Part shown: one piece after another, positions 1 to 64,000 of the stretch
Numbering within the stretch: position 1 is the first letter of the stretch
How the letters are laid out: every line of letters starts with the position of its first letter
Origin: Octopus sinensis
Lineage: Eukaryota
Direction of reading: 5' to 3'
DNA: 64,000 bases
Assembly (NCBI RefSeq): GCF_006345805.1
Contig: NC_042999.1
Location: 25,792,001-25,856,000, forward strand
The notes under the pieces: model-generated
What the model was told of the DNA's origin: nothing
The model's database searches: none
Seen by the model: only the letters and a program-made list of their open reading frames with translations
Position numbers and translations under genes: made by a program

Positions 1-388
1 GTAAATAATGTAAATAAAGACATTTCTATTCTAAAGATGTCAATGCACATAATGATCACGTCCATGATTCTATAACGGCAGATACGTGCCATGCATGACA
101 CTTGCCCCTGTTACAACATATTATAAAACAGCTGCGAATGGTGTTCTAAATAAACATGTGTTGCCAAATAATAGTGAACTTTACTTCAACGATGCGTTCC
201 GTCCTATTATCAGGGACTAATTAATTGATTTGAGTCATTTTACCTAGCAATCACTCGTGGGGCGCTTCACTTTCTGGATCTGCTTTAGGTAAATCTATCT
301 GTCTAATTTGTATGCCCCTCTCTGTCTCTCTCTTTCTCTCTCTCTGTATTTCTTTGTCTCTCCCTCCGTCTCTCTGTCTGTCTGCCTA

Positions 389-441
<53 letters not shown>

Positions 442-442
442 G

Positions 443-480
<38 letters not shown>

Positions 481-618
481 CATATATATACATATATATA
501 AACTTACTTGGAGAAGAGAAATAACGCGTGTGTTCGGTCATATAATAATATAGTAAATAAAATATTTGCATATATACATACATATATGTACATACTTACA
601 TCTACATGTATATAAACA

Positions 619-737
<119 letters not shown>

Positions 738-738
738 G

Positions 739-960
739 AGTACAGGACACCACAAATAAACGTAGAACACAACGAGAGACGAAAACATAAAATCAAACAA
801 GGAAACGGACATTTTTTAACAACGAAAAAACAAGGAAGCGGACTTTTTTTAAAACAACGAAAAAACAGAGTACAGGAGAAACAATACAAGGAAAATTCCC
901 CTTCATCAGCTGCCCCTGACCGGCGAAATTTCAATTCGGGACGTAAAGACGTACAAAATG
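739..960 (-). repeat. Probable PLE-derived terminal-repeat fragment with internal ~35-bp tandem duplication
   Basis: Non-microsatellite block between (TA)n tracts. It has a duplicated acaagga..cggac..tttt..aacaacgaaaaaac unit and an isolated CTGATGA on the minus strand (902-908), as in PLE 3' repeats. Confidence 0.35.
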
Positions 961-1694
961 TCGCTAGATCTTTGCCCGCACGGTAAAGATTCAGTTTGTT
1001 CATCACTTTACACTAACAGAATATTAATATGCTCTTTGTTATCCGAGAAAAAACTACAGTTATTTCGAAAACTGTAAAAAACGTTAGAAGCTTATAGAGA
1101 CAAATTCTTTTGATAATTTTCTTTGAAAAAAAGAAAAAAAGAAAATCTTTATATGGCGTAAAATATCCATCTAAGTCGTATTGAAGTATACGTTCAGGAG
1201 ACTACTGAGAAAGCCATGGTCCTTGTACACTTGTCCTCTATACAACGTTGTGAGTTATCGATTATTTTTCACCTTACGTCAAGAAGTAAACGATCTTAAC
1301 CATCGAACGAATTCGAAGATATAATATGCTTATAACAAATCTTAATATACTGTACTACATGCTTATTTTCATATCAAAGTTCATATGACCACACTTCAGT
1401 CCAGATACGCATTGAAGGAAGATGAAATGCTGTTACACTGAATAGCGAACTCGAAGAAAAACGAATTCAATAATTTTTAAAAAAATCATCAGTAATATAG
1501 GCGAAAGAATAGTTGTATGCTTTAAACGTTTGGTTTGTGTCCGAGTGGTTCCCGGTTCTGTCATATGTAGTGCATGCGCAAATTCATCTTCTATAACCTC
1601 GATCTTGTGTTTCAAGCGAAATTTGTAAGTGGAAGCATATCACGTGTATTCATGTACACACACACACAGACACACACAAGCACACACACACACG

Positions 1695-1731
<37 letters not shown>

Positions 1732-1737
<6 letters not shown>

Positions 1738-2197
1738 AGGTGCTGAAAAGTTCCTGTCGTTGGGTAAAAAAAAACCCAGGATGATCAGCTAATTATGATT
1801 TTATACAAGAGAATCCTCTCTCAGATTCACACACTATCTACGACGATTTCATCTCAACCGAAGGAGAGGAGGTTTTCTCCGTCCGGATTGCGGATCCGTG
1901 GAATAAGCTGCCGGACCAGATACTGAAGATGCCGACGACCGCTCGGTTCAAAGTCTCTCTTGACCAGAAATGGCCTGAACTCTTTGTATGACCACCCTCC
2001 CTGTACATAACTCCCTGTCCTCCTACATGGCCTTGCTTTTGCTTTTTGAGCCAATAAAAATTGAATGGAATTGAATTGAATTGAACTTATTACAGTGGTC
2101 CATCAGGTTTTCTAAGGCCAGTAAAAGAACTCGGGAGTTTTGGCTTCCAGCCAGGCTTTTCATGATATCTGTAATAACAGGAACATTTTAGCAGCTC

Positions 2198-2203
<6 letters not shown>
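1732..2203. mobile_element. Mariner-type MITE, interrupted by a LINE fragment
   Basis: Imperfect TIRs acgaggaggtgctgaaaagttcctg (from 1732) and caggaacattttagcagctcctcata (2178-2203). The right end abuts TA. Removing 1836-2087 leaves a ~220-bp element. Confidence 0.65.
1836..2084 (+). mobile_element. CR1-group LINE 3' fragment with (AATTG)n tail
   Basis: Translates HLNRRRGGFLRPD/FSVRIADPWNKLPDQILKMPTTARFKVSLDQKWPEL (one frameshift). This matches the CR1/L2 C-terminal FSxRxxxxWNxLP...FKxxLD motif. It ends in gaattgaattgaattga and has 3-bp act duplications at 1833-1835 and 2085-2087. Confidence 0.75.
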
Positions 2204-2248
<45 letters not shown>

Positions 2249-2384
2249 CTGTGTGTGTGTGTTTACACACAGACACAGACACACAAAAAAAAATTAACTA
2301 GACAGACAAATAGATATATAGGGAATTTAGGTATATGTTTGCACTCATGCACACATGCTGTCACATACATATAAATATGTTTCA

Positions 2385-2720
2385 GGTTTCTCACTGTGGT
2401 AAGAAATTTGTCTTTTTAACCACATGATTCTGGTTTCCCTTGGACAAGTGTCTTCTACTGAAACCCGACTAAAGCCTTACGAAAGGGTTTGGTTAATGGA
2501 ATTTAAAAGATCATCGTATGTGTGTCTTTAAAAGATCATATGTATGTGTGTCTTTATGTTAGAGTTAGTCCACCACCAGTGATTGACAACCTCTTTTGTT
2601 TTGTTTACGTCTCCGTACGTAAGATGTTCGGCAAAGAGACCGACATATTAAATATCAAGCTTTAAAATGTGTGCTGTGTTAACCTGATTGGAACAATTAC
2701 CCTGACTTAAAAGTAAAAGT
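2385..2720 (+). mobile_element. Diverged tRNA-derived SINE, family A
   Basis: Decayed similarity to the 19033-19430 copy (accacatg.ttc, cttggacaagtgtcttctact, gttcggcaaagagaccga). Confidence 0.5.
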
Positions 2721-2987
2721 TATATTCACATATATTTTAACATATTTCAGTATCGATTGGTTAGTCGCATTCAGCATGAAACTGTTATGCTTTTATTTCT
2801 GATTTGTTTATCGAAAAATACACACCAATGAGCAATAAATACAGTTAATTTCAAGAGAAACGGGGCGAAAAAAGGAAAAGAGTAGAGATTCAAACAAAAA
2901 ACGATAAAGAGAATGAAGATCAAAGCGTATTAAAGTTTGAGATGTCACTGCGTCTTACTTATTTTCTCTGTGATGTTTTCATTCGCT

Positions 2988-3034
<47 letters not shown>

Positions 3035-3158
3035 CCTTACCCTCTCACTTCTTTACTCTCCCTCTACCTGCATTTATTTGGAGTACTCTTGAATTATAAA
3101 TGTTATCTTTCTTCTATTGTGTGTGTGTGGTATAAAATGAATGTGTGTGTGTACAATA

Positions 3159-3189
<31 letters not shown>

Positions 3190-3190
<1 letters not shown>

Positions 3191-3312
3191 AAATATTAGG
3201 GAAAAAATGAGATTTAGGATTAAATCCAATTTTATAGTAATATATTAAATTTTTTTATGTATTGATTAAGTCTGTCCTTGTTTGTTTTGCAAAATAGTGG
3301 TTTTGTCTCGAA

Positions 3313-3355
<43 letters not shown>

Positions 3356-3620
3356 ATATAGGGTAAACAATTATTCATTTATAATAATAAATTTCACCAA
3401 GTAGTTTCGGTATGGAAAAGAACCATATTCGATAAAAACTTATACAAGAATTTTCATATATAATTATAGCAATAATTTACCTGTGTGAGTTACAGAGAGG
3501 GTTGTCTGTGGAGTCGTATTTTGTAGCGAAAAGAAATAACGGTCTTTTGGCTGCTATTTCTAATTTTTTCGGTATGTGGTTAAGCAACTCGTTGCTAAAC
3601 CCTTAATTATTGTTATATAT
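3190..3620. repeat. PLE-like terminal-repeat fragments in mixed orientation
   Basis: 3190-3325 matches parts of 24510-24665. 3360-3615 matches parts of 54200-54330 and 54690-54760 (tttggctgctatttcta...cggtatgtgg...cgttgctaaacc). Confidence 0.5.
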
Positions 3621-3669
3621 ATATATATATACACATCCACACCCACACGTATATATATATATATATATA

Positions 3670-3865
3670 GTTAATCCAAACATGAAAACACAAAGAGAAC
3701 ACAGAACGAGTACGTGGAACAAATATAGTATTATTAGACGCTCAGGAAGGAAGGGAAGAAGGAGGGTTTAACTTTTCGAGCGGAGATCATCGTCGAAAAT
3801 ATAGGAGAAGGAAAGATCCAGAGAGGGAAGACGGAGGAAAAAAATCGCCAACGTACACACGCGGT

Positions 3866-3870
<5 letters not shown>
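3670..3870 (-). repeat. PLE-like terminal repeat with degenerate hammerhead (family of 45674-45870)
   Basis: Co-linear with 45674-45870 (ttaatccaaac.tgaaaacacaaagag ... aaaaatcgccaacg). Core degenerate on the minus strand (tcgacga...gaaaa). Confidence 0.6.
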
Positions 3871-3947
<77 letters not shown>

Positions 3948-3961
3948 CTACATTGATATAT

Positions 3962-4115
3962 ACGACAGGCTTCTTTCGTTCTCCGTCAAATAAATCCACT
4001 AGCAAGGCTCGTATTCGGCCTGGGGCTATAGTTGAAGATACATGGGCAAGTTTTCATGCAATGGGACTAAAACCGAGACTATGTGGTTGGGAACGAAATT
4101 TCTTATCACAGGGCC
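3962..4115 (-). mobile_element. tRNA-derived SINE family A, head half
   Basis: acgacaggcttctttc...aaatccact...ggggctatagttgaaga...atgtggttgggaacgaa matches 42153-42317. Confidence 0.7.
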
Positions 4116-4239
4116 ACACCTACGCCTAAGCCACACTTGTACATGTCCACACAAAATCACTCGCGGTTGTGTTTGTGTCTGTTTACAAATAATTATTTCA
4201 CTCCATCACTACGAGAACAGAAAATATGCTACGACCTCC

Positions 4240-4275
<36 letters not shown>

Positions 4276-4818
4276 ATATTTATGTATGTAGGTATATTTG
4301 TGTATGCGTATATTTGTACGTATTTGATAGAGAGGGTAACAAAAATAAAAGAGGCAACGTCGTTCCAACATTTATTACATCTTGATATATTTCCTTCTCT
4401 CAACCAATTCCGTTTTTAAATCTTCCCTCTTTTGATTTTAGTTGTTTTTTTTTCTCTTGCATATAACTCTGTTTATTGCTTCTTGGTGTGCATTTTTGCG
4501 ATAAACAAATCGGAAATCAAAGCAAATCGTTTCATGCTCAAAATGGAACCTACAAATCAATTCTAAAATGCTTTGAAATTATCTACGAAAACCTAATATT
4601 CGTTCTCAACAACGAAGGGAGGTAAAAGTACTTATAAATAAGACTTTGATCGATCTTTTAATAAAACTGTGGTCATCTTAAAAAAAAAATCTAGCGAGTA
4701 AAATAAGAGAGATAACTGGATACTATTTCTAGTAAAGGTGATATCAAAATTTCGTTGATTTCAATATATGGGTGTGTGATGAGAAGTTGCGGAAACACGC
4801 CCATCGTATATATATATA

Positions 4819-4901
<83 letters not shown>

Positions 4902-4959
4902 TGGTGTGTGGTGTGTGTGTGTGTTGTGTGTGTTTTGTGGGTGTGTGTGGTGCGTACGG

Positions 4960-5130
4960 GTGTTCTTACGTCCCCGCTACTTAGCGGTTCCACAAAAGAT
5001 ATGATAATTGCGATGATATAAGTACCTGGTTTTAACAAAATAAGTATTGGGGTCGACATGTTTGAATAAAAAAATTATTCAGTGCGGTGTCCCTGTATGA
5101 CATCAGTCTCATGATTGAAACAAATAAAAG
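4960..5130 (+). mobile_element. SINE family A, diverged tail half
   Basis: ttacgtccccgctacttagcggttcc...aataagta.tggggtcga...gcggtgtcc...tgaaacaaataaaaga. Confidence 0.5.
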
Positions 5131-5497
5131 AATGCATAAACATAAAGAATATTGCCAAATCTTTCACTGATAGATATTCCGCTCCTATGCCAAGCAGGAC
5201 AGTTTTACACGTTCGCTCAGCCTACTAAAATGAGCAACCTTCAAATTATACACTATTATCATTTTAATGATAAGAATATGACAATAGCAAATATCGAACG
5301 AGAAATCGCCAAAAGTAAAGAACAGATACTTCTGAAGGTCTTTCATAGATTCTATCCGGTAGGATAAGGTGCTAAATAATGAAAAGAATGAGGAAGAGAG
5401 CAATACATATTCTATCCATCCACCGTAGAGCCATCTGACCTGAGCAATAGATGTTACAATTCTGGTGACAGTTAGCAAAGCGTTAGCCCGTTAAACT

Positions 5498-5715
5498 ATA
5501 TTCTTTTCTACTCTAGAGACAAGGCCTGAAATTTTCGGGGAGGGGGCCAGCCGATGAGATCGATGCCAGGAGGCAACTGGTATTTAATTTATCGACCCCG
5601 AATGGATGAAAGGCAAATTCGACCTCTTCAGAATTTAATCTCCGAACGTAAAGACAGACGAAATAACGCTAAGCATTTCGCCCGGCGTGGTAATGTTTCT
5701 GCCAGCTCGCTGCCT
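5498..5715 (-). mobile_element. tRNA-derived SINE family B (tail type 2)
   Basis: Minus strand begins aaggcagcgagctggcagaaac (A-box-like head shared with 22889 and 56227). The tail ends ...ctagagtagaaaagaata. Confidence 0.8.
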
Positions 5716-5789
5716 TTACCCGAACGTTATATTGCTACAGCTAAAGCCTGCTTTTAGAACAACAGAGATACACACATATAACAGTTTCA

Positions 5790-5820
<31 letters not shown>

Positions 5821-5835
5821 TGTATGTATGTATGC

Positions 5836-5881
<46 letters not shown>

Positions 5882-6204
5882 TTAGAGATAAATTTTCCCT
5901 GTAAGTTTGGATTTACTCCCTAATATTATTATTATTATTATTATTAATTATTATTATTATTATTATTATTATTCTTATTATTATTATATATATATAAATT
6001 TTAATACTTTGGTGTAATAATATTTTCCCTATGTAAATATCGTTGTTTATGTAATGATCTAATTATCGTAATTTTCTATATTATTAGATATTAAATTTAA
6101 GTTTATTCGTAAGATTTGTTGTTTGATAGCAAGTATACGAGGTGTCTAAAGTTAGACTTTTGTATATACAAGTATTAATAGTATTACTTGTAGTTTTAAA
6201 TTTC

Positions 6205-6500
6205 TCATAATTAAAATTAGATAAACTTTGATAAACTTAGATATGTTTCGACTAAAGATTGGTGTAGGCCATGTCTAACTTTATAGCATAACTTAGTTAA
6301 TGTCTTTTTGAATTGATATTCGCTAGTTATTTCCATTGATAATTATATTTATAGTATTTATAGTATTTATTCGATACTATATAACTACGAATTGATTATT
6401 TCTATAAGTATTTTACATAAGATTTCCGAAAGTTCGTTTAAGTTTGTTTCTTTGTATTTTTGAAATTAGCTATTCCATCTTTAAATATGAAAAATTAATT
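6205..6500 (-). pseudogene. Heavily AT-shifted 3' relic of the CR1-group LINE family at 39130-41325
   Basis: 6233-6295 aligns to the reverse complement of the LINE 3' UTR and tail at 54/63 identity. Faint NFKRT..K..CKI and IFK motifs upstream echo NFKQSLDRFLQRIP and LFN. Confidence 0.6.
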
Positions 6501-6859
6501 TATTAGGTTTTTATTATATATGCATATATATTTATTTATAGAGATTATTTTAGATCTTAATTATAATATTTATATACATTTATATATTTTCGTTGATAAT
6601 TTTTATATACAATAGTCATTTTGTTTTTTAAATATTTATGTAATTAGATATAGACTACTACCGATTTTAGATTATTGGTGGGTTTCCTACCTTATAAACA
6701 AAAATTAATATTTAACATTATAATCGATTTTGATATAATCATAATTGTTAAGTTTTAAGTTTCTAGTTTGATAATAGAATTTATTATAAGTAAAATTATT
6801 ATATTATTTATATCTTAAAAATATTGTTTAAATATTTCTGATTATTTTTAAAATATTTC

Positions 6860-6963
6860 AATTAACCTGAAGATTGACTGTAACCATAACTCGAATTATT
6901 AATTGAATTTAAATTATAGTCATTCGAATTGGTACAGCCATGAAACGATCATCGTAGTGTTTT
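6860..6963 (+). ncRNA. Hammerhead-like motif with enlarged stem II
   Basis: CTGAAGA at 6867-6873; tgactgtaacc/ggtacagcca arms; GAAA at 6942-6945; palindromic stem III ACGAT-C-ATCGT; GTA triplet at 6954-6956. Stem I is weak. Confidence 0.4.
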
Positions 6964-7359
6964 ACTCTTTATCTTTTATTAAACTTTTAATACTTTTGAT
7001 ATATATATAAAAAATAAATAAATATATATATAGATAAATAAATAAATTAATAAATAAAATAATATATAAATATTAAAATATACATACATACATATATATA
7101 TATCTGTATATATATATACAATTTATAGTTTAAATTATTTAAATACATTTTTATTTTTAACTTTTATATTTTAAATTAATTTCATGCATTGGCTTATGTT
7201 TTTCACTGTTGATTTGCCTAATAGTGGTTTATCTCTAATTTAATATTATATAATATATATATATATTATATATATAATTATTATATATATATATATATAT
7301 ATATATGCTCATATATATACACACACAACACACATACACACACATATATATATATTGAA

Positions 7360-7511
7360 AATTGTAATTTAGGGTATCCAAGAGATACCGCCACACTGAA
7401 AATAGCAGCCACAACCTTACTCTAAAAAAACATTAAATGTTCATATATCACCACCTTTTGGCTGCTATTTCCAGCGTGGCGGTATCTCTCATATACCCTA
7501 AATTATAATTT
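7360..7511. repeat. Fold-back element (~55-bp arms) of PLE-like terminal sequence
   Basis: aattgtaatttagggtat..agagataccgccac.ctg.aaatagcagcca / tggctgctatttccagcgtggcggtatctct..ataccctaaattataatt. A third copy of the arm lies at ~7903-7960. Confidence 0.7.
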
Positions 7512-9259
7512 TAATAATTATTACATTTGAAGGTTTTATTCCCATGCTGCCCACTTGATAAGATCGATATTTAAATTAACAATCTTATCCTTATTTATAT
7601 AAATTATAAATTTATTTCGTCATTGTATTTACTGGGGTGATGTTTTAGCCATATGGCACAAAGAGTTATAAGGCGGGCAACTTAAACTGGTCGTGTTGCA
7701 TACGTGCATATATATGTATACGTTCGTATATATATAAGTATTCGCATGTTATATATATATATGCATTTATGTTACTTTTGCGTATATTCCATTGTAGAGG
7801 AAAAGCATTTTTAATGCAAAGCCAGAAATCCCTGATCTGGAATTATCCGGTGATTCTTTGCTAGTTTATTTTGTCTTTTTGTCTTCGTGGTTTAGAATCA
7901 GGTTTTGGCTGCTATCTCCAGCGTGGCGGTATCTCTTAGATACCCTAAATTATAATTATAATTATATATATATATATAGTCAAACGCAAGTGTTATTCAA
8001 ATCATTCATACTTCCAATATATGTTTCGAAGAGATCATTGAGATTATTCTGGAGGGAATAAAACTTATGTAAAATAATGCAATCATCTCGCCAGGGTAAA
8101 AAGAGAAGCAAAACACATCAATAAGCCATTTTAACCGAATGTGATTACGAAGGGGAACGCTGTCAAGTTATTATTTAAAAAACATTTATAGATTTAACGT
8201 CAAAAGCAATTCATAGAACGATAAGTGAGAGAAAGAAAGAAATTAACGGAAAATTAAGAGTGGAGAAATATAGTTTGGTAGATGAATGGGAATAAAGCTT
8301 AAAGTCTGGAAATATATATATATATATATATATAATATATATATAAATGTACTGAGAATGAAATGTCAGAAGACATTTAAAGGTCGAATTTTATAGATTG
8401 GTAGAAATTACTTATAGGAACTAAATGTATGTTTTTGCCAATGTTTACAACGATAAACACGTTCTTTAAACTTGTTTACAAGTCTCCAAGAAAAGGATGA
8501 GAAATTGTTTTTTGATACAGAGCGGACAAAGAAATTTCCCTTTGTGATATGGGAAGGATTGAGGTAGAATTTTCCATTCCAAATTGAATTGTTCCTTTAG
8601 AAACTAAATTAATTTACTAAGTACAATATTGTTACGTTCATTGTTATGTCTAAGTGTAGAGTAATGGTTAGATATTCTTTTCTACAACTGAGACGATGAG
8701 CAAACTATATAAAAAAAACAAATTATAACCAGAAGTACATTTACATTGATAAATACAGTTTCTAGTCTTAGAATTACTGCGACAGAAATATTAATACTGT
8801 TGTTATTATTGTTCAAAGAATGGTAATCGTTAATAATATCGATGTTATTATTTTCAATAAGTGGATTTGTATTTAACAATTTATTGTTGTACGAAGAGAT
8901 GGTTTGTGAAAGGATTTTGGTGTTTGAAAACCATATCCTAATTCGGTTTAAAATGAAAATGGAATGCTATCTGGAATTTTTTTGACAATTCTTATTTATA
9001 GCTTCACGAAACTGGTAAGGGAGGTTGGATTCGATCTGCTAATAATATGGAATGATCAGTCAAACAGTTTTACTAGGACACACGATGTTACCAGGGTAAT
9101 TATCTTTAAAAGGCCTAGACTTATTTTTATTATGTATAGATATAAGGAACGGTTATCTTCCTTACGCAGCAAAGTTAAATTTTTCGACTCATTTATTCAT
9201 TTTTCCCGTGTTATTTGTACACATTGAAAAAGTACTCATGCATTTATGTATATATATAT

Positions 9260-9321
<62 letters not shown>

Positions 9322-9333
9322 ATATGTATGGTT

Positions 9334-9800
9334 TTTTATATAAGCTTAAAGCTTATGGCGATCACCATGCAAAGACTAAGGAAAATAATATAATAACGGG
9401 GCATATAAGCCCTCGATAGAAAAATGAAGGCTTTCCTACCCGCTTGGGATACGAACCCACATCCCTTTGTTAATGCGTGTTACTTTTGCACCAGCAAATT
9501 TGCCTCCCTGTTGCTGTCAAATTTAAGAACTATATTAGTCCTTATTTTTTTATGTAAAAAAAATTTTCGTTATGCTTTCGGTGCGAATGGTTTTGTTATT
9601 CGGTCCTGTATTTTACAATCCTGTAAATAATAATAGTGGTACTTTTATATAAGCTTAAAGCTTATGGCGATCACTGTGCAATGACTAAGGGAAAATAGTC
9701 TAAGAACGGGACATATAAACCCTCGATAGAAAAAAAGAAGGGTTACCTACTATTGTAAAATACGACGCCGCATAACAAAACCGTTCGCACCGAAAGCATA
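9334..9800. repeat. Composite cassette: ~105-bp direct repeat plus ~50-bp inverted repeat, with a tRNA T-arm-like motif
   Basis: Direct repeats 9334-9440 and 9643-9750. Inverted repeats 9571-9619 and 9752-9800. Minus-strand gtgggttcgtatcccaag (B-box-like) at ~9444-9462. Confidence 0.7.
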
Positions 9801-9810
9801 TACGTTTATA

Positions 9811-10495
9811 AAAGGTATCAGTAAGCGGATTTCGAACTTATCTTCTAATAAAGATATATTCGACGCAGGGGTTCCCGCTTACAAGGAGGCGCTAGCGGCC
9901 AGTGGGTTCAAGGACCATATAGTATATACACCAGGAACGAGATACTGTAAAAGAAAATGCCACCGCAAGAACTAATGGTTCGCTCCCCGCTACTCCCGAG
10001 TCATACGGACATGCATAGGTAGGATTTTTCTTAGGTTGGTGGATAAGCATTTCGCGTTATCACACAAATATAGGAAGATGTTTAAGAGAGATAGTTTAAG
10101 GATCTCTTTCAGTTGTGCACTCAATGTTAAGAAAAAATTACGTAGCACTCCTACACCACTGTCAGAGGAAAGTAGTTCATGCAGGATTAGAAATTAATGC
10201 CCAGTGGATGGTCGCTGTAACACCGAGGCTACAGTGTACCAAGCAATGGTAATCTCAAACAGGAGCAGTATAAATAACAGTAACATCAATGCCAATACAG
10301 GGACATACACTAAAATTTCAGGGTACCAGAGAGACGCAACGCAACGACGTATGGCGCCTAAAGGACGATCGTACGCTCTTTAACATCAGATGGAAATTAC
10401 TAGAAACTTTTGGACCCAATCGCAATGGAACAATGCTATGTTAATGGCAGAAAGATACGTAATTCTCACATGAGCCAAGAGACTATCTGAACTCC
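9811..10495 (+). pseudogene. Penelope-like element, RT thumb / GIY-YIG fragment
   Basis: KGISKRISNLSSNKDIFD...YKEALAASGF...*WFAPRYS...CIGRIFLRLVDKHF..SHKYRKMFKRDSLRISFSC...CRIRN*CPVDGRC...VYQAMV, then (shifted) VWRLKDDRTLFNIRWKLL. These are PLE motifs (WFNPPYS, IGKxFLxLIDKHF, CxCxxxxxCPLxGxC, WxLKD..IxWxIL). Stops and frameshifts present. Confidence 0.85.
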
Positions 10496-10502
10496 AGGAC
10501 GT

Positions 10503-11625
<1,123 letters not shown>

Positions 11626-11914
11626 TCTTAATCATCAGCGTCATTACCATCATCATAATGTTTACTCCCATTTCCACACGTTTGCAGAAAGTGAATGGTT
11701 AATTTGTTTAATGTATCACTCTATTGAATTTCATCCATTGTTAATGCTTTGTAAAGTTGGAAAACGTGTCTTCTTTTATATGTCTTTAACAGTTTTTCTC
11801 TTCTGTAATAAGAACCAGCATGCAACTTTTTTACAAACTATCATTCAGTCCATGACTAAACCTTAAAGATACCTCTGCAGTCTTGTACTTCCGCACGCAG
11901 AGAATTATACAAAT

Positions 11915-12070
11915 ATCGATTTCAAATTTTGTTACAAGGTCAGCAATTTCTCGGGAGGGACAATGTCAATCGAAAACTACTTATTTCATCGAACTCGAAA
12001 GGATGAAAAGCAAAGACCTCAGCAGCATTGGAAGTCAGAACGTGTAAAGGGACAAAATGCGGCTAAGCAT
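11915..12070 (-). mobile_element. SINE family B remnant
   Basis: tacaaggtcagcaatttc.cgggaggg...tcgaactcgaaaggatgaaaag.aaagacctc.gc...cagaacgt...gctaagcat. Confidence 0.55.
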
Positions 12071-12150
12071 ATCTACTATAGCTATAACATATTTACTATC
12101 ACTATTAAAAATATATGCTTCGGTATATGTAATGAAATATGAGATATATA

Positions 12151-12562
12151 CTCTTTACTCTTACTCTTTTACTTGTTTCAGTCATTTGACTGCGGCCATG
12201 CTGGAGCACCGTCTTTAATCGAGCAACTCGACCCCGGGACTTATTCTTTTTGTAAGTCCAGTACTTATTCGATCGGTCTCTTTTGCCGAACCGCTAAGTA
12301 ACGGGGACATAAACACACCAGCATCGGCTGTTAAACAATGCTAGGGGTACAAATACAGACACACAACCATAGACACGCATACATATATATACATATATGC
12401 GACGGGCTTCTTTCAGTTTCCGTCTACCAAATCCACTCATAATGCTTTGGTCGGCCCGAGGCTATAGTAGAAGACACCTGCCCAAGGTGCCACGCAGTGG
12501 GACTGAATCCGGAACCATGTGATTGGTAAACAAGCTACTTACCATACAGCCACGCCTGCGCC
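12151..12562 (-). mobile_element. Full-length tRNA-derived SINE family A
   Basis: Reverse complement of 19033-19430. Internal (TA/CA) microsatellite; (AAGAGTA)n-like tail. Confidence 0.9.
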
Positions 12563-13029
12563 TATATGTATACATGATAAGTATAATTGCTTTTTCCTAT
12601 AAATTTTAAGGTACGTGTTTTACGTACATATCTGTGTATGCCTTTTCCACATATGCAAGTATACGGGCGTTTAACCTTATATATGTATACAATTTATACC
12701 TTCTGATATATCTGACTTATTACGTTTATACATTTTGTATGTTGAAATTTGAACTGGCAAAATAGAAATTTATCTATTTCTTTAACTTCACTTGTCTCAT
12801 TCTTTAAGTTAACTTTACGTTGGTTGAAGAGTGAAAGCACAACGGCATTTTTCTGAATAACATCATTTTCTGCAGAATGGATTATATGAACAAGAACACA
12901 TCTCAAAATACATTGTCTGAAGAATGATAAAGAGAGATGGACTAAAGAGGTTATGAAGAGAGAGTGAATGAAAAAGTATGTGAGGGAAAAACAGAGTGGT
13001 AAAAGAAGATAATTGCGAGAAAGAAATAG

Positions 13030-13980
13030 TATCAACAAAGAATGCAAACCATATTTCATAATGTGAATGAGAGAATCAATGAGAAACTTAGTGGGAGATT
13101 TATAGAGCAATGTTGAGAGGTATATAACGGAGAGTAAGTGGAATTGAAGGAGAGCTGAGGGATAATGTGAGCTAAAAGAATGAATATGAAAATGGAAGAT
13201 AGGAGAGGACCGACGGTGGTCGGAGAGAAAGAGAGAACGGGAGAGAGAGAAAGTTTTAGCTGGCATCGAGAAGAGTAATGTAAATAGGTAGAGAGACGCA
13301 GAGGTGGAATGTGGGAGAGTAGTCGAACAAATGGAGAAAGGGAGGAAGGTAGATGGAGATTAAGAATATAGGGAGAGTGAATGTGAAAATAGTAAGAAGA
13401 TAAACAGAGGTGGAATCTCGTGGAGATATCTAGAGAAAGAGGGAGAGAGAAAGATAGAGAGGGAAAGAAAAAGAGAACCAGTTGGTAAAATATGGAAAGG
13501 AAATCTATCAAACGAGATGGGGAAATAGAAATTTGAACAAATTAGTAATATAGAAAATAATGAAAGAGAAGGTAGACTAAGAGAATGAGAGAGGGAGAGA
13601 AGAAATAGACAAATGTGAGGAAGAGATTAAAGCAGATAAATATATTATGAAGAGTAAAGAGACGGGGAGAGAAAAAGTAAGGGTTACAGACAAAAATATT
13701 AGAGAGGCAGAGAGTGAGAGAGAGAGATAAATAGAATGAAGCAATGAATAACAGAGAAAAGACGAAAGACGGGGTGAGAGTGGCCTACATATGTTTTCAA
13801 ATTAGGCCATTTACTACGTTGTTGAGAGAGGTAGAGAGAGAGAGAGAGAGAGAGATAGAGCGGGAGAGAGAAAGTTAAGTACATTCTTAAAAAATGTAAT
13901 GGAATGAGCTATATACAAGTAATCAGATTGAAAAGCGAGCGTGAGAGTGAACGCGTGAGAGCGAGAGTGAGAGAGAAAAA
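13030..13980 (+). repeat. Degenerate purine-rich (GA) low-complexity tract
   Basis: Strong A/G strand bias with (GA)n islands. It explains the hydrophobic minus-strand ORFs here. Confidence 0.7.
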
Positions 13981-14350
13981 ATATTGAATGAAAGAAGAAA
14001 ATTCCACGGCAAATAGGGTTGAGAAACGAAGTAATCTACTTCTGGCTTCAAAGACCTATTTTTCTTGCCCCATTCCAAAAGGCATCACCAATCATAGGCT
14101 TCCGCCTTTTCCATGCATAAAGTAGTTCGTTACTGAATCAGTCTTCTGCCATTAGATGATAAATCCATCGAATATCTTGTCTCTGTATCTTTGATGTTGT
14201 CACTTACTCGCAGGTATGGCTGCCAGATTGCGAAATCTACTTCCACATGTGCCGGGTGTGGGTTCACTCCCCATGACCAGTACATGTAGAAAATGATTAT
14301 TGGTAATGCCTCAGTCAGAATAATACAATGAGAGTGAAGTTAGTAGAAGG

Positions 14351-14396
<46 letters not shown>

Positions 14397-14401
14397 CATA
14401 C

Positions 14402-14476
<75 letters not shown>

Positions 14477-14677
14477 GGTGAATGAATTATCCTATGATTA
14501 TCGTCAGCATGGAAAATTCGTTTAACCGAAACCTGGGCAGCAAATTCACGTCAGAAAACACGGTTGAAGCGACCTGTCAAGGGTAGAAACTCCGGTTTCT
14601 TGTGTAGAAATTTGTGTGTTGTATATGAATGAATGAATTAACATCTTCGTTCGACTCCATTCTTTCATTTATTCATA

Positions 14678-14722
<45 letters not shown>

Positions 14723-14723
<1 letters not shown>

Positions 14724-14879
14724 TTTATTTAAAGCAGCAGAAAATTCAACAAAACCTGTTACTCTGAGTTTCCCGTTGCGTTCATCGGACGGTTTTTGCT
14801 AGAAAAAAAATGTCGATGAACGGCGACGGGAAACTCAGAGTAACAGGTTTTGTTGAATTTTCTGCTGCTTTAAATAAAG
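14723..14879. repeat. Fold-back element with a hammerhead-like motif in each arm
   Basis: Arms ctttatttaaagcagcagaaaattcaacaaaacctgttactctgagtttccc / exact reverse complement. Minus arm reads CCGATGA-ACGCAACGG-GAAA-CTCAGAG-TA. Plus arm reads TCGATGA-ACGGCGACGG-GAAA-CTCAGAG-TA. Confidence 0.75.
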
Positions 14880-15360
14880 CATATTACTCTACCACTGGTA
14901 TTTGAGTACATTTATGTGTTTACTCCGGTATATATATATATATATATATTATGGCCGCCCCCACGTTATCGAGTATGGCCATTGCACGAAGCTTAACTGT
15001 TACTGGTGCGCGGGTATATAGAAATAAAATATATATATATATACACACACACCTCATACGCACATACACACAAAGTGGCGCACGAAATATAGCTAATGGG
15101 TGTTCAGGCACCTAAAGTTGAGGCCATCTCGTTTCACATGTGTACAGCAATTAGAAGTGGACGACAAGAGCAAACGAAATAAATTACTGCACATAGCTGC
15201 AGAATAGCAATTACACGTGGTCAAAATAACACAACGACTCTTGCAGAGAAGTTTGGCGTTCTTTTTTCGTGCGTGTAAATTTATTTGTGTATTTACGTTA
15301 TACAACGAAAACAAGCTCCTTTTTCATGCGCTAACTTGTGTGTGAGTTATATATATATAT

Positions 15361-15602
15361 AACTTATAAACAAGGGCAAAAGAAAAATTATTTCTCTTCC
15401 AATATGCTGAGAACAGACTTTAAATCGTTAATGTCCACATTACACGAAATTTAAAAAAATTCTGTTAGCTTGGTTTCCTCGATTACAGCACGACGTGTAT
15501 TTACAGTGAATGTATATTGTAATGTGGAAATTGACGATTTAAAGTCGGTTCTCAGTATATTGGCATAGAAATAATTTTTATTTTTGTCCTTGTTTATAAG
15601 TT
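15361..15602. mobile_element. MITE-like element with ~85-bp imperfect terminal inverted repeats
   Basis: 15361-15444 vs 15518-15602 (aacttataaacaagg.caaaa...gactttaaatcgt.aat.tccacattaca). It abuts a (TA)n tract. Confidence 0.65.
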
Positions 15603-15688
15603 GTTTAGAATTTTAACCTTTAAATGTATTTTAATATGCTGCCACTTTTGATGAATTTTTTCTGAAAAAATATTATCCTATATAAGTA

Positions 15689-15734
<46 letters not shown>

Positions 15735-16105
15735 CGTAACGTTTGCCACCATAAGAGTATTAGGAAATAGGGTATATACACCATAATGAATTTTTATCAA
15801 ATTTCCCAACCCCATCATTTTTTTTCTTTCTCTTTCATTTCTTGCTTAGTCTAATCTATTTTATATTTTCATGAAAGAATTATTTGGAAATCATTACACA
15901 TTCATATAACGAACGATCGTTTCACGATAATACTATTCTACTATTCAATTATTGTATTTATAATGCACCTGTTTTAAAATGGCATACAGGTTGTGTACAA
16001 CTTTTTAAAAATTGAAATCCAAAACTTCTTTCATGAAAATGAAAAGCAAAATTTTGATTTAATACTAAATTGAAGTTTACCATGTAAGTTTGGAGTTTTA
16101 CTCCC

Positions 16106-16199
<94 letters not shown>

Positions 16200-17849
16200 A
16201 CCAAAGTAAGCACATCAATGTGCTATTCTGAAACGATGTGGAAAAATAGTACTCGAATAACGGAGGTAGAGTAATATGCTTTATTAATAAAGTGAAAAAG
16301 GCATCAGAAAAGCTTTTACTCAGAGTCTCAACCAAAACTGACCGATGAGCGGGAACGTATGTAGATCAATAAATTGGTAAGATATAACTCAGAGAAATCA
16401 ACCGCATGAATATCAATTATTAAATTAGTATTAGCATATATATTATGTTAATTATGAAACAGTTAATTAGATAATTGTTTCGTGACGGGAAATGCCACTA
16501 AATTAAGCATTAACATAATTTGAATAATTTCAAATCTGATCATGAGCCATTCATAATAGAATTCTTCATTCAAAAAGACTTCAATGCAATTATTGAAAAA
16601 AATAAAGCAAGATTTTGCCAAACAAGGAAGTAGGCATGGGAAAGTAGCTTAATACAGTCGAAGAATCGTTTCTATTGTTTTGATGTCTTAGTCTGTTCCA
16701 GTGAAGAATTTATCATCAAAGCTATGTCAGTAGTGAATAATTTGTTCTCTTATGGGTAACATTTCCATTGTTCTTGTTATTGCTATTGATGTCAATGTTT
16801 AAATTAAAGCCTGGTCTGATCCAAGAGACCTGATATCTTGACCGTGAGCTTTAAAATAAATATGTATCGCCAAACCATTCTGTATAAATTGGCCTTCATT
16901 TCTAACACTGTGTGATCTTATAGAATGCTATTACTATTTCTAGGAACCGAAACGATAAGTTCCCATATACACTTATATATTTCAGGATATTACTTTTCTT
17001 TAGCGTTCAGCGAATTTCGATTTTGTTTTCAGTACTGCATAGAATTAACTTTTTTAGGGTATCCTTCCTTGCTCAATATGTTGGGGTGTGGTTTGAATGA
17101 GATCTGGCTGCTAAGACGGGTCGGTACAGTGAACATGCATTCGAACCCTTCATGGGCTGCTAATACCTACACATTTACAAAACCATAGAGTCATATTATA
17201 TAACTAATACTAGGTTAAATACTGTAAGCGTGAAATTCCAGTGCCTTTTATTGGAGGACAGTTTATTCACATCTCTAATAATATATTATGTCCCATGTTA
17301 AATATAATGCGAAATAAATTCTGCAGCCTACGTTCATCTTTCAAGTTTCCAAAATATAATTTATTAAATTTCTGTTCACATTTGACAACTAAAATAGAAA
17401 ATTAACTGAAATGTATCAAAGTCTATTATAGTCGTATACATCAAAACTGCCGTATGGAAGAGAATTCTCAGAAAATTGTCTCAGAGTTTGACAGTAATAT
17501 AGAACGAAGTCAACATTTCGATATAGGATGAAAAAGAAGTAAAAGCTTAAAAGAAAAACGAAAAATAAAGAAAACAAAAATCACAGATGAAAAACTTGCA
17601 GCTTTTCCGAGATGTTCTTTACGTGCAGAGGTATAATCTTCTGTTCTAAGTTTGAAAGAGATTAATGCTTCATTCCATCATAAAATTATTTTATTGGTAA
17701 TACGTGTATGTACTGAGATATATATGTTCAATAAATAACATACGAATCGATATCATACGTATTTTTAAGTTGCTACAAAAGCAGGTACATACACTTGCAT
17801 ATATATCCGTGCACGGACGGCGCACAAACACAGACACACACACACACAT

Positions 17850-17993
17850 ACACACACATATATATACGTATACATACTTATATGTATATATACCTATATG
17901 TTTGTGTGTGTGCGTGTGTACACGTGTGTATATAATATATATATATATATATATAATATATATATAAATATATGTACACACACTCAGTATATA

Positions 17994-18032
<39 letters not shown>

Positions 18033-18420
18033 ATTTATATATGTATATATGTGTAGGTATACATATATATACATACATATATATATGTGTGTGTATATAT
18101 ATATATGTATATATATATATGTGTATATATATATATGTATATGTATATAATATATATATATATATATATATAATATATGTACACACACTCATTATATATG
18201 CATATATATATATATATATATATAATATATATATATATATATTATATATATATATATATGTGTATATATATATATATACATGTATATTTATATATGTATA
18301 TATGTGTAGGTATACATATATATACATACATATATATATGTGTGTGTATATATATATATATATGTATATGTATATATATATATATGTATATGTATGTATG
18401 TATATATATATATATATATA
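17850..18420. repeat. Long compound (TA)n/(TACA)/(TG) microsatellite, representative of dozens in the window
   Basis: Direct reading. Similar tracts at ~620-730, 30870-31060, 37960-38560, 43000-43160, 43800-44000, 48350-48620 and 54760-55200. Confidence 0.95.
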
Positions 18421-19032
18421 TTAGAAGACTGTGTGGGCGGTACTTAGAATATATGTTGCCATTTGACAAAATCAATGATAGTAATCAGTCTGCCCGAGTG
18501 TGTATCATTACACGCAATAATAAATCTTGCAGAACTAGCTGCACGTGTATGCATTTTGCTGATGTTATGCAATGTTGATCTCTCCCCTTTTCTGCTTAAA
18601 CATACACACACACGCGCGCTCACTCACATGCACGCACACATACACACGCTGACACGTATATGCACACACATACATGCACACACACACATACAGATGTGTG
18701 AGTATGTGGATGGATGGTTATGTATGTACGTATGAATATATATAATATTTGTATATATCTTTCTAAAATATACATGTGTCTATGTGTGTACGTGTTGTGT
18801 GTGTTGCGTAGGTTTCTGAATGCTTGCTTGCAGGTGTCTGTATGTTTATTTTTTCTATTGTTTAACAGCCATTTGTGTTTAACGAATCATGACTTAGCAG
18901 TCCGGCAAGAAGAAACTGTTGAAAAAGTACTAAACCTAAAATGTTAAATGGTATCTGAACAACTCTCTTTTTAAAGATTGTGCTCCATCATGAGCACAGT
19001 TCAGCATGGAGACGATATAAAATATTAATTAT

Positions 19033-19430
19033 GGAGTGGCTGTGTGGTAAGTAGCCTGTTTACCAACCACATGGTTCCGGGTTCAGTCCCACTGCGTGGT
19101 ACCTTGGGCAAGTGTCTCCTACTATAGCCTCGGGCCGACCAAAGCCTTGTGAGTGGATTTGGTAGACGGAAAATGAAAGAAGCCCGTCGTATATATGTAT
19201 ATATATATATGTATGTGTGTATGTTTGTGTGTCTGTGTTTGTCCCCCTAGCATTGCTTGACAACCGATGCTGGTGTGTTTATGTCCCTGTCACCTAGCGG
19301 TTCGGCAAAAAGAGACCGATAGAATAAGTACTGGGCTTACAAAGAATAAGTGCCGGGGTTGAGTTGCTCGATTAAAAGGCGGTGCTCCAGTATGGCCGCA
19401 GTCAAACTACTGAAACAAGTAAAAAGAGTA
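19033..19430 (+). mobile_element. Full-length tRNA-derived SINE family A
   Basis: Head ggagtggctgtgtggtaag (A box) and ccgggttcagtccc (B box). Central microsatellite. Tail gcggtgctccag.atggccgcagtcaa..actgaaacaagtaaaaagagta. Resembles tRNA-derived octopus SINEs; I cannot assign a named family. Confidence 0.9.
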
Positions 19431-19869
19431 TACCTAATTACTTATCAGTTGTAATATTCGGAACCTCAATACTAGAATACTTCTCAATCTTGGAGGGAGG
19501 AGAGACAAATTATCCCTATTGGTATTTGAATTCCAAACTAACAGAAATAAGAAAAACGGAAGAATTTCCATTGATGCTTTTCTTCCCTGTTCTAATGATT
19601 TTTCGCTTCATCCACCCGTATTATTGGTATATTAAAGCGCCAAGAAACGTTAACACGCCAGGCAAAAGGCTAAGTGGCCTTACGTCAAATTCCACCGCAA
19701 TCGAAATTGCATTTATTTCATCCTTTCGAAGATGACAAAATACGAACCGATTGAGAACCGATGTAGTCGAATACCCGCATCCCGAAAGTGCTGGCCTTAC
19801 ACAAAAACTTGAAATGAATATGATAGTGGTATGTATGGTGGCGAGCTGGCAGAACCGTTGCCCTGCCTG

Positions 19870-21375
19870 AAAAGAAAAATTTGGAAAAGAACAAATATCA
19901 CCCTTTCATAGGCGACTTGAGACTCTTTAGAACAAATGAAGACCAGCTGAATTCACGGATTGAACAGTGTATTATTTTATCGAGGACATTGGAATGGAAT
20001 TTAGACTGCAAAATACGTTAAAAAGTCCAACAAGTGGATGTCATGAAGAGGCCTACAAGAGAGGTAATGAAGAGAATAGAAAAAGCAGGATACAGGCATA
20101 TGCGTAAACTGGGCGTTGGTGAACTTATGGAAAGTAAAATAAATAAGTTATTCTCTAGGGAGTATTGCAGGAATTGATTCTGAAGATTAACTCGAATGTA
20201 AGGAATAAGTTCTAAGCCATTATTCATGCGCATTTGCTCTCTTGGGATGAAGCAGAAGTGCAGCGAATATATCAGAGGCATCGCAAAGTTTGGATAAGAA
20301 AGTAGCGAAACTGCTGACAATATACAGACCCTTCTAACTAAAGAGTGATGTTGATATCTACACCTTACTAGAAATAAAATGAAGGAGGTGATTGAAAAGT
20401 TGTAAGGATTGTACTCCGACAAAGGAAAGCAACATTGTTTAGACTATAAAAGGGAGCATTATATATACAAATAAGGAAGATAGTTCTATTACATACGAAA
20501 AGCAACCAGGACATGCTAAATTTCGAAATAATGGCACAACGATTTGATAAAGCCAGTGGAACGATAAGATAATGCACAGTCGTTTCTTAAGAGAGATTCC
20601 GCGGGACGTAGACTCAGATGAAAAAAGGTTGTGGTTACAAAGGAGCGATCTGAAACCCTAAACGGAGGCCTTGATACCTGCAGTGCGGGAACACTCATTG
20701 AGATCTAAATACGTCACGCACAGAATTGGCTAATCTGCAGAATCTGAGAATTGCAGAATGTATAGTGGTACCGATGAGACACCGTATTTTTCAGCCAATT
20801 CTTTAAACAAGTCGACAGAGAATCCAAGAGAATGCATAGCAATGACGACAGAATTGTCCACTGGAAACTAAGTAACACATTTCGATTGAAAAGGGCGAAA
20901 GGATGTGGTAGAAAATAACAGGGTTAAGATGCTTTGGAACTTCATGATTCAATGTCGTCACAGAGTTAATCATCAGAGAGCCGATATTGTACTGGTTAAT
21001 GAAGAAAACACATGCCTGATCATACCCCCCCACCCCGCTTGCCCTATTGATTACAGAGTCGTCGAGGATGGGGAATCTAGAGGATAGAAATCAGAAAGCT
21101 GTGGTTAATGAGAAAAATGTATATACTTCCAATATTTGTTGATGCGCGAGGAATATACAGCAAAAAAAAAAAAACTAAAAATATGTTGGCAATGTTAGGT
21201 ATAAATACGAATAGAGAGCACATGCACGAAACAATATTACTTCGTAGCGCAAAGAATCTCTCTGGAATTCTGGAGATTTGAAAAGAAACCACCTCCTTAG
21301 TTCATGGTAAGTAAACAAGTGGTATATTAATGATACCTCCAGCAATAAGTCCAGCAACAACAATCATAATAATTC
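19870..21375 (+). pseudogene. R4/Dong-type (RLE) non-LTR retrotransposon, 3' half, decayed
   Basis: IGDLRLFRTNEDQLNS (MDDLKLF), EDIGMEF, KSDVD, ENNRVKMLWNFMIQC...RADIVLVNEENTCLII (RLE PD motif), RKLWLM..YILPIFVDARG. Ends in short caa/taa repeats. Confidence 0.8.
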
Positions 21376-21804
21376 TTTCGACTATATGCACATGGCCTGA
21401 AATACGCGGGTGTGAGTGGGGGGATGAGCTAGTTGATTACACCGACTATTCGACTGCAGCGTGCAGAAACTCCAATGTCAGTTTTCATAATATTTACACA
21501 AAACTGTTTGATTAAATATTCTTCCTTTTCCTTTCCTTTTTCCGTTTCTTTTCTACTTTTTTGTCTATTTTTACTTTCTTGTGTGTATAAGCCATTTAAA
21601 ACGCTCTTATTTTCCAAATCGTTTGCCATAACAAATAGTAAAATTAGTGAATGATAGAGGTTTCCAGAACATTGTCAATAAAATATATATCACTAAAATA
21701 AAACTTTCCAGCGTATCAAAAATACCGCACATTACGCAATTGATTTATTTCTCGTAAGAAGTTTTCTGAATAATTAAACACAACCTATCTTGGCTTTATA
21801 TTTA

Positions 21805-21900
21805 ACAGATGAGGAATTAGGTACATTATTTACATTTGACGGATATTTGTCCTCATCTTCTATGTTGTTAACACAACGTTTCGGCTGATTTACCCTCCAG
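21805..21900 (-). repeat. PLE-like terminal repeat with truncated hammerhead
   Basis: Minus strand ...actggagggtaaatcagccGAAACGTTgtgttaac keeps the stem II 3' arm, GAAA and a palindromic stem III. The CTGANGA half is lost. Confidence 0.45.
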
Positions 21901-22692
21901 TCGAATAGATTTTTTTTTATACTTCTACATTTTCCAACACTCACACCAATCACTCTCACTGCAACTCTTCATAATTGATGATCGTTAATTAATTTTTCAT
22001 TAACATCTTAGAAATCATCAGATGAAACTAAAATGAATTGTAATCAAGTACTTTTTCAACCCCAATAAATACCCAATAAATATCACACACATCACGTTCG
22101 CGCACGCACACTCACACACCCACATACACATATGTACGTAAGTATAGTAACATATAGTTATTGTATATGTATTTTTTAGTTTCATACGTCAGTTTTCTTT
22201 AAATAGAAGCACATCTTAAAAAGTTGTTGCCTAAATCCTAATATTAAAAGAAAGATATTTGACTAATCTTTACGCGAGAGAAAACGGCATTTTGAGTGAA
22301 TGAGTTTTTTTGTTAGTTGCAACACCCCTTTAACAATTTGTATAATTTGTATTCAAATTTTTCAAGTGTTTAAATTATTTGTTGACGCGTGTGTTGCTGT
22401 GGCTGGTTTGAACGATGGTCATTCTTTGTATAAGAGATTTTATTATTAAATGAGAAAGAAAATAATGATTAATTTTCATGGTGATTTGTGTAATTGCTAG
22501 ACTAGTACAAGACGGCTGCCAGATTGACTTCACAGATAGATTTCTTAATTATCTTTTCTGAAGTGGTCGTATTTCTTCCTGCTAAACAAAATATGCAAAC
22601 TGTTTGCTATACCTAAGCTACTTCAGTTAAGACTAACTTAAGAAAAGTTCCTGGTTGTGCTAGATAACCATTTTCCCTATAATTATAGATAC

Positions 22693-22888
22693 GACTGTCG
22701 CTACCAACGATCGAACGGTCCGGTGAGGTCCTCAGATCTGGCCGACGAGTCCGCTTACGCGCAGCGGCCTTCCGCGCCGTCGTCGGTGCGTTCTCTGATG
22801 GCCCAGAGAAGACGACCGAATCGGATCGCTTAGACGAAGTAAAATTCGTAACAAGGCTTCCGTAGATGAACCTGCGGAATGATCATTA
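22693..22888 (+). pseudogene. 18S rRNA 3'-terminal fragment (helix 44/V9 to the mature 3' end), retrocopy
   Basis: gtcgctacc..cgat.gaacgg...gtgaggtcctc, an expanded V9 hairpin (gccgacga/tcgtcggt), then gaagtaaaa.tcgtaacaagg.ttccgtag.tgaacctgcggaa.gatcatta, the universal 18S 3' end. Substitutions in invariant positions indicate a pseudogene. Confidence 0.95.
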
Positions 22889-23121
22889 AAGGCGGCGAGC
22901 TGGCAGAAACGTTAGCATGCCGGGCGAAATGCTTAGCGGTTTTTCGTCTGCCGTTACATTCTGAGTTCAAATCCCGCGGAGGTCAACTTTGTTTTCGTCC
23001 TTTTGGGATCGATAAATTAAGTACCAGTGGCGCAATGGGTCGATGTAATCGACTTAATCCCTTTGTTTGTCCTTGTTTGTCCCCTCTGTGTTTAGCCCCT
23101 TGTGGGTAGTAAAGAAATAAG
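22889..23121 (+). mobile_element. Full-length SINE family B (tail type 1) fused to the 18S fragment
   Basis: aaggcggcgagctggcagaaacgttagc ... gagttcaaatcc (B box) ... cccttgtgggtagtaaagaaataag. Co-linear with 56227-56457. Confidence 0.9.
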
Positions 23122-24032
23122 AATTATAGATACACAGGGATCTTCGATCAGTGTTCCATGAAGGTAAGTTATATTGCGATCCTAGGATGAAGACGAGTAG
23201 GTGAAGTAAACTCACCATATGCAGAAATTCTGATCCTCGGTGGAAAGAGACATCCGCATTAAGCCGATGAACTATAATAACTAGTAAGTACATAAATTTC
23301 AGAACAGACCTTATTACAACTATCCATACAGGTAAATCAAAACTATTCACCTGAAATTTACGAGGATATTACCATAACTACTAGAATTAGCAATCAGCTG
23401 CACAAATGACCATGCCAGTAAATAAACACTAATTGAGATATTTCTCTAAAGTTCTTATCTAATTACAGAAAAAAAAATATCCATAATAACTTTATTTGAA
23501 TACACGATCTCTATTAACCAATTTTTAACCGACTAAGGCATCCGAATTATCCATCCGACAGCACACAAACCAACAACGAGTTGAACCATTTTACCGACAG
23601 TCAACCGTGCCAGCCTTAGTTTTCGGCGCAAAAAATATAGTAACGTGATATCAACGCACGGTATAGTGAAGACCCTACATCATCGTCAACCGCTCAAAAC
23701 TTATCCTAAAGATATAATAATTTGAGCTTTGTTTGTTCTATAAAAACAAGACATATTCTTCCTGAATTCCGATCAGAAGGAAGGTACTTAGTTGAAGCAC
23801 CTTGTTAGGTCGGGATAATATATGCACCCAACAATATTATGTAAAAACCATGAAACATGTCTGTAGATGTCTGACTAGCAAGGTGAAGCGGCTGACCTCC
23901 CCTGTTCGAAGGTTGTAATGGACGCAGTTTCGTGTCTCATATAGCTAGCTAGAGGCGATGGCTTCTTGGAACTAATCAGCGACAGTTTTAGTCTTATATT
24001 CATAGACTGCCATATTAGTATGGCGATAACTA

Positions 24033-24070
<38 letters not shown>

Positions 24071-24226
24071 TAAAAAATGGAGTTAATGCAGGTTTAAACA
24101 AGTATTTTTACTTTCTACATATGTTTCGAAAATTCCACTGATACTATTCAAAAGAATAAAAGGTATAAACAATGCAATCTTCTCTTCGGGAAAATACACT
24201 CATCTATTATATATATATATATATTA

Positions 24227-24260
<34 letters not shown>

Positions 24261-24345
24261 TTCGAGACAAAACCACTATTTTGCAAAACAAACAAGGAAA
24301 GACTTAATCAATACATACTAATTTTTAATATAAAGAAATAAACCG

Positions 24346-24388
24346 CCACTACAATCGTTTCATGTCTTCAATGACATTCGTCAGGAGG
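24346..24388 (-). ncRNA. Minimal type I hammerhead ribozyme motif (left arm)
   Basis: CCTC-CTGACGA-ATGTC attgaa GACAT-GAAA-CGATTG-TA-GTGG on the minus strand. One stem I mismatch relative to the right-arm copy. Confidence 0.55.
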
Positions 24389-24448
24389 ATTTTCGATCTC
24401 CTAACCTGTTTTAATTCATAAATTAAAACAGATTAGGAGATCGAAAAT

Positions 24449-24491
24449 CCACCTGACGAATGTCATTGAAGACATGAAACGATTGTAGTGG
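24449..24491 (+). ncRNA. Minimal type I hammerhead ribozyme motif (right arm)
   Basis: Stem I CCAC/GTGG; core CTGACGA (24453-24459); stem II ATGTC/GACAT; GAAA (24476-24479); near-palindromic stem III ACGATTGT; GTA triplet, predicted cleavage after 24487. Confidence 0.7.
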
Positions 24492-24664
24492 CGGTTTATT
24501 TCTTTATATTAAAAATTTTTATGTATTGATTAAGTCTTTCCTTGTTTGTTTTGCAAAATAGTGGTTTTGTCTCGAATTAATATTATATAATATTTTACTA
24601 TAAAATTGGATTTAATCCTAAATCTGATTTTTTCCCTGTAAATTTGGATTTATTCCCTAATATT

Positions 24665-24701
<37 letters not shown>

Positions 24702-24929
24702 GATAAATATATTCATGCATTTATATATTTAGTTACATGCATGTATATCGATATTGATATCAATACTTTGTTGTTCAATTTCTTTCAAAATGTTTTCTAT
24801 ATGCTTGCAAAGTTTAAATCAGGTCTTTGGCATTGCCAACTCGATAAGATTTATATCTTTTATCACGATTACTATGATGGCGTTGGCGACGTTGATGTTG
24901 GCGATGAATGTGGGGATGACGAGGAGGAA

Positions 24930-25012
24930 GATGACGACGACGACGACGACGACATTGCTGGAGATAATGACATCATTAGGACAGCCATGAAAATGAACCA
25001 CTGCTGCTGCTG

Positions 25013-25052
<40 letters not shown>

Positions 25053-25071
25053 CACCACCAATACCACCACC

Positions 25072-25140
<69 letters not shown>

Positions 25141-25150
25141 GCTGCTGCTA
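24930..25150. repeat. Compound triplet microsatellite (GAC/CTG/CTA/CCA)n
   Basis: Direct reading. Confidence 0.95.
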
Positions 25151-26125
25151 GCAATAAAAATAATCATGGTAGAAATGCGTTTTAGTATTGCCGATGGCCA
25201 ATTAGTGATTGTAGTTTCAGAAGAAGATTGATAGCTGAAGAAAAATGAAACCAACACATGAAGGAAGAAAAGTAAAAATATCCTAGAGACAAAAAAATAA
25301 TAAATTCTGCATGCAATCCGGTGCTCAGTTTATTGTCAAAAAAAAAAAAAATTAGCCGTTTTGAGAAATAAAGATATGTGGAAGCTATGGAATCCTGATC
25401 CAATTGAAGTAAGAGGAATATCATAAAAAATATAAATTCGAAGTCTGTTTTACCAAGAAATGAATTTGTTGTTTAAGATTTTGTTTAATCATGCGTTTCT
25501 TTTATATTCTTTTTTTGATCACTTTTACTTTAAGTATAAATTGCTTTTATTTTTGTTATCAAGTATTTTTCAGAAATCCGTCTGATTACCTCAAAATGCA
25601 AAATAAATTGTCAATAAAATATTTTTGTTACAAATAGTTTTGCTAAAGAGTAAAAGATAAATAAAAAAACAAAACAAAACAAGACAAAGCAAAAAAGCAA
25701 TAAAAATGAAGTAAGACGAGAGAAATTGTGGCATGTTGTGGAACGAGTGATTCTAGAGCTCCATACTGATATAGAGATTCTGATTATAATAAATGTTTAG
25801 TTTCAGAAATGAACATATTTCAATACTGTAAAAAAAAACAAGTTGGAGCAAAAACACACACAAACATACACACACATAATGTAAAGGTAAAAAACCAAAA
25901 TAAATATCAAGCTTATTTCGAATCTTTCAAAGAAAGAACATGTCTTTAATAAAAGATATTTTGCCATAAAATATGTCATTTGAATTTTGTGTGTATTTTC
26001 AAAGAGATTAATAGGGAATCTTTGATATTGAAATACATGTAGCAGCATGAGCTGGGGAATTGTGTCATAACTTTTGTAATAGTTAATGTCAAGACCAAAA
26101 GTGTGCGTGGGCGAGTGTGCGTATG

Positions 26126-26156
<31 letters not shown>

Positions 26157-27851
26157 TGTGCGCGTGTGTGCGTGGCTGAGTCTGGTTTTGAGCAGAGCAC
26201 GTTATATTTTGTCGATTTTGAAATATAATTATAGCTATAAGTATAAGGAATCCACTAATTTTTATTCAAATGAATTGAGGATTACGAACAGCGGTAGTAG
26301 TGCATTGGAGAACAACATACACACGTAAAAACGTAAGGGTATATAGACATACGCACATATATAATTTGCATGGAATATTGACGGTAAATTCGAAGTTTCA
26401 CTGCCGCATGTTTGTCAGAAAAATATTATTTGATGGCTGGAAGCAAACGCATGGGGCAAGGAAGTGGTAAAAGTATGATATTATATAGAAAATGAAAGAA
26501 GTAAACCCAAATCACTCAAGATTTAGAGATAATTTGATTAGGGTGAGATTATATTTCAAAAAAAAAAATGGGAATCTATTCAAAGATAAAGATGAAAAAG
26601 GGAAAACGTGAACTAAATGGGAGACTGGAAGATAATCATAGACGCTCAAATATGCCAGACATGTTGGTGCATAAAATTACTGATACTATTTCAATACATA
26701 CATACGGTCCGTAAGCCCACGTAAAGGCACACTTCTCCAGATAAAATTATGTAATAACTGAATGCATACGTGGTTCATACCGACAGACACATTATCATTC
26801 ATGCATGTGTGATCATAAATTCAAACAAATTCTCATAGATGGTCAATATATATAGCAAAATTGACTTGCATAAATACAAGATCTATATATACAGACACTG
26901 TCATACATGGCTAGATTGTCCATATATGCTAATAAATTGTCAAACATAAGTACATCATCCATTAATACTGATCGGTTTTCATAGATAAATTCTGACGAGT
27001 GCGTTTGTATGCTTCTATGTAAGATGAGTAGTTAATGCATCACAGTGTACAGTTACATATTGGAGAGTGTTCTGTTTTACACGCAGGTACTGTGACCTGC
27101 TTATGCACTCGATACATGTTAGTGAGTACAGACATAGACGAACGTCGGTGCCATGATAATATTAGAGTATCCAATGGCGTAGGGCGCATATAATTTGAAT
27201 TCTTGACAATTAGTTTGTTCAGTTAGTGTGTGTGGTTATGTGAGGACATCAGTGTGGCTGCTTTATGTTAGGTCGAGTTTGTGGTTGTATGTGCCTAGTC
27301 ATCCGCGACCTCTTTAAGGAATCATTCTTTTGTCTCTTTCATTTTTGCTCACCCTCATGTCTGCTGAGGCTTTAAGGGTTCATGCGTTTTGGATGTAGTT
27401 CGTTATGTGAGGTTGTGGAGTGGGAGGAGAGAACAGAGTAGGCGTGTTGGTGTGTGTGTGTGTCTATGAACGTCTGTGTGCACGTGTGTGTTTGTAGGTC
27501 AGTATGTACGTGCGCATGTATGTGCGTGTGTGCGTGTGAGGGGAAAGAGTGACCGCGTGTGGTGGCTATTCAAAAAAGAAAAAAAAGAATCAAACCGTCA
27601 GATAAACTCACACGTATGCTAGAATACATAAGAAAACAGATACATGTTCATAGACACATATACTCACAGCACCACACAAAGAAGCAGACTAGAAATCACA
27701 CAAGACCGCATGCTGTATGCTTATTATACACTTAATGATTTTTATATTAAACAGCCGAGGTTAAACAAGAACAAACAATAACACAATGAGCGAACTGCAT
27801 AGTCTTTGTTGTTATCACCATTACCACTACTACATTTAATTAACTACAATC

Positions 27852-27900
<49 letters not shown>

Positions 27901-28209
27901 TATCATCGTCATCATCATCATCATCATCATCTCCAACAGCACATAGAGCGACAAACAAAGACACAAATATTTTACCATATTGTTTTTTTCTGATACAGTA
28001 TATTTCTTTGTAGTTTATGATGCGAAATTTTTCAATAATATGTGAAATAGATTCTGTGAGATCTCTGACAGTGTAGATTCTAGACACCCGTATCTCGTTA
28101 TATTTCGATGGAAATTTATGTAGTTTCGGAACAGAATTCCATAATAACTGTGAAAACATGCTGTGAAAGTTAGAACAATGTTGATGATATTCTGTTAAAT
28201 ATAATTTAA

Positions 28210-29157
28210 CTAATAATGCATACGGGCGTTGCCCGGGTGTTATTACTTACAGCCACATTGTATTATATGCGTATATACTCAATTTTGGAGTTCAAGTGGA
28301 ACTTAACGCACCGCACACAAAGCAGTTTAGCGTTGCCCGGGTCGTTGATAACAATAATATCACGCCCAACTGGTATTGCAGTACATGTCTCTGATAAGGA
28401 AATATTGATTGGAAATTGTACCAATCAATGAACACGGTGGGCATCCCGTCCAATGAAGTGACACACACCATGGGCAGACTCATGTGTTTATGTGACCGTA
28501 ATTTGACTTTGCAAAAATGCGCGGTGTTGTTGTCTTCAATGAGGTTATCAGGTCAGACATTTGTTTTCCATCAAAAATAGGGGGATCCGTGACAAAATCC
28601 TTACGAAATTTGAGGCTTAGGGCATGAATTTTCTGTTGAAAAATAGGGCTTCGTGCAGAGAAATAGTATCACAATACTTCAAATGCATTGTTGAATCATG
28701 GAATACTGAAGACATTCACATTAGCAGTTCAGTTGTGACACAAAGGCCATCATTGACAGAAAATGTGTCAATAATTGTTCAAAAAAAGAATGGTTTTTTG
28801 GTCAGTTTTCATTGACAAATAGAATGTTCTGCATCACAAATGCACTCATAACTCTCCTTATAGATTGCTGCATATTTTGACACCGCAAACATTAAAATTG
28901 GCAACGGATATTAGAAGATAATCCAAATATTGCCCGAAAATGACCTCAAAAGTGTGCGATCCTACCTAGTTTTCGAGGTTATTTTTCTAATAAAAAAGAG
29001 TTGTTTCGCAAAAACTATACTTCATTTGGTAGCCGAAAGATTTCTTGATTTTTTGATACATCATACGTCAAAATCAGCAACTAAGTTTTCGAATACATAA
29101 GGAACATACACACCACAGACATACATACACACACACAAAATCTATTATATATATAGA
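28210..29157 (-). mobile_element. Non-autonomous Helitron-like element
   Basis: Minus strand starts A^TCtatatatataatagat..tgtgtgtatgtatgtctg. It ends with the hairpin cccgggcaacgcccgt followed by TTAG^T (degenerate CTAG). A second hairpin copy lies at 28331-28341. Confidence 0.65.
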
Positions 29158-30426
29158 TTATAACAACATTATCAGTGCTATTAATATAAACATGTATTGA
29201 TTAAAATATCTGCAGATTTTGTCTTAATATTAAACGGGTTCTGAGAATGACCTATAAAGAGGAACTCATAATCAAGTTTATGATTTATTATTATGATTTA
29301 TGGCGACATAGTTATTGTCAAATTCAGGAACTGACTCAGGAATCGGAAGGACAATTGCTATATTTAGGACACTATAGTTAGTAAGATACACTTTATGTAG
29401 CATTATATTTATGTTGTTACCATGGAAATCAATTTGATGGATGCGAAATCATATTAAACCTGGAATATGTTGATGAAACTTTTAGAATATTGGACAAAAT
29501 TCCTTACGGTATTTGAGACTATTTACATGAGTTCAAATACTACCTAGATCAACTGCGTAATTTAACATACCACACCCATAAGTGCCACTGAAATAAAAAT
29601 CGATTTAATATTCCTGTCTTTCATCCAGGTTGCAAATAAAAATGTATAAGACTCGATGTCACAATATAAAGCTTTTCGTTTCTGTCGATTAAATTTCAGA
29701 AATGTCAAGACGAAATTGTTTCGAGATATTATCCATAGATAGGCTGAGAGACAAGAATGGAGCTTGTAATTTTCCAAAGAAACTGCCCAACTTTTTATCA
29801 TATTCAATATTGTTGCTCTTTAATAATATGATCCAGCCATAAGAATTTGAAGTAGAAGAAAATACTATAAATGTTTTATAAAGAACTCTCTATTACCATT
29901 CACTTAAGACTATCTAATCTTAATTAAATCTGAAGACAACATTATTTCGAGAACAAACCAATTCAAATATTTCGTATAAAGTTTATTATTTATAGCACCA
30001 AAAGCAGCCAAATGGAGAACAACCATTTGTGTTTCTTAATCGAAAATACCCAGCAGGCGTACTTATACGAATGTCTTCCTTGTATACACACATTTATAGA
30101 ACCTAATCTTGGTCAATTTACAGATAAAATTCATGGCGATGCCACTTTCAGTTTTAATGGAATTATTCTGCCTGATATCCGATAATGATAATTTCCATAG
30201 GGATAACTCAAAATGGTTTAAGGAAACACTAATTATCTGTAAACAATATCCTAATGTTGATGCATTTATTGAAAATCAATTATATTGAGATAACTAACCT
30301 TTTTCTTTCCTAGAAACCAGACGATCAGGCTGTCTGCTCTCGGTTTGTCTCTTGTCTGTCTATTTGTCTGTCTGTCTGTCTGTCTATTTGTCTGTCTGTC
30401 TGTCTATTTGTCTGTCTGTCTGTCTC

Positions 30427-30459
<33 letters not shown>

Positions 30460-30467
30460 CAAATCAA

Positions 30468-30582
<115 letters not shown>

Positions 30583-30864
30583 CATCCTTCTGTCTAGGCC
30601 TGTGTGCAACTATCTATCTGACTATTTATCTGTTCTGACGCCTATCAATCTATGTGCTGGTGTATATGTCTGCCTCTCTGTCTTTAGATATATATTAGGA
30701 TAAGAGGTAATGCGAAAAGTAGATACTAATATATGGACCCATGTCATTTCATACATACACAAACACGCACATCGGCATCATTCGTCAGTTTCGATGATCG
30801 CCTTACCCACGGTCTTTTATACAATATATTCTACACAATGCTTCATAGTAATTATTCCATTATA

Positions 30865-30912
<48 letters not shown>

Positions 30913-30926
30913 CTTATAATGGAATA

Positions 30927-30988
<62 letters not shown>

Positions 30989-30991
30989 ATG

Positions 30992-31026
<35 letters not shown>

Positions 31027-31441
31027 ATGCATATATATATATATATATATATATACATGAAATTGTCATAAGCGTTGAATATACTCTAGGCACATGAACA
31101 ACTAAGACACCAGAACTGGCTGGGTACGATAACAATGAGGTGAACAACATTGAATTATCAAGTATTGATAGGATACTGTAGATTTTTAAGTGACAATTTC
31201 AATTTACACCGTAGACTGCTTCTTTGGTAGAATGTTATTGATGTACTCAAAGATTACGTCATAAAATATAATACATAATCATCGGGTAAAAAATTAAACA
31301 GGTAATGTTTCAAACTCGAGGGATGTCATTTATCAACTTCGACAAATTCAACATAGTATTTCGCTGTACATCTCGTAATAATGTACTATTTTTTCCACCT
31401 TGCTACGGGCCAATGTGCTGAAAAACTTACTTACATATAAG

Positions 31442-31472
<31 letters not shown>

Positions 31473-31556
31473 GTGTGTGTGTCAATTATATTAGATATAT
31501 GAAAATTATATCAATATATGCAAATATATATAAATTATATCAGTATATACATATGA

Positions 31557-31610
<54 letters not shown>

Positions 31611-31616
31611 CATATG

Positions 31617-31667
<51 letters not shown>

Positions 31668-31860
31668 TATAGGTAGTGGTAAGAAGCTTGTTTCCCAACC
31701 ACATGGTTCCAGGTTCAGTCCCACTGTGAGGCAGCTTGGACAAGTGTCTTTTACTGTAGTCACGGACCTAGCGGAGCCTTGTGAGTGGACTTGGTAGACA
31801 GAAATTGAAAGAATCCCAGTATATATATATGTTTGTATGTTTGTATGTTTGTATGCACGT
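31668..31860 (+). mobile_element. SINE family A, head half
   Basis: gtggtaagaagcttgtttcccaaccacatggttccaggttcagtcccactg...gccttgtgagtggacttggtagac. Confidence 0.8.
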
Positions 31861-31872
31861 TTGTTTGCAACT

Positions 31873-31989
<117 letters not shown>

Positions 31990-32917
31990 GTTTTTATGTC
32001 GGTTTGTACATAATTTACAAATACTCTTCCAAGATGATTCTTTTTCGATTTGGAAACGACATAATTAGAAATTAAGCGCCATCCAATATATAGCAGGAAT
32101 TTTAATATTCTTCCATTCATGTAGAAATAAATACCAGTTGAAATTAAACTTTGGAAAAACGTATTTACGTTATAATATTTATCTAAATTCGCATATTATA
32201 TTTAATATCATCAATTTATTATTAATAAATATTTATTAGATTATAGCGAAAATATGGATATATTTTAGTTTTCTTTAACAGTGGGGAACAATTTGGAATA
32301 TAATTTCTGCTCAATGTTTCACTTCATGTTCAATGTTTCACTTTGTTTAGACTGAAATTGGCAGGCTGATTTCAAAACTAGAATCAGCTTTGTGCTATCA
32401 TGTCATATATTTTTTACAGCTTACTCTCTGAATTATGCACAAACGTATTGTTCCTCCGTGATCTGTAGGACTCTGCTAGTTGCTCATATTTTATTGATGA
32501 GGTGTGAGAATTGTTCAAATGTGGTGATTTATGTTGTATTTTAAAAAGCATGGCAGCTTATGCTTAGTTTCAAATCTCACTCCCAAAATAATTCCCAATT
32601 ACTGACCAATCAGATGCCACATCCTTATAATAGCCAGCTTCCTGTTAAAAGATGGAGGTACTAAACTGACTTAGTGTTAAGAAGCATGAAATTACATGAA
32701 TGTAACCATATGGGAGCATCATGCACATTAGTACAGACGATTCGAAGTTAGGCGTCTAGACAATAGATTTGTACTTCGAAGGAGTGCTGGGAACTCTTTG
32801 AGCTGTGTGAAATGGTGGTTTGAAACATGGAAGGATTGTGTCCTATGTCTAAATTCCGAACGTGTTCTTTTTCTTATGGAGTATTTCTGAGAAAGTACAT
32901 GTAAGAAAGGTGTATTT

Positions 32918-32973
<56 letters not shown>

Positions 32974-33160
32974 TATATATATATATATTATATATATATA
33001 TATAGACTTTATGTCTGACCACATAAAATATTTTTCACTATAAAAATACTGAGTGTCGAAACGAGGAAAGCAATTAATATTGTAAGTGGCTAGACGATTT
33101 AAACTCTATTTTTCAGCATATTGACAGATATTTTTTATTTATTTTCCCCTTATATATAAT

Positions 33161-33238
<78 letters not shown>

Positions 33239-33457
33239 AATAAGTGTGCGTGCAGGGTGACCAAAGTCTTATGAGTGCATCTAGAAGTTCGCCAATTTTT
33301 TTTTTGTTCTTTTCTTCCCTTTTACGATCCCTCTTGATCGAAAACCTACGCCACCCCTTTTTTTTCCTGTTTTTTATTCTCTTCATCCCCCAAAAGAAAA
33401 GCTCTACCTTGTAACTTGTCCCATCTGTGTGCAGCCCTGTGTGGCCAATAAAGAAAC

Positions 33458-33545
<88 letters not shown>

Positions 33546-33948
33546 TTATCTATCTATTTATCTCTCTCTGTCTCTGTCTCTCACTCTCTCTCTCTATATA
33601 TATAATATATATAATATATATATATATATATAATATTATATATATAATATATATATATATATATAAATATAAAATGGCACAAGAACGCAAAACATTCAGA
33701 AGACGATACAAAAAACACGGACGGGTCATTCGAAGCCTTCAATCTTCAATCAAGAACCGGATCCTCTTCGCAAATTCGGCTGATTAATCTTGAGATTGCT
33801 CCAATCCAGCCAGCCCCAAGGGAAATCTAAGCTAAACGCATTAGATTCCTTGGAAAAAAAAACTTCGAATGTATACGAAACATGTATACGGACGATGTCA
33901 CACGAATAGGAATACAAAAATAATACAAAAATCAATATTAATAATAAC

Positions 33949-34007
<59 letters not shown>

Positions 34008-34434
34008 TAATAAAAATAACAGAATATCACAACAGGCGTCTTTCAACTTAGACGAATTCAACTCAGCTGGCGTGTTAGGAATGTGCTTTGGAGCAGAGAG
34101 AAAAAAATGTTGATGTTACCACGAACGCTGCTAGACCTAAAAGGCCAGTAGTCAGACAGTCGGTCACGTGTGAAAAGAAGAGAGAGGAAAATAGGGGCAG
34201 AGGAATTAAGGAGGGGGAGAAGAGAGAAAAATTGAGGAACAAGGAATTAAGGAGGAGGAGAAGAGAGAGAGAGAAAGAGAGAGCGAGAAAAAGAGACAGG
34301 GACAAAGTGAAGTGCAAAGTAAGAAAGGCAAAGTAATGTAGGAGAGGAGGAGAGAGACAGTGTTGTAGAGTCGTACCAAGTTTAGAGAAATGTGTACTTA
34401 CATATAAGAGAATAAGGGTATATATATATATATA

Positions 34435-34460
34435 TCACGTGATCACGTGATATCACGTGA
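34435..34460. promoter_or_regulatory. Three closely spaced TCACGTGA palindromes (E-box core)
   Basis: TCACGTGA at 34435-34442, 34443-34450 and 34453-34460, at the edge of a GC-richer block (to ~34562) between (TA)n tracts. Function not shown. Confidence 0.35.
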
Positions 34461-34559
34461 CCGACCAGACCATCAGATGTGGCTACACATCGCTGGTCAC
34501 AATGCGTTCGCATTGTTTTAGCCTTCGAATGACGCCACCCCGCTGGGTAAGCGAGCAGG

Positions 34560-34590
<31 letters not shown>

Positions 34591-35869
34591 GGGGGAGGGG
34601 GTAATTGACACCCGTGTATTAGCATTCTGTAATTTACGGTTCGGCAAAGGACCAGAAAATAAAATAAGTAGTAATCTTGAAAGATAGTCCTGATTTCGAT
34701 TTGTTCGACTAAAAGCCGTCAAGGCCATACTACAGTATGGCCACAGTCAAATAACTGAAACAAGAAACAGAAAAGATAAAAGAAACAAAAGATACATGCA
34801 TACAGACGTACATACAGGCATACATACACCTACACATACATTCACCCACTCACATACATACATACATATATAAAAACAAAGGACGAAGACAAGTGGTGTA
34901 CAAAACAAACAGATATATTAGTATAACGCTCAGGAATAGAAAAGAGTCTTTTACGTTTCGAGCCTACGCTCTTCTACGTAAAGGTACACAGAAAAAAACA
35001 AGGAGAGAAAAAAAGGAGAGAAAAAGAGAAAAAAAGGAGTATATATAGATATATAATTATATACACATAATTATATTATGCTTAACCAAAATATGTTGAG
35101 ATAGAAATATTTCCTATTCGCATATATTTAGAAATAGTGTGTGAGAAACTGAGAGGAAGAGCGAGTGAAGGTGAGTTGTAGATATATAGCAAGTGTGATA
35201 AGAGCATAGAGAGGGACAGAGAGTAATGTAACAGTAATGGAGAGGAAAAATAAAATCATTGAAAAAATACGAAAGAGTGTAAAGAGAAAAAAGTATCACT
35301 AGGATTCTATTGGTAATTGTTCTTATGTGTGAATGATGTAGGTGTATTGATCTTGCATCGACCTGTTACCAACAATGGTGATGTAAATCTCGTTAGAACG
35401 AGTTGGAGATCTGGTACAGACGTTAACTAATAATTCAGAATGACAACAACAAATGCTTTTAATATCTGAGCAATTATCACTTAGCAGTCTCTTGTACATC
35501 TTATTGATATGACCGACAAAATATTTTTTTTTTTACTCTCTCCAAATATGCGAAGGAGAGCAAACAAAAGATGGTAACTAGGAGAAGATGATCAAAGTGT
35601 TTGTTGGTGATATTTAGGATTTACTTTCACAACTAAATAAACATAAAGGCATGGGTTTTGTTTGGAACTAAGAAAGCATATGCGCATATGTAATATGAAG
35701 TAATGCACTAGCAAGAAACTATTGTTTGTGAGTGTGAGTGAATGTGAGTGCGTGAGTGAGTGTAAGTAAGTGTGAGTGAGTATGAGTTTGTGTGAGTAAA
35801 TGCATCTGAATTGGAGTGTATGTGTATGTAAATATGTCTGTAAAAAAATTCAATGCGCCCTTTTAAAGC

Positions 35870-36100
35870 TTAGCCAGTTACATGGGCTTTGTTTGTGTCT
35901 GTGTTTGTGCCCCTAACATCGCTTGAGAACCGATGGGGGTGTGTTTACGTCCCAGTAACCTAGTGGTTCGGTAAAAGAGACCGATAGAATAAGTACTAGG
36001 CTTACAAAGAATAAGTCCTGGGATCGATTTGTTCGATCGACTAAAGGCGGTGCTCCATCATGGCCACAGTCAAATGACTGAAAGAAGTAAAAGAGTAAGA
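35870..36100 (+). mobile_element. SINE family A, tail half
   Basis: gtttgtgtctgtgtttgtgcccc...gttcggtaaaagagaccgatagaataagtact...ggcggtgctcca.catggccacagtcaaatgactgaaa. Confidence 0.85.
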
Positions 36101-37199
36101 AAGTATCTGTCTCAAATGAAAATATATTGCGGTTAGATTACATGATCTATATTTAGTGACTGAGGTTAGTATTTGAAATATTATTATTATGTGTTAATGA
36201 TATAGATGTATTTTCTGAAGAAATTTACGAATTTATACCCGCATTTGATTTCCGTGAATTCTTGCATACACACACACAGGAATACATACATACATTTGTG
36301 TGCGCACCTGTGTGTATGCATGTGTGTGTATTTCAAATCCTCGCTGGGGGTGCAGTGTGCTTTTAATGTGTAGAGAATGAGACCTTGCCCGATGGAGCGT
36401 TTCAATATGAACATTTTGAGCATTTCTTTTAGCTCTCATATGAAGAAAATTTTAAGGCATAAGTTCAAACAAAATACCATATAAATTAATTTTTTCCTTT
36501 CCACTCTAACGCACACATATATCTCTTGTTCCTTCGTTGAGGATGACAAGATGGTTAAGAATATAGAAAAATATGTCTTGCTAGAAACAAGGAACTGGAA
36601 ATCTTGGAAGCAAACTACTTGGATATCACTCCCAAGCTAAGATTCCATAAGTCCTTTATTCCCTCTCAACTTTAGCTTTGTTAAGGCATACAAAAGCCGA
36701 AGATACGTCTTTAACGACAAAACTAAGAACATATATATATGTTATAGATAACAGAACATGCAAGGGTTTACAAACAAACATTACATAACATACAATATAA
36801 TTTCCTCTCATGTTTAAGATAGTATTAAACACAGCTAAGCAGATAATTATTGGGATGAATATTGAGGGAATATGCATTTCTAGCAAATCCTTGTGTTTCT
36901 GTAAAATTCTGTTTGAAATTGCCTCTCTGCGGAATTAACTGATACGAACGTAATATTGTGATGATCTAGTGATTCAAATTAGGATGACCATCCTTTGGAG
37001 ACGACATCATGTACGGGTAAATGTCCACGATCAGAACAGCAATACATTTGCAATAAATGCTACTGGGATTCCTTAAAATCTTCTCCCAACTGCTCAAGAA
37101 ATATCGAAATCTCTAAGAGTCTTTAAAAATTAGTGCATCGATGTTACATTCATGCAAATATAATTCATTAAAGTTTGTTCCTTTATTCTTCGGAAAATG

Positions 37200-37560
37200 T
37201 GCATGAACTTCAATCATCTTCAAGTTTTCATTTAAAATTATGCCCTAAAATGTCTCTGGCCAGGACTATAAATGTCAACGTGAAATATCTCATAGGCTAC
37301 GATAATGTATACTGTCTACTTTGATTGGAATAACTCCTTTGCTCCAGCCGAATGATCAAGTTGTGATAGTTAACTTCAAGGCATATTATATGAGAACGTC
37401 CAAACAAATTATGAAATACTGTGAATAATATAGCTCAGTTCTGGGATGGAGTGAAACTTCAGCTTCGAAGAGTGCTTGGAAAAGTATATTGGCAGACTGT
37501 ATCCATGACATTACAATTTTTTCTCAAGTTAAAGTCTACATCAAATTCGAAAAACAAAAG
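37200..37560 (+). pseudogene. Tigger/pogo-type (DDE_1) transposase relic
   Basis: FSFKIMP*NVSG (cf. FKILLxLDNAPGH), ITPLLQPNDQVVIVNFKAYYMR (cf. TSLLQPMDQGVIxxFKAYY), then WDGVK..SAWK. Confidence 0.65.
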
Positions 37561-38009
37561 AAAAAATATGAATCTTGCCAATGATGCAGCATTTGAAAAT
37601 TCATAGAGAATGATGCGGTAGAGTTGGTAGTGTCCCAGAAAGAAAATTTATCTAACAGGGCGCTGGTGCTATCACACAGTAGTCAATATCTTATGTGGTG
37701 GGAACGTATTCTTACGATAAAAGGATACTTTTAATAAGCTTTTGAAATATTTTTGTTGTTTTACTGTATCGTGTATGTTTAGAAATAGTTATTTTCTTGT
37801 ATGAAGGGGAATGTGTTGTTTGCTCTCTTGCTTCCTTGTGCTACTTTTGGTTTCGAAAATTTCTTTAGGAACGCAATAATATGAATATCAAAAGAAAAAT
37901 AAATTCCTCATTACGGTCAGATTTTCGGGGTCATATCACTTCCGCAAAGAAAGGGATATGTGTATGTATGTATGTATGTATGTATGTATGTATTTATATA
38001 AGTATGCCA

Positions 38010-38086
<77 letters not shown>

Positions 38087-38348
38087 ATATATATATGTAT
38101 ATGTCTGTATTTATGCATATATATATATGCATATATACACACACAGATATATATATATTTATATATATACATACATAGATATATATATATATATATATAA
38201 ATATACGTACACACAAATATATATACATATATACAAATATATATATACACATGCATATGTATATATCTATATCCCTATTCATCTATCTCTCTATGAATCT
38301 TGCTATCTTGATATCTCTATATCGATATCTATCTATCTATCTATCTAA

Positions 38349-38380
<32 letters not shown>

Positions 38381-38381
38381 A

Positions 38382-38416
<35 letters not shown>

Positions 38417-38428
38417 GTCTCCCTCTAT

Positions 38429-38462
<34 letters not shown>

Positions 38463-39001
38463 GTATGTATATACACACACATATACATATCTACTTATAT
38501 GTATATATGATATACAAATATAAATACATATATATGTATGTATACATATATATATGTGTGTGTTTATGTGTATACAAACATACATATGAGTCAGACATAC
38601 TTACTGAAGTTCTTTTCCGCAGCTAACAGGCATATTGGAAATGCAAGAAGCTCGTCAATAAGTCTCCGAATATACAGAAGATTATATGTAATTAAGACTT
38701 CAACCTATTATTATTCTAATGGACACCCTACTTAGTATCTTACAAAGAATCTCTGTAATTCATGTCTGTATCTCTCCCTGAAATGATCGCTAGTTTGTTT
38801 TTCTGAAGCACTAACTACTCACAATCACTGCGCCCCTTCCATATATCTGCTGCTAAAGAAACCTATCACTCTGTATAGGATTGGAGCTATTTAGCTAGCA
38901 ACGATATTAACCTTTGTATACATGCTTTTTTTCTCATCATTTTCTCTCACTACGATACGCTTATAGCTCTGCTTTCCTCAAACTGCATCGCATGTAAATA
39001 A

Positions 39002-39077
<76 letters not shown>

Positions 39078-39089
39078 ATACATATATAT

Positions 39090-40739
39090 ATGTATGTATA
39101 TATATGTATATACGCATCTATATATATAAACACGCTCCCAAGAAATCTACTAACACAAACAGAAACCGGCTCCCTAAAAAGAAAAAAACACTCATCAGGC
39201 GCATCAAAAGACTCAACAAAAAAAATCAACCAATTAAAATATTCCCACACGCAACATCCACATTCAACAACAATGAAAAGACTAGAGCTGGAAAAACTTC
39301 ATCTGCAGACTAACATGAAAACCTCCATTGAAAATCAAAGAGCTGTGGAGGAACAATGGGTAATCAAAAACATCAAACAGAACCCAAAAGTGTTCTATTC
39401 TTATGCAAATAAGCATAGAACCACTGTCTCACCTATTGGGCCATTGATTGATGAAAACGGCATTCTCCAACACGATGCTAAAGAAATGGCAGAAATACTG
39501 CAGAAACAATATTGCTCTGTCTTCAGTGTTCCCACTGATATTGATGTGAGGGAAACGAACGAAGCTGACTCCCAACACAAAATCGCAGACATAACCTTCA
39601 CTGCCACCGACATCGTAGCAGCAATAAATGAGGTCAAACATTACTCCGCTGTAGGCCCTGATAGATTTCCCGCCAGTCTCCTGAAGGAATGTAGATATCA
39701 ACTTGCAGTCCGTCTGACCAACCTCTGGAGAAACTCGTTAGACGCAGGTTATATACCGAAAAAGTTTCTATCCCAGTTGGTCATCCCGGTTTTCAAACAG
39801 GGAAACAGATCCCTCGCAGTCAACTATCGCCCAATCTCACTCACCTCCCACATCATTAAAGTGTTTGAAAGAGTGTTAAGACCAAGGATAGCTGACTTCC
39901 TGGAGACCCACAAACTCCTAAATTCAAATCAACATGGCTTTCGCTGTGGCAGGGACTGTCTAACACAGCTCTTACACCACATTGAAGATGTACTCAAAGC
40001 CTTGGGAACAGGTTCGAACTCTGACGTCATATACCTTGACTTCAGTAAAGCATTCGACAGGGTAGACCATAACATCCTACTCTCAAAATTGGCAAATGTT
40101 GGAATCCGTGGAAAAGTTCTACACTGGATTCAGTATTTCCTAGCGAATAGAACACAACATGTTGTAGTTGATGGAGTCCACTCAAACCCAGCAAAAGTCA
40201 CCAGCGGTGTTCCCCAGGGAACTGTTTTGGGTCCGCTACTCTTCATAATTTATGTAAACGACCTTTCCAGTGTCGTACATCACTGCAAAGTGAAAATATT
40301 CGCTGATGACACTAAGCTCCAGCAAATCGTCAATGAAGAAGCAGACCGAACTCAACTCCAGTCTGACCTATATGCTGTGAGTCAATGGGCAGACAGAAGC
40401 AAAATGCAACTGAATGAGGGAAAATTTGAGCTGATGCATTTTGGAAGAAATTCCTCACTAAAACAACCATACTCTCTTCCTTCAGGGGAACCGCTCACAG
40501 CCTCTAACAATATCAGAGACCTGGGTGTAATTGTTGATGACGATCTCAGTTGGAGTGCACACATCAACAAGAAGGTCGATACAGCTCGTAGGATGAGTTC
40601 CTGGATCTTAAGAACTTTCCGGTCCAGAGAACAAGGTGTCATCATACCACTTTTTTCATCCTTTGTACGGCCACACCTTGAATACTGCTGCCCACTGTGG
40701 TCTCCTCACACAAGACAAAACATCTCCAGAATTGAGTAA
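39090..40739 (+). CDS. Reverse transcriptase of a 5'-truncated CR1-group LINE (ORF2 without endonuclease)
   Basis: Provided 549-aa ORF: [94 protein letters not shown]. The first residues are microsatellite. The ORF ends at a premature stop plus frameshift. Confidence 0.9.
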
Positions 40740-41325
40740 CCCCAGAGGGCTCTCACTAAACAAATTGAAGGCATGGCTGCTCTCGACTATTGGGATCGCC
40801 TTAAAGCCTTGAAACGTTACTCCCTCCAGCGTCGCCGTGAGCGGTACATCATTTGTACGATGTGGAAAATATACCGCCAACTTTTCCCAAACGACCTAAA
40901 CATTAGCTTCAAGGTTCATCCGAGACTTGACCACGGGCTATACGTCCCCTGCCAAATTCAAGATCACAACATACATGTACACTGCAACATAATTTCTTTT
41001 CCTCAACAGGCCCTGCCCTATTTAACATTGTCCCGAGGGAGATCAAAGAGGAAAAGGATCCCATCAACTTCAAACAGAGTCTGGATAGATTCCTTCAAAG
41101 AATACCAGACAAGCCACCCATAATTGGATACAACTCACCCAACAAGAACTCACTACTTGAACAAAACTGGATACAACTCACCCAACAAGAACTCACTACT
41201 TGAACAAAACTTGACTTAAACAGGATTCGAATAATCCTATCAGGTGGTGCTATTAAGTTAGACATGGCCTGGACCAATCTCTGGTCGAAACATATCTAAG
41301 TTTTATCTAAGTTCTAAGTTTTATA
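39130..41325 (+). mobile_element. CR1-group LINE, 5'-truncated, young but disabled
   Basis: RT ORF plus frameshifted C-terminus (LDYWDRLKALKRYSLQRRRERY; GPALFN..P; FKQSLDRFL..IPD). 3' tail ctaagttttatctaagttctaagtttta. Exact 43-bp tandem duplication at 41125-41210. Confidence 0.9.
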
Positions 41326-41904
41326 TGTGTGTGTGTCTACATGCACTTAAGCATATTTATATATTTACATATATAATATATATGAATATGTACGTTTGTA
41401 TGTCATTTTAACTTAGTGTTCTCGATTATTATCAGACATTTTTCTGCGTTGTACTCTTGCAACCCAACCAAACACAACGCAAACATCATACACACTCACA
41501 GGCATAAGCTTATATAGAAGCCATGTGTATAAAGTAACGTTGATTTTCACGTCCTTATTATTATAGAAATAAATATATGAAATAAATAGAAATAAATATA
41601 TGTCTTTATGTACATTGTACGTGTTCTTCAGTTTTTCTCTAAAACCAAATGCAACAAATGTGCTCTATCATTATCTACATAATTCATTGCACTAACACAA
41701 ATGCATACATACATGCACATACAAATACTTACAAATATAATCATAATCGTATCTATCTACCTGTCGACTTCTCTCTCTCTCTCTCTCTTTGCGCATATCT
41801 ATATACATATTTAAGTTGCTGTTTCAGCATGGCCACAGTCAAATGACAGAAACAAGTATATATATATATATTATATATATATATTATATATATATATATA
41901 TATA

Positions 41905-42316
41905 TTCTGTTATTCTGTTACTTGTTTCAGTCATTTGACTGCGGCCATGCTGGAGCACCGCCTTTAATCGAGCAACTCGACCCTGGGACTTATTCTTTTG
42001 TAAGCCCAGTACTTATTCTATCGGTCTCTTTTGCCGAACCGCTAAGTAACGGGAACATAAACACACCAGCATCGGTTGTCAAGCAATGCTAGGCGGACAA
42101 ACACAGACACACAAACACATACATATATAAATATATAAATATATATATATATACGACAGGCTTCTTTCAGTTTCCCTCTACCAAATCCACTCACAAGGCA
42201 TTGGTCGGCCCGGGGCTATAGCAGAAGACACTTGCCCAAGGTGCCACGCAGTGGGACTGAACCCGGAACCATGTGGTTGGTTAGCAAGCTACTTACCACA
42301 CAGCCACTCCTGCGCC

Positions 42317-42317
<1 letters not shown>
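41905..42317 (-). mobile_element. Full-length tRNA-derived SINE family A
   Basis: Near-identical in reverse complement to 19033-19430, and co-linear with 12151-12562. Confidence 0.9.
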
Positions 42318-42389
<72 letters not shown>

Positions 42390-42711
42390 TAACGTGTCTG
42401 GTGAGAGTCATTCCCTTTTAGTGCCTTAATAATTAATACACCCAGCGGCTCGATTTCCACTCATTTACACAGTTATGTTTTTCTAAAACTTCCTTTGTGT
42501 ATTGAAATCTTTTCAGTTGTCGTTGACGAAAATAAATGAGTGAAATCGATTTGTTGAGTGTGTTAAGTGATAAGGCATTAAAAGAGAATGGGTATCCCTA
42601 GACACAATGAAATAGGCTTTCACACACGAATTCCCATAATCATGCAAACCAAATATAAAAACGATATATATATATATATATATATAATATATATATATAT
42701 ATATAATCATA

Positions 42712-42743
<32 letters not shown>

Positions 42744-42744
42744 G

Positions 42745-42952
42745 CAATTGCAGCGTGGAAGGTGTTTATAAGCCATTTAAGAAACACACAAAACCGTTAG
42801 ATTCATTTCAACATTTAAATTTAATTTGTCAAAATATTTTCGTCGCTTTGGGACCGAGACCTCTTTTGACAAATTAAATTTAAATGTTGAAGTGAATCTA
42901 ACGGTTTTGTGTGTTCTGAATTGGCTTATAAACACATTTCACGCTGCAATTG
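42745..42952. repeat. Fold-back element, ~90-bp arms, ~30-nt loop
   Basis: caattgcagcgtg.aa..tgtttataagcca...aaaccgttagattca.ttcaacatttaaatttaatttgtcaaaa / reverse complement. Flanked by (TA)n. Confidence 0.85.
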
Positions 42953-43009
42953 TTTTCGTTCCAACACACGATCTCAGATCAAGTCACTCGCTATGCAAGT
43001 ACATCTCCG

Positions 43010-43062
<53 letters not shown>

Positions 43063-43104
43063 TATATATATATATTATATATATAATATATATATATATA
43101 TATA

Positions 43105-43163
<59 letters not shown>

Positions 43164-43249
43164 TAATGAAATCAAAATAGACTCATTAGTATAATTTTAA
43201 CTAAAATCTCCAAGAATTTAAGGAGATAGACAGAGAACATGCTGTCTTC

Positions 43250-43520
43250 ACTTCAGCTTAGAAGCTACTAAGATATCGGGAAGAAAGTAATGGTTTACTA
43301 GTGACCTGCATCTTTAAGTGTCAGCTAACATCTTGGTTTAAGATTTCCTTTACCAAATCTCTTGATATTGTTTCACATAAATCTTGGTAGTTATTATGAC
43401 AATATCCGCTATGATTTCTGTCGCCTCTCTCAGCCTACATCCTAACAGGCATTCCTCCTTGCTCTTTTGGTCTTAGATATAAAAAGATTTGATAAACTAG
43501 TCTATAAATTAAAACTGACC
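43250..43520 (+). pseudogene. Possible ancient LINE RT relic
   Basis: YDFCR (cf. YGFR) followed at plausible spacing by LALLVLDIKRFDK (cf. xxFLDISKAFDK). Weak. Confidence 0.3.
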
Positions 43521-43810
43521 TCACAAAAGAGTGAGAAGCAAAAGATGTAACAAGTATTTCTTCCTGATACCTTAGTAGCCTGTTCTCTGTCTATCACTTT
43601 ACCTTCCTGGAGATTGTAGGTAAAATTATACTAAGGTGTCCATCTGTTTCCATTGAATTAAATTCTATGCTTTTATGCAGCTGAGGATTGCTCTGAACTT
43701 AAATGATTGCATTGTTCAAGTAAAAGGAGTTGCTTGAAACGATCGTATTGCATTACCTCTGGATATCTTTGTTGCTTATTTTTATTTTCCACACCGCATT
43801 TTAAAATGAT

Positions 43811-43861
<51 letters not shown>

Positions 43862-43964
43862 TATATATATGTATATATATGTATATATGTATATATGTGT
43901 ATATATATGTATATATATGTATGCATATATATATATATACATATATATATACATACATACATAC

Positions 43965-44000
<36 letters not shown>

Positions 44001-44792
44001 TATGTTCATATGTGCATCCGAACCCTGGCACACATATAAGTAATTATATTGCAAATATAATTACATACACATATGCCCGTCGTTGTGTGGAGCATGGAAG
44101 CGGCAGACGTGATGGTGTAATAACTTCCTGCACGTACATTACTGGGATTTCGCCTGGTGAATGGTCAGTAGAGGTCTTTGTCAGTGAAGAATGCAAGGTC
44201 ATCATTATATATGTATGTCATTATTAAGTTTTAATTCTTCCAATAGAGCAGGAGCCGCTTTCTAATCTAGATCCAAGGTTCCTTTAATGCAGTTTCAACA
44301 ACATCTGCAGAGTGTCCTTGTATATGTATATATGCACTGTATTTGGAGTCAGTGCATATGTTGATTGTATGTTTTTGTTTTATGTATGTATTCTCATGCA
44401 TATTGTTGCATGTGTAAACATGCGCATATATACTTACATTATAACTCTCTAGAAAGTTCTACAGATTTTTTTTACAGTTCCTCTGATGGCTTGTATTTGT
44501 AGTCTTTGAAACAGCTTTCTTCTTTCTGGTTTTGAGAAGCCTAATTTCTCAAGGGTTCGTACTTAGGCAGTGTGCTACATATTCCAGTATCACAATATTT
44601 ACAACTATAAACAAGCACTTTTAATATGGATAGAGTAAGTGTAACTTTCTCAATAGTTCAGTGTAGGTGTTTTCTTTTTTCACTGGCTTTTACCTTTATG
44701 TTAACAACCGAATGTATGTATATATGGATCTATTTGCATATCCCTATCTATCAATATATATATATATATATTGATAGATAAATAGGGATACG

Positions 44793-44893
44793 CAGCTAGA
44801 GGATATGTCCTCTTGGGGTTAAAAGATCGCATCAGAGTCCTCTCGAAAGGACAGATATGTTAGTTAAAGTGTTAAAGTGGCTACGAATATTAC
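44793..44893 (+). repeat. Partial second copy of the structured element at 45365-45600
   Basis: cagctagagga.atgtcctcttggggttaaaa...gagtcc.ctcgaaaggacag...gtggctacgaatattac is shared with 45509-45597. Confidence 0.85.
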
Positions 44894-45364
44894 TTGTCAG
44901 TACAACTACTGCCTTGGGCTCTTAGATAAATTTTAGAACTAGCATTTTTGCTTGTTGCAAAATCAGCGATTGCGTGTCCGCTTGAAATATATATATATAT
45001 ATATATATATAATAATATATATATATAATATATATATATATTATATATATATATATATAAATATATAAATAAATGAAAGAATGGAGTCGAACGATGATTT
45101 AACAAAATTCCTTTATTCTCGACATATGTTTCGAAGACTGCATATTCCTATTTATAAGGAATACAACTGCATATTTATTTATAGTAAAAAAAAACACCCA
45201 AATTTCCAACCCGAAAGCACGTGATCTCTGCCCTTGGCATGTAGCTTAAGCCGTGTTTTCTGACGTGAATTTGCTACCCGGGTATCGGTTAACCGAATTA
45301 TCCATACTAAAGATAATTCATTCAACTATTTAAATATTCTTATATATATATATATATATATATA

Positions 45365-45597
45365 TCTCTAGCAGACGAGGTGTGCAGTACTGAGGAGTGA
45401 CAAATTTTGTCCGAAACCAGGAATGTTTTACTGGTCCCATCGCTAGGAGATGCTAGGGGTTCGCTCCCCTGCTCGCTATTTTATCGGATGCAGCAATGCA
45501 TCGTGAACCAGCTAGAGGAGATGTCCTCTTGGGGTTAAAAATTCGCATTAGAGTCCGCTCGAAAGGACAGCCATGTTAAGGTGGCTACGAATATTAC

Positions 45598-45600
<3 letters not shown>
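45365..45600 (+). ncRNA. ORF-less multi-hairpin element with a hammerhead core (retrozyme-like candidate)
   Basis: CTGAGGA (45390-45396); stem II G(T)GACAA/TTGTCC; GAAA (45413-45416); stem III CCAG/CTGG; GTC (45434-45436). Five further hairpins follow. Proximal stem I is unpaired. Confidence 0.55.
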
Positions 45601-45657
<57 letters not shown>

Positions 45658-45673
45658 ATATGTATATATATAT

Positions 45674-45870
45674 TTAATCCAAACCTGAAAACACAAAGAG
45701 AAAACACAACAACGTGAGGATGTGGAACAAATATAGTATTATCGGACGCTCAGGAAAGAAGGAGGGTTCAACGTCTCGAGCGGAGCTCTTCATCAGAAAC
45801 ATAGGAAAAGGAAAAATCCAAAGAAAGGAAGACGGAGGAAAAAATCGCCAACGGTACGCACGCGGTCGTA
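45674..45870 (-). repeat. PLE-like terminal repeat with a near-intact hammerhead
   Basis: Minus strand: tgttt-CTGATGA-aGAGC tcc GCTC-GAGA-CGTT-gaacc. One core substitution (GAAA>GAGA). Confidence 0.6.
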
Positions 45871-45903
45871 TATATATGTATATATATATATATATGTTAT
45901 ATA

Positions 45904-46012
<109 letters not shown>

Positions 46013-46429
46013 GTACCCACACGCCAAACTTCACAATCAGATTGGTAGTTAGATGATAAATAGATATAGAGAAAAGGGTATATATTAATAGCTTTATATC
46101 TACTTTTATTCTTTTGATAGTCTTGATTTAGTGTTGTTTACCTGGTAATATTTATTTTTCCAGCGTTGTAATGATAATTTACATAGCGAATTCCATCATG
46201 ACAACAAATTTCCCATGTTTTCAATTAAATACATAAATTTTCTCATTGGTGGACTGTTTGCAAATGTCGTTTATTGAATCTCAATTTTTCCTTTTTCACT
46301 TTTATGAATAATTCTCTAAAATCATATCAAATATTCTCCCAAAGAATATATCTCATTCTTAGATGCTGTGGTAACTGACCGTTATATCAGTATTCTATCT
46401 AATCCGGCAACGTAAAAAGTGCCTGCGAT

Positions 46430-46880
46430 GTACTCGAATATAATTAGCTATACCCATTTCTGGTTGAATTTCGTTTGCCTTTTGCAACTTCTGACTATCA
46501 GCAAAACCTTTTCTCGCTAGAAATATCGTCTACATCTTGCTTAAATTACTTCACTACTCCTAAAAACGCTTACAATTAAGGATATAGCTCATGTTAGTTT
46601 CTTTAGGTCAATTCTCTACTTCTCCGCACTCTGACGTTTTTTGTCTCTTGCGATACTACGGACATCTGATTAGAATGTCAAACCGATGAGTCACAAACGG
46701 ATTCTCCAAACCAGGTCAAGTGGCAGGAGGTCTAGTGGTAGATCAACAACGAGATCTTTGGGTAACATCCATAGTCTTAGCTGGTCACGCTTGAGAATCC
46801 ATCCAGATAATCTACTGACGGTTGCTTCTGATAAAATACTATGAAGATGGTGTCTACACGATTCTACTCGTAAGGCCATC
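46430..46880 (+). pseudogene. RTE-type LINE 3' relic
   Basis: RYYGHLIRMSNR*VT..RILQTRSSGRRSSGRSTTR (cf. LRWFGHLxRM..R..K.I....G.R..GRP..RW). Confidence 0.7.
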
Positions 46881-47373
46881 ACTTTGAAGAATGGACGAAG
46901 TCAGATGGATGGTTTGTAGAAGTCTATGATTCAAATAAGATCCGTTTGGTTATGGTAAGAAGAAAATAGTTCCGTTCAAATTGTAAAACAACACCGACAG
47001 CAACGAAAACGAAAGCTGCAAACATTTCCTCAATTTGTCCAAAACAAATTTCATGTCTCAGCTGGAAATTTCATGAAATCAACCTATCAAAATTTCTCTT
47101 CAGTTAGCCACCAATTACTTAATTGTTTTAGTAGATATAGGCGATATCTACTCTTGACCTAAGAGAACGCCGAATAAGTTTCAACGTGAGGGTGATACTA
47201 ATTTTAAACTGACTGACTGGGGCTCGTAAACTGAAGTACATTGCTCAAAAGAACAACAGGATTGGCAGCAAAAAGCCATTGAATCTACGGCTGTATAATC
47301 ACGAATAGAACGTAGTCTAAGTTTAACAACGTATCCTGTATGATTTTTCTTCCTGTTGGCACAAAGCACGATA

Positions 47374-47530
47374 AATTGTGGGAGACGCTGCTTGATTACA
47401 GCAACCCCCTAGTGTTCCATCGGTACTTGATTTATAAACCCCGGAAGGAATTAAAGTTAAAACAGACTCCAACGGAAATTTAACTAAGGACTTAAAGACG
47501 AAAGAAATGCCGCGAAGTAAACACATTTAA
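47374..47530 (-). mobile_element. SINE family B remnant
   Basis: Decayed similarity to 5498-5715 (ggtacttgattta..aaccccggaagga...gacgaaagaaatgccgc). Confidence 0.45.
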
Positions 47531-48356
47531 TGTAATGTAGAAGTAATATTGGATATGTTTGTGAAATATACTGCATCGTTATATTGTAGAGTGAAATGAT
47601 GATGCCAATGCCTTGAGGTTTAAGCGATTGAGTAGATATACTAGGTTACGACTCACGTTTCCATTTCAAATATCAGTGATACGTTTCATGTACGTTATTG
47701 TAAATAAGTGTAAGACAAAAGAAGTATCTGAGTTGCTGCTGAGTAATACGAGTGCATGCGGTTTTCGTTGTTGTTTCTTTAAATTCTTTTAAGTTCAGAT
47801 TGCATATTGATGCATTCTTTCACAAGCCCATTACTCCTCAAGGTATTCAGATGTAATTTGCTACAGATACAGCTGTAATGAATATCAGTAATACAACCAG
47901 TTAAAGACTTCAGCTCATCACTTCTCTTGTGTATTTAACATCTAATCTCTTACAATGGTTTCTCACCATGTGTTAGACATATATACTCAATGGCGATACT
48001 ATGGAGCAATAGTGATTCGATAGTGACAGGATTATTTAGTAGGCCAATTTATTCATTAATGTCAGGAGAATCAATTTCGTCATGTATATATACACACACA
48101 TATATCTTTGGATGAAATAATTTATTTGAAGAATTAGATAACGGGCAACCATTTTGTTTTATCTTTTTAAATATAGAATGTTAATCTTCGATAAAAGTAC
48201 AAAGCCACACTCTAATAGTCTTATTGACAAATTAATAAATGAGTACATTATCGGAATTATCGACTTCGCATATAACTAGGTCACGCGACTGCTAACATGG
48301 CCGCAGTCAAATGACTGATACAATTAAAGGAATAAAAGGAATAAAAGAATATATAC

Positions 48357-48387
<31 letters not shown>

Positions 48388-48538
48388 ATATTATATATAT
48401 ATATATATACATATATATATTATATATATATATATACATATATATATATAGATATATATATATATATTATATATATATATATATATAATATATATATATG
48501 TATGTATGTATGTATGTATGCATGTATGTATGTATATA

Positions 48539-48575
<37 letters not shown>

Positions 48576-48584
48576 ATATATATA

Positions 48585-48625
<41 letters not shown>

Positions 48626-49929
48626 ATCACCATGTTTCCTGCAACGTAAACACTTCGTAGTGTACCAGGAAATAATTCTTATCTATCTTTTCTTTGTAGA
48701 GTTGAACAACCTGTGAAGTTAATGTTTAAAAAATATGGCGTATTTTTCACTGAAACTTTAATACCTCCGCACATCCATAGCTATTTATAGCACTGTAATG
48801 AATGCCGCTTGAGTTTTATTAACATAAAACACCTTGTATGAACTACCTGTAGTATTTTCTTGAAATTCAGATTCATGCATTATGTAGAGAAAGGTTCTTC
48901 TGAAACGTAATACTGAAAAGAGACATTGCTGCTGGGCGTATTAAGCCTCGTATGCAATCAACAAGTTAATTAATATCCAAATATCAATGTAATATTTACG
49001 ATTTAATTCAAACTCCGCTTCTCGACTTGCCAATGGATATTTCATTAGTCTTACCTGCAAGTATAGGAAAATATCACATTAGAATATAACAAAACATATA
49101 TTTATCTGATATATTATTATTGCCAATGGTAACAGATAAATGAAGTGAACCTTTTGCAAAAAATAAACTGCTTAATAGACATAGTTATTGTTTGTGATGG
49201 CAGAACGAGGAATACTCCATTGGGAGTTTGAAACACAGCTGAAAACTTGTCCATTTAATCTAAGCAAAACCTGGTCTTCCTGAAAACATATTCTAAGAAT
49301 TATAACTGCGTAATGTAAACTAAATTCCTATCAGTTTAACAATCGTAAATTTGTCGTGCTTTGAGACATTTATTTTCACCTGAACAGATTTGTTTAGCAT
49401 GATAATAAACTATCTAAGTATTCAATGAAGATTCGTTGCTGGATTAAACATTGTGTGTGAAAATATGGTCGATTGAATATTCAGCTGGTTTTCTATCATA
49501 CTTTCCAGTCAAACTTCCGTAACTGTTCAACATTATGTTTAAAATTATTGTAGAGCATCGAAATAGGCGATGCTTGCTTGAAATATGTAAATAAAGAAGT
49601 AACTTTATTGCAAGTGACAGTTGAATTTGCATAAAACCTCAATATAAAACAAAAAATTTGAGTCATTTAGACCTTAAGTATAAAGAAGGAAAAGTCGGAC
49701 ACGATTAATTTCAATGTAATTTGATATTGATAGTAGTTTGAATTTCAGCTTCAGATTATAAAAAAAAAAAGATTTAAAAAATAGCTAGAAACCGAACAAT
49801 ATAACCCAAAAAAGAATTTATTCCAATTCGACTTCCTACGTATATAATTCCGATGTTCAGTTTTATATATTCTATACTTCCTGCACGTACACAAACACAT
49901 ACACACACACATACACACACACTCATACA

Positions 49930-49983
<54 letters not shown>

Positions 49984-50111
49984 GTATGTATGTCTGTATA
50001 TATACATGCATATAAATACACGCATATATATGTGTGTATGCGTACTATAGGCGTTTTCTATGCCCAGCTTATCTAGGTCTCACATATTGCCTGTATATAT
50101 ATATATATATA

Positions 50112-50179
<68 letters not shown>

Positions 50180-50714
50180 ATACATACATACATACATGCA
50201 TACATACATACATATATACATACATACATGTATATATATAATATATATATATATATATTATATATATATATATATATATACACATATATATAATACCTGT
50301 ATAAAGATAGAGAATGAATTCCTTCCCTAAATTCACCGGAAAAGGTCTAATATACATATTCATATGATCATTCATTTGTACACCATGGTGCCGTCAATAT
50401 CAGATGTCCAAGCGCAGATGACCTTTTAGAAATCTTCATTTAAAACTTCGCTGACTCTTCCAGCCCAAGTCAGTATCTCGTGTATTTGATCTGTTATGTA
50501 CAGATCAAATATACACAGCCGAATTACTTTTAGCTCCTCATTTAGCGTAACAGAGACCAGAATACAAAATGCATCTTACATCTTATGGAATATCACTTTC
50601 ACGTTCATGGGCGGTATTGATAACTGCACCAACGCCGATACCAACACAAGCAGTTCTACGAAATGTATAAGTTATTTAAGATGAAGTGACAACTTTTCAC
50701 ACATCAATTGGTCA

Positions 50715-50938
50715 TCTTTATATATAAAAGTGAGTTTGTGTGCTGCCTGTCTCCTACGATTTAGATTCCTAACTACTCCCACATTTATTATTAAATCTCA
50801 TAACGTAAAAAGCTACAGTAACACCTCCCCTTCTTTGTGGTTAGCCATATTGAGATGGCTATTATATTTTACATCTCTAAAAATGCTTATATAGTTATTT
50901 CCCTTAGAAACCCGAGCAACGCCGGGCGATACTGCTAG
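50715..50938 (+). mobile_element. Non-autonomous Helitron (224 bp)
   Basis: Inserted at A^T (50714/50939). 5' TCtttatatataaaag; 3' hairpin cccgagcaacgccggg, 8 nt, then CTAG. Confidence 0.85.
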
Positions 50939-53789
50939 TTACTTATAAATCAAGATCTACTTCACCCCTTTGCAAAACGCCGCGATATCCATTCTGTTGC
51001 CTATATGCTTTAACTTTTTTACGGCAAAGGAGGTGCAGAAACGTGCATTTCTTTAAAACAAATATGATTATTACAGACTATTACAGAGAGCAAGTGTTCT
51101 TGAAACTCTCGGACGCTAATAATAACATAAAAAAACCCCGACTCTATCAATGGTGAGTTCTCGTAACGGATACGACTGACGATATTCATCTTAAGGACAT
51201 TTTGAAATGACAGTGTGTAAACATTTTCCTAGTTTTTTCTCAGATGTCTTTGAGAGACTGGTCACCCTTAACATTATTAAAGTAGTCAACCGTTCACTTA
51301 TTAAAATTTATCGATGATGTTGCTGGAGAGCACTGGAATCATGTGATTTTAAATGATAGGCAATTAATAATTTGTATATACAATTGCTATTGCTCTTAGT
51401 GAACACCGGCGAAAAACCGGTGGTGCACGAGCTAATGAAATTACAAAAGGACAGCAACCCTCATGATAAGAGAGCTTTAACAAAATATCAACATCTGGCT
51501 CGACATATTTGATGGTTAACGATGAGAACAAAATGAAAGGTGACTCACAATTTCACATCTCACAAACTACATTTTATAGGAAAATATCAAACACGTCGGT
51601 GACCCTTCATATCAAGTTCTTGAGGGAAAGCTGATTAATATAAATTACGAACACAGAGTTCTGAGGAAAATCTTCGTTTGCGTACATAACTTTTTCAGCA
51701 CACCATTATAACTCAAAATTTTGCTTGAAACTCACGAAAATATACTGAGTGTTCAAGGAGAAAAAAACAACAAAAACATCGTTATGAAAGCCCGTTCCTG
51801 AATCATTCAAGACAAAAAAAGACACTTCCACCAGAATGTATCGTGACTAAATAAACATAGGAATGAATAATATTCCACCTCTAGCATATATAAAATCAAT
51901 CCTGTCAACCCTGGAACATTTATCATAGTTATAGGCAAACTATATCGTGTGAAGATACCGAGAAGAGATATAAGAGAAAGATGTTGGTACAAGTAACTGG
52001 GCTTCTGCATAAAGCCATTAGTGTTTATTTTAAAGAACTATCGAACACCAGATTGACATAACGAATAGACACAGATGCATCTTCTAGCCAAGAATGATTT
52101 CGTCGTATTGGTATAAATGTACAGGCCGATTTCTTGCATAAACTTTATATACAAGCTGTACACAGTTTGTCTTCCTCTAGATTCATTGCATGTCCCACAA
52201 CATACATACTGATGGGTAGGCGGGCGGAAAGAAAGGAGTGTGGGGTTGTGCTGAACGATATTTGATAAACAAAAGTGTTATCCGAAGTATGAAAGCCCAC
52301 AGAAACCTTGTGACAGTGTGGTATCATTATCGGAAAGAATTCAGCTCTATTCTCATTCATGTTTGCTGAACATCTGCACTTTGAATACGATTCTGTTACT
52401 TTAGTCACTGCCATTTAGAGACTCATTAAATCCTGGGCATTTATTCTCACACTTACATTTCAGATTGGAACTATCGTCATCGATGTTATAAATGTAAAAA
52501 TGGAATATTCGAAGAAGGTACTTCTGCTTATTTTCGCATTAAATCCGTTATCATTTCGTATATAACCTTTCAATAGCTATATGCTAGGGTTTGAACAGTT
52601 GAAGATACCAATGCAACTCATATTTTCGTAGTGAATGCCCTTTGTGTAAGATGTTTACAATATTGAACGTAAACGACCAGTCTCCCAAATCACAAACTGC
52701 GCATTGGGATTCTCCCTATTTCTCTTGTTTCTTTAGACATTGATGAAAATTTATCATACCATTGTGATGAGGACAACAATAGAGTGATCCGAGAATAATA
52801 CATCAAACTTAGAAAAATAAACCAGTCGGCGCTTTCCTCTTACAACAAGATATTATCCAACAAGATATTTGCAGAAGCAGTACTAATAACAACATTCGGT
52901 ATATTTAACTAGTCTGTAGAGAAATTCACTCCGTCACGTTAGGCATTAAAACTCATTAGATCCTGACATTCAGTGGCAACTGCGTCAAAAACAGTGATAT
53001 ATCATCTGTCAGATAGCAGTTGCTAAACAACAGCAATTAAAATTTAAATGATACTGAAAAGGAAAGAGAATAACATACTGCGGATACCTCAAGATGTTCT
53101 TTATTTCCTGATAACCTCTCATATAACCCACAAATTGCAGAACAAATATACTTTAAATGTGACATGCATGGGAAATTCTCAGCATGGAAAAATCAAAACA
53201 AAATAAAACAAAAAGCAAAGACAAAACAAAAACTGCAATCATATTTTCTCAAGATGGCAATAATATTGACATGAAGTGTTGCCTTTCTTGGAATCGCGAC
53301 CGCTACTTACCGAAATCCAACAACATATGATTGCTACAAAATACCTCATAAACAAAAGAATAAAAACATTGATGTCCTTGGAGATTGAAAAGGCAACCAA
53401 AATTGTCGATTACGATACATTTATGCTTCAATATAAATGTGCTTAGCAGACCCAAAACGTCATCAATGTATCACCTTCCAGTGTCACTTGTTGGTGTTCC
53501 GACAACAATAAACTAAAAGAAAAACTATACTGGTATAAATATATTGAATTTACCTGTTAGTGAAAGCATTCATAAATGTCAACACAAGGGATATTAGTAG
53601 GAAATTACCAATAAAACTTATACGAAGCACAAATAGAACAAGCTGGATGTCGCTACGTGGAGCAGACAAGAAATGTACGTACAGTTATAAAGCTTACTTG
53701 TCATTCTGTTGTGAATATTGCCTCAAATATTTAAGAGAAAGTATATAAATATAGGCAAATGTTTTGAAACCCTCATCGTCCAGAAGATA

Positions 53790-53960
53790 AATTGGTTATA
53801 AAATTTGGCACAAGCCCATCAATTTCGGGGAAGACGATAACATCGACCCCAGTACTCAATCGGTACTTATTTTTATAGACACTGAAATTATGAAAGGCAA
53901 ATTGAGGACGGACGAAATGTTACTCAGCGTTTTTCCCCGGCATACTAATGATTCGGTCAA
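53790..53960 (-). mobile_element. SINE family B remnant
   Basis: ttggcacaagccc..caatttcgggg...atcgaccccagtactcaa.cggtacttatttta. Confidence 0.55.
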
Positions 53961-54298
53961 CTCGCCAATTATAAACTTGCATGAATATATCGGTTCACTT
54001 AGTGACGTTAGTATATGCATATATCACAATCTGGATAAGAAAAGAAACCAAGCACGCTAATACGCACGTTGAAAGTACACAACGAAAGTGGGACAGTAAG
54101 AATGCAATAACTTCCACATGTCTAAAATGTGAAACTGATTTCCTTATGTATAAATCAACGCCGAACCGCTTCCATATATGTATATATATATATCCGTAAT
54201 AATGAAGGGTGAAATTAATTAATTTGGAATAATTATCAATTACACCAAGTAGTCTTCGGCATGTAAAAGCCTCATTCGAGGAAAATTTAAGTAATACT

Positions 54299-54763
54299 AA
54301 GCAATAAAGGGTTTAGCAACGAATTGCCTTACCACATACCGAATTTAGAAATAGCAGTCAAAGAGTTATAGCTATTTCTTCTACTAAAAGGGAGATCTCA
54401 GTAAAAACAGCAATTGGAAGGCAGACACAAACAGGTAAGAGAGAATGAATTGACGGCAATCTATCATACATTTTAAAGTTATCTACGGACGTACGTTTCG
54501 AAATCAAGTTTTTAGGAAAGCATAAGAATTTAATTCTTATGCTTTCCTAAAAACTTGATTTCGAAACGTACGTCCGTAGATAACTTTAAAATGTATGATA
54601 GATTGCCGTCAATTCATTCTCTCTTACCTGTTTGTGTCTGCCTACCAATTGCTGTTTTTACTGAGATCTCCCTTTTTAGTAGAAGAAATAGCTATAACTC
54701 TTTGACTGCTATTTCTAAATTCGGTATGTGGTAAGGCAATTCGTTGCTAAACCTTTATTGCTT
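54299..54763. repeat. 465-bp palindrome with a 1-nt spacer, built from PLE-like terminal repeat
   Basis: Arms 54299-54530 and 54532-54763 differ at about three positions. Each carries GAAAC-GTAC-GTC (hammerhead 3' half). Confidence 0.9.
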
Positions 54764-54808
54764 TGTATATATATATATATTGCTTTGTATATATATATAT
54801 ATATATAT

Positions 54809-54847
<39 letters not shown>

Positions 54848-54860
54848 CATACATATAAGC

Positions 54861-54959
<99 letters not shown>

Positions 54960-54981
54960 TTATATGCATATATATACATAC

Positions 54982-55038
<57 letters not shown>

Positions 55039-55062
55039 TATATATATATTTTTTATATATAT

Positions 55063-55107
<45 letters not shown>

Positions 55108-55155
55108 TATATATGTATATATATATACACACATGTATATATGCATATATATATG

Positions 55156-55199
<44 letters not shown>

Positions 55200-55774
55200 A
55201 TACATTTGTATGTGCGTGTGTTTAGAAATCGAGCGTATTGTCTTATTAATATCGTTTTGCTGGGAAAAAAAATATGTTTAAATATTTAAATGTGCTTTAC
55301 AAATAATTGTCGGAAAGTAAGAAAACAAAAGAAAATGGAGTAGAGAAATCAAATTAAATCAAATATATTTGTATATCCCCAGGTGGAATGTCAGTGATCT
55401 TCGAGTTCTTTGGATTCTATTGTTTTTGTAAATATGCAGCAGAGAGATGTATTTTTCATCTTTTCTTCTCTCTTAAGACTGATATTTCATTCCTTTGCTT
55501 GTTTTACAGCAACATTGTAGGAAATACAATAAATAATGCAGAAGAGTATTGAAAAAAAAAGAGAATAAGCCATTAAGACAAATATGTAAACGTTGTATTA
55601 TTTATTCATACTTTTCCAAGAAATACTTTCACCTATTAAAATGCAGATATTTATGAATTTTTTGCAATATGAATACACCACTACTGACATTTGACCTTCT
55701 AACTTCATGATTATGGTTTTAGAGTCAAATACAGAATTGAAATATATGTCATGGTAATTTGTGATGTTCTTTTC

Positions 55775-56165
55775 TACTCTAGGCACAAGGCCAGAAAGTT
55801 TTGAGGAGAGGGCCTGTCGATTAGAATCGACCCCAGTACTCAACTGGTACTTAATTTATAGACCCCGAGAGGATGAAAGGGAAAGCTGACCTCGGCGGAA
55901 ATTGAACTCAGAACGTAAAGACCGACGAAATACCTATTTCTTTACTACCCACAGAGGCCTAAACACAGAGAGGACGAACAAGGACAGACAAACGGATTAA
56001 GTCGATTATATCGACCCCAGTGCGTAACTGGTACTTATTTAATCGACCCCGAGAGGATGAAAGGGAAAGCTGACCTCAGCGGAAATTGAACTCAGAACGT
56101 AAAGACAGACGAAATACCGGAGCATTTCTCCCGGAGTGCTAACGTTTCTGCCAGCTCGCCGCCTT
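55775..56165 (-). mobile_element. SINE family B: one head, core repeated twice, two different tails
   Basis: Head ends at 56163. Core 56045-56118 is repeated at 55861-55934. Tail type 1 lies between the cores and tail type 2 ends at ~55775. Confidence 0.85.
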
Positions 56166-56226
56166 GGTAATTTGTGATATTGACAGAGAACCAGATATGA
56201 CTAGGCTATATCTGTTTATCTGTTTA

Positions 56227-56457
56227 AGACGGCGAGCTGGCAGAAACGTTAGCACGCCGGGCGAAATGCGTTGCCGTATTTCGTCTGCCGTTACGTTCTG
56301 TGTTCAAATCCCGCCAAGGTCGACTTTGCCTTTCATCCTTCCGGGGTCGATAAATTAAGTACCAATTACGCACTGGGGTCGATGTAATCGACTTAATCCG
56401 TTTGTCTGTCCCCGTTTGTCTCTTCTGTGTTTAGCCCCTTGTGGGTAGTAAAGAAAT
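56227..56457 (+). mobile_element. Full-length SINE family B (tail type 1)
   Basis: gacggcgagctggcagaaacgttagcacgccgggcgaaatg ... ccccttgtgggtagtaaagaaata. Confidence 0.9.
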
Positions 56458-56865
56458 ATATATCTGTTTATCATCTCTAATGCTTCTAGCAAAAAAAACC
56501 AAAGTTAGTGGGTTAATTCGACCAAGTAATTGATACGTGCTATTTTATTTACCCCCAATTTCTTTTTAATGTAAAGTTGTTCGCAAAAAGATTTGAAAGC
56601 ATAGGGCACAACAATTTGTTGAACTCTGTAGCGATTCTACCAGTTTCCTTGCATCGTGATACTAATAACTGCTTCTACTATAGGCACAATAACTGAAATT
56701 CTGGGGGAGCGGGATAGCCGATCATATCATCCCCAGTGTTAGACTAATACTTATTTCATCGATCCAAAATATTGATTTCGACAGCATTTAAAATATTTGA
56801 ACATAAAGAGCCGGATAAAATACCACTAATCATTTTGTCCAAAAAGCTAAATATTCTGTCATCAC

Positions 56866-56886
56866 GCCTCCTTTAATAATAATAAC

Positions 56887-56942
<56 letters not shown>

Positions 56943-57040
56943 TGATGATGATGATGATGATGATGAAGATGATGATGATGATGATGATGATGATGAGATG
57001 ATGATGATGATGATGATGATGAAGATGATGATGATGATGA

Positions 57041-57076
<36 letters not shown>

Positions 57077-57085
57077 GTAATAATA
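56866..57085. repeat. Compound (AAT)n(GAT)n microsatellite
   Basis: Direct reading. Confidence 0.95.
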
Positions 57086-57464
57086 ATAGATAATCAAGAA
57101 AAATGCTTTCAACATGATGTATCAATACAAGGCGATGATAACGTTTCTCTGAAAGAAATGGAAAAAAAATCTTTCAAAATACAAATACCCGGAAATAGAG
57201 GTAACTCGAAAATGGAGTCTAATAACAGAGACAATTCCCATCATAGTAAGACAAATACATAGCGATATAAAACCAGAACTACGAAGAATATATAACATAC
57301 AGAAAACAGCACTACTAGACAGACACCGGACACGTCCTCCGTAAAACAATTTCAATACAGTAAAAATAAGACCATCCCAACAAACCATAGTACATGCCCA
57401 AGGCACACATAGCTGCGCTCGGTAGAGCAGTGAAAGCACGAGATAAAAATGATTCTACAGAATG

Positions 57465-57465
<1 letters not shown>
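57085..57465 (+). pseudogene. R4/Dong-type LINE 3' end (RLE domain and 3' UTR) running into (AAT)n
   Basis: QEKCFQHDVSIQGDDNVSLKEMEK, SKYKYPEIEVTRKWSLITETIPIIV, IYNIQKTALL..HVLRKTISIQ*. Confidence 0.8.
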
Positions 57466-57525
<60 letters not shown>

Positions 57526-57641
57526 TGATGATGATGATGATGATGATGATGGTGATGATAATAATAATAATAATAATAATAATAATATTAATAATAATAT
57601 TAATAAAATAATAATATTAATAATATTAATAATAATAATAA

Positions 57642-57729
<88 letters not shown>

Positions 57730-57741
57730 TAATAATAATAA

Positions 57742-57772
<31 letters not shown>

Positions 57773-57870
57773 AAGAAGAAGAAGAAGAAGAAGAAGAAGA
57801 AGAAGAAGAAGAAGAAGAAGAAGAAGAAGAAGAAGAAGAAGAAGAAGAAGAAGAAGAAGACGAAGAAGGA
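57460..57870. repeat. Compound (AAT)(GAT)(AAT)(AAG) microsatellite
   Basis: Direct reading. Confidence 0.95.
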
Positions 57871-57949
57871 GAAGAAGAGAAAACCCCTCTCAGAAGTGGC
57901 GCCATACCGAGCACAAACAAAAACAAAGCGAATTACCATAAACGAATAC

Positions 57950-60183
57950 GAAATAGGAGCAAATGAGTCACTCAGTTTAAAATAACCAAACACTTATGCC
58001 GGGAATCATAGCTACCAAAATATGTAGAGGTGATTTTCGATCTATCAGCCTACGATATGATAAATGTATCTATTCGAGGAACAAAGATACGGTGTCAGGT
58101 CAAAAAGTCAACTCTGAAAAACAGACCCGTCTCTTGTTGTCACTCTCAAAGCCTTAATGACAAGCAAAACTTCACGCCAACTTAGTCATCAACCCGGACA
58201 ACATGGACCGCGTTACTCAGTGGAGAAACAGACTGGGGTCAAAAGTCTGCTGCTGGAACAAGCTCTAAAAACGATCTACTAGGTAACCATATCCGGGATA
58301 ACCCTAACCCTAGGCCTGTAGCGACACCACTAACTTAGAGCAAAACGGATAAAATGGAATGGAGAGGATTATAGAGATGTGTTGAAAACTTTCTATACAG
58401 CCCAACCAAATCCAAACAATTACATCATGGTACAGACTTACATTTCATGGAGAAAATTGATAGGCAATGAAGTACGGAGACGTGTAGATAGAAATAAACT
58501 AAGTCATGTCTTAGAGACATCATTAAGAATAAAAGGTTAACTGACGCTGAAATTAGAAACAATTATGACATAAAGACCTCATGGCAGACCAAATCAAAAC
58601 AGCAACAATGCAGTCGAAATAGGTAACAGATGCACCGAACCCAGTGTAGGAGCAATACATCCCAACGAGGAAGCTGAAGAAAGAATAGCGAAAACAGATA
58701 TGCAGAAAAAGACGAGAAAGTAGACCTCCCTGTAGAACACCAGAATAGGTATGACACAGAATACGAGACGAATAATAAAGAGATCATAGAAGCAAAAGAC
58801 AACATCAATAGGGAACCACTGGCAAAGTTCTCAAACAGCATAAAAAATAACATAATCATGATATAACATGCTGTTCTTTGACAGATCTTAAGTAATAAAG
58901 GAAATGACCTAACAACCTTAAATAACCTCATCTATTCCACTGTTAGAGTTGTAACTGTTCAACTAGGTATCATGACGACAGAGAAAAGGACCAGCCATGA
59001 AAATAAATCTCCTAAGTCGAAAGTAGCAACACAAAAAAGAGATCAAATCTCTGCAGGCAGAAGTATGACTTCACGATGAACTTGCCAGAGGCGTAAATGT
59101 TAAGACGAATCGAGCAAGAAAAATAAAGCAAAAATATAAAATTTATAAAATCAAAGATTTTATAAAGCTCCCTGCAACCAAAAAACAATTGAAACAACGA
59201 ATACAACTGAAAACCCAACGGCTTTGAATGTATCACAAAACAATCAAATTTTAACAAAACAGGATATTCAAGATGGATGCAAAGAAATTTTTTAAGGAAA
59301 TTGGCAAAAGTAAGATTGAAGTAAAGGAGCCATACAAGACAGGGGGAATGGCAGAGTTCTGGAAAAAGATACCTAGTGACAAAAAGAATAAAATGCTAAA
59401 ACTGACATGATAGAACATGAGACAGGGAGACTGGATGAAGTTGAAGTGCAGAAATTGAGGGCAAGCGGAATAGAAGGGCTAAGATGTGTTCTTAGGAAGT
59501 CTCACAAATGGAAAACTCCGTTGCCCCATGATAAAAACAGGTGGAAACACAAACCACTCCAGTGTTTGAAAATGATCACATCTCATTCCTCTTGAGCCTC
59601 ACCGTTTCCACAGACAGAAAGGTAGGTGTGAATGGGCCAGACATTATACTGAAGGACTCCAGATAAAAATCATGTCTCCTCATTGATATGACTGTGCTAA
59701 TCGCCATAAATGTATCTGTTAAGACTTACCAAAAATTGAGCAAGTACAAAGATCTTGAAATGAAAATTGGGAAAATGTAGAACCTCAAGACTAAAACAAT
59801 ACCTGTTATCATAAGTGCCCAAGGAATGCTTGCAAAAGGGGTTGATTCCAACCTATATCAGATACCAGGAAACCCCAAAATTGCAGAAATTCAAAAGATA
59901 GTGCTCATAGGAACTGCTCCTAACCTATGTAAAATACTATTTATGTAATCTCAAATTTTAAAACAAATTATAATATTCTATATACTTTATTCTATATAAT
60001 TTATAATATTATTATGTTCTCTTAAACATTCTCTGGAACAAAATTATATGCAAAAGGAAAAATATGACTCCCTAGGCATAACATCAACTTGCACTTCTAA
60101 CTTGTTATCTCTTGAGGTCTCCGGGTGAGACTTGGAGTTAATTTGTACTAATAAAAAGCAAAAGTCAAACATATAATAATAAT
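57950..60183 (+). mobile_element. R4/Dong-type LINE with the RT domain internally deleted
   Basis: N-terminal RDIIKNKRLTDAEI (58513-58554); pre-RT D.KKFFKEIG and FWK; KSHKWKTP joined at ~59520 to HDKNRWKHKP; then PDIILKD...CLLIDMTV...KLSKYKDLE...KTIPVII...IQKIVLIGTA...ILFM*. 3' UTR ends in (TAA)n. Confidence 0.8.
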
Positions 60184-60199
60184 GGTTCCACATTTTTCA

Positions 60200-60395
60200 C
60201 AATAGGGTAACAATATTGTGGGAGGAGATGAGTCGATGATATCGAACCTAGTGTTCAACTGGTACTATTTTATCGATCCCAAAAGCTGAAAGGCATTATC
60301 GACCTCGGCGGAATTTGAACTCAGAACGTAGCGTCGGGCGAAATACCCTAAGCATTTGGCCCGGCGTGCTAACTTTACTGCCAGCTCGCTGCCTC
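60200..60395 (-). mobile_element. SINE family B (tail type 2)
   Basis: atcgacctcggcggaatttgaactcagaacgt...aagcatttggcccggcgtgctaac...gccagctcgctgcct. Confidence 0.8.
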
Positions 60396-60679
60396 TTTAA
60401 GTTTTGGAATTAAGTCTGAAATTTTATGTGTATGAGTAAGTCGAACTGCAGTTCTTGACTGGTGCTTATTTTAATGACCATGAAACAATGAAGGCAACAT
60501 TGATCTTGGTGAATCCGATGTTTTCCATAATTGTTCTTGATTTCGAGACAAGTCCAGCACCTTTTTGAAATTGTGTTTGTCAGTAATGTCAATCCTGAAT
60601 ACTTCAACAGTACTATCTTTTATCGACCTCGGAGGAATGAGATGCGAAGCTGACTTTCGTGATGCACCCACAATTCAAC

Positions 60680-60695
60680 ATGATACTACTACTAC

Positions 60696-60783
<88 letters not shown>

Positions 60784-60834
60784 GTACTACTACTACTACT
60801 ACTACTATTGCCGCTGCTCCTGTTGCTACTACTA

Positions 60835-60866
<32 letters not shown>

Positions 60867-60936
60867 ACCACTACTACTACTACTACTACTACTGCTGCTG
60901 CCACTACTTCTACTACTACTACTACAACCATTGCTG

Positions 60937-61003
<67 letters not shown>

Positions 61004-61022
61004 CACTACCACTACTATTACT
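60680..61022. repeat. Compound (CTA)n/(CTG)n microsatellite
   Basis: Direct reading. Confidence 0.95.
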
Positions 61023-61164
61023 GTTTCGAATTTTGGCAACTCTAGTAAGGAGGTCAGTCATATTGATCTCAATACTAGATCACGAAAGAATGAAAGGCAA
61101 ACCACACCTCAGAGGTATTTGAGATCAGGACATAAAGGACTTTTAGAAATGCTGTGAATAATAT

Positions 61165-61275
61165 TGTCCAGCGCAGAAAAGATTTTGTCTGGCTCTGAAA
61201 CGATTCTGTCCGGTGCGGAAACGATTTTGTCTGGCACGGATATGATTTTGTTTAACCCGGTAACGATTTTACAGC
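61165..61275 (-). repeat. 21-bp degenerate minisatellite (~5 units) encoding a K-I-V-S-x-P-D heptad
   Basis: Units translate KIVTGLN KIISVPD KIVSAPD RIVSEPD KIFSALD within the provided ORF 61109-61450. Confidence 0.7.
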
Positions 61276-62999
61276 TCGCAGGCTCAATAAGATTCTTAAG
61301 AAAAAAAAATGATAGAAGGAAGAAGTAAAAGGAAAAAAAAAAGAAGCAGAAGGGGAAAGAGAAGAATGTGAAGTAGAAGAGGAGTAAGGCGGAATGCATA
61401 TTAAAATATAAACGAAAAATATTTACTGACATGGTGGCTTTGATAATCATCCATATAAAACAACGACGTTGCTAGGCAGTCAAATATGCAGAAGTTACAG
61501 GCTGAAGTAAACTGAGATGTGATAAGTTAAGCTCCGAAACGTAGGGACAGAAATAAATTAATCATTCTCTGGTGTATTCCACATTGGCTGAGAAGTAAAA
61601 GCTAACATTAAGTACGACGTAAAATATAACTGATAGAAAATTATCGAAATAGCAAAACAAGCCCTCAGGAACATAGCCACGAAATTACATAGAATATAAT
61701 CAAGTGCAACTACCAAACTTATTGTGTGCAGCTTGAAGACTGAAATAATACTAGTGGTCACCAAATGTGCAAGGACTCATAAAAAATGGAAAGGGGAATG
61801 TTTAGCAACACTATCAACGGAAGTTCATTCTGTTGGAAACAAACATCATACTACGCAATCGATGAATATAATTCGGTCAAAGATCAACTGGATCCTAGTA
61901 ATTAAACTCACCCAAGTTTGTAGTGCACCTAAGATACACTTTCAGTCTCCAACATGTAAACTATTCCCAGGAACACTTCCATGTGCCTGGAGAAATGCGT
62001 ATACAGTTGGTGGTCTCAAAGCATTGCCTTCACAGCTGGAGAAGTCTATGACCATCGACTTACCAACCAGCCCGCATTGGTTCCGCTTAGTTTAAGGAAA
62101 TGTCAGTGAAGTATATTGACAATACAAGGTCTCTTGATATACAAATGACCACGAGACCTAGTTAAAACACTTGACTACAGGTTAATAAACCGACAACGAC
62201 GACGAGGACGACAACTACAACAACAACATTCATAACTCACATTGATATAACAATCTTTATAATAATTACTGAGAATTAGTAAGAAACAGTTTGCCCAATA
62301 ATTGAATTAATTATTCGTTTAGCATTGATAACGTCTGCTTAGATAGCGAACAATATTGAGATAGGAGAGAACTATGTAACACATTTCGTGTGAGACTAGT
62401 AACAGCAAATGAATATATTACAGAATTGGATACAACTAATTTAATGTAGTTTTTAATGAGGATATTATCAGATCAAGACAGTTCAGTATAAAGTGCATGT
62501 ACACTCCCCACACAAACACTCACATAAACGCTGAAAACATAATCTCTGACATATTCCCGTACATGTAAATATGGAGGTGTTATTTCCGATCTCACATTTA
62601 CTGCTGATTGCAACCACTTGCAAAACGATATAGCGATAAATAAGATAAAGTTGGTTATAATTATATCAACAACATACACAGAAATATTAATAGTTATACA
62701 CTAAGTATTTATATAGATGCATACGCTAATAAACAAATTTCGATTAAGCTATCATATATACTCAAACACATTGTCTGTGCAATGTATCAAGCTGCAGCTA
62801 TAACATATCAACAACAATATATTTTGGTGACGAATTGAACATCTGCGTCCATTATCATGTGCATTCCTTCTGCAATTTATCTCTTGCCCAGTGATGTTTT
62901 TATCTAATCTGTTAAGACATTACTTCTTATACACAATTACAAATATCAGCATTTTCACAAAAGCTAATGAACCAGGAAATCGGAGGCACAAGATATAGT

Positions 63000-63950
63000 T
63001 ACGAAGTGCATCCCAGTAGTTTTTAGAGTATTTGAAGGGAGAGAGTTATAACTGCCTTAGACTATTGCATTTTAGAATATGATTAGTATACATCTAATAA
63101 GGTGACTTGCCAACGCTTTTTTTCCTAAATTACAGATTGAAAGAGACAGCTGTAACAGCAATTACAACGTACATTACTTGTCACATTGCTTGTTACAGGT
63201 GGCAAGTTTTCAAAATTCATTCGAGACGTGAAAACAACTTGGAAGCTCGCTATGACCAAAAACGCTACGAAAGCGTATGAAATACACGAAACTAATTGTA
63301 TGAGCCAAACATCTGTTTATATCGGGCTCAAGAGTCTCCCGGAAGATAAAGAGGAGGTGATGGGCGATAACAGGCGAGAAAACGAGAGGGGCATCAGAAC
63401 ATCAGAGCTTTAGATGAAGACTGTTGGGTGTCTATAAAATAAGTAAGCATACGGTTTGTAGTTAGTGTGGCATATGTATATAGAATTATTCATGATGTTA
63501 CGAACAAATGAGTCCAAAGATATTTGCTAGGGGGCTCAGAGATGAACAAAAAGAAGTAGGCATTGGTGGCAACATAGAAGTGCTGGGGCTCCTTACCTTT
63601 GGCGCACAATGACTTGAGTCTCTGCCGATCAGTACTGGATCTGCTTTTATGATCTAGAGACTAAGAGACAGAGTGCTCAATGGAATCATCCTGGCTCCCC
63701 AAGATCCAAGAAGGACAGGCGAAACTAATCTACCGGGAAACTCATGGTTATCTCCTTTTATCGACAGTAAGGAAATCATTTATATCTATTGGCCAGTCGG
63801 TCAACAAAAATGTCAACAAAGTGCCCAGGAAGATATTTCGTCGCAATAGACCAGAGCTGCATCGCTGGAGCAATACACCAGTCCACAATTCAATCTAGGT
63901 AACCAATTACTTGACAAAGTTTAGCATCAAAACTTCCCTTACACTCCCTA
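63000..63950 (+). pseudogene. Mariner transposase relic
   Basis: KNATKAY..CMSQTSVY (HTH); DQYWICFYDLETKRQSAQW (cf. DESWIYxYDPETKRQSxQW); HPGSPRSKK; DSKEIIY; FRRNRPEL; NTPVHNSI*VTNYLTK (cf. DNAPVHNSxLVxDYL). Frameshifted. The 5' boundary is tentative. Confidence 0.85.
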
Positions 63951-64000
63951 CAGAAAGTGCGAGAGAGTGAATTTGAGAGGGGAGAGGACAAGCGAGGGAG

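What the first reader, a model, noticed from the sequence alone, without database searches (positions are those of the whole stretch)
22681..23133. 18S rRNA 3' end fused to a full-length SINE and retrotransposed as one unit (12-bp TSD)
Seen: AATTATAGATAC occurs at 22681-22692 and 23122-23133. It brackets 196 nt of 18S ending exactly at the mature 3' terminus (GATCATTA, 22888), joined with no gap to the first base of a family B SINE. No ITS1 follows, so the template was processed rRNA rather than rDNA. Established: non-LTR RTs can jump end-to-end between RNA templates (R2 RT), and U6/L1 chimeras form by template switching or RNA ligation. Inference: the RT copied the SINE, then jumped to the 3' end of mature 18S, or the two RNAs were ligated first. 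If the junction recurs at other loci, this is an rRNA-headed composite SINE family. I cannot tell from this window whether it is described.
Basis: partly seen in the sequence, partly recalled or inferred. Interest (0 to 1): 0.75.

Follow-up and report, generated by a model that had tools for sequence, protein, structure and literature searches.

The report
18S rRNA–SINE chimeric retrocopy
A dead, one-off insertion in which a reverse transcriptase copied a whole SINE RNA and then carried on along the last 196 bases of mature 18S ribosomal RNA; it is a clean example of a known process, not a new kind of element.

Summary
AATTATAGATAC occurs exactly twice in the window, at 22681-22692 and 23122-23133. 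It directly abuts a 429-bp insert. The insert is 196 nt of eukaryotic 18S rRNA (Rfam SSU model 1668-1823, plus the terminal GATCATTA, ending at 22888). A complete 233-nt SINE follows with no spacer. Its first bases, AAGGCGGCG, match the start of four other copies in the window. No ITS1 is present.

Other insertions of this SINE in the window have 13-14 bp duplications. One of them is a second two-part chimera under a single duplication: a full SINE joined to a 5'-truncated related SINE.

The best reading is one target-primed reverse transcription event. The LINE reverse transcriptase reached the 5' end of the SINE RNA, jumped to the 3' end of mature 18S rRNA, copied 196 nt, and joined the target DNA. 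Ligation of the two RNAs beforehand cannot be excluded.

The "rRNA-headed SINE family" idea has no support: there is one copy in the window, and nothing was found in any searchable collection. It could not be tested on the host genome, which is probably an octopod.

This is a new member of the known class of template-switch chimeric retrocopies. Interest is modest.

The parts
22681..22692 (+). 5' copy of the target-site duplication AATTATAGATAC. Its last 1-2 bases (AC) can also be read as 18S sequence, giving microhomology at the 5' junction.
   Evidence: exact, only two copies in the window; Rfam alignment starts at 22691
22693..22888 (+). 5'-truncated copy of the 3'-terminal 196 nt of 18S rRNA. 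It runs from the decoding-centre strand of helix 44 through an expanded V9 helix to helix 45, and ends at the mature terminus ...GGAATGATCATTA. It is decayed, with about 9 changes in 78 universally conserved positions.
22889..23121 (+). It has a box-A-like site TGGCAGAAACG at 22901-22911 and a box-B-like site AGTTCAAATCC at 22964-22974 (both by eye), a core shared with a sister family, and the family-specific tail ...GTGGGTAGTAAAGAAATA plus AG.
   Evidence: 88% and 85% identity to full copies at 56226-56458 + and 56165-55935 -; the start AAGGCRGCGAGCTGG is shared with the copies at 56165 minus and 5716 minus, while 56226 begins AAGACGG; neither Rfam nor ARAGORN calls it a tRNA
23122..23133 (+). 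3' copy of the target-site duplication AATTATAGATAC.

Best explanation
This is a single, dead-on-arrival chimeric retrocopy made in one target-primed reverse transcription event.

A LINE-encoded endonuclease/reverse transcriptase nicked the site ...CCCTAT|AATTATAGATAC|ACAGGG... and primed on the 3' tail of a family-B SINE RNA. It copied the SINE to its very 5' end. Instead of finishing, it jumped end-to-end onto the 3'-OH terminus of a mature 18S rRNA and copied 196 nt. It then left that template near the helix-44 decoding-centre sequence and joined the upstream target DNA through 1-2 nt of microhomology. Staggered second-strand cleavage produced the 12-bp duplication.

Shown: the anatomy, the two native RNA ends at the junction, the single duplication, and a second chimera of the same logic nearby. 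Inferred: which enzyme acted, the order of steps, and jump rather than ligation.

The product has no function. The SINE's internal pol III promoter would start transcription at the SINE's own first base, so the 18S piece would not be carried into daughter copies.
For: (1) One exact 12-bp direct repeat abuts both ends of the 18S+SINE unit. About 1e-5 is expected by chance.

(2) The 18S part ends at the canonical mature terminus and the SINE starts at the family's own first bases, so two natural RNA ends meet with no spacer and no ITS1.

(3) The sequences flanking the SINE alone (CATTA / AGAATTA) or the 18S piece alone show no duplication of their own.

(4) Other insertions of this SINE in the window carry 13-14 bp duplications. 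The unit at 55766-56165 (minus strand) is a full family-B SINE joined at its exact 3' end to a 5'-truncated sister SINE, inside one 13-14 bp duplication. So jumps onto RNA 3' ends recur with this machinery.

(5) Divergence of the two parts is compatible with one age: 12/204 private changes in the SINE against about 9/78 at universal 18S positions, Fisher p = 0.13.

(6) Established knowledge. Non-LTR reverse transcriptases jump end-to-end between templates (PMC8857657, PMC8594491). Chimeric retrocopies with rRNA, snRNA, 7SL or SINE partners, flanked by one duplication, are attributed to template switching (PMC2104539, PMC13174262).
Against: Sequence alone cannot separate a template jump from reverse transcription of an already ligated 18S-SINE RNA.

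The mature 18S 3' end is made in the cytoplasm (NOB1 cleavage, my own knowledge), whereas reverse transcription at the target occurs on chromatin. The rRNA therefore had to reach the nucleus.

Mature 18S carries two dimethyl-adenosines about 20 nt from its 3' end that hinder reverse transcriptases (my own knowledge), yet this region was copied with both A's intact.

The 18S part shows somewhat more change at conserved positions than the SINE part (11.5% against 5.9%). The difference is not significant.

The partner LINE was not identified. The one LINE with an intact RT reading frame in the window (39090-40739) has a different 3' tail.
Confidence: 0.7

Rival explanations
1. RNA ligation first. 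A mature 18S rRNA, or a 3' fragment of it, was ligated to the 5' end of a SINE transcript. The chimeric RNA was then reverse transcribed from the SINE tail and 5'-truncated within the 18S, as proposed for U6/LINE-1 chimeras.
For: It predicts the same blunt junction of two native RNA ends and the single duplication. It also puts the joining in the cytoplasm, where mature 18S 3' ends exist (my own knowledge).
Against: The known RtcB route needs a 2',3'-cyclic phosphate donor and a 5'-OH acceptor. 18S ends in a 3'-OH and a pol III SINE transcript starts with a 5'-triphosphate (my own knowledge), so extra processing steps are needed. The second chimera in the window joins a native 3' end to an internal position of the other RNA, which is more naturally a polymerase jump.
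Confidence: 0.15
2. Read-through template. A SINE had inserted into one rDNA unit right at the 18S/ITS1 boundary. The pre-rRNA containing 18S-SINE was recognised at the SINE tail and retrocopied without any template change.
For: It would give the same final structure. rDNA is a known landing site for some non-LTR elements (PMC12203849).
Against: It requires a random SINE insertion to fall within 1-2 nt of the mature 18S terminus in a unit of many kilobases. Nothing in the window shows such an rDNA copy. The window has a second chimera that needs no such coincidence.
Confidence: 0.05
3. One copy of an amplifying 18S-headed composite SINE family, in which the junction was made once and then propagated.
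For: SINEs whose heads came from ribosomal or small nuclear RNAs exist: 5S-derived SINEs, SINE28 from 28S, and SINEU (PMC4994717, PMC4758252). The host genome could not be searched.
Against: There is only one 18S piece in 64 kb, against about five SINE copies of this group that lack it. The window has no other rRNA-like GC island. The internal A and B boxes lie in the SINE, so pol III would start at the SINE's first base and leave out the 18S piece (inference). Pattern scans of metagenome, prokaryote-genome and viral collections gave only chance hits or none.
Confidence: 0.05
4. Two independent events, a DNA-level rearrangement, or an assembly artefact. Examples: an 18S pseudogene and a SINE that happen to be adjacent, an rDNA orphon, or a mis-join with rRNA-derived reads.
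For: None specific. rRNA pseudogenes and orphons do exist (PMC5322556, PMC5555474).
Against: A single duplication brackets both parts and neither part has its own. No ITS1 is present, so the source was not an rDNA fragment. The 18S piece is mutated at universally conserved positions, so it is not fresh rRNA contamination. The flanks are unique, continuous sequence.
Confidence: 0.03

Closest known systems
Bipartite chimeric retrotranscripts formed by LINE reverse-transcriptase template switching (U6-L1 and related mammalian chimeras; WEIRD-MGL and WEIRD-Mg-SINE in Magnaporthe; PMC2104539)
   Same: Two unrelated RNA copies are joined directly in the same orientation. The whole is flanked by one 10-20 bp duplication. 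The 5' partner ends at its native 3' end. A SINE can be the 3' partner: WEIRD-Mg-SINE has a 12-bp duplication.
   Different: In the classical cases the 5' partner is a full-length small RNA and the 3' partner is 5'-truncated. Here it is the reverse. The 3' partner (the SINE) is complete, so the jump was end-to-end, and the 5' partner (18S) is truncated to 196 nt. There is no poly(A), the host is probably a cephalopod, and the partner LINE is not L1-like in tail type.
28S rRNA/LINE-1, 5S rRNA/LINE-1 and Alu/LINE-1 chimeric insertions in primates (PMC13174262)
   Same: Ribosomal RNA segments of 50-482 nt are fused in sense orientation to a retroelement inside one insertion with LINE hallmarks. 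Template switching or RNA ligation is proposed.
   Different: That catalogue does not mention 18S at all: a text search found 0 occurrences of '18S' or 'SSU'. The 28S pieces come from internal regions, often starting near position 3636, not anchored at the mature 3' end. The retroelement partner there is L1, not a tail-less SINE.
SINEs with heads captured from other RNAs (5S-headed SINE3/Deu-type, SINE28 from the 28S 3' end, SINEU, PittSINE; PMC4994717, PMC4824008, PMC5729268)
   Same: The same proposed birth mechanism: the reverse transcriptase switches from a SINE RNA to another abundant RNA, and the chimera lands with one duplication.
   Different: Those became families because the captured head supplied or kept a pol III promoter. 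Here the captured piece lies upstream of the promoter, has no known pol III promoter, and is present once.
rRNA retropseudogenes (tailless 5'-truncated 18S and 28S copies in human; PMC5322556)
   Same: A 5'-truncated copy of 18S inserted by LINE machinery with a duplication.
   Different: Those are solitary and 3'-truncated or tailless. They are rare: two 18S cases in human. Here the 18S keeps its exact 3' end and is primed through a SINE.

Membership tests
Template-switch chimeric retrocopies (features i-v as listed in PMC2104539) | (iv) Both parts directly joined in the same transcriptional orientation | tested here: met
   18S on the + strand. SINE on the + strand, aligned head to tail with other copies. 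No spacer at 22888/22889.
Template-switch chimeric retrocopies (features i-v as listed in PMC2104539) | (v) Whole chimera flanked by one short direct repeat | tested here: met
   Exact 12-bp repeat abutting both ends. No separate repeat around either part.
Template-switch chimeric retrocopies (features i-v as listed in PMC2104539) | (i) 5' part is a full-length copy of a cellular RNA | tested here: not met
   Only the last 196 nt of 18S are present (model positions 1668-1831 of 1831). The 3' end is native but the 5' end is truncated.
Template-switch chimeric retrocopies (features i-v as listed in PMC2104539) | (ii, iii) 3' part is a 5'-truncated retroelement copy, cut at a random site | tested here: not met
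   The SINE is complete from its first base. The switch happened at the end of the template, not inside it. The second chimera at 55766-56165 does meet this feature.
Template-switch chimeric retrocopies (features i-v as listed in PMC2104539) | 3' part carries the intact 3' end used for priming by the LINE machinery | tested here: met
   The tail ...GTGGGTAGTAAAGAAATA is identical to the other two full copies. The partner LINE was not identified.
rRNA-headed SINE family (SINE28-like or 5S-headed SINEs) | Many dispersed copies sharing the same head-body junction | tested here: inconclusive
   One copy in 64 kb, while other SINE copies lack the 18S. No true hit in the metagenome, prokaryote-genome or viral collections. 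The host genome is not available in any tool.
rRNA-headed SINE family (SINE28-like or 5S-headed SINEs) | Promoter that transcribes the head together with the body | not testable with these tools
   By eye, the A and B boxes lie at 22901-22911 and 22964-22974, inside the SINE and downstream of the 18S piece. The start site is inferred to lie at the SINE's first base. No expression data are available.
rDNA fragment or orphon moved as DNA | 18S followed by ITS1 (unprocessed rDNA order) | tested here: not met
   The SINE starts directly after GATCATTA.
tRNA-derived SINE | Head recognisable as a tRNA | tested here: inconclusive
   ARAGORN finds no tRNA in the window. Rfam gives no tRNA match at E<=1 in 22300-23500. 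Only box-A-like and box-B-like motifs are seen by eye. The fold is not better than shuffles.

The most novel reading that the evidence does not exclude
The 18S-SINE junction is not a one-off. Either this SINE's RNA docks on the small ribosomal subunit so that the reverse transcriptase repeatedly jumps onto the 18S 3' end, giving many independent 18S-SINE chimeras with different 18S truncation points, or one such chimera became a transcribed master copy and founded an 18S-headed composite SINE family in this (probably octopod) genome.
Probability: 0.07. Interest if true: 0.65.

Novelty: new member of a known kind. Interest (0 to 1): 0.3.

Why it matters
The locus is a very clean natural record of an end-to-end template jump. 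Both RNA termini are preserved to the base, inside a perfect duplication, in an invertebrate and with a tail-less SINE rather than mammalian L1/Alu.

It shows that fully 3'-processed 18S rRNA can be reached by a retrotransposon reverse transcriptase. That processing is made in the cytoplasm in the species studied. Nucleolar and ribosomal RNAs are otherwise strikingly rare among retrocopies (PMC5322556).

With the second chimera 33 kb away, it hints that template jumping may be frequent for this SINE/LINE system. Template jumping is the mechanism invoked for how SINEs acquire new heads and tails.

As a single decayed pseudogene it has no expected biological function.

Tried and rejected
**Recurrence of the junction**
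- The pattern GATCATTA-N(0-3)-GGCRGCGAGCTGG found 4 metagenome and 5 prokaryote-genome loci. BLAST showed similarity limited to 23-39 nt around the pattern, so these are chance hits.
- Two scans of viral contigs with SINE head and core words found nothing.

**Protein-database workarounds**
- Exact look-ups of the three reading frames that overlap the insert, two of which cross the 18S/SINE junction, and of the RT reading frame found nothing on record.
- A homology search with the minus-strand frame crossing the junction found no candidates.
- A concatenated query of all open 18S and SINE frames scored nothing at E<=1.

**Organism**
- The RT reading frame's best hit is Argonauta hians at 55% identity. 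That suggests an octopod but does not name the species.
- The 22-kb Argonauta locus has neither the SINE nor an 18S piece.

**Paralogous empty site**
- The flanks are unique in the window.

**Other rRNA or ncRNA fragments next to retroelements**
- The whole-window Rfam scans gave nothing real. The gathering scan even missed the 18S piece, and the E-value scan returned only microsatellite-driven miRNA noise.
- The other GC-rich islands are SINEs of a third family or GT-rich simple repeats.

**Literature**
- Searching for SINE sequence words found no paper.
- Buzdin et al. 2003 (PMC169886) is not held.

**Rejected explanations**
- An rDNA orphon is rejected because no ITS1 follows the 18S.
- A nested double insertion is rejected because there are no inner duplications.
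- Contamination or mis-assembly is rejected because the 18S is mutated at universal positions and the flanks are continuous.

Full report
**Observation**

The window reads ...ttttccctat AATTATAGATAC | GACTGTCGCTACC...GCGGAATGATCATTA | AAGGCGGCGAGCTGG...GTAGTAAAGAAATAAG | AATTATAGATAC acaggg.... The 12-mer is exact at 22681-22692 and 23122-23133 and occurs nowhere else on either strand. Dinucleotide-preserving shuffles give 0.13 exact matches per window. The composition-based chance of this 12-mer at one given position is 5e-7, or about 1e-5 allowing 25 offsets.

Few other exact 12-mer direct repeats spaced 200-1000 bp apart lie outside microsatellite-type sequence. Two of those few are the duplications of other SINE insertions.

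**The 18S part**

A small-region Rfam scan gives SSU_rRNA_eukarya at 22691-22880 on the + strand: 59.4 bits (gathering score 50), E 4.6e-15, model positions 1668-1823 of 1831. The eight unaligned model positions correspond to GATCATTA at 22881-22888. The copy therefore ends at the canonical mature 3' terminus.

It shows a lineage-type expansion in the V9 helix: 43 nt where the Rfam model has 7.

About 9 of 78 universally conserved positions are changed. This is a decayed pseudogene, not rRNA contamination.

The last 1-2 bases of the 5' duplication (AC) can also be read as 18S. That gives the short microhomology typical of 5'-truncated non-LTR insertions.

**The SINE part**

BLAST of 22889-23121 against the window finds two more full copies: 56226-56458 on the + strand (88%) and 56165-55935 on the - strand (85%). 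It also finds partial or sister-family copies at 5716-5501, 60394-60231, 55934-55766, 47512-47345 and elsewhere.

Three copies align from query position 1 and the copy at 60394 from position 2. Three begin AAGGCRGCGAGCTGG, 56226 begins AAGACGG and 60394 begins AGGCAGCG. The three full copies end ...GTGGGTAGTAAAGAAATA. So the SINE in the finding is complete, and the 18S/SINE junction is blunt to within one or two A residues.

A sister family shares the first ~166 nt but has a different tail. Box-A-like and box-B-like motifs are visible by eye at 22901-22911 and 22964-22974. Neither ARAGORN nor Rfam calls a tRNA, and the head does not fold better than shuffles.

**One event or two**

Neither part has its own duplication. 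The bases flanking the SINE alone, or the 18S alone, do not repeat. No ITS1 follows the 18S.

Other insertions of the family have duplications of similar length: TATATCTGTTTATC, 14 bp, around 56226-56458, and ATCACAAATTACC(A), 13-14 bp, around 55766-56165.

The second of these units is itself a chimera. Read on the minus strand, it is a complete family-B SINE ending ...AAAGAAATA, joined directly to a sister-family SINE that starts at about position 50 and runs to its own tail. So twice within 64 kb, a 5' partner that ends exactly at its native 3' end is fused to a retroelement inside a single duplication.

Private divergence of the SINE part is 12/204 (5.9%). The 18S part has about 9/78 changes at universal positions (11.5%). 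The two are not significantly different (Fisher p = 0.13), which is compatible with one age.

**Mechanism**

The simplest account is target-primed reverse transcription that started on the SINE tail and ran to the 5' end of the SINE RNA. The enzyme then jumped end-to-end to the 3'-OH of mature 18S rRNA, copied 196 nt, and made a second switch to the target DNA.

End-to-end jumping is an established property of non-LTR reverse transcriptases (PMC8857657, PMC8594491). Chimeric retrocopies flanked by one duplication are attributed to such switches in mammals and fungi, including ones that contain ribosomal RNAs and SINEs (PMC2104539, PMC13174262).

Prior RNA ligation remains possible, as argued for U6/L1. 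It requires end chemistry that 18S (3'-OH) and a pol III transcript (5'-triphosphate) do not naturally have (my own knowledge).

A SINE sitting exactly at the 18S/ITS1 boundary of an rDNA unit and copied by read-through would give the same product. It needs an unlikely coincidence.

Two points remain open.
- The mature 18S end is generated in the cytoplasm, so the rRNA must have met the enzyme on chromatin.
- Mature 18S carries two dimethyl-adenosines about 20 nt from its end that impede reverse transcriptases. The copy nevertheless reads GAACCTG correctly.

Both statements rest on my own knowledge.

**Family idea**

Nothing supports an rRNA-headed SINE family. There is a single 18S piece in the window, against several SINE copies without it. 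There are no other rRNA-like GC islands. All external searches found only chance hits or nothing.

Since the promoter boxes lie downstream of the 18S piece, pol III transcripts of this locus should start at the SINE and omit it (inference).

The host genome is not in any collection I could query. The family idea is therefore unlikely rather than refuted.

**Host**

The window is 33% G+C and full of TA-type microsatellites and SINEs. The best match of its LINE RT reading frame (39090-40739) is a protein of the octopod Argonauta hians at 55% identity. An octopod origin is likely but not shown.

In Octopus vulgaris, SINEs make up 11.6% of the genome, with a SINE/LINE burst at Jukes-Cantor distance 0.065 (PMC13282606). 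That is close to the 5.9% private divergence seen here, if the host is a related octopus.

**Comparison with known cases**

The locus belongs with template-switch chimeric retrocopies. Measured against the five features listed in PMC2104539:
- It meets direct same-sense joining.
- It meets the single flanking duplication.
- It inverts the usual truncation pattern. The retroelement partner is full length and the cellular RNA partner is truncated, while keeping its native 3' end.

A recent catalogue of primate LINE-1 chimeras reports 28S, 5S, tRNA, 7SL, 7SK, Y RNA and Alu partners but never mentions 18S. 18S retrocopies are rare in human (two cases, PMC5322556). So this is a new instance with an unreported partner pair, not a new kind of element.

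**Verdict**

- The choice between jump and ligation is undecided.
- The family hypothesis is unsupported.
- Interest is modest (0.3).

Noticed in passing
window 55752-56178 (minus strand): A second chimeric retrocopy under one 13-14 bp duplication, ATCACAAATTACC(A). It is a complete family-B SINE (56165-55935) joined at its exact 3' end to a 5'-truncated sister-family SINE (55934-55766). The truncated piece is 91.6% identical to the adjacent copy over the shared core, more than to any other copy.
   Followed up: partly
window 56207-56472: The family-B SINE at 56226-56458 has a 14-bp duplication, TATATCTGTTTATC. Five extra bases (TGTTT, 56221-56225) lie between the 5' duplication and the SINE start. 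They are either untemplated or slipped bases, or the duplication boundary is ambiguous.
   Followed up: partly
window 39090-41310: A 5'-truncated LINE with an intact 549-aa reverse transcriptase reading frame (Pfam RVT_1, E 2e-32). Its best database relative is from Argonauta hians at 55%. Its 3' end has TCTAAGTT-type repeats, unlike the SINE tail, so it is probably not the SINE's partner.
   Followed up: partly
window 33245-33456: A short element whose last ~50 nt resemble the family-B SINE tail (78%, ...TGTGGCCAATAAAGAAAC), followed by a long (ATCT)n run. It may be the 3' end of the partner LINE or another SINE sharing that tail.
   Followed up: no
window 12381-12590 (-), 19011-19210 (+), 42131-42340 (-): A third, unrelated SINE-like family of about 170 nt (GGAGTGGCTGTGTGGTAAGTAGC...GGTTCCGGGTTCAGTCCCACTGCG...). 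Each copy is embedded in (TA)n microsatellite, which suggests a target preference for TA repeats.
   Followed up: no
window 22693-22888: At universally conserved 18S positions the copy has about 11.5% changes, several of them transversions (C>A twice, G>T twice, G>C). The attached SINE has 5.9% private changes. The difference is not significant (p = 0.13). It could reflect faster decay of GC-rich sequence or reverse-transcriptase errors on a modified rRNA template.
   Followed up: partly
whole window (method note): The whole-window Rfam scans, both gathering and E-value, did not report the 18S fragment, although it scores 59.4 bits (above the gathering score of 50) when only 1.2 kb is scanned. 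The E-value scan instead returned 118 microsatellite-driven miRNA false matches. Decayed rRNA fragments can be missed in 64-kb scans.
   Followed up: yes
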